Below, one piece after another: positions 1 to 28,482 of a stretch of DNA of 28,482 nucleotides. This DNA comes from Actinomycetota bacterium (lineage in GTDB: Bacteria; Actinomycetota; AC-67), in NCBI GenBank assembly GCA_044868775.1, contig JBIOWR010000006.1, positions 1-28,482 of the forward strand. Reading direction: 5' to 3'. Position numbers and translations under genes: made by a program. The notes below the pieces were generated by a model, which worked only from the letters and a program-made list of their open reading frames with translations, was not told the origin of the DNA and did no database searches. Within the stretch, counting starts at the first letter, position 1, and each line of letters starts with the position of its first letter.

Positions 1-264
1 CGCCCGCTCCCCCACAAGAGCGCCGCTCCGGCCAAGCCCGACGATCCCTTGTTCACGGCGTTGCGCGACTGGCGCACGCGCGTGTCGCGCGACACCGGCA
101 AGCCCGCGTACACCGTGTTCGCGAACGACACGCTCGACCGCATCGCCTCGGTGAAGCCGGAGACGCTCGGGGAGTTGATATCCATCGCCGGAGTCGGCCC
201 GACGAAGCTCACCCGCTACGGCGAAGAGGTCCTCGCCATCGTGAAGTCCGCCGTCCGCGCTTAG
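1..264 (+). CDS. C-terminal HRDC domain of an ATP-dependent DNA helicase (UvrD2- or RecQ-type), 5'-truncated by the window edge
   Basis: Frame is open from base 1 (RPLPHKSAAPAKPDDPLFTALRDWR...). It has the HRDC signature LF.ALR.WR...A......PAY.VF.N.TL..IA...P....EL..I.GVG..K...YGEE.L. TAG at 262-264. Confidence 0.85.
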   Translation, partial: RPLPHKSAAPAKPDDPLFTALRDWRTRVSRDTGKPAYTVFANDTLDRIASVKPETLGELISIAGVGPTKLTRYGEEVLAIVKSAVRA

Positions 265-456
265 TCGCGGTCGCGCGGGAGGGGGCCGCCGCACTACCAC
301 CGGGGCCGCGGGACGCCGCCAGTCGCGGGCGGCGGGGTTCGATTTCGCCGATTCCTCCCTCCCGATCCGGCAATAGCGGCCGATCGCACCGGAGGACGTG
401 CGCAGCGAGAGGTCGAACTACTACGCAGGGCATTCGGTTCGAAACGGGGGAGAGCC

Positions 457-1182
457 ATGAACCGCACCATCAGACGGGGTTCCGTGTTGCTCGCGGCAGC
501 GATTGCGGTTTTTGCAATTGCCGGCGCGGCATTCGCGACCAACAACACGACGCCGTACGACTCCAAGGCTTCGTCGCGGAGCAGCTTCGAGGTTCCGGGC
601 GTGATCGCGCTGGGCGGGCACTCGTCGAGCGAGACCGCGAACGCGGGCGCGAGCTCCGAGGCGACGGGATCGTCGTTCTCCATCGCAGGGCAAGAGGTCG
701 CATCCGGGCCGTCGTGCTCGGCCGCGGCGGAGATGGGCGACAACGGCAACGACAGCGAGACGAAGTCGGGCTCGGCACAGACGATCGGCGACGAGACCAC
801 GCCGGCAACCGTGTCGCTGTTCTCCTCGTCGTGCTCGGCGCAGGCGCAGAGCAACAACAACGCGCACTCGTCCTCAACCGGAGCGATCGCCGACGCATCC
901 GCGCCCGGCGTCGCCGGCGTCACGGTCGGCCGCAGCGCGTCCTCCACCGAGACGACGAGCGGAGAGGCGAACGCAACGTCGTCGTTCACCGGCGCGTCGG
1001 TAACGGCAGGCGACGCGAGCGTGAGCGTCATCGAGTGCTCGTCGACCGCCTCCGCGGGCAACGACTCGTCGTCGACGACGTCGAGCTCGTCGCTCGTGCA
1101 CAGCGGCGACACCACGGTGGCGTTCCCGGAGGGGAGCGAGTGCCCGGCCGGCACCGCCTCCGCGGAGTACGAGCGCGGCTAA
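457..1182 (+). CDS. Secreted Ser/Ala/Gly/Thr-rich hypothetical protein (241 aa)
   Basis: Purine-rich RBS (GGGGGAGAG) before the ATG. Signal peptide MNRTIRR-hydrophobic-AFA. High GC3 codon pattern. Four Cys in a low-complexity, beta-strand-like body. Confidence 0.85.
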   Translation: MNRTIRRGSVLLAAAIAVFAIAGAAFATNNTTPYDSKASSRSSFEVPGVIALGGHSSSETANAGASSEATGSSFSIAGQEVASGPSCSAAAEMGDNGNDSETKSGSAQTIGDETTPATVSLFSSSCSAQAQSNNNAHSSSTGAIADASAPGVAGVTVGRSASSTETTSGEANATSSFTGASVTAGDASVSVIECSSTASAGNDSSSTTSSSSLVHSGDTTVAFPEGSECPAGTASAEYERG

Positions 1183-1207
1183 GCGTTCACGTTCACGACT
1201 CACACCG

Positions 1208-1245
1208 GGCGGCGAGGGGCGTATGCCCCCGCCGCCTTCAGCTTT
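1208..1245 (+). terminator. Rho-independent terminator after the secreted-protein gene
   Basis: GGCGGCG(A)GGGGC-GTAT-GCCCCCGCCGCC forms 12 bp with one bulged A, followed by TTCAGCTTT. Confidence 0.7.
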
Positions 1246-1329
1246 ACGGGCTAGTCACTCCGGACCATTTCCACAACCACCCGCTATCGGGCACAACGGA
1301 CACGACCGGCGACCGTTTTGGCTTGCGAC

Positions 1330-3255
1330 ATGGGGGCCCGGACCGTTCGTCGGCGATCGGCGCGATACGCGCCGGGAATTGCTGCGGTTCTCGTCGCGGC
1401 CGCGATCGCCGGGCGCGCAGGCGCCGCGGCCCCCGTGGTTCCTCCGCCTCCTCCGTCGGTTCCCGGGCAAGCGCTCGTTCGCTTCGATCCCGGCACGTCT
1501 TCTGCGCTCGTTGCTGCGGCGCATGCGCGCGCGGGCGCGCACGTCGTCAAACGGATTCCGGCGATCGGCTTCGAGCTCGTCGCATTCCCGGAGCAGCTTT
1601 CGCTCGACGCGGTGCTGGCGTCGTACAACAGCGATCCCAACGTGGCCGTCGCGGAACCGAACCTCATCGGCCGCGCCGCCCTCGACCCCCAAGACCCTTG
1701 CGTCGCGAGCGCGTGCCCGGGCTCGAGCAAGCAGTACTCGCTCGACGTGACCAACGCGCGCGCGGGGTGGGACCGCGCGCCGGGGCGGTTCTTCACGAGC
1801 CAAACCAAACCAACGGCGCCGCCGGTCACGATCGCGGTGCTCGATGCGAAGATCGACGCGACGCACCCGGACTTCGTCAACGCCGGCGGTGACGGCACCG
1901 ACGTGAGCCACGGCGGTCAGCTCGACCTCGCGAACGCGCGCGATTGGGTGCCGGCCAACAAGCAGAGCGGGTGGGCCGCGTATCACGGAACCTACGTCGC
2001 CGGCATCGCGGCGGCCTCCACCAACAACGCGCGCGGCATCGCCGGCATCGGCTACGCGGCGCGCATCCTCCCGCTGACGGTCGTCGCGGGAGACGGAACC
2101 ACCGACGCAGCCTCGCTCGCCGACGCGATCGTGTACGCGTGGCAGAAGGGCGCGCGCATCGTCAACCTTTCGCTCGGCATCGTCGGCGACTCGCAAGCCG
2201 TGCACGCCGCGATCAAAACGGTCACGAACGGATCGAGTCCCGCGCTGGTGGTCGCGGCCGCGGGCAACAACACCGGATCGGCCGCGTTTTACCCCGGTTC
2301 GTATCCGGAGGTGATGAGCGTCTCCGGCACCACGGCGGGAGACACGCGCGCGCCGTGCTCGAACTACAACGCGAACGTGTCCGTGGCGGCTCCGGCGGAG
2401 CGCGTCGTGTCGCTCGCTCCCATGCCGAACGAGCTGACGACCGCGAGCTGCGGCACGAGCGCGGCCGCGCCGCACGTCTCCGGTCTCGCGAGCCTCCTGT
2501 TCGCGCAAGACCCGTCGCGCACGCCGGCGCAGGTGCGCACGATCATCGAGCGCAGCGCGGAGGATCGCGGCAACGCCGGCAAGGACGTGTACTTCGGGTG
2601 GGGCCGCATCAACGTGGAGCGTGCGTTGCGATACGGAGACGGCACGCCGGGCGTGCACGTGTTCGGAGCGACGATGCCGAAGACCTCGACGCCGTCCAGC
2701 ACGGTCACCGCCGTCGCGACGAGCGCGACCGGCGTCGTGCGGGCCGAGCTTCGATTCCGCTCCCTCAACGCGACGCCGGTCGCGCTCGTCCCCATCGACG
2801 GCTCCTTCGGCGGCACGACCGAATCCCTGCGGGCGACGGTGAGCGTTCCGAGCTCGCTCCCGGGCGGCGCGCATCCGTTCTTCGTGCGCGCCTTCGACGG
2901 CACCGCGTGGGGCCCGTACTCCGTCGGCGTGGTGATCGTCGATCGCACGCCGCCGCAGCTGTGGGACCTCACCGCAACGTACGGCGTGCGCGCAACCGGC
3001 CAGCCGGTGAACGTCACGTTCCGCGCGACCGACGATCTTTCCAAGACGGTCGCGTACGCGATCCAGGTTTTCAGCGACGGCCCCACGAAGTCGCTCATCT
3101 TCCAGGACGCGCGCTTCGGGGTCGCAGCAGGCGGGCAGTCGTACACGTGGCAGCCGGGATCGAACGTGCTTCCCGGCTCGTACACCATCAAGGTGATGAT
3201 CGCGGACGAAGCCGGAAACGGCGCCGCGAAGCTGGTCGGCACGATTCTCACGTAG
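1330..3255 (+). CDS. Secreted S8 (subtilisin-family) serine peptidase with N-terminal prodomain and C-terminal Ig/FlgD-like domains
   Basis: Triad motifs IAVLDAKID.THPD (Asp), HGTYVAG (His) and GTSAAAPHVSG (Ser), plus oxyanion AAAGN. N-terminal basic then hydrophobic signal. Start placed at ATG 1330; a TTG at 1318 is also in frame. Confidence 0.92.
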   Translation: MGARTVRRRSARYAPGIAAVLVAAAIAGRAGAAAPVVPPPPPSVPGQALVRFDPGTSSALVAAAHARAGAHVVKRIPAIGFELVAFPEQLSLDAVLASYNSDPNVAVAEPNLIGRAALDPQDPCVASACPGSSKQYSLDVTNARAGWDRAPGRFFTSQTKPTAPPVTIAVLDAKIDATHPDFVNAGGDGTDVSHGGQLDLANARDWVPANKQSGWAAYHGTYVAGIAAASTNNARGIAGIGYAARILPLTVVAGDGTTDAASLADAIVYAWQKGARIVNLSLGIVGDSQAVHAAIKTVTNGSSPALVVAAAGNNTGSAAFYPGSYPEVMSVSGTTAGDTRAPCSNYNANVSVAAPAERVVSLAPMPNELTTASCGTSAAAPHVSGLASLLFAQDPSRTPAQVRTIIERSAEDRGNAGKDVYFGWGRINVERALRYGDGTPGVHVFGATMPKTSTPSSTVTAVATSATGVVRAELRFRSLNATPVALVPIDGSFGGTTESLRATVSVPSSLPGGAHPFFVRAFDGTAWGPYSVGVVIVDRTPPQLWDLTATYGVRATGQPVNVTFRATDDLSKTVAYAIQVFSDGPTKSLIFQDARFGVAAGGQSYTWQPGSNVLPGSYTIKVMIADEAGNGAAKLVGTILT

Positions 3256-3332
3256 GCGTCGAACGCGGGCGCCGAACGACGCTCGCGAAGCGGGCGGCAG
3301 CGTCCGCGAGAGCGAACTGGCGAGAGGTGAGG

Positions 3333-4004
3333 ATGATGGCGCGGCACGGCGTTTTGCTCGATGATGCTTCCATGGTCCAGTGCGCGCGGTGCGGCACCGA
3401 GAACAAATCCGCGGCGAAGTTCTGCGTCTCGTGCGGCTCGGCGCTCGCTGCGACCGGTGAGACGCTTCGCATCGCGACGCTCGAAGAGCCTCCGGTGAGC
3501 GTCCCCGATTGGGTCTTCCCGAGCAGGCTGACCGAACAGCCGGTCGAGCGTCCGCGCCCGTCGGGCTGGCGCGCGGTGAAGTTCCTCGCGCTGACGCTCG
3601 CGTTCTTCGGCGTGTTCCTCGCGCTTCCCGGATACACGATCTGGGCCACGAGCTCGGCGCTGCGCGAGGTAGGCATCATGGAGTACTTCAAGGAGCTGCC
3701 GACGTGCGAGGAGAGCGCGCGCGCGGCGGGGCAGGACTCGTCGGTGTGCGCGGACCCGGACGTGCGCACGCGGTTCGACCTCGGCACCGAGCAAGTCAAG
3801 TCCGAGCGGAACCGCGTGCTGGCGTTCGCCGGCACCGCTTATGCGGCGCTCGCGATGGGGACGCTGCTGCTCGCGATGGCCGCGGGATTGCGGCCGTGGT
3901 GGGCGCTCGGTGTGCTCGTCTCTCCGCTCAACCTCATCGTGTGGTTCTGGGCGCTCTGGCGCGCCTCGGCGCTGCCGCTCCGGCCCTGGGAGCGCCGCCG
4001 CTAG
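3333..4004 (+). CDS. Double zinc-ribbon membrane protein of unknown function
   Basis: GAGG before ATG 3333 (alternative ATG 3372). N-terminal CARC-x10-CVSC ribbon, then three hydrophobic segments and a loop with a Cys pair. Confidence 0.8.
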   Translation: MMARHGVLLDDASMVQCARCGTENKSAAKFCVSCGSALAATGETLRIATLEEPPVSVPDWVFPSRLTEQPVERPRPSGWRAVKFLALTLAFFGVFLALPGYTIWATSSALREVGIMEYFKELPTCEESARAAGQDSSVCADPDVRTRFDLGTEQVKSERNRVLAFAGTAYAALAMGTLLLAMAAGLRPWWALGVLVSPLNLIVWFWALWRASALPLRPWERRR

Positions 4005-4067
4005 GCAAGCACCCAACTCCTTCGCTACATCCGTCGGGCTTCGGCGTACATACGCTGGAGGGCCGAC

Positions 4068-7000
4068 ATGGAAGTCAAGGAACGCAAGCCACGGCCGAAC
4101 CTTTGGCCGTTCGTCCTACCCGTCCTGGGCATCTTGGCGGCGGGTGGAATCCTTTTGTCGATCGCGCCCAAGGAATACATCAAGGCGCAGCTCGCCAAGA
4201 CGACCGCGTTTGCCGACATCGTCAAGAAGAACCCGGGCGACTTCGCCAACGCTGCGCTGTGGGACATCGGGTTCGCGGTCGTGTACGGCGCGCTCGCGCT
4301 GTACTTCGCGTGGCGCGTCATCGGCTTGCAACGCGAGCGGGTAATCCGCGACGGAACGAACATCGAGCGCGCGAGCCTCGCGCTCATCTTCGCGGGTGCG
4401 CTCTGCGACATCGTCGAGAACGTGCTGTTGCACCAGGACGCGCAAAAGGTTGCCGAAGGTGCAGATCCGACGTGCAACACCGTGATGCTGTGGTTCGGTT
4501 ATTGCAAGTGGTCGGCGCTCGCGCTCGGCGTGCTCGCGCTGGCGTGGCGCGCGTTCGCGCCTCGCCGGCCACACGAGAACGAGTGGTTGCACGCCTCGCC
4601 GGCGAACCGTCCGGACCACGCAAAGAAATCGTGGGATCCGCCCGACGACGAGGACAAGAAGGGCAAGAAGAAAAAGGATCCGCCCGGCCTCGCCGGGGAC
4701 GAGAAAGAAAAGGATCGGCTCGGCTTGTGCTTCTCGGGTGGAGGTATCCGCTCCGCCTCGTTCTCGCTCGGCGTGATCCAAGCGCTGCAAAAGGGCGGCG
4801 TGTTGCGCAACGCGAAGTACCTTGCGGCGGTCTCCGGCGGTGGCTACATCGCCGCGGGCGTCGCGGTCGCGAACTCGCTGGACAAGCAGGAAGGCGAGGA
4901 GCCGTTCGCGCCGGGCTCGCGGCACGAGCGCCACTTCCGCGACAACTCCTCGTACCTCATCCCGAACTTGCGCGGAGGCTTTGCCGCGCTGGCGACGCTG
5001 ATTAGCGGGTTGCTGTTCGGCCTGCTCGTCATCTGGATCGTGCTGTTCGCCGTCGGCCATCCGATCGGCTGGCTCGTCGGCGCCGCCCACGACGAGCTCG
5101 ACGCGCGCGAGCCGGTGACGCTCGTCGATCGCGAGATCGCAAAGGCGGCGATCTCGACCGTCGAGGAGATCCCGTCGACCGACGGCGACTCGCGCTTGTT
5201 CGCGGTTCACCTGGAGGAAGACAGCTCTGTCGAGGAATCGAAGCGCGCTGCGTGTCTCGACGCTGAGCCATTCGACAACGACTCCGGCGACTACGCGTTC
5301 GTCGTGCAGGAGAAGCGACCCGGGATCGTGCGCGTGCGCGACGACACGCCGAAGCTGATCCGCCGGCCGGTGCTCGAGCCGGTGCCGATCGCACCGCTGG
5401 AGGATTGCGCGAGCGCGGACACCGACAAGGGCGAGGCCGTGTTCGCGCTGTTGCCCAAGGACATCCGCGTGGAGCTCGAGATCGTCGGGAAGACCGCGCT
5501 GTCGGCGGAAGATTTGCGCGAGCACATCAAGATCGTTCGCCAGCCCGTGATCCTGCCAAAAAAGGGTCTCCTCGCGCGGGACCGGGTGAAGTTCGATCCG
5601 TGGATGCTGTTCCTGTCGTTCGGGTTCCTGCTCGCGGGTGCGCTCGTGGCGTTCCTCGGGATGTTGTTGCGCTTGCAGGCGCGCTGGCGCGTCTGGTTCG
5701 TGCGCGTGGCGTTCGTGGTGGGCGGAATCGGGTGCGCGCTCGTGATGATCCTGATCGTGCTTCCCTGGCTGTCGCAATTTCTGGCCGACAAGCTCGGTCC
5801 GATCTCGTCCGAGGAAGAGCTGCCGCTCGACGACGCGTGGGTGCCGAGCGGAGGCTTGCTCCTCGTGATGACGCTCGCCCTGCGCAGCTTCTTCGGGCGC
5901 AACCAGTCGGCCGGCGGCACCGCGCCGTCGGGCGCCAGCGGCAACGCCGTGAAGAAGGCATGGAAGTGGCTCGTCGGCGCGAAGGAGAAGTTGCGCTGGT
6001 ACGAGATGACGCCGTTCAAGATCGCGGCGGCCTTGGCCGTGATCGTGGTTCCGCTGATGATGTTCCTGCTCCAGGTGATGTACGCCGCGGCGATCGGCGC
6101 CGAAGGAAAGCTCTTCGGCTTCACCGTGTTCAACCACACGATGCCGTCGTGGCTGTTCTGGCCGGAGTGGAAGCGCGTGCTCGCCGTGCTCGTGTTCCTC
6201 GTCGTCTTGCAACGGTTCGTGGACGGGCACGCGTGGTCGCTGCATCCGTTCTACAAGCGGCGCCTGTCCGATGCGTTCTTCCGTCAGGGACAGAAGAAGT
6301 ACGACAAGGGACCGGTGCGCTTCCAAGATCTGACCGAGGAGAGGAAGGGCTTCCCGCAGCTGTTGCTGTGCTGCGCGGTGAACCTGTCGGAGAAGGGCGT
6401 CGTGCCGCCGGCGCGGCGCGCCGCGTCTTGGACCTTCTCGTCCACGGAGATCGGCGGTCCGCTCGTCGGGTACGTCTCCCCGCAGAAGTACTGGGAACGT
6501 CTCGGCAAGGCGCGGCAAAAGGACATCACGATCCCGGCGGCGATGTCGATCTCCGGCGCTGCGTTCTCACCGGCGATGGGCAAGATGAACTACGGTCCCG
6601 TCGGCTCGCTGTTTGCGTTCGCAAACTTGCGCTTGGGAGTGTGGCTGCCGCACCCGCAGTACGTCGCGAAGATGAAGCGCGGCGAGCGATGGATCGACCG
6701 GCCGGGCTGGTCGTGGTTCCTGCGCGAGGTGGCAGGACGCTACCGCCGCCGCGAGCCGTACCTGTACGTGTCGGACGGCGGCCATTGGGACAACCTCGGT
6801 CTCGTGGAGCTGTTGCGCCGTGGGTGCACGCAGATCGTATGCGTGAACGCAGGCGGCGATAGCCAGGAGAGCTTCGCAACGATCGGCGAGGCGATCGCGC
6901 TCGCGCGCGAGGAGCTGTGCGTGAACATCGACATCGACCCATCGCCGTTGCGCCCGCCGATCGAGGGGGAGAAGACCGGCCGCCAGCTCCGTCGCAAAGC

Positions 7001-7259
7001 CGCGCCCCACGAGGCGGTTTCGCTCGCGACTGCCTCATACGTCAAGGGCTCGTTCACCTATCCGAACGGACGCATCGGATGCATCTGGCTCATCGAACCG
7101 GCGCTCACTGCGGGCATGCCGTTCGACGTGCACGCGTACGCCGAAGAGGAAGCGTCGTTCCCCGACATCGCAACCGGCGACCAGATCTTCAACCACCAGC
7201 AGTTCGAGGCGTACCGTGCGCTCGGCTACTACCAAGGAAGCCAGATCGCCCCGGGCTAG
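4068..7259 (+). CDS. Polytopic membrane patatin/cPLA2-like phospholipase (1063 aa)
   Basis: GGAGG RBS. Oxyanion loop SGGGIRS, nucleophile AVSGGGY and catalytic Asp in [10 protein letters not shown]. Many TM segments. The N-terminal ~4-TM module carries D..EN and KW motifs. Confidence 0.88.
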
Positions 7260-8266
7260 GAATCTTGCGTGGGGTGATACGGAATCTGGGATACGCGCAC
7301 GAGCTTCTCCCAGCGGTGCTCCGACTGGATGCGCCGGATCGTGCCGGAGCGCGAGCGCATGACGAGCGACTCGGACGTGGCGCCACCCGGCCGGTAGCGC
7401 ACTCCTTGCAACAGCGTCCCGTCGGTGACGCCGGTTGCCGCGAAGAATACGTCGTCGCCGGCCACCAGCGTGTTGGTGTCGAGCACGGCGTCGAGGTCGT
7501 AGCCGGCGTCGATCGCCGCTTGCCGCTCCTCGTCGTTGCGCGGGTAGAGCTTTCCTTGTATCGCGCCGCCCATGCACTTCAACGCACACGCCGCGATGAC
7601 GCCTTCGGGCGTGCCTCCGATGCCGAGCAGCAAGTCGACGCCGGTGTGCGACATCGACGTCATGATCGCGGCGGCGACGTCGCCGTCGGAGATCATGCGC
7701 AAGCGCGCGCCGGCTTCTTGCACTTCCTTCACGATGTGATCGTGACGCGGACGGTCGAGCACGATGACGGTGACGTCGGTCTCGTCGATGCCCTTCGCCG
7801 TCGCGATGCGTTTGATGTTCACTGCGATCGGCGCCTCGATGTCGATCACGTCGGCCGCCTCGGCGCCGGTAGCGATCTTGTCCATGTACACGCACGGCCC
7901 CGGGTTGAACATCGTGCCGCGCTCGGCGATTCCGACCACCGAGATCGAGTTGGGCTGCCCGCGCGACAGCAAGCGCGTGCCGTCGATGGGATCGACCGCG
8001 ACGTCCACCTGCGGACCGGTTCGCGCACCGACCTTCTCGCCGTTGTACAGCATCGGCGCTTCGTCCTTCTCTCCTTCGCCGATGACGACGATGCCGTCCA
8101 TGCTCACGGTGTCGAGCATGAGTCGCATCGCGTCCACCGCCGCGCCGTCCGCGGAGTTCTTGTCTCCACGACCGCGCCATCCCGCCGCCGCGAGCGCCGC
8201 CGCCTCGGTCACGCGGACGAGCTCCATGGCAAGGTTCCTGTCGGGGACCGTTCCTTTTCTCGGCAT
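7256..8266 (-). CDS. glpX: Class II fructose-1,6-bisphosphatase
   Basis: [50 protein letters not shown] and GGTPEGV motifs. GGAGG RBS. Its stop overlaps the lipase stop convergently (CTAG). Confidence 0.97.
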
Positions 8267-8369
8267 CGAATCCTCCTCGTGGGGGCCTCAATTTCACCAC
8301 GCGCGGTTCGTTGTTCCAAACGCGCGCACTTTCGGGACTCGACGGCGCGGCTCCATATGATGGCCGGCG

Positions 8370-8948
8370 ATGAAGCTCGCGAACCTCGCCGCATACGCGC
8401 GACGTCCGGTCAGCCTCGTCGTGAAGCTGCGGATGGACGTGCACAACGCGATGCACCCGGGCGAGCCGTGGCTCGTTCCGGGCGCCGTGCGGTTCTGCGA
8501 GGAGCACCTCACCCGTGAGATGCGCGGCCTCGAATGGGGAAGCGGACGCAGCACCGTGTGGTTCGGCTCGCGCATCGGGTCGCTCGTGAGCGTGGAGCAC
8601 GATGAGGGCTGGGCCGCAAAGACGCGCGCCGCAGTCGAAGCGGCGGGATTGCGCGGCGTGGAGGTGCGCTTGCTGAACGCCACGAAGCAGTGGGAGAACT
8701 CTCCGTACGTCTCCGTGGTGGAGGACTTCGCCGACGAATCGCTCGACTTCGTCGTGGTAGACGGGCTGTTCCGGCAGGAGTGCGTCGCGCGCGTGCTGCC
8801 CAAGGTGGCGCCGGGCGGCTACGTGCTCGTGGACGACACGGCGCATCTCGCCGATCTCGCGCACTGGGGATTCCCGCCCTCGTGGAAGATCGTGAGCCGC
8901 AACCGTTTCCTCGTGGCCGAGACCACGATCTGGCAAAAGCCGCGCTAA
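8370..8948 (+). CDS. Class I SAM-dependent methyltransferase
   Basis: Motif I LEWGSGRST, acidic VSVEHD, DFVVVDG and PGGYVLVDD. TATGAT at 8356-8361 lies 8 nt before the ATG, suggesting a leaderless start. Confidence 0.85.
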   Translation: MKLANLAAYARRPVSLVVKLRMDVHNAMHPGEPWLVPGAVRFCEEHLTREMRGLEWGSGRSTVWFGSRIGSLVSVEHDEGWAAKTRAAVEAAGLRGVEVRLLNATKQWENSPYVSVVEDFADESLDFVVVDGLFRQECVARVLPKVAPGGYVLVDDTAHLADLAHWGFPPSWKIVSRNRFLVAETTIWQKPR

Positions 8949-8952
8949 GGAA

Positions 8953-10095
8953 TCAACGCAGCGCTTGGTCGAGGTCGGCGATCAAGTCGTCGACGTGCTC
9001 GATCCCCACCGACAGGCGCACGAGCGACGGATCCACCGCCAGCGGCGATCCCTCCGCGCTCGCGTGCGTCATGCGGGCGGGGTGCTCGATGAGCGACTCC
9101 ACCGCGCCCAGCGACTCGGCGAGGGTGAACAGGCGAGTGCGCGCGACCATCGCGACCGCTTCGGATTCGCCGCCGGCGTGCAGGAACGACACCATGCCGC
9201 CGAAGTCGCGCATCTGGCGCTTGGCGACGTCGTGACCGGGGTGCGAGGCGAGACCGGGGTAGAGCACGCGCCTCACCTGCGCGTGACCCTCCAGGAACTC
9301 GGCGACGGCGCGTGCGTTCGCACAGTGGCGCTCCATGCGCACGGCCAGCGTCTTCGCGCCGCGCAGCGTCAGGTAACAGTCGAGCGGTCCGGGAACCGCG
9401 CCGGCCGCGTTCTGCACGAACGCAATGCTCGAGCGCAGCTGGTCTGAGTTCGTGCCGACGAACCCGCCGACGACGTCGGAGTGCCCTCCCAGATATTTCG
9501 TCGTGGAGTGCAGCACGATGTCGGCGCCGAGCGCGACCGGTTGCTGCAAGTACGGCGTCGCGAAGGTGTTGTCCACGAGCAGCAACGCGCCCCTCTGCTT
9601 GCAGATCCCGGCGATCGGCTCGATGTCGCAGATCTTCAGCATCGGGTTCGTCGGCGTCTCCAGCCACACGAGCTTCGTCTCGGAACGCCACGCCTTTTCC
9701 AGCGAACCCGGGTCGGAGAGGTCCACCGGCGTGTACGTGACGCCGTACGGCTCGTACACCTTTGCGACGAGACGGTAGGTTCCGCCGTACGCGTCGTCGG
9801 GGATCACCACGTGATCGCCCGGGCGCAACACCGATCGCAGCACGGCGTCCGACGCGCCCAGGCCCGACGAGAACGCGAGCCCGAACGAAACGGATTCCAG
9901 GGACGCGAGCGCGGATTCGAGCACGGTGCGCGTGGGGTTGCCCGAGCGCGAGTACTCGTAGCCCTTGTGCGATCCGACCGCCTCTTGCGCGTAGGTCGTC
10001 GTGAAGTGAACGGGAGGAATCACCGCTCCGGTCGTCGGGTCGGGATCCTGCCCGGCGTGAATCGCGCGCGTCTCGAACTCGTACGGCGACGTCAC
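8953..10095 (-). CDS. metB: Cystathionine gamma-synthase/gamma-lyase (PLP-dependent)
   Basis: FETRAIHAG, YSRSGNPT, DNTFATP and HSTTKYLGGHSD (PLP Lys), AESLG.VESL. GTG start overlaps the cbs stop (GTGA). Confidence 0.95.
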   Translation of the reverse strand: MTSPYEFETRAIHAGQDPDPTTGAVIPPVHFTTTYAQEAVGSHKGYEYSRSGNPTRTVLESALASLESVSFGLAFSSGLGASDAVLRSVLRPGDHVVIPDDAYGGTYRLVAKVYEPYGVTYTPVDLSDPGSLEKAWRSETKLVWLETPTNPMLKICDIEPIAGICKQRGALLLVDNTFATPYLQQPVALGADIVLHSTTKYLGGHSDVVGGFVGTNSDQLRSSIAFVQNAAGAVPGPLDCYLTLRGAKTLAVRMERHCANARAVAEFLEGHAQVRRVLYPGLASHPGHDVAKRQMRDFGGMVSFLHAGGESEAVAMVARTRLFTLAESLGAVESLIEHPARMTHASAEGSPLAVDPSLVRLSVGIEHVDDLIADLDQALR

Positions 10096-11765
10096 GTCGT
10101 GCGTCCCATGCCGGAGAGGAAATCCAAAAGATCCGAGCGCGTCACGATGCCGACGGGATGTCCGGCGTCCACGACGAGCACGGCGGGTCCGCGCTCGAGC
10201 GCCTCTACCGCTGCGTCCACCGGCTCGCCGGAGCCGACCGTCGGCAGCGGCGGCCCCATCGCCTCCGCTACGGGCCTCTCCAAGAGCGACGTGTCGTGGA
10301 ACACCTTGTCCATCAGCTCGCGCTCCTCGACCGCTCCCATCACTTCCGCGATTGCGAGCGGCAGCTCCGCCTTGACCACCGGCAACTGCGACACGCCGAA
10401 CTCGCGCATGGTTGCGATCGCGGCGCGCACCGGCTCGTCCGGGTGCACGTGCACGAGGACCGGCATCTCCTTGGCCTTGCGGCCGAGCACGTCGCCCACG
10501 GTCTGTCCTCCCGCGTGCAGGAAACCGAAGTCGGCGAGCCAGTCGTCGTTGAACACCTTCGACAAGTACCCGCGTCCGTGGTCCGGGATCAGCACGACGA
10601 CGACGTCGTCCGGTCCGAGGTCGCGCCCGAGCACGAGCGCCGCGTGAACGGCGAGCCCGGACGATCCGCCGATCAAGATGCCCTCCTCGCGCGCGACGCG
10701 CCGCGCGGTGAGGAACGAATCGCGATCGGACACCGCGATGATGCGGTCGACGATCGACGGGTCGAACGTCTCCGGCCAGAAGTCCTCGCCGACGCCCTCG
10801 ACGAGATACGGCCGTCCGCCGCCGCCGGAGTACACCGAGCCCTCGGGGTCGGCGCCGACGATCTGCACTGCCGGGTTCTGCGACTTCAAGTAGCGGCCGG
10901 TGCCGCAGATCGTGCCGCCGGTGCCGATGCCGGCGACGAAGTGGGTGATGCGCCCGTTGGTCTGGCCCCAGATCTCCGGTCCGGTAGAAAGCTCGTGCGC
11001 GCGCGGGTTCTCTTGGTTCGCATACTGGTTGGGACGGAACGCGCCGGGGATCTCGTCCGCGAGCCGTTGCGCGACCGAGTAGTAAGAGTCCGGGTGCTCG
11101 GGCGGCACCGCGGTCGGGCACACGACGACCTTGGCGCCGTAGGCGCGCAGCAACGAGATCTTCTCCTGGCTCATCTTGTCGGGCATCGTGAAGATGCAGC
11201 GATACCCGCGTCGCGCGGCGACGATCGCGAGACCGACGCCGGTGTTACCGCTCGTGGGCTCCACGATCGTGCCGCCCGGCTTCAGCAATCCTGCTCGCTC
11301 GGCTGCCTCCACCATGCCGAGCGCGATGCGGTCTTTCACGCTGCCGCCGGGGTTGAGGAAGTCGAGCTTCGCGAGCAGCGTGGACTCGAGGTCGCGGCCG
11401 GTGCGATCGAGGCGCACCAGCGGCGTGTTGCCGACGAGGTCGATGAGCGAGTCGACGACGTGCATCGGCGGGCCTTCGTCCTTCACCGGGCGCACGCGAA
11501 TGCCAGCGCGATCGAGCGGCGCGGTGTCGCGCGGTGCCTCTTCGGTCCGAAGTGACACCGGGAAGCCGTGCTTCGCCAGCTCCAGCGCGACGGCGACGGC
11601 GTCCTTCTCGTCGCCGGTGACCGCGACCTCGCGCGGGATGCGCGAACGCAGGTCGGCGAGGAGGTCGGTGTGCACCATCCCGGGCTCCACGCGCGTCACG
11701 TGCAGCGCGCGCGCCACGAGCCGCTGCGACGGCTCGGCGTTGCCGACGACGACCAGGACGTCCAC
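10092..11765 (-). CDS. cbs: Cystathionine beta-synthase with C-terminal CBS pair and an extra ~100-aa N-terminal domain
   Basis: Core begins at M(11465)HVVDSLIDLVGNTPLV and has NPGGSVKDR, EPTSGNTG, GIGTGGT and a C-terminal Bateman module. The frame stays open with coding-like GC3 up to GTG 11765, which lies 7 nt after a TATGCT -10 box. The core alone would be 10092-11465. Confidence 0.9.
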   Translation of the reverse strand: MDVLVVVGNAEPSQRLVARALHVTRVEPGMVHTDLLADLRSRIPREVAVTGDEKDAVAVALELAKHGFPVSLRTEEAPRDTAPLDRAGIRVRPVKDEGPPMHVVDSLIDLVGNTPLVRLDRTGRDLESTLLAKLDFLNPGGSVKDRIALGMVEAAERAGLLKPGGTIVEPTSGNTGVGLAIVAARRGYRCIFTMPDKMSQEKISLLRAYGAKVVVCPTAVPPEHPDSYYSVAQRLADEIPGAFRPNQYANQENPRAHELSTGPEIWGQTNGRITHFVAGIGTGGTICGTGRYLKSQNPAVQIVGADPEGSVYSGGGGRPYLVEGVGEDFWPETFDPSIVDRIIAVSDRDSFLTARRVAREEGILIGGSSGLAVHAALVLGRDLGPDDVVVVLIPDHGRGYLSKVFNDDWLADFGFLHAGGQTVGDVLGRKAKEMPVLVHVHPDEPVRAAIATMREFGVSQLPVVKAELPLAIAEVMGAVEERELMDKVFHDTSLLERPVAEAMGPPLPTVGSGEPVDAAVEALERGPAVLVVDAGHPVGIVTRSDLLDFLSGMGRTT

Positions 11766-11772
11766 GGCCGCC

Positions 11773-11778
11773 AGCATA
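11773..11778 (-). promoter_or_regulatory. -10 element (TATGCT) for a leaderless cbs-metB transcript
   Basis: Minus strand reads GC-TATGCT-GGCGGCC-GTG: TANNNT, 7 nt, then the start codon. No Shine-Dalgarno is present. Confidence 0.6.
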
Positions 11779-12099
11779 GCGCCGGGTCGTGGGCGACCGG
11801 CCGCGCCGCTCGCCGGGTCCCGCCGGCCCGCTCGTTGGCGCCGGCTTTGTGTGTCTGGACAATGAAGCGAGATATCCGCTACCGGTTGTTGCCGAATGTC
11901 TCATTCGCGCGCGATCCGTTTGACAGGACTGTGCGCACATTCCGGCGAAGCCTTCCGCTGCAACGTACCTCCACTGTGCTACCAGGGGCACAAGGTGGAT
12001 TCCAATGTTGTTGGGCGGAGATTCGCGGGCAACGCCGGTGACGACCCCGGCGATCGGTGCACGCCTCGACGGCCACACGCGCAACGGGGGGCTTCGCAG

Positions 12100-12453
12100 A
12101 TGAAACCGCGCCGCCGGGGTTGGCACGAAGAGGAGCAAGCAGCCGTGGCATTGCCCGACTTGCTGCTCGGCCATTTGCGGTCGGCGCTGTCGATCTCACG
12201 CGACGTCATCGGCGTGTCGCCCGCGTGCGCTCTCGTCGCCGTCAACGTCAAGGACTTCAAGGAGATCGAAGACGTCGGGCGCCTCGAGACGCACCTGAGC
12301 CGGTTCCTCACCTGGTCGGCCGTACTGCACGGGGCGGCAGCGGTCGACGAGGTGCGCGTCCGGATCGTGGCTCGCCGTGGCGTGCGCAGGCGTCTCCCCG
12401 AGATCGAGATCTTGTTCCAGGAGGACCTGAAGGTCGCGCGCCAAGAGCGGTAG
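12100..12453 (+). CDS. Hypothetical 117-aa protein resembling a stand-alone DUF3662 (FhaA N-terminal) domain
   Basis: G-rich RBS 8 nt upstream and coding-like codons. The pattern L..SRD..V.P....V.V...DF..I....L...L...L...A...G...V..V.VR matches my recollection of the FhaA N-terminal domain. No FHA domain follows. Confidence 0.55.
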   Translation: MKPRRRGWHEEEQAAVALPDLLLGHLRSALSISRDVIGVSPACALVAVNVKDFKEIEDVGRLETHLSRFLTWSAVLHGAAAVDEVRVRIVARRGVRRRLPEIEILFQEDLKVARQER

Positions 12454-12505
12454 CCGCACGCGCGGCGCGGCGGGGTTCCGCCAGGGGCGCGCCGCGCGGT
12501 TGCGG
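12454..12505. terminator. GC-rich inverted repeat between convergent genes (possible bidirectional terminator)
   Basis: CCGCA..CGCGGCGCG.GCGG-GGTT-CCGC..CGCGCCGCG..TGCGG forms a long imperfect hairpin. There is no U-tail. Confidence 0.4.
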
Positions 12506-12515
12506 CGCAGCGTGG

Positions 12516-12683
12516 TCAGGTGCGGCGCCCGGACATCCGCCGCATCAGCCGCGTCATCGCGCCGACGTGCGGGCATTTCGCGCTCTCGTCGCAGCAGCGG
12601 CAGACGTAGTCCGCGTAGCGGCCCGGCTGGATCTTGGGGTCGCCGCACTTGTCGCAGTATTGCGTCTCCATCTCGCGTGGCAT
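12516..12683 (-). CDS. Small Cys-rich putative metal-binding protein (55 aa; 51 aa if it starts at ATG 12671), absent from the ORF track
   Basis: MPREMETQYCDKCGDPKIQPGRYADYVCRCCDESAKCPHVGAMTRLMRRMSGRRT*. Almost all codons end in G/C. It fills an otherwise empty gap. TACCAT (TANNNT) overlaps the first ATG. Confidence 0.7.
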   Translation of the reverse strand: MPREMETQYCDKCGDPKIQPGRYADYVCRCCDESAKCPHVGAMTRLMRRMSGRRT

Positions 12684-12794
12684 GGTACCCGCGCGGCCTG
12701 AGTAGTCGCTGAGGGTTTGACCTCCGGCCGCCCGCCCGCCGAGGGTGCGAGGTGCGCGCGTTCCTCCGCGAGCCGGGCGGGCACGTGTTCGAGA

Positions 12795-13373
12795 TCAGTC
12801 AGGCATGAGGGCGCGGAGGTCGTCGGGCGTGTCGACGTCGTGCAACGCGCGCGTGTCGTGCGCGACCGCCTGCCATTCGCCTTGAGGGATGCGGCGCACG
12901 GCGATGCCCTTCAGCAGATCGCGCATGGCGCGGGCGCCGGACCCGGCGATGCGCACGGCTTCGTCCAGCGCGCGCGGCGCGTACCACGCGCACAGCGATT
13001 GATCCAGGCCGTCGCGCACCGGCACAACGGCGTCGGCGCCGGGATACGCGGCTTCTCCGAGGAGGAATCGCAACAGCGCGGCGTTGATGAACGGCAAGTC
13101 GCACGCGAGCACCAGCACGGGCCCGTCGCCGGCGGTGCGCTCGCGCAATGCGGCGCGTGCGGTCGCGATGGCCACGAGTGGCCCTTCGCGCGGATCGTCG
13201 ATCGCCTCCAGGCCGGTGCCGGATTCGTCGCCGACGACGAGCACGGGGCCGGCCACCTCGCGCAGCGCGCGCGCAACGCGCGCCGCCATCGTCTCGCCGC
13301 CGACGTCGATCGTTGCCTTGTCGCGGCCCATGCGCGTGGAGGTTCCGCCGGTCAGCAGTAGGCCCGCCGTCAC
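12795..13373 (-). CDS. mobA: Molybdenum cofactor guanylyltransferase
   Basis: LLTGG.STRMGRDKA, D.....GPL..I, VLACDLPF and DVDTPDDL motifs. GTG 13373 lies 7 nt after TAGCAT. Confidence 0.93.
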   Translation of the reverse strand: MTAGLLLTGGTSTRMGRDKATIDVGGETMAARVARALREVAGPVLVVGDESGTGLEAIDDPREGPLVAIATARAALRERTAGDGPVLVLACDLPFINAALLRFLLGEAAYPGADAVVPVRDGLDQSLCAWYAPRALDEAVRIAGSGARAMRDLLKGIAVRRIPQGEWQAVAHDTRALHDVDTPDDLRALMPD

Positions 13374-13391
13374 GGTGGCTATGCTACGGGC
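13374..13391. promoter_or_regulatory. 18-bp bidirectional promoter with overlapping -10 boxes for two divergent leaderless genes
   Basis: Plus strand: TATGCT (13380-13385), 6 nt, ATG 13392. Minus strand: TAGCAT (13386-13381), 7 nt, GTG 13373. There is no room for an RBS on either side. Confidence 0.7.
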
Positions 13392-13631
13392 ATGCCCGAG
13401 GATGATGCGCTCCCGACCGATCCCGCCGGCGTGTGGGACCTGATCGTTCGCGCCGACGAATTCGTGAAGTACGCGAGCAACCGCGATCCCGCAACCGCAT
13501 ATGCGCAGGCGCGCGCGACGCTGGACCGCGCGCGTAACGCTGCGGCCGGTCTCGAGGACCGTTCCATCGGATCGAATTTCGAGCAGCAGATCCAAACGCG
13601 CCTCGACGACATCGCGAAACGGGAGGGCTGA
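13392..13631 (+). CDS. Hypothetical 79-aa helical protein, first gene of the Moco operon
   Basis: Leaderless ATG, coding-like codons, TGATG coupling to the next gene. Confidence 0.75.
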   Translation: MPEDDALPTDPAGVWDLIVRADEFVKYASNRDPATAYAQARATLDRARNAAAGLEDRSIGSNFEQQIQTRLDDIAKREG

Positions 13632-14224
13632 TGTTCCACCGAGAGAAGGGTCCGGCCGAGCGCATTCCTCCGGGGCAGCACCTCACCCGTGGGTGGCCGG
13701 TGCTGCACGACGGGCCGATCCCCAGCTTCGACCCGGCCACGTGGCGCTTTCGCATGTGGGGCGAGGTCGGCAACGAGGTGTCCCTTACCTGGGAAGAGTT
13801 CACGTCGTTGCCGCGCGCCACGCAGACCAACGACATCCATTGCGTGACGAGCTGGTCGAAGCTCGACAACACCTGGGAAGGCGTTCCGTTCACCACCGTC
13901 GAGAAGCTCGCGAACCCATTGCCGCGCGCGACGCACGCGCTCGTGCACGCGCCGCACGGCTACACCGCGAACCTGCCGCTCGACGCGTTGCGCGACGACG
14001 ACGTGCTGTTCGCGTTCACGCACAACGGCGAGCCGCTCGAGCCCAAGCACGGCGGTCCGATGCGTCTGGTGGTGCCGAAGCGATACTTCTGGAAGAGCGT
14101 CAAGTGGGCGAACGGCATCGAGTTCCTCCCGCACGACGAGCGCGGTTTCTGGGAGGTGCGCGGCTACCACAACGACGCGTTCCCGTTCGAAGAGCAACGG
14201 TACTCGTGGCAGGAGCGCCGATGA
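13631..14224 (+). CDS. Sulfite oxidase-like molybdopterin oxidoreductase (YuiH/MsrP-like, cytoplasmic)
   Basis: PPGQ, DIHCVT.WS (Mo-ligand Cys), W.GV, HGGPMRLVVP.RYFWKSVKW, GFWE.RGYH. No Tat signal. Confidence 0.92.
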   Translation: MFHREKGPAERIPPGQHLTRGWPVLHDGPIPSFDPATWRFRMWGEVGNEVSLTWEEFTSLPRATQTNDIHCVTSWSKLDNTWEGVPFTTVEKLANPLPRATHALVHAPHGYTANLPLDALRDDDVLFAFTHNGEPLEPKHGGPMRLVVPKRYFWKSVKWANGIEFLPHDERGFWEVRGYHNDAFPFEEQRYSWQERR

Positions 14225-15444
14225 CGAAGCGCATCGTTACCGCCGACGAGCTCGCGGTTCCAACCGTTCCGTACGAGCAAGCGCGACGCGAGGTGCTGGC
14301 GTCGTTTGCCCCGTTGCCCGCACGGCGCGTTGCACTGGGCGACGCGCTCGGGCTCGTGATCCAGGAGTCCGTCGTCGCGCACGAGGACGTGCCGCCGTTC
14401 GCGTCGTCGGCGATGGACGGCTACGCGATTCGCTCGTCCGACACGGCAGGCGCGTCCGCGAGCTCACCGGTGACGTTGCGTTTGATCGAAGACCTGCCGG
14501 CCGGCACCGCGCCGACGCTCGTGGTCGAGCCGGGCACCGCTGCGAAGATCATGACGGGGGCGCCGATCCCCGACGGTGCGGACGCCGTTGTTCCGTGGGA
14601 GGACACCACCGCGGGCGAAGGTATCGTCCACGTGCTCACGGCGATCCCTGCGGACAAGCACGTGCGGCCGCGCGGCGAGGACGTTGCGGCCGGCACCGAG
14701 ATCGTCCCGCACGGGACGTTGCTGGGCCCGGTGCACCTCGGCGTGCTGGCGTCGCTCGGACGCACCGACGTGCTCGCGACGCCGCGCCCGCGCGTCGCGG
14801 TGCTCTCCACCGGAGACGAGCTGGTGTCACCCGGGACGCCGTTGAAGCCGGGCCAGATCTACGAGTCCAACGCCGTGCTGCTGTCGTCGTTGTTGCGCAA
14901 CGGCGGCGCATCCGTCGGCGACGTCACGATGATCGGCGACGATCCCGAAGAGATCGCCGCGTGGCTGAAGCGCGCCGCGAGCGAGCACGAGCTTGTCGTC
15001 ACGACCGGCGGTGCGTCGGTGGGCGAGCACGACTGGCTGCGCGACGTGCTCACGCGCGAAGGCGAGCTGAAGATGTGGCGCGTTGCGATCAAGCCGGGGA
15101 AGCCGGTTGCGTTCGGCTCGGTCGGCGGCACGCCGGTGGTGGCGCTCCCGGGGAATCCGGGCTCGGCGTTCGTGGGGATGCACGTGTTCGTTATGGCCGC
15201 GGTTCGGTTGATGGCCGCGCGCGATCCAGAGCCGCGTCACTTCACCGCGCGACTCGCGCGAGCGGTGAAAGGATCGCCGAGCCGCACGTTGTTCTGCCGC
15301 GTCCGCGTCGAGGGCGACACCGTCGTGCCGCTCCCCGCGCAATCGAGCGTTGTGCTGTCGAACTTGATCCCCACCGAGGCGTTCGCGATCGTTCCTCCGG
15401 GAGGACTCCCGGAGGACGCCGAGGTACGCGTGGAGCCGTTGTGA
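14221..15444 (+). CDS. moeA: Molybdopterin molybdotransferase (gephyrin-like Glp)
   Basis: PPFASSAMDGYA, IMTGAPIP.GADAVV, STGDEL, IYESN, TTGGAS.G..D, KPGKP and LPGNP motifs. ATGA overlap with the upstream gene. Confidence 0.96.
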   Translation: MTKRIVTADELAVPTVPYEQARREVLASFAPLPARRVALGDALGLVIQESVVAHEDVPPFASSAMDGYAIRSSDTAGASASSPVTLRLIEDLPAGTAPTLVVEPGTAAKIMTGAPIPDGADAVVPWEDTTAGEGIVHVLTAIPADKHVRPRGEDVAAGTEIVPHGTLLGPVHLGVLASLGRTDVLATPRPRVAVLSTGDELVSPGTPLKPGQIYESNAVLLSSLLRNGGASVGDVTMIGDDPEEIAAWLKRAASEHELVVTTGGASVGEHDWLRDVLTREGELKMWRVAIKPGKPVAFGSVGGTPVVALPGNPGSAFVGMHVFVMAAVRLMAARDPEPRHFTARLARAVKGSPSRTLFCRVRVEGDTVVPLPAQSSVVLSNLIPTEAFAIVPPGGLPEDAEVRVEPL

Positions 15445-16130
15445 GCACGCTGCTGTTCTTCGCTCGCATCAAGGACGCCGCCGGCGTCGCGCAAGCCACC
15501 GTCGAGGCGTCGACCGCAGGCGAAGCGTTGAAGATGGCGAGCGAGCGCTTCGGCGACGAGTTCGCGCGCGTGCTCGCGATCTGCTCCGTCGTCGTGGACG
15601 GCGACCCCGTCCCGCAGGATCGTCTCCGGGAGCGCTCCGTTTCCGCTTCGTCGGAGATCGCGGTGCTGCCGCCGGTCTCGGGAGGAAGCGACGGCGCGCG
15701 CATGGTGGACGTGGGCGACAAGGCCGAGACCATGCGGGAGGCAACCGCTGCGTGCACCCTCGTTGCTACCGCCGAGACGCGCGACGCGTTGCTCGCCGGG
15801 AGCGTGCCGAAAGGCGACGCGCCCGGCACCGCGCGCATCGCCGGCATCCTCGCCGCGAAGCGCGTGCCCGAGCTGATCCCGCTGTGTCACCCCTTGCGCA
15901 TCACGTCGATCGACGTCGCCATCGACAAGGCCGACGACGGCGTGGAGGTGCGCGCGACCGTGCGCGGCCGCGACCGTACCGGGTTCGAGATCGAAGCGAT
16001 GACCGCGTGCGCGATCGCCGCGCTCACGCTGTACGACATGGCGAAGAGCGAGGACCCGCGCATGCGCGTCGAGAACTTGCGCCTCGTCGCGAAGTCCGGC
16101 GGAAAGTCGGGGAGCGTGACGTACGAATGA
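15441..16130 (+). CDS. moaD-moaC: Fusion of a MoaD/ThiS sulfur carrier (residues 1-82) and cyclic pyranopterin monophosphate synthase MoaC
   Basis: N-part LLFFARIKDAAG...EIAVLPPVSGG has the MoaD signature. It continues without a stop into GARMVDV..K..T.R.A.A, KGD, IPLCHP, TG.E.EA, YDM.K and KSGGKSG (MoaC). GTGA and ATGA overlaps on the two sides. Confidence 0.92.
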   Translation: MSTLLFFARIKDAAGVAQATVEASTAGEALKMASERFGDEFARVLAICSVVVDGDPVPQDRLRERSVSASSEIAVLPPVSGGSDGARMVDVGDKAETMREATAACTLVATAETRDALLAGSVPKGDAPGTARIAGILAAKRVPELIPLCHPLRITSIDVAIDKADDGVEVRATVRGRDRTGFEIEAMTACAIAALTLYDMAKSEDPRMRVENLRLVAKSGGKSGSVTYE

Positions 16131-16603
16131 AGATCGCGGTGCTCACGATCTCCGACCGCGCCTCGCGCGGCGAATACACCGACGAGGGAGGCCCGCTCGT
16201 CGCGGAGCTGGCGGGAAAGATCGGCGACATCGTAGAGACCGCGGTCGTGCCCGACGAGCTTCCGGCGATCGAGCAGGCGCTGCGCGTGTGGGCAGACGTC
16301 GGCACGATCGATCTCATCGTCACCACCGGCGGCACCGGCCTCGGCCCGCGCGACGTGACGCCCGAAGCCACGCGCGCGGTGATCGACCGCGAAGCGCCCG
16401 GGCTTGCGGAAGCCATGCGCATCGCCGGATTGCAGAAGACGCCGTTCGCGGCGCTGTCCCGTCAGGTCGCCGGCTCGCGGGGGACGACGCTGATCGTCAA
16501 CCTCCCCGGTTCGCCGAAAGCGTTGCGCGAAGGGCTGGAAGCGATCCTCGACGTGCTGCCGCACGCCGTCGAGATGCTGCACGGAGGATCGCCGGTCTCA
16601 TGA
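16127..16603 (+). CDS. mog: Molybdopterin adenylyltransferase (MogA/MoaB family)
   Basis: LTISDR.SRG...D..G, VVPDE, TTGGTG..PRDVTPEAT, SR...G and NLPGSPKA motifs. Confidence 0.93.
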   Translation: MKIAVLTISDRASRGEYTDEGGPLVAELAGKIGDIVETAVVPDELPAIEQALRVWADVGTIDLIVTTGGTGLGPRDVTPEATRAVIDREAPGLAEAMRIAGLQKTPFAALSRQVAGSRGTTLIVNLPGSPKALREGLEAILDVLPHAVEMLHGGSPVS

Positions 16604-17031
16604 CCGATCCGATCATCGTCACCGGTCTCGAGCGCGAGCCGCTCGACGTGCGCGCGCTCGTGGAGCACATCCGCCGCGACGACTGCGGCGGGCTCGTAGT
16701 GTTCGAAGGAACGACGCGCACGCCCGACGAGGGCAAGGACGTCGAGCACCTGGAGTACGAAGCGTGGGAAGACAAAGCGCCGGCGCAGCTCGAGACGATC
16801 GCGCGCGAGATCGCCGCGCGCTACGCGCTCGGCGGCGCCGTCGCGGTGCATCGCATCGGACGCGTTCTGCCGGGTGAACCTTCGGTGGTGGTCGCCGCAA
16901 GTGCACCTCATCGCGAGGAAGCGTTCGCCGCCGCCCGCGCGCTCATCGATCGCGTGAAAGCCGAAGCGTACGTGTGGAAGAAGGAGATCACGTCCTCGGG
17001 CGAAGAGGCCTGGGTCGAGCCCGCGCGCTAG
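16600..17031 (+). CDS. moaE: Molybdopterin synthase catalytic subunit
   Basis: G.LV.F.GT.R, L.YEA, VHR.G.V.PGE.SV.VA.SAPHR..AF.A....ID.VK....VWKKE. Confidence 0.95.
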   Translation: MTDPIIVTGLEREPLDVRALVEHIRRDDCGGLVVFEGTTRTPDEGKDVEHLEYEAWEDKAPAQLETIAREIAARYALGGAVAVHRIGRVLPGEPSVVVAASAPHREEAFAAARALIDRVKAEAYVWKKEITSSGEEAWVEPAR

Positions 17032-17585
17032 CGCGTCACCGGCCTTGGCGCCGGGCGGCCGAACACGACCGTCACGAAGATCACCCCGTCGACGTCCTGC
17101 ACCGCCCACACCGCCGCGAGCGAGAGCTGGCGGTCGAGGATGTTGACGCGATGATCCTTGCTCTTCATGAACGCGCGGTGCAGCGCGGAGACCGACGGCC
17201 CCATGCCGACGTTCTCCGCGATCGTTTGCGCCCGCAGGGTGTAGAGGAGCCGGTCGAGATCGGGGTTGTGGTACAGGCGGCCGGCGGCGACCATGCGATC
17301 GGTTTGCGTCTCCGCCGCGATGTGCACGGCGTCGCGCCACCATCGCAACGGGCGCAGCCCCGCGCGCACACGCGTGTCGTTGGTCATGCGGAACAGCTGT
17401 CCGGCGAGGTCGATGCGATCCTGCGGCGCGGGGTCGGGTGCGAACGTGATCTCGACCCGGACCTCGACGCGTGAGGATTCGACCTGGGCCTCGCCTGGGG
17501 TGATGGGAATCCCGCGCCTCACCGGCACGCTCGTCGCTCCGGCGAGCGCGAGGAATGTGAGCAAGCCGATCAACCCCCGACGCAT
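17028..17585 (-). CDS. Secreted CAP (SCP) domain protein
   Basis: Signal peptide MRRGLIGLLTFLALAGA. N..R...GL..L, H, AENVG, M.S..HR.NIL motifs. TACGCT lies 7 nt upstream of the ATG (leaderless). Confidence 0.88.
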   Translation of the reverse strand: MRRGLIGLLTFLALAGATSVPVRRGIPITPGEAQVESSRVEVRVEITFAPDPAPQDRIDLAGQLFRMTNDTRVRAGLRPLRWWRDAVHIAAETQTDRMVAAGRLYHNPDLDRLLYTLRAQTIAENVGMGPSVSALHRAFMKSKDHRVNILDRQLSLAAVWAVQDVDGVIFVTVVFGRPAPRPVTR

Positions 17586-17675
17586 GCCGGTCAGCGTAGC
17601 CCACGCCGAGGCAGGATTCGCGGGCGCGACCGCCGAATTCCTCCAAAACGAACCTGGCGAATCGGAGGAACTCCC

Positions 17676-19553
17676 GTGAGACGAATCCTTTCCGTGCTGG
17701 CCGCGGCGACGCTGACGCTGACGCTCGCGGCGACGCCGCTGCTCGTGCGCGCGGCCGCGCCCACCAGCGGCACCATCTCTCCCACGTCGCCGGTGGTGAC
17801 GTGGACCGGCGGGCCGCTCACGACCGACTCCGACACCTTCAAGCTCGCGATCGCGATCCCGGAGACGTACTACGCGCTGCACCCGCGCGCGGGCGTGCGC
17901 ATCTCGGTCGCGACGACCGGAGAGGACGACGCCGACGTCACCGTCTCGTGGACGACGGCGCCGAAGTGGAATCGTTCCTCGGCGTTGCGCGAGGCGGGTC
18001 ACGACCAGGTCACGTTGCTGACGCCGAAGAGCGGCGCCTACGACGTGGTGGTCGAGCCCTTCGGCGCCAACCAGAACGCGTACACCGCCAAAGCGATGCT
18101 CGTGCCGGCGCTCGCCGACACCGCGCGGCCGGCGTCGCCGATTCGCTTCCAGAAGAACACCATCGTCGATCCCACCACCGACAAAGAGGCGTCGAAGAAC
18201 ACCGGCGAGCCGAGCCTCGCGGTTGACTCCAAGGGACGCATCTACGTCGTGGCGCCGGGCGCCGGGGTGCACCTGTGGCGGTCCGAGAACGGCGGGACGA
18301 GCTTCACGCACATGGGCGACTTCGACTCCGACTTCATGCTCGGCGGCGGCGACTCCGAGATCGAGATCGATCGCAACGACAACATCTACATCGCCGACCT
18401 CGCAGTCGTGTCGATCAACATCTTGAAGTCCACCGATCACGCGAAGACGTTCCCGCAGCGCGCGATCACCGGCTACGAATCCGATCGCCAGTGGATCGCG
18501 AGCTACGGAGAGAAGACGGTGTACCTCGGCTATCACGACATCGGGTTCGAGAACGAGATCGTGTTCCGCTCCGACGACGGCGGCGCGACGTTCACGCAAG
18601 CGACGCTCGTACACGAGCTGACGAAGACGCAAGAGTACGTGGATTGCTTCGAGAACACCTTCTCCGGTCCGGTCGCGGTTGACCAGAAGGACGAGACCAT
18701 CTACATCGTGTACGCGTGCGGCACCGCGCAGACCAACGTCACCAGCGACGGCCGGCCGTGGGGACCGGCGAACTCCATCTACGTTGCCGTGTCGCACGAT
18801 CGCGGCGCGACGTTCACGAATCACAAGGCGATGGCGTTCCCGGTGGGCGCGAACGCGGGCAACCTGTTCCCGGCGATGGCGCTCGACCGCGCGGGCAACG
18901 TGTACGTGACCGCCGCGAAAGCCGACGTCGAAGGAGGCCGCGCCGACGTCATGCTGTCGGTGTCGAAGGACAAGGGCGAGACGTGGAGCGCTCCGATGGT
19001 GGTGAACAAGACGCGCGGCACGCACGTGTTCCCATGGGTGGCGGCGGGCGATGCCGGCCGCATCAACATCGCGTTCGCCTCGTCGTCGGCCACGTCGCCC
19101 AACGACCTCGACGGCATCTGGAACATCGAGATGGTGCAAAGCCTGAACGCGCTCGACGCGAAGCCGGCGTTCACGCAAACGCGCGTGTCCGAAAAGCCGA
19201 TCCACATCGGCCAGGTGTGCACGGCCGGCATCGCGTGCGCCGTGGGCGGTGACCGCAGCCTGCTCGACTTCATCGAGGTGCAGCTCGACCCGCAGGGCCT
19301 GGCGAACGTGGCGTGGACCGAGAACGCGAACGGTGCGCGGCACGTGGCCTTCTCGCGCCAGGTCGCCGGGCCGAGCCTGTACGCCACCAAGGTGCAGGGC
19401 ACGCGCCGGACGCAACAGCAACAGGGCAGCGTCACCGACAAGCGCACCGGGAGGCTTCCCGCCACCGGCGTGGAGGACGCCGCAACCCTGGCGCTCCTCT
19501 TGGTGGTCGCCGCGGCCTTGCTCGCTCGCCGCGTTCGCGCCGCTCGCCGCTAG
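17676..19553 (+). CDS. Cell-wall-anchored Asp-box (BNR) beta-propeller protein, sialidase-like fold, with LPXTG-type sorting signal
   Basis: GGAGGA RBS and signal peptide. Five Asp-boxes (WRSENGGTSF, KSTDHAKTF, RSDDGGATF, SHDRGATF, SKDKGETW). C-terminal LPATG, hydrophobic stretch and RRVRAARR tail. Confidence 0.87.
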   Translation: MRRILSVLAAATLTLTLAATPLLVRAAAPTSGTISPTSPVVTWTGGPLTTDSDTFKLAIAIPETYYALHPRAGVRISVATTGEDDADVTVSWTTAPKWNRSSALREAGHDQVTLLTPKSGAYDVVVEPFGANQNAYTAKAMLVPALADTARPASPIRFQKNTIVDPTTDKEASKNTGEPSLAVDSKGRIYVVAPGAGVHLWRSENGGTSFTHMGDFDSDFMLGGGDSEIEIDRNDNIYIADLAVVSINILKSTDHAKTFPQRAITGYESDRQWIASYGEKTVYLGYHDIGFENEIVFRSDDGGATFTQATLVHELTKTQEYVDCFENTFSGPVAVDQKDETIYIVYACGTAQTNVTSDGRPWGPANSIYVAVSHDRGATFTNHKAMAFPVGANAGNLFPAMALDRAGNVYVTAAKADVEGGRADVMLSVSKDKGETWSAPMVVNKTRGTHVFPWVAAGDAGRINIAFASSSATSPNDLDGIWNIEMVQSLNALDAKPAFTQTRVSEKPIHIGQVCTAGIACAVGGDRSLLDFIEVQLDPQGLANVAWTENANGARHVAFSRQVAGPSLYATKVQGTRRTQQQQGSVTDKRTGRLPATGVEDAATLALLLVVAAALLARRVRAARR

Positions 19554-19609
19554 AAACGGCCCCGGTTATCGCGGTTCCGATCTGCGCGCTAGGATTGTGC
19601 GCGCCGAAC

Positions 19610-19623
19610 TTACCCGCGGGTAA
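19610..19623. promoter_or_regulatory. Perfect 14-bp palindrome TTACCCGCGGGTAA, putative repressor operator of the ACAD operon
   Basis: Exact inverted repeat between a TAGGAT -10-like box (19590-19595) and the GGGGAG RBS. Confidence 0.55.
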
Positions 19624-19641
19624 CAAACAGGGGAGAACGCC

Positions 19642-20826
19642 ATGGACTTCCGCGACACGCCGGCCGAAGGCGCATTCCGCAAGGAGGTGCGCGAGTGGTT
19701 CGAGGCCAACGTCCCCACGGGCGTCTCGCGCGAGATCACCGACGAGCCGGGACAGATCGACGCGCTGCGTGAATGGCAGCGCACGCTGCACGCCGCCGGC
19801 TGGGCGGGGCTCTCGTGGCCCAAGGAATACGGCGGACGCGGCGCGAGCCTCATCGAGCAAGTCATCTTCAGCCAGGAGTTCGCGCGCGCGAAGGCGCCGC
19901 CGATGCTCAACGTCATCGGCATCGGCATGGCGGGTCCGACGATCATCGCCCACGGCACCGAGGCGCAAAAGCAACGCCACCTCGACAAGATCCTCTCCGG
20001 CGATGAGATCTGGTGCCAGGGCTTCTCCGAGCCGGGCGCCGGCTCCGACCTCGCGAGCTTGCGCACGACGGCGATCACCGACGGCGATTCGTTCGTCGTC
20101 AACGGGCAGAAGGTGTGGACGACGCTCGGCCACCTCGCGGACTGGTGCATCTTGCTCGTGCGCACCGATCCCACCGCGCCCAAGCACGCCGGCATTACCT
20201 ACCTGCTCGTCGACATGCACACACCGGGCGTCGAGGTGCGGCCGCTGCGGCAGATGACCGGCCAGGCGGAGTTCAACGAGACCTTCTTCACCGACGTGCG
20301 CGTGCCGCGCGAGAACGTGATCGGCGAGATCAACGACGGCTGGCGCGTGGCGATGACGACGCTGCTGCACGAGCGCGGCACGCTCGGCTTCGCGCTCGCG
20401 ACGCAAGCGGAGATGATGTTGCGCGACGCCGTGGACATGGCGAAGCGCGTGCAACGCAACGGCAAGCCCGCGTTCGAGGACCCGGTCGTGCGGCAGAAGC
20501 TCGCGCAAGCGCACGTCGAGATCAGCGCGCTGCGCCTCAACAACTACCGCGCGCTCACGTCGGTGATGCGCACCGGTGTGCCGGGACCGGAAGGCTCCCT
20601 CGGGAAATTGCTGTGGAGCGAGTCCGGAAAGCGCTTGCTCGAAGCCGTGATGGAGATCGCCGGCCCGGCGGGCCTCGTCTCCAGCGGCGCCGAGCACGCC
20701 GTCGACGGCGGGCGCTGGCAGTACTTGCACTTGCGCTCGCGCGCGTACTCCATCGAGGCCGGCACGAGCGAGATCCTGCGCAACATCATCGCCGAGCGCG
20801 TGCTCGGTCTCCCCAAGCACAAGTGA
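19642..20826 (+). CDS. Acyl-CoA dehydrogenase, catalytic subunit of a FadE-type heteromeric pair
   Basis: WCQGFSEPGAGSDLASL, NGQKVWT, EFNE.FF.DVRVP, GW.VAM.TL.HER and I..GT.EI.RNIIAER.LGLP. Confidence 0.93.
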   Translation: MDFRDTPAEGAFRKEVREWFEANVPTGVSREITDEPGQIDALREWQRTLHAAGWAGLSWPKEYGGRGASLIEQVIFSQEFARAKAPPMLNVIGIGMAGPTIIAHGTEAQKQRHLDKILSGDEIWCQGFSEPGAGSDLASLRTTAITDGDSFVVNGQKVWTTLGHLADWCILLVRTDPTAPKHAGITYLLVDMHTPGVEVRPLRQMTGQAEFNETFFTDVRVPRENVIGEINDGWRVAMTTLLHERGTLGFALATQAEMMLRDAVDMAKRVQRNGKPAFEDPVVRQKLAQAHVEISALRLNNYRALTSVMRTGVPGPEGSLGKLLWSESGKRLLEAVMEIAGPAGLVSSGAEHAVDGGRWQYLHLRSRAYSIEAGTSEILRNIIAERVLGLPKHK

Positions 20827-20835
20827 GGACGCGAG

Positions 20836-21951
20836 ATGGATTTCGGATTCACTGAAGACCAGGAAGCGCTGCGGAAGTCCGCGCGCGAAGTGCTCGGCGA
20901 CAAGTCCACGGCGGCGGACTTCCGGCGCATCATGGCGACCGACGACGCGTTCGACGAATCGCTGTGGAAGACCGTGGGCGAGCTGGGGTGGCTCGGCGTC
21001 GCGATCCCCGAAGCCGACGGCGGGCTCGGCCTCGGCTGGGTCGAGCAGTCGATCCTGCTCGAAGAGACCGGACGCGCGATCCTCCCGGCGCCGTATCTCA
21101 GCGCGGTGGCGCTTGCTGTTCCGGTCCTGCTTGCCGCGGATAAGGGTGGTATTCGCGACGCGCTGCTGGCCGCGCTCGCCGCGGGCGAGACGCGCGTGAC
21201 GCTGGCCGCCATAGAAGAAGAAGGTCGCTGGGACGCGCCCTCCTTGCAAACAACCGCGGAGAAGAGCGGAGACGGCTGGCGCATCTCGGGCGCGAAGGTG
21301 TTCGTGCCGGACGCGCACGTCGCGCACGAGCTGATCGTGCTCGCGCGCACCGGCGCGGGAACCACGCTGTTCGCGGTCCCGGCGAGCGAGGCGCGCATCA
21401 CGCAGCTGGCGACGCTCGACGCGAGCCGCCGGTTGTGCGAGGTCGTGCTCGACGGCGTCGTCGTCGGCGCGGATCGCGTGCTCGGCGCGAAGGGCGAGGG
21501 ATGGAGCGTGCTGCAACGCGCGCTCGATCGCGCCGCCGTGGCGTTCGCTGCGGAGGAGACCGGTATCGCGCAGCAGGTGCTCGACATGACCGTCGACTAC
21601 GCGCGCCAGCGCGAGCAGTTCGGCAAGCCGATCGGTTCCTTCCAAGCCAACTCGCACAAGCTGTCGGAGATGCTGTTGCTGACCGAGAGCGCGCGCTCGA
21701 GCACGTACTACGCCGCGTGGGCGCTCGACGAAGGCACGCCCGACGCGCCGCTCGCCGCGGCGTCGGCGCGCGTCGCCGGCATCGAGGCCGGCAGGTACGC
21801 CACCGCGGAGGGAATCCAGATCCACGGCGGCATCGGCTTCACCTGGGAGCACGACCTACATCTGTACTTCAAGCGCGCGAAGTGGGACGAGCTGTATCTC
21901 GGCGACGGCACCGTGTGGCGCGAGCGCGTCGCTTCGCTGCTCGCGGGGTAA
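20836..21951 (+). CDS. Acyl-CoA dehydrogenase family, partner subunit (degenerate N-terminal FAD site)
   Basis: MDF.FTEDQ, R.QFGKPIGSFQA and Q.HGGIGFTWEH..HLY.KRA are present, but the TEP..GSD motif is missing. Adjacent to a canonical ACAD. Confidence 0.9.
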   Translation: MDFGFTEDQEALRKSAREVLGDKSTAADFRRIMATDDAFDESLWKTVGELGWLGVAIPEADGGLGLGWVEQSILLEETGRAILPAPYLSAVALAVPVLLAADKGGIRDALLAALAAGETRVTLAAIEEEGRWDAPSLQTTAEKSGDGWRISGAKVFVPDAHVAHELIVLARTGAGTTLFAVPASEARITQLATLDASRRLCEVVLDGVVVGADRVLGAKGEGWSVLQRALDRAAVAFAAEETGIAQQVLDMTVDYARQREQFGKPIGSFQANSHKLSEMLLLTESARSSTYYAAWALDEGTPDAPLAAASARVAGIEAGRYATAEGIQIHGGIGFTWEHDLHLYFKRAKWDELYLGDGTVWRERVASLLAG

Positions 21952-22640
21952 TGGTCCGGCCGAAGGCGGAGCCGCTCGCTGCGTGGCTCGCGCGCGAGAC
22001 GCCATCGGACAAGAAGAAGCGCGCGTCGCTCGTGTATACGCGCCTTGCGAAGGCGTACCCGGACGCGAAGGTCGCGCTGAGCTTCTCCAATCCCTTGGAG
22101 ATGGTCGTCGCGACCGTGCTCTCCGCGCAATCGACGGACGCGATGGTGAACAAGGTGACGCCGGCGCTGTTCGCCAAGTACCGCACCGCGGCGGACTACG
22201 CGAACGCACCGCCCGGCGAGCTCGAGGCCGACATCAAGTCGACCGGGTTCTTCAACCAGAAGGCGCGCAACCTGCGCGCGCTCGCCCGTATGCTCGTCGA
22301 GGAGTTCGGGGGAGAGGTTCCCCGCACGATGCAAGAGCTGCTGCGCTTGCACGGCGTCGCGCGCAAGACGGCGAACATCGTGCTCGGTAACGCGTTCGGC
22401 GTCGTCGAAGGGATCGCCGTGGACACGCACGTGCATCGCCTCTCGCGCCGGCTGGGTTTCTCGCAGGACGACGACCCGAACAAGGTGGAGCAAGACCTGA
22501 TGGCGCTGTTCCCTCGCAAGCGGTGGTGGAACCTCACGTACCTGCTCATCGAGCACGGCCGCGCCATCTGCCATGCGAAGGTGCCGATGTGCGCCGACTG
22601 TGTCGTGAACGAGCCGTGCCCGGCGTCGCGCGTACACTAG
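21951..22640 (+). CDS. nth: Endonuclease III (HhH-GPD glycosylase with 4Fe-4S cluster)
   Basis: LSAQ.TD..VN, HhH L.GV.RKTAN, VDTHV.R and C-x6-C-x2-C-x5-C. TAATG overlap with the upstream ACAD. Confidence 0.96.
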   Translation: MVRPKAEPLAAWLARETPSDKKKRASLVYTRLAKAYPDAKVALSFSNPLEMVVATVLSAQSTDAMVNKVTPALFAKYRTAADYANAPPGELEADIKSTGFFNQKARNLRALARMLVEEFGGEVPRTMQELLRLHGVARKTANIVLGNAFGVVEGIAVDTHVHRLSRRLGFSQDDDPNKVEQDLMALFPRKRWWNLTYLLIEHGRAICHAKVPMCADCVVNEPCPASRVH

Positions 22641-22647
22641 CCTCGCC

Positions 22648-23193
22648 ATGCCGCGCATCTACACGAAGACCGGAGACGACGGCACGACCGGCCTGCTGTT
22701 CGGCGGCCGCGTCTCGAAGGACGACGTGCGCACGTCGGCGTACGGCGCGTCCGACGAGGCCGTCGCCGCCCTCGGCGTCGCGCGATCGCAGATCGCCGAC
22801 GTGAAGCTCGCGGAGCTGTTGTTGCGGTTGCAGCGGGAGCTGTTCGTGGTCGGCGCCGAGCTCGCGACCCATACCGACAAGCGCTCGAAGCTCGTCGACG
22901 GCCAGACGCGCATATCGGCCGCGATGGTGACCGACCTGGAGGCGATCATCGACGAATACGTCGCGCGCACCGGGATGCCGAAGGAGTTCGTCGTCCCCGG
23001 CGAGACGCTCCCCAGCGCGGTGATCGACCTCGCACGCTCGATCGTGCGCCGCTGCGAACGTGAAGCTGTTCGTATGCAACGCGAGGGGCTGCTCCCGCAA
23101 TCCGAGGTCGTGCGCTATCTCAATCGCCTCTCCGACTTGCTGTTCGTCCTCGCGCGCTACGAGGAAGGCGGCTTCCGCCCGCTCCACGCCTAG
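22648..23193 (+). CDS. pduO: PduO-type ATP:cob(I)alamin adenosyltransferase
   Basis: IYTKTGD.G.TGL..G.RV.K, Q..LF..GA.LA, R...RR.ER and YLNRLSD.LF..AR. Confidence 0.93.
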   Translation: MPRIYTKTGDDGTTGLLFGGRVSKDDVRTSAYGASDEAVAALGVARSQIADVKLAELLLRLQRELFVVGAELATHTDKRSKLVDGQTRISAAMVTDLEAIIDEYVARTGMPKEFVVPGETLPSAVIDLARSIVRRCEREAVRMQREGLLPQSEVVRYLNRLSDLLFVLARYEEGGFRPLHA

Positions 23194-23211
23194 AGTCCGT
23201 CGCCTCCGACT

Positions 23212-23241
23212 GCGGCGGCCACCGTCGCGGCGGCCACCGTC
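23212..23241 (+). repeat. Tandem duplication of the 15-mer GCGGCGGCCACCGTC
   Basis: Two exact copies at 23212-23226 and 23227-23241 in the pduO-lrp intergenic region. Confidence 0.8.
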
Positions 23242-23426
23242 GGTGCGGCCTCCTCCATCCCTCGCGAGCCAGGCTCACTGAGTGAACATGGCGTCGGCGG
23301 CATGCCCCTCCGGCGCGCTAGCACGTGCCTGCTTGCCTCGCACGTTCGGGCGGACCTAGCCTAGCGTCGCAAACCGGACGAGCGGGACGCGCGCGGCCGG
23401 GCGAGCAGGACGAGGAGGACACGGAC

Positions 23427-24095
23427 ATGGACGTCTACTTGTTCATTCAGACGGAGCCGGGCATGGCGACCTCGGTGATGAACGCGCTGGTCCAGGCGAA
23501 GGCCGTCACGCGTGCGGCCGCGATCACGGGCAAGCACGACGTCTTCGCGCGCATCGACAACGTCGAGTTCAACGAGCTCGGCACGCGGCTCGTCGATCAG
23601 GTGCAGCGGACGCCGGGCGTGTTGCGCACGACCACGTCGGCGGGACTGCCGGTGTCGGCGGCGTTCACGCGGCCGACGGGGATCTCGATCCCCACGATGC
23701 CCCTTCGCACAGCCGCGACCTCGCAGCCGCAAGCGCTCGTGTTCGCGCGCGTGCAGCCGGGCATGGGGGAGGCCGCGCTCAAGACGCTGTCGCAAGCGAA
23801 GTCGGTGCTGTCGCTCGCGCTCCTCACCGGTGAGTACGACGCGGTGATGCAAGTCTCCGGACCGACGGTCGAGGCGATCGCTCGCAAGGTGATGCGCGAG
23901 ATCCAAACCGTACCGGGCATCGTGTCGACCACCACGTCGATCGTCGCTGCGATCACGCCGTTCGTCGCGCCGGGAGCGGCACGCGCGCGCGGACGCGGGC
24001 GCGGGAAGGCGCGCAAGCGCCCCGCCAAGGCGAAGAAGCGCGCCCCCGCCAAGGCGAAGGCGCGCAAGCGCACCACGCGGAGGGGACGACGGTAG
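23427..24095 (+). CDS. Tandem Lrp/AsnC ligand-binding (RAM) domain protein without HTH, with an Arg/Lys-rich C-terminal tail
   Basis: GAGGAGG RBS and ATG 23427. Two repeats of Y/VLFI...PG......L......V......TG..D....I..........V...PG...T.T. Tail ARGRGRGKARKRPAKAKKRAPAKAKARKRTTRRGRR. Confidence 0.88.
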   Translation: MDVYLFIQTEPGMATSVMNALVQAKAVTRAAAITGKHDVFARIDNVEFNELGTRLVDQVQRTPGVLRTTTSAGLPVSAAFTRPTGISIPTMPLRTAATSQPQALVFARVQPGMGEAALKTLSQAKSVLSLALLTGEYDAVMQVSGPTVEAIARKVMREIQTVPGIVSTTTSIVAAITPFVAPGAARARGRGRGKARKRPAKAKKRAPAKAKARKRTTRRGRR

Positions 24096-27000
24096 ACGCG
24101 CAGGCAGCGCGGCGCGAGCGGCGCCTCGTTACCGTTCTGTTCGCCGACCTCTCGGGGTTCACGTCGGCCGCGGAGTCGATGGACCCCGAGGAGGTCCACG
24201 ATCTCGTCGTTCCGCTGATGGATCGCTTGCAAGGAGTCGTCGAGTCGCACGGCGGCACGATCGTGAACACCATGGGCGACGGTTTCTTCGCCGTGTTCGG
24301 CGCGCCGGTGGCGCACCCCGACGATGCGGAGCGGGCGGTGCGCGCCGCGTTCGCAACGCGCAGCGCAGTGCGTGCGTCGCGCGAGGGTCCGGCGTTCGAC
24401 CTCCACTGCGGCATCCAGACCGGGTGGGTGTCGATCGCGCCGGGCCGTCACACGATCGACGTAGTCGGCGACACGGTGAACACCGCGAGCCGCATCGCCG
24501 GACTCGCGGCGCCCGGCGTGGTGCTCGTCGGCGACACGACCCGATCGCTCACGACCGGCAGCATCCGCTATCGCGAGCTGGGGCCGGTGACGTTGAAGGG
24601 CAAAGCCGAGCCGCTGCGCGTGTTCGAAGCGCTGGAGGTGCGCAACTCCGCGCTCGAACGCTTCTTCGAGCCGGCCTTCACGCCGCTGATCGGACGCGAC
24701 ACCGAACGGCGCCGGCTCGACGAGCACTTCGCGAACGTGACGCGAACGAAGACGTCCAACGTCGCCGTTATCGCCGGAGCGCCCGGCGTGGGGAAGTCGC
24801 GGCTCGCGAGCGAGTTCGCATCCTCGCTCGCCGATGCGACGATCCTGGTCGGACGCGGCGTACCGTTCGGCGAGCGCATCCCGTGGCTCGCGATCTCGCA
24901 CGCGTTGCGGGGGTTCGCCGGCATCGACGACGGCGACGCGCTCGACGCCGCGCGCGAGAAATTGTGGACGACCGTGGAGCACGCGCTCCCACACGAGCCG
25001 GGCGAGCAGCACGCACAGCTCGTCGCGCAGCTCGGCCTCCTGTTGCGCATCGACGAGAAAGCGACGCCCTCGCGCGCCGTGCCCGGCGAGTTCAACTACG
25101 AGATGGCGGCGGCGTTGCGGCGTTTCATGACCGGGCTCGCCGGGCAGCGGCCGGTCGTGCTCATCGTCGAGGACTTGCAGTGGGCCGACCCCGAGGTCGC
25201 GTCGTTCCTCCGGTGGGTGCACGACGAGCCGTGGAGCGAGCCCGCGATGATCCTGGGTCTCGTATGGGAGGACGCGCTCGACACGCTCGGGTTCACGCGC
25301 GACGACGACGCGGTGACGACGCTGGGATCGCTCGGCCGCCCCGACCTCGACGCGCTGACGCGGTTCTTGCTTCCCGGCGCCGACGTGCCGGACGACGTCG
25401 CGGCCGATCTCGCGCTTCGTTCGGGCGGCAACCCGCTCTTCCTCCAAGAGATCGTGCGGCTGTTGCGCGAGCAAGGAACGCTCGTCGCCGAGCCTGAGCG
25501 GTGGGTGCTGCTCGACGCGAGCGGACGGTGCGTCCCCGAGAGCGTGCACCTCGTCGTCGCGGCGCGCATCGACGGACTTGATCCCGAGGAGCGGCGCCTC
25601 GTGCGCGACGCGGCGGTGTGCGGGCCGGTGTTCTCGGCGGCGGCGCTGCGCGCGTTGGGTTGGCGTGACGTGGAGGGCGTATTGCATTCGCTCGAAGATC
25701 GCGGGCTCGTGTTCTCGCGCGGCGGCGAGTACGGCTTCAACCACACGGTGACGCGTGACGTTGCGTACGACTCCATCCCGCGCAGCGAGCGCGCGGGCAA
25801 GCACCTCGCCGTCGCGGAGTGGTTGCGCGCATCGGGCGACGAGCGGGTGGAGCTCCTCGCCTATCACTATGCGCAAGCCGCGCTCGTTGGGCTGCAACGT
25901 CCCGGCGGCGACGTGGCCGCGCTCGCGATGACCTACCTCACGCGCGCCGGCGACCGCGCGCTCGCGCAGCGCGCGTTGCGCGAGGCGGAGTCGTGGTACC
26001 GGCAAGCGATCGAGCTGCAACCGCCGGCCCCGGCACGCGCGCACACGCAGGACGGCGTGAAGACCCTCGCCGCGCTCATGCGGCACGCGGAGGTGCTGTA
26101 CGACCTCAGCCGGTACGACGACGCGCGCGAGGAGGCGTCGCGCGCGCTCGAGATGGCCGGCATCGCCGGTGACGCCCGGGCGCAAGGCGCGGCGTACTTG
26201 CAGCTCGCGCGATTGGACTCGCTGTTCGGCGACATCGAGGCGGCGCGCATGATCCTGGACCTTGCCGACGCGAAGTTTCGCGAAGCGTGCGACGACGTCG
26301 GGCGCGCGCACGTGGTGCGCGCGGTCGCGGACACGTGGCGGCTCGGCGACATCCGGCGCATGGTGACCGGCTTGGAGCAAGCAGCGCGGATGTATGCGGA
26401 GGCCGGAGACTGGCGCAACCAGCACTTCGTGTTCGAAGACCTCGCATACGTGCACACGACGCACTCCGACGTCGAGTTCGAGCGGTACGTGGGCGAGAGC
26501 GTCCCGCTCGTGGAGCGTGCGGGCGACCGCCGCTCGCGTGCGGCGCTGCTTCGCACGCGAGGTTTCCACGGGTTCTACCGCGGGCGGTTCGACGAGGCGT
26601 TCGGACCGCTGACTGAGGCGATGACGCTCGCGCGCGACGGGGGCGACGTGTTCGTGGAGTGCGACTGCATGTATCTCCTCGCGCGCATCCACCTCGAGCG
26701 CGGCGACGTGAGCGAAGCGCAACGGCTCGGCGATGCCCTCGTCCACTTCGGAGCGTCACAAGGGCTGCGCCGCATCGAGGAGGAGGGCCTCGTCGTGCTC
26801 GCGCGCATCGCCGCGCGCGAAGGGCGCGCTCAGGATGCCGACCGTTCGCTGAAGCGTGCGCGCGCCCTGCTCGAAGAGATCGGCGCGGATCGCGAGATGG
26901 TGGAGGTCGTGCTCGCCGAGGCGCAGATCGCGCTTGAGCGCAGCGAGTGGGAGCGCGCGTTCGAGCAGGCGCAGCGATACGGGAGCGAGGTCGCACGCTA

Positions 27001-27232
27001 CGGCGACGTGCTCGAGGAATCCCGCGCATTGCTCATCCAGGCACGCGCACGCTTCGGCCTTGGCGCGTGGGGCGAAGCCGACCGCCTGGCCGCTGCGGCG
27101 CTCGCGCTCGCCGACGCCGAGGATCAGCTCGACGTGCGCGCGGGTGCGCGCGAGGTACGCGCGTCGGCACTGAAACAGCTCGGCCGCGAAGACGACGCCG
27201 CGCTATTCGGCAACGACGGCGCTTACGAGTAG
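24092..27232 (+). CDS. Class III adenylate/guanylate cyclase-STAND (AAA_16) ATPase-TPR multidomain protein; start codon uncertain
   Basis: RRLVTVLFADLSGFT (first metal Asp, upstream of the first ATG at 24179), VNTMGDG, DVVGDTVNTASR, Walker A GAPGVGKS, Walker B LIVEDLQWAD, GGNPLF and a long helical TPR-like C-terminus. Confidence 0.9.
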   Translation, partial: VDAQAARRERRLVTVLFADLSGFTSAAESMDPEEVHDLVVPLMDRLQGVVESHGGTIVNTMGDGFFAVFGAPVAHPDDAERAVRAAFATRSAVRASREGPAFDLHCGIQTGWVSIAPGRHTIDVVGDTVNTASRIAGLAAPGVVLVGDTTRSLTTGSIRYRELGPVTLKGKAEPLRVFEALEVRNSALERFFEPAFTPLIGRDTERRRLDEHFANVTRTKTSNVAVIAGAPGVGKSRLASEFASSLADATILVGRGVPFGERIPWLAISHALRGFAGIDDGDALDAAREKLWTTVEHALPHEPGEQHAQLVAQLGLLLRIDEKATPSRAVPGEFNYEMAAALRRFMTGLAGQRPVVLIVEDLQWADPEVASFLRWVHDEPWSEPAMILGLVWEDALDTLGFTRDDDAVTTLGSLGRPDLDALTRFLLPGADVPDDVAADLALRSGGNPLFLQEIVRLLREQGTLVAEPERWVLLDASGRCVPESVHLVVAARIDGLDPEERRLVRDAAVCGPVFSAAALRALGWRDVEGVLHSLEDRGLVFSRGGEYGFNHTVTRDVAYDSIPRSERAGKHLAVAEWLRASGDERVELLAYHYAQAALVGLQRPGGDVAALAMTYLTRAGDRALAQRALREAESWYRQAIELQPPAPARAHTQDGVKTLAALMRHAEVLYDLSRYDDAREEASRALEMAGIAGDARAQGAAYLQLARLDSLFGDIEAARMILDLADAKFREACDDVGRAHVVRAVADTWRLGDIRRMVTGLEQAARMYAEAGDWRNQHFVFEDLAYVHTTHSDVEFERYVGESVPLVERAGDRRSRAALLRTRGFHGFYRGRFDEAFGPLTEAMTLARDGGDVFVECDCMYLLARIHLERGDVSEAQRLGDALVHFGASQGLRRIEEEGLVVLARIAAREGRAQDADRSLKRARALLEEIGADREMVEVVLAEAQIALERSEWERAFEQAQRYGSEVARYGDVLEESRALLIQARARFGLGAWGEADRLAAAALALADAEDQLDVRAGAREVRASALKQLGREDDAALFGNDGAYE

Positions 27233-28014
27233 GAGTGCTCCGGTCCGGGATACTCTCCCGAACCGACCTCGCTCGCGTACCGCCGCGCCGCATCGCCGAT
27301 GATCTGTGCAACGTCGGCGTATCGTTTCACGAATCGCGGGAGCTTGCCGTCGCTGAGGCCGATGAGGTCGTTGATCACGAGCACTTGCCCGTCGGTGTGC
27401 GACCCGGCCCCGATGCCGATCGTCGGGATCGCAAGGCGCTTGGTCACGCGCTCCGCAAGGTCGCTCGGAACGCATTCGAGCACGAGCGCGAACGCTCCCG
27501 CTTCCTCCAGCTCCTTTGCATAGCGCAGGATGCGATCGGCCGACTCTTCGTTGCGGCCTTGCACCTTGTAGCCGCCGAACAGGTTGACGGACTGCGGCGT
27601 GAGCCCGAGGTGCCCCATGACCGGCACGCCGATCGAGGAGAGCGCAGACGTCAGCCCCGCTTGCGGGCCTTCGACCTTCACCGCATGAACGTTGCCTTCC
27701 TTGAGGAAGCGCGTTGCGCTGCGCACGCCTTCGTCCACCGAGACGCCGTACGAGCCGAACGGCATGTCGCCGACGACGAGCGCGTTGCGTGCGCCGCGCG
27801 CGACGGCGCGGCAGTGGTGCAACACCTCGTCCACGCTGACCGGCACCGTAGTGTCGTAGCCGAGGACGACCTGCCCCAGCGAGTCGCCGACGAGCAAGAC
27901 CGGGATCCCGGCGTCGTCGAGGATGCGAGCCGTCTGGACGTCGTACGCGGTGAGCATCGCGAATCTCTCGCCGCGCGCCTTGAAGGCCGCCAGATCGTGG
28001 ATCGTCGTGCCCAT
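27223..28014 (-). CDS. panB: 3-methyl-2-oxobutanoate hydroxymethyltransferase
   Basis: MLTAYD, LVGDSLG, DMPFGSY, AVKVEG, GHLGLTPQ, GAF..VLECVP and GIGAG...DGQVLV..D. AAGGAGG RBS before ATG 28014. Confidence 0.97.
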   Translation of the reverse strand: MGTTIHDLAAFKARGERFAMLTAYDVQTARILDDAGIPVLLVGDSLGQVVLGYDTTVPVSVDEVLHHCRAVARGARNALVVGDMPFGSYGVSVDEGVRSATRFLKEGNVHAVKVEGPQAGLTSALSSIGVPVMGHLGLTPQSVNLFGGYKVQGRNEESADRILRYAKELEEAGAFALVLECVPSDLAERVTKRLAIPTIGIGAGSHTDGQVLVINDLIGLSDGKLPRFVKRYADVAQIIGDAARRYASEVGSGEYPGPEHSYS

Positions 28015-28199
28015 GATGCCTCCTTGCCTCCAGGCCCTCGCGGCGTGCGGGCGCGCGCCGGTCGTCGGGTCCCAGTGCCTGGGTGAATTGTGCCAGTGTG
28101 ACGGCGCTCGCGCACCCTGAACGTTCGCGGCAAGGCGAGGGAATGCGGAGAACGCGCCCCGGGGCATTCGTCCCAGCAACCCCTAGTCATCGCGAGCCA

Positions 28200-28450
28200 T
28201 TTTCCGTGGAGGGGCTTATCGGCGCCGCCCGAGGAGCCGAATACACAAGGGAGTCACCGAGCACAAAGTGTTGCGGCCCGAGGGATGAAGCCCCGCAAGG
28301 GGCGAGGGATGAAGGACCAGGCAACTGCGCGGGCTCACCGGCAAGGCGGTAACACAACGGTAGATGTGGGGACCTACCTTCATACGAGCTCTTCGAAAGC
28401 CAGGGGACGTACATCGAGGGCGAGCCACGCGGCTCGCCCTCTTCAGTTGT
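28200..28450 (+). ncRNA. Putative Ms1-like (6S-like architecture) small RNA, ~250 nt
   Basis: No credible ORF. Nested long-range helices GGCTT/AAGCC, CGAGGAGC/GCTCTTCG and GTGTTGC/GTAACAC surround an A-rich bubble. Motifs ACCGAGCAC, AAAGTGTTGCGG and GGTAAC match my recollection of mycobacterial Ms1/MTS2823. A strong terminator sits at the 3' end. The 5' end is approximate. Confidence 0.6.
28416..28450 (+). terminator. Rho-independent terminator
   Basis: Perfect 11-bp stem GAGGGCGAGCC-ACGC-GGCTCGCCCTC followed by TTCAGTTGT. No plus-strand CDS ends nearby, which implies a non-coding transcript. Confidence 0.8.
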
Positions 28451-28482
28451 GGGGGCGTTCTGCGTCGCGGCGGGTGGCGCCA

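Follow-up and report, generated by a model that had tools for sequence, protein, structure and literature searches.

Among the closest described systems to the locus reported here are bacterial RNAs that bind RNA polymerase (RNAP), namely 6S, Ms1 and CoRP. Ms1 (RF02566; M. smegmatis Ms1, M. tuberculosis MTS2823 and S. coelicolor scr3559) is a free-standing actinobacterial sRNA of abundant type and about 300 nt, in which a rod with one or several internal loops is followed by a terminator hairpin; it binds the core enzyme in the absence of sigma and builds up in stationary phase. Its bubble is required for binding to the RNAP core (PMC4191392), and its neighbours are a HAD hydrolase/phosphoserine phosphatase gene and oxidoreductase-type genes (PMC9130861). 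Some bacteria have two 6S paralogues, as is the case for 6S-1 and 6S-2 in B. subtilis (PMC11077062). CoRP, from Corynebacterium glutamicum, is a lineage-restricted RNAP-binding RNA absent from Rfam, in a group without Ms1 and 6S; it is 516 nt long, cleaved into two fragments and encoded between tRNA genes (PMC11077062).

The window, by which we mean the whole stretch of DNA analysed (28,482 nt), contains beside panB a gap harbouring an unannotated RNA gene with its own terminator (Table 1). We read positions 28196-28449 of the plus strand as a separate gene whose product is a folded non-coding RNA, about 250 nt long, belonging to an undescribed family confined to one uncultured Actinomycetota class from soil, and we give this reading a probability of roughly 0.6. 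The original prediction of an unannotated, structured and independently terminated sRNA gene is thereby borne out, and every sequence string that it quoted is present where it was placed. It was also right that the plus strand has no protein gene upstream: panB runs on the minus strand, and the ORFs overlapping the RNA region have no Pfam match and show no conserved frame. The plus-strand terminator is likewise real. Its fold has a dG of -24.0 kcal/mol in the window, and an equivalent strong GC hairpin (dG -17 to -31 kcal/mol) lies 3' of the core in all copies with downstream sequence (32 of 33), most of which have the stem sequence AGGGCGAGC..GCUCGCCCU in common.

Table 1. Features of the RNA locus and its divergent neighbour, in window coordinates
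Feature	Position	Strand	Details
panB	27223..28014	(-)	Pfam PF02548, E 3.6e-108; divergent neighbour, outside RNA element
Type-A upstream block	28169..28189	(+)	CGTCCC 28169-74, TAGTCA 28184-89; candidate promoter or 5' boundary
Type-A 5' domain	28196..28247	(+)	CAUUUU 28198-203, CUUAUC 28215-220, CGA 28238-240
Core rod, family-defining	28248..28339	(+)	CM R2 84.2 bits, E 1.1e-20 genome-wide
P1	28251-61 with 28328-36 (CGCGGGCUC)	(+)	Comparative fold
L1 loop, CACAAAGU	28262-69 opposite UG 28326-27	(+)	Comparative fold
P2	GUUGC 28270-74 with GCAAC 28321-25	(+)	Comparative fold
Bulge AG	28319-20	(+)	Core fold
P3	GGCCC 28275-79 with GGACC 28314-18	(+)	One C.A mismatch
L3 symmetric loop	GAGGGAUGAA 28280-89 opposite GAGGGAUGAA 28304-13	(+)	Comparative fold
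P4	GCCCC-GCAA-GGGGC 28290-28303	(+)	Comparative fold
Spacer, core to terminator	28340..28415	(+)	76 nt, lineage-specific, longest in family
Intrinsic terminator	28416..28449	(+)	11-bp GC stem 28416-26/28431-41, loop ACGC, tail UUCAGUUG

The family is defined by a core of 92 nt, recognized by CM R2, followed by a GC-rich terminator, and the window copy has both. Four helices backed by compensatory changes make up this core, in the order P1-L1-P2-P3-L3-P4. The internal loops are near-invariant (AAAGU, and the symmetric 10x10 loop GAGGNAUGAA/GAGGGAUGAA), as is the sequence of helix P2, and alignment A1 has 36 invariant columns, with about 36 such positions across 15 genera. On 69 distinct sequences, 87% of the cells are paired (96% in P2/P3 and 98% in P4), against 34-52% when partners are slid, these counts coming from alignments (A2 and A3) that were fitted to the model and are thus biased in its favour. 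In the MAFFT alignment A1, which is independent of the model, 82% of the cells are paired, again with 96% in P2/P3. Both sides have changed in 14 of the 23 pairs (69 distinct sequences), and none of 500 shuffles reached the observed pairing score. Since changes are tolerated in the 5' copy of this motif (GAGGNAUGAA, GAAGCAUGAA), the two strands of L3 are not equivalent. By analogy with loop E of bacterial 5S rRNA, which is also purine-rich, the 10x10 loop may be a closed non-Watson-Crick helix rather than an open bubble.

The rod-like fold drawn in the original prediction is what single-sequence thermodynamics gives for the window, but the fold conserved in the 68 other distinct copies is a different one. 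The minimum free energy of 28196-28449 is -105.6 kcal/mol, with a modest z-score of -2.18 against shuffles, and the corresponding structure includes the CGAGGAGC/GCUCUUCG and GUGUUGC/GUAACAC helices; closure of the 5' and 3' ends is seen only in this single-sequence fold. Comparison pairs GUUGC (28270-74) with GCAAC (28321-25), and not with the GUAACAC at 28349-55, and it replaces the proposed GGCCCG/CGGGCU helix by GGCCC (28275-79) with GGACC (28314-18). The supposed A-rich bubble (28238-67) is in part the 5' strand of the conserved helix P1. The spacer as a whole, which contains GUAACAC (28349-55), the GGUAG/CUACC side hairpin (28359-78), GCUCUUCG, AAGCC and GGGGA, has no counterpart in the genomes of other species, and since the 3' halves of the outer helices lie within it, the outer rod is not a feature of the family. 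Spacers elsewhere are 10-64 nt long and unalignable, apart from two exceptions where the scan took a later hairpin.

Only 28250-28337 is found conserved by BLAST, in 18 of 20 relatives. CM R2 detects one or two strong copies (62-91 bits) in 19 of the 21 genomes of the class, and no copy in 140 other Actinomycetota genomes save for one 24-bit match inside a coding gene. This match, in the low-GC genome G127 of another family, looked like a distant relative of the UGAAG loop and was rejected because it lies inside a 377-aa ORF. A further 52 copies are present on soil-metagenome contigs. Scanning genome contigs with an exact pattern returned 27 stretches; those labelled Pyrinomonadaceae, WWE3, Cyanobacteriota and Methylomirabilota fit the pattern by chance, none of them giving a significant CM match, and the Acidobacteria-labelled stretch is on a contig shared with a genome assigned to the class by GTDB. 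The copies are flanked by a variety of genes (panB, adenylate cyclase, NAD synthase, uvrA, ECF sigma, histidine kinase, GT2, LarA-like, response regulator and TIM-barrel genes), and no copy other than that of the window adjoins panB, so that the idea of a conserved link with this gene has to be abandoned. A literature search for the motifs of the family returned nothing relevant.

Genomes usually carry two paralogues: type A, to which the window copy belongs and which has a 5' domain, and type B, which begins directly at P1. Upstream of type A, TAGT is invariant in about 29 copies and GGTCCC/CGTCCC recurs 8-10 nt further upstream; our guess is that transcription starts at about 28195-28197. 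The invariant columns of the 5' domain were obtained from alignment A4 (21 type-A copies). Between CUUAUC and CGA, a variable hairpin (about 28220-28239) was recognized by eye in each sequence and by MFE, and RNAalifold returned no consensus pairs for the type-A 5' domain on the MAFFT alignment. Type B is preceded by a conserved promoter of ECF-sigma style, GGWAAC-N14/15-GTAGTTA, a motif which is essentially unique in each genome and which we take to resemble ECF promoters (GGAAC...GTT; SigE/SigH/SigR-type). It is also syntenic with a divergent ECF sigma gene, and the sigma orthologue and the RNA lie on one contig in at least 16 genomes. Autoregulation was considered and rejected, as the type-B promoter motif was not found 5' of the adjacent sigma gene. 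In G005 and G014, the two genomes that lack the RNA, the sigma orthologue is retained, and the 3.6 kb beside it gave no RNA match when scanned with the CM at full sensitivity; loss of the RNA is thus uncoupled from loss of the sigma gene.

No Rfam family matches the window, Ms1 and 6S included, and the matches obtained under permissive settings are junk (fragments of human lncRNAs, ftsZ-DE at 13 bits, and plant MIR528 on the terminator hairpin). Membership of Ms1, as originally proposed, finds no backing in the Rfam model: RF02566 has no match in the window at its gathering threshold (162 bits), none on 27950-28482 at E<=10, none in the whole genome at E<=0.001 and none in any of 10 class members searched, whereas four Mycobacteriales-type genomes score 147-316 bits. 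Conversely, the family CM does not recover the Ms1 loci of four Ms1-bearing genomes. The family is not demonstrably Ms1 or 6S and has one short motif in common with mycobacterial Ms1. This motif, AAAGUGUUGCGG, which the original prediction attributed to mycobacteria, is indeed present in mycobacterial Ms1, where it borders the RNAP-binding bubble and occupies a structural position matching that in the family. Rfam-verified Ms1 loci (L049-L051) show GGAGCAC, a small hairpin and AAAGUGUUGCGGGCC in succession, with AGAAGUG in L051, and the family displays this arrangement minus the small hairpin, which was correctly said to be missing. As aligned by Rfam, L049 has an unpaired AAAGU at the bubble/multiloop and a helix that joins GUUGCG to CGCAAC; in the family, an invariant AAAGUGUUG(Y) is paired to GCAAC. 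The family and mycobacterial Ms1 thus have in common a bubble with unpaired AAAGU, an adjacent GUUGYG/CRCAAC helix, a 3' bulge and a GC helix, as well as a terminator hairpin after a rod. Their apical domains are unrelated (a symmetric GAGGGAUGAA loop here, a branched helix of about 95 nt in Ms1), and the family lacks the 5' hairpin of Ms1 and has a much shorter core (about 92 nt), two paralogues instead of one gene, and a different synteny.

Could the family then be a true Ms1 homologue, highly diverged and shortened, that binds the RNAP core via the shared bubble-edge module? The order of elements in mycobacterial Ms1 is that of L1-P2-bulge-P3 here, and the local match of the family profile beats 497-500 of 500 dinucleotide shuffles in three of four Ms1 sequences. 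The region matched is the conserved bubble needed for binding to the RNAP core (PMC4191392), neither 6S nor canonical Ms1 is detected in the class, and the terminator follows the rod as it does in Ms1. We nevertheless consider such homology doubtful, with the Rfam model and the reciprocal CM both failing to connect the two. The match spans just 12-19 nt, and its AAAG part varies in two of the four Ms1 sequences (AGAAGUG and AGGAGUG). Moreover, S. coelicolor Ms1 binds the RNAP core yet has no AAAGUGUUG (PMC9130861 supplement), so the motif is neither an ancestral trait of Ms1 nor one that it needs. Blocks that Mycobacterium and Streptomyces Ms1 have in common, as identified from L049-L052 against the S. 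coelicolor sequence (PMC9130861 supplement), are missing here: CACCCACGCG (5' strand) and ACGCUUGGUAACCGG (3' strand) are absent from 33 of 33 copies checked, and TTGGTAAC, CTTGGTA and CACCCAC are found in 0 of 33. GGUAAC, put forward as an Ms1 signature, occurs in the RNA body of the window copy only (33 copies checked). No synteny of the HAD-hydrolase/oxidoreductase type was found around family copies, and the presence of two paralogues per genome is another departure from Ms1. Finally, outside the class the 12-mer AAAGTGTTGYGG occurs at background frequency: among 400 Actinomycetota genomes (a set that takes in one unpublished genome, G335, on which none of our claims depends) it is present in 16 of 20 from the class and in 72 of 380 others, where it is scattered much as a reversed-pattern control is, and no third lineage stands out as enriched.

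As for 6S, RF00013 (gathering threshold 46.4 bits) has no match in the window, and at E<=0.01 it has none in 21 genomes of the class, whereas the controls (E. coli, B. subtilis and others) were found. Type B is similar to 6S in its total size (about 150-190 nt) and in forming a rod-like hairpin with a large internal loop, and the existence of two paralogues recalls B. subtilis; with no recognizable 6S in the class, the role of that RNA would be vacant. However, the conserved fold does not show the long closing end stem, large asymmetric bubble and long terminal stem of 6S: the ends are not joined in a closing stem and a separate terminator hairpin is present instead, and the large loop is symmetric (10x10), near-invariant and purine-rich, whereas the 6S bubble is asymmetric and poorly conserved. 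The helix distal to the loop, P4, is merely 3-9 bp long across copies, which is short for a 6S-like downstream duplex. CoRP, compared by description only, offers a precedent, with the difference that RNAP binding has been shown for CoRP and is hypothetical for the family.

Structured RNAs under conservation this strong generally have a specific partner, be it a macromolecule or a ligand, and we regard this new sRNA family as probably protein-binding. Most probably the RNA acts in trans by providing a protein, which may be a dimer, with a platform to bind or with a decoy, and does not regulate by antisense pairing, because selection bears on internal loops and on a helix sequence instead of on one exposed seed, and because two identical purine-rich GAGGGAUGAA strands face each other symmetrically. 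Similar sequestration is known for sRNAs of the CsrB/RsmZ type, which capture proteins through repeated motifs. The family resembles them in repeating a purine-rich, GGA-containing motif (GAGGGAUGA) within one RNA, in having several paralogues per genome and in having a hairpin between its two sites, an arrangement that would fit binding by a dimer; it differs in having just two motif copies, located in an internal loop rather than in hairpin loops, and in that the 5' copy often has no GGA (GAAGCAUGAA, CAGGUAUGAA). RNAP is the leading single candidate for the partner, named tentatively and at odds well below even, because no 6S or Ms1 is detected in the class and because the AAAGU/GUUGY:GCAAC module matches the RNAP-binding bubble edge of mycobacterial Ms1. 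A more speculative and rather improbable extension is that the family would be a further class-specific RNAP-binding RNA after 6S, Ms1 and CoRP. It would use the same RNAP-contact element as the mycobacterial Ms1 bubble edge, owing either to ancient retention in a deep-branching class or to convergence on the same polymerase surface, and its paralogues, one of them preceded by an ECF-type promoter and adjacent to an ECF sigma gene, would tune polymerase availability under stress.

By analogy with MicA and RybB, the ECF-type promoter may argue against a protein platform, as it is typical of base-pairing stress sRNAs. ECF-sigma sRNAs such as E. coli MicA, RybB and MicL have a short 5' seed and little conserved structure. 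A classical trans base-pairing sRNA of an ECF-sigma stress regulon, with AAAGU or the GAGGGAUGAA strands as seed, has a modest but real chance of being the correct explanation. Like MicA, RybB and MicL, the family has small genes, a promoter upstream of type B that presumably is of ECF type, linkage to an ECF sigma gene in most genomes and a Rho-independent terminator, and paralogue pairs with a shared core are common among base-pairing sRNAs. Its conservation, unlike theirs, falls on a helix and several internal loops of a rod that covaries; it extends over about 60 nt, well beyond a seed, and the candidate seeds lie within internal loops of this stable structure; the absence of the ECF-like motif before the sigma gene weighs on the same side. 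The complement CUUCAUCCCUC is found nowhere else in the genome, which excludes a perfectly matched target, so that any pairing would be imperfect. A decoy for an mRNA site was rejected too, as GAGGGATGAAG and its complement occur in this genome solely within the RNA itself. Transcriptional riboswitches usually consist of a highly conserved aptamer-like core, then a variable spacer and finally a terminator, as seen here, and we asked if the RNA could be a leader that acts in cis, as a riboswitch or attenuator, its terminator controlling a gene beyond the contig end, the window stopping 33 nt past the terminator. Three genomes (L004, L006 and L008) have a same-direction ECF sigma gene 60-100 nt past the terminator, but the downstream gene varies by locus (sigma, glycosyltransferase, NAD synthase), about 30 type-B copies precede a convergent gene, a response regulator on the opposite strand, and the closest relative of the window copy (L003) is followed by NAD synthase, also convergent. 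No conserved alternative anti-terminator pairing is present, and we hold a cis-acting role to be very improbable. Scarcely credible is a small peptide translated from one of the two AUGAAG motifs, each of which follows GAGGG. GAGGGAUGAAG does resemble a Shine-Dalgarno sequence with an AUG, and the second AUG opens a short frame, MK(S/G)xATAR..., in most copies, but the gap between Shine-Dalgarno and AUG is merely 1-2 nt and the codons that vary coincide exactly with those nucleotides of P3 whose changes covary with the opposite strand. In addition, the spacing of the two AUGAAG motifs covers all three mod-3 classes, so the AUGs occur in all relative frames, core lengths are spread over the three classes (25/17/27) free of any multiple-of-three constraint, and Pfam gives no match.

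New families of strongly conserved structured RNAs are rare enough to deserve cataloguing, and this one could be the polymerase-binding RNA of its lineage, as it comes from an uncultured soil class without detectable 6S or Ms1. If the link with Ms1 is true, the family would provide a small (about 95 nt), minimal module for the contact of Ms1-type RNAs with RNAP, a contact for which we found no structural study in the open literature searched. If it is untrue, the family is still a clean Rfam candidate and would offer a pair of ECF-style promoter and sRNA for studies of regulation in an uncultured lineage.

Evidence for expression comes from one 151-nt assembled contig of a relative, such contigs carrying neither strand nor abundance. 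This soil metatranscriptome contig, which is 94% identical to the window, covers 28298-28447, includes the spacer (28340-28415, also at 94% identity) and stops at the terminator. On the left, contigs from runs X5 and X11, of unknown library type, extend to at least about 28196. In the RNA libraries, depth over 27990-28297 is zero, and contig record 20 begins exactly at 28447.

The window is an entire contig (C6). The RNA gene occupies the final 290 bases of this contig, which ends 33 nt past the terminator and comes from a MAG that is 71% complete and split into 309 contigs. Matching contigs belong to uncultured Actinomycetota MAGs from soil and groundwater. All sequence strings on which the original prediction was built were recovered at their positions, and its view that no protein gene lies upstream of the plus-strand terminator holds: every ORF overlapping 28083-28482, on both strands, is without a Pfam match and panB lies on the minus strand. 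The predicted plus-strand terminator was likewise found, with an 11-bp GC stem (28416-26/28431-41, dG -24 kcal/mol).

In the genome collection used, the class of the source organism is a single family of 21 species genomes in 15 genera. Only about 28250-28337 aligns to relatives by BLAST (72-94% identity); this stretch is present in 18 of the 20 genomes of the family, mostly as two copies each, and the search came up empty in 40 genomes outside the family. In 19 of the 21 genomes of the class, the covariance model of the RNA family, R2 (94 positions, 23 pairs), identifies one or two strong copies that score 62-91 bits. Across 140 other Actinomycetota genomes it gives nothing beyond one 24-bit match, rejected because it falls within a coding frame of 377 aa. 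Scanning JGI metagenomes by pattern yielded another 52 soil contigs, each of which R2 confirmed. Two class members, G005 (91% complete) and G014 (96%), carry no copy by BLAST or covariance model; both retain the ECF sigma orthologue linked to the RNA elsewhere, and two genera seem to have lost the RNA in a lineage-specific way. In the extended alignment the core hardly varies, the spacer cannot be aligned and a strong GC hairpin follows; 36 columns are invariant in a MAFFT alignment of 23 sequences (A1).

A conserved fold of the core was derived from RNAalifold and inspection.

Conserved fold elements of the RNA core and the neighbouring panB gene (window coordinates)
Feature	Position	Strand	Description
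panB	27223-28014	-	Pfam PF02548, E 3.6e-108
P1	28251-61 / 28328-36	+	~9-10 bp
L1	28262-69 opposite UG 28326-27	+	asymmetric loop, 3' portion is invariant AAAGU
P2	GUUGY 28270-74 / GCAAC 28321-25	+	sequence almost fixed
bulge	28319-20	+	2 nt, 3' side
P3	28275-79 / 28314-18	+	covarying
L3	28280-89 / 28304-13	+	symmetric 10x10 loop, GAGGNAUGAA opposite GAGGGAUGAA
P4	28290-28303	+	hairpin, variable and covarying

Among 69 distinct sequences, standard pairs fill 87% of pair cells, versus 34-52% in slid controls, and the observed pairing score was reached by none of 500 shuffles. Pairing rises to 96% of cells in P2/P3 and 98% in P4, and double changes occur at 14 of the 23 pairs. This alignment was fitted to the R2 model; a model-independent MAFFT alignment agrees, with 82% of cells paired overall and 96% for P2/P3. 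The RNA represents a genuine structured sRNA family, previously undescribed: a solid and moderately interesting find, not an exceptional one.

The hand-drawn fold proposed originally is fair for the window copy alone: compared with shuffles, the plus strand is somewhat more stable (z -2.18) and also outdoes the minus strand (z -1.58), and the MFE structure of 28196-28449 (-105.6 kcal/mol) includes two of its helices, CGAGGAGC/GCUCUUCG and GUGUUGC/GUAACAC. However, the conserved fold is different, and enforcing the family core on the window copy yields -98.1 kcal/mol, 7.5 kcal/mol worse than the MFE. GUUGC and GGCCC had been paired with GUAACAC (28349-55) and CGGGCU, whereas their conserved partners are 28321-25 and 28314-18. 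The closed outer rod, the closure of an "apical domain" and GGUAAC are features of this lineage at most, because 28340-28415 holds GUAACAC, a GGUAG/CUACC hairpin and the outer-helix 3' halves, and spacers elsewhere in the family (10-64 nt) have no similarity to it.

Regarding expression, a soil metatranscriptome (X12) contains a 151-nt contig over 28298-28447 (94% identity), one end of which falls at the terminator tail; in this run depth is zero across 27990-28297, and panB is represented only by short cross-species fragments. Two runs of unknown library type contain contigs over 28212-28405 and also about 16 nt further left. The contigs carry no strand, and the organism in those runs is a relative. 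A discrete transcript of ~250 nt is hinted at, not proven.

The family comprises two paralogues. In type B (~30 copies), P1 stands practically at the start of the RNA, preceded by a GGWAAC-N14/15-(C)GTAGTTA motif that is strikingly well kept across genera (e.g. L016:1593-1623 (-), L082:570-600, L083:568-600). In three of five near-complete genomes the exact motif fits the RNA copy and marks the RNA gene, with one extra site in one of the three; in a fourth genome it matches once, at an unrelated site. The near-uniqueness of the motif per genome suggests a sigma factor or regulator that controls very few genes. ECF-sigma promoters follow a GGAAC...GTT pattern, and the motif resembles, and may be, a promoter of this style. 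A divergent ECF sigma gene (Pfam Sigma70_r2/r4/ECF) is linked to type B, either adjoining it or with one LarA-like gene in between; in at least 16 genomes the two share a contig. The type-B terminator faces a response-regulator gene and a TIM-barrel gene, both convergent with it. Ahead of the sigma gene, the motif was not found. In G012 (C14:109736-110401), the sigma orthologue has two in-frame stops (one TGA, one TAA) beside an intact RNA; decay into a pseudogene or an error in the assembly may explain them. A tandem RNA pair ~220 nt apart, each copy with a terminator, occurs at L005:1494-1809 (G006:C57:6725-7040; also L034), with the type-B promoter only before the upstream copy.

Type A (~29 copies, including the window copy) has an invariant TAGT preceded by GGTCCC or CGTCCC, and a 5' domain of ~55 nt with conserved blocks (CAUUUU, CUUAUC, CGA) and a variable hairpin, for which no consensus fold was obtained. 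Its neighbours vary (uvrA and ECF sigma, or histidine kinase and GT2); panB, proposed as the gene context of the RNA, adjoins only the window copy.

The original prediction regarded the RNA as a divergent Ms1/6S-like RNA. Rfam 15 gave no match in the window at gathering thresholds, on the RNA region at E<=10, or in the RNA loci of eight relatives. The Ms1 model RF02566 has zero matches in the source genome and 10 class genomes; in the same search, four genomes from a different family scored 147-316 bits. The 6S model RF00013 has none in 21 of 21 class genomes, control genomes being positive. The proposed Ms1 motif does exist in four genuine Ms1 sequences, in which GGAGCAC is followed by a small hairpin and then AAAGUGUUGCGGGCC, with variants AGAAGUG and AGGAGUGUUGUGG. 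In the Rfam structure of Ms1, unpaired AAAGU, GUUGCG:CGCAAC, a 3' bulge and a GGCCU/AGGCC helix come in the same order as L1-P2-bulge-P3, and a profile of the RNA family picks out the shared stretch as its top local hit in three of these four Ms1 sequences, beating 497-500 of 500 dinucleotide shuffles. The central bubble and its flanks are the most conserved part of Ms1, and bubble deletion strongly lowers RNAP core binding (Hnilicova et al. 2014, PMC4191392). Nevertheless, several results count against homology. In four Ms1 genomes, R2 leaves the Ms1 loci unranked (best matches elsewhere, E 0.2-8), and inside these loci it scores terminators only; S. coelicolor Ms1 (PMC9130861 supplement) lacks GUGUUG altogether; blocks common to S. 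coelicolor and mycobacterial Ms1 are missing from 33 of 33 RNA copies checked; and outside the class the shared 12-mer occurs at background frequency. The likeness is therefore real, yet confined to a short module; it would fit convergence, or chance at a roughly estimated ~1% level after allowing for comparison freedom. Overall, the observation behind the prediction was largely right and its fold partly wrong. The results do not support placing the RNA in Ms1; it may still act in an Ms1-like way. Among the four Ms1 loci (L049-L052), the AAAG part of the motif varies (AAAAGUG, AGAAGUG, AGGAGUG), and in L052 GUUGCG/CGCAAC covaries to GUUGUG/CACAAC, the same Y-position variation as in the new family.

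A peptide-coding reading was rejected: core lengths spread evenly over the three mod-3 classes, two AUGAAG motifs occur in all three relative frames, and the variable "codons" past the second AUG are covarying P3 nucleotides. A cis-acting leader of a downstream gene is unlikely, because type-B copies, and also L003 as the closest relative of the window copy, are followed by a convergent gene and neighbours differ from locus to locus; this evidence comes from other copies, as the window contig ends before any downstream gene. In the internal loops and P2, selection has kept the sequence; in P1, P3 and P4, it has kept the pairing. This pattern is characteristic of RNAs that a protein or ligand recognises, and not of seed-type antisense RNAs. 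Moreover, the two identical purine-rich strands of L3 face each other, which points to a binder with two-fold symmetry or to a helix that is structured but non-canonical. Given this conservation pattern and strand symmetry, we favor an RNA that would act in trans, bound by a protein (probability about 55-60%); its main rival, a base-pairing sRNA of an ECF regulon, seems rather improbable. For the protein-bound RNA, RNA polymerase would be the best single candidate partner, if a doubtful one, because the class has no detectable 6S/Ms1, the module matches the Ms1 bubble edge, and lineage-specific RNAP-binding RNAs exist, with CoRP as a precedent (PMC11077062).

The GC hairpin has a conserved stem sequence in the extended alignment (AGGGCGAGC..GCUCGCCCU), kept across paralogues and genera in most copies (e.g. 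window 28416-28441, L014, L019, L007). This exceeds the need of a plain terminator, and the stem may be a functional RNA part or a recombination tract between paralogues. In the source-like run X1, independent Logan contigs also break within ~20-40 nt past the terminator (record 4 stops at 28461). As this break is shared with the assembly, the sequence immediately beyond the contig end (28461-28482) may hold a repeat or differ between strains.
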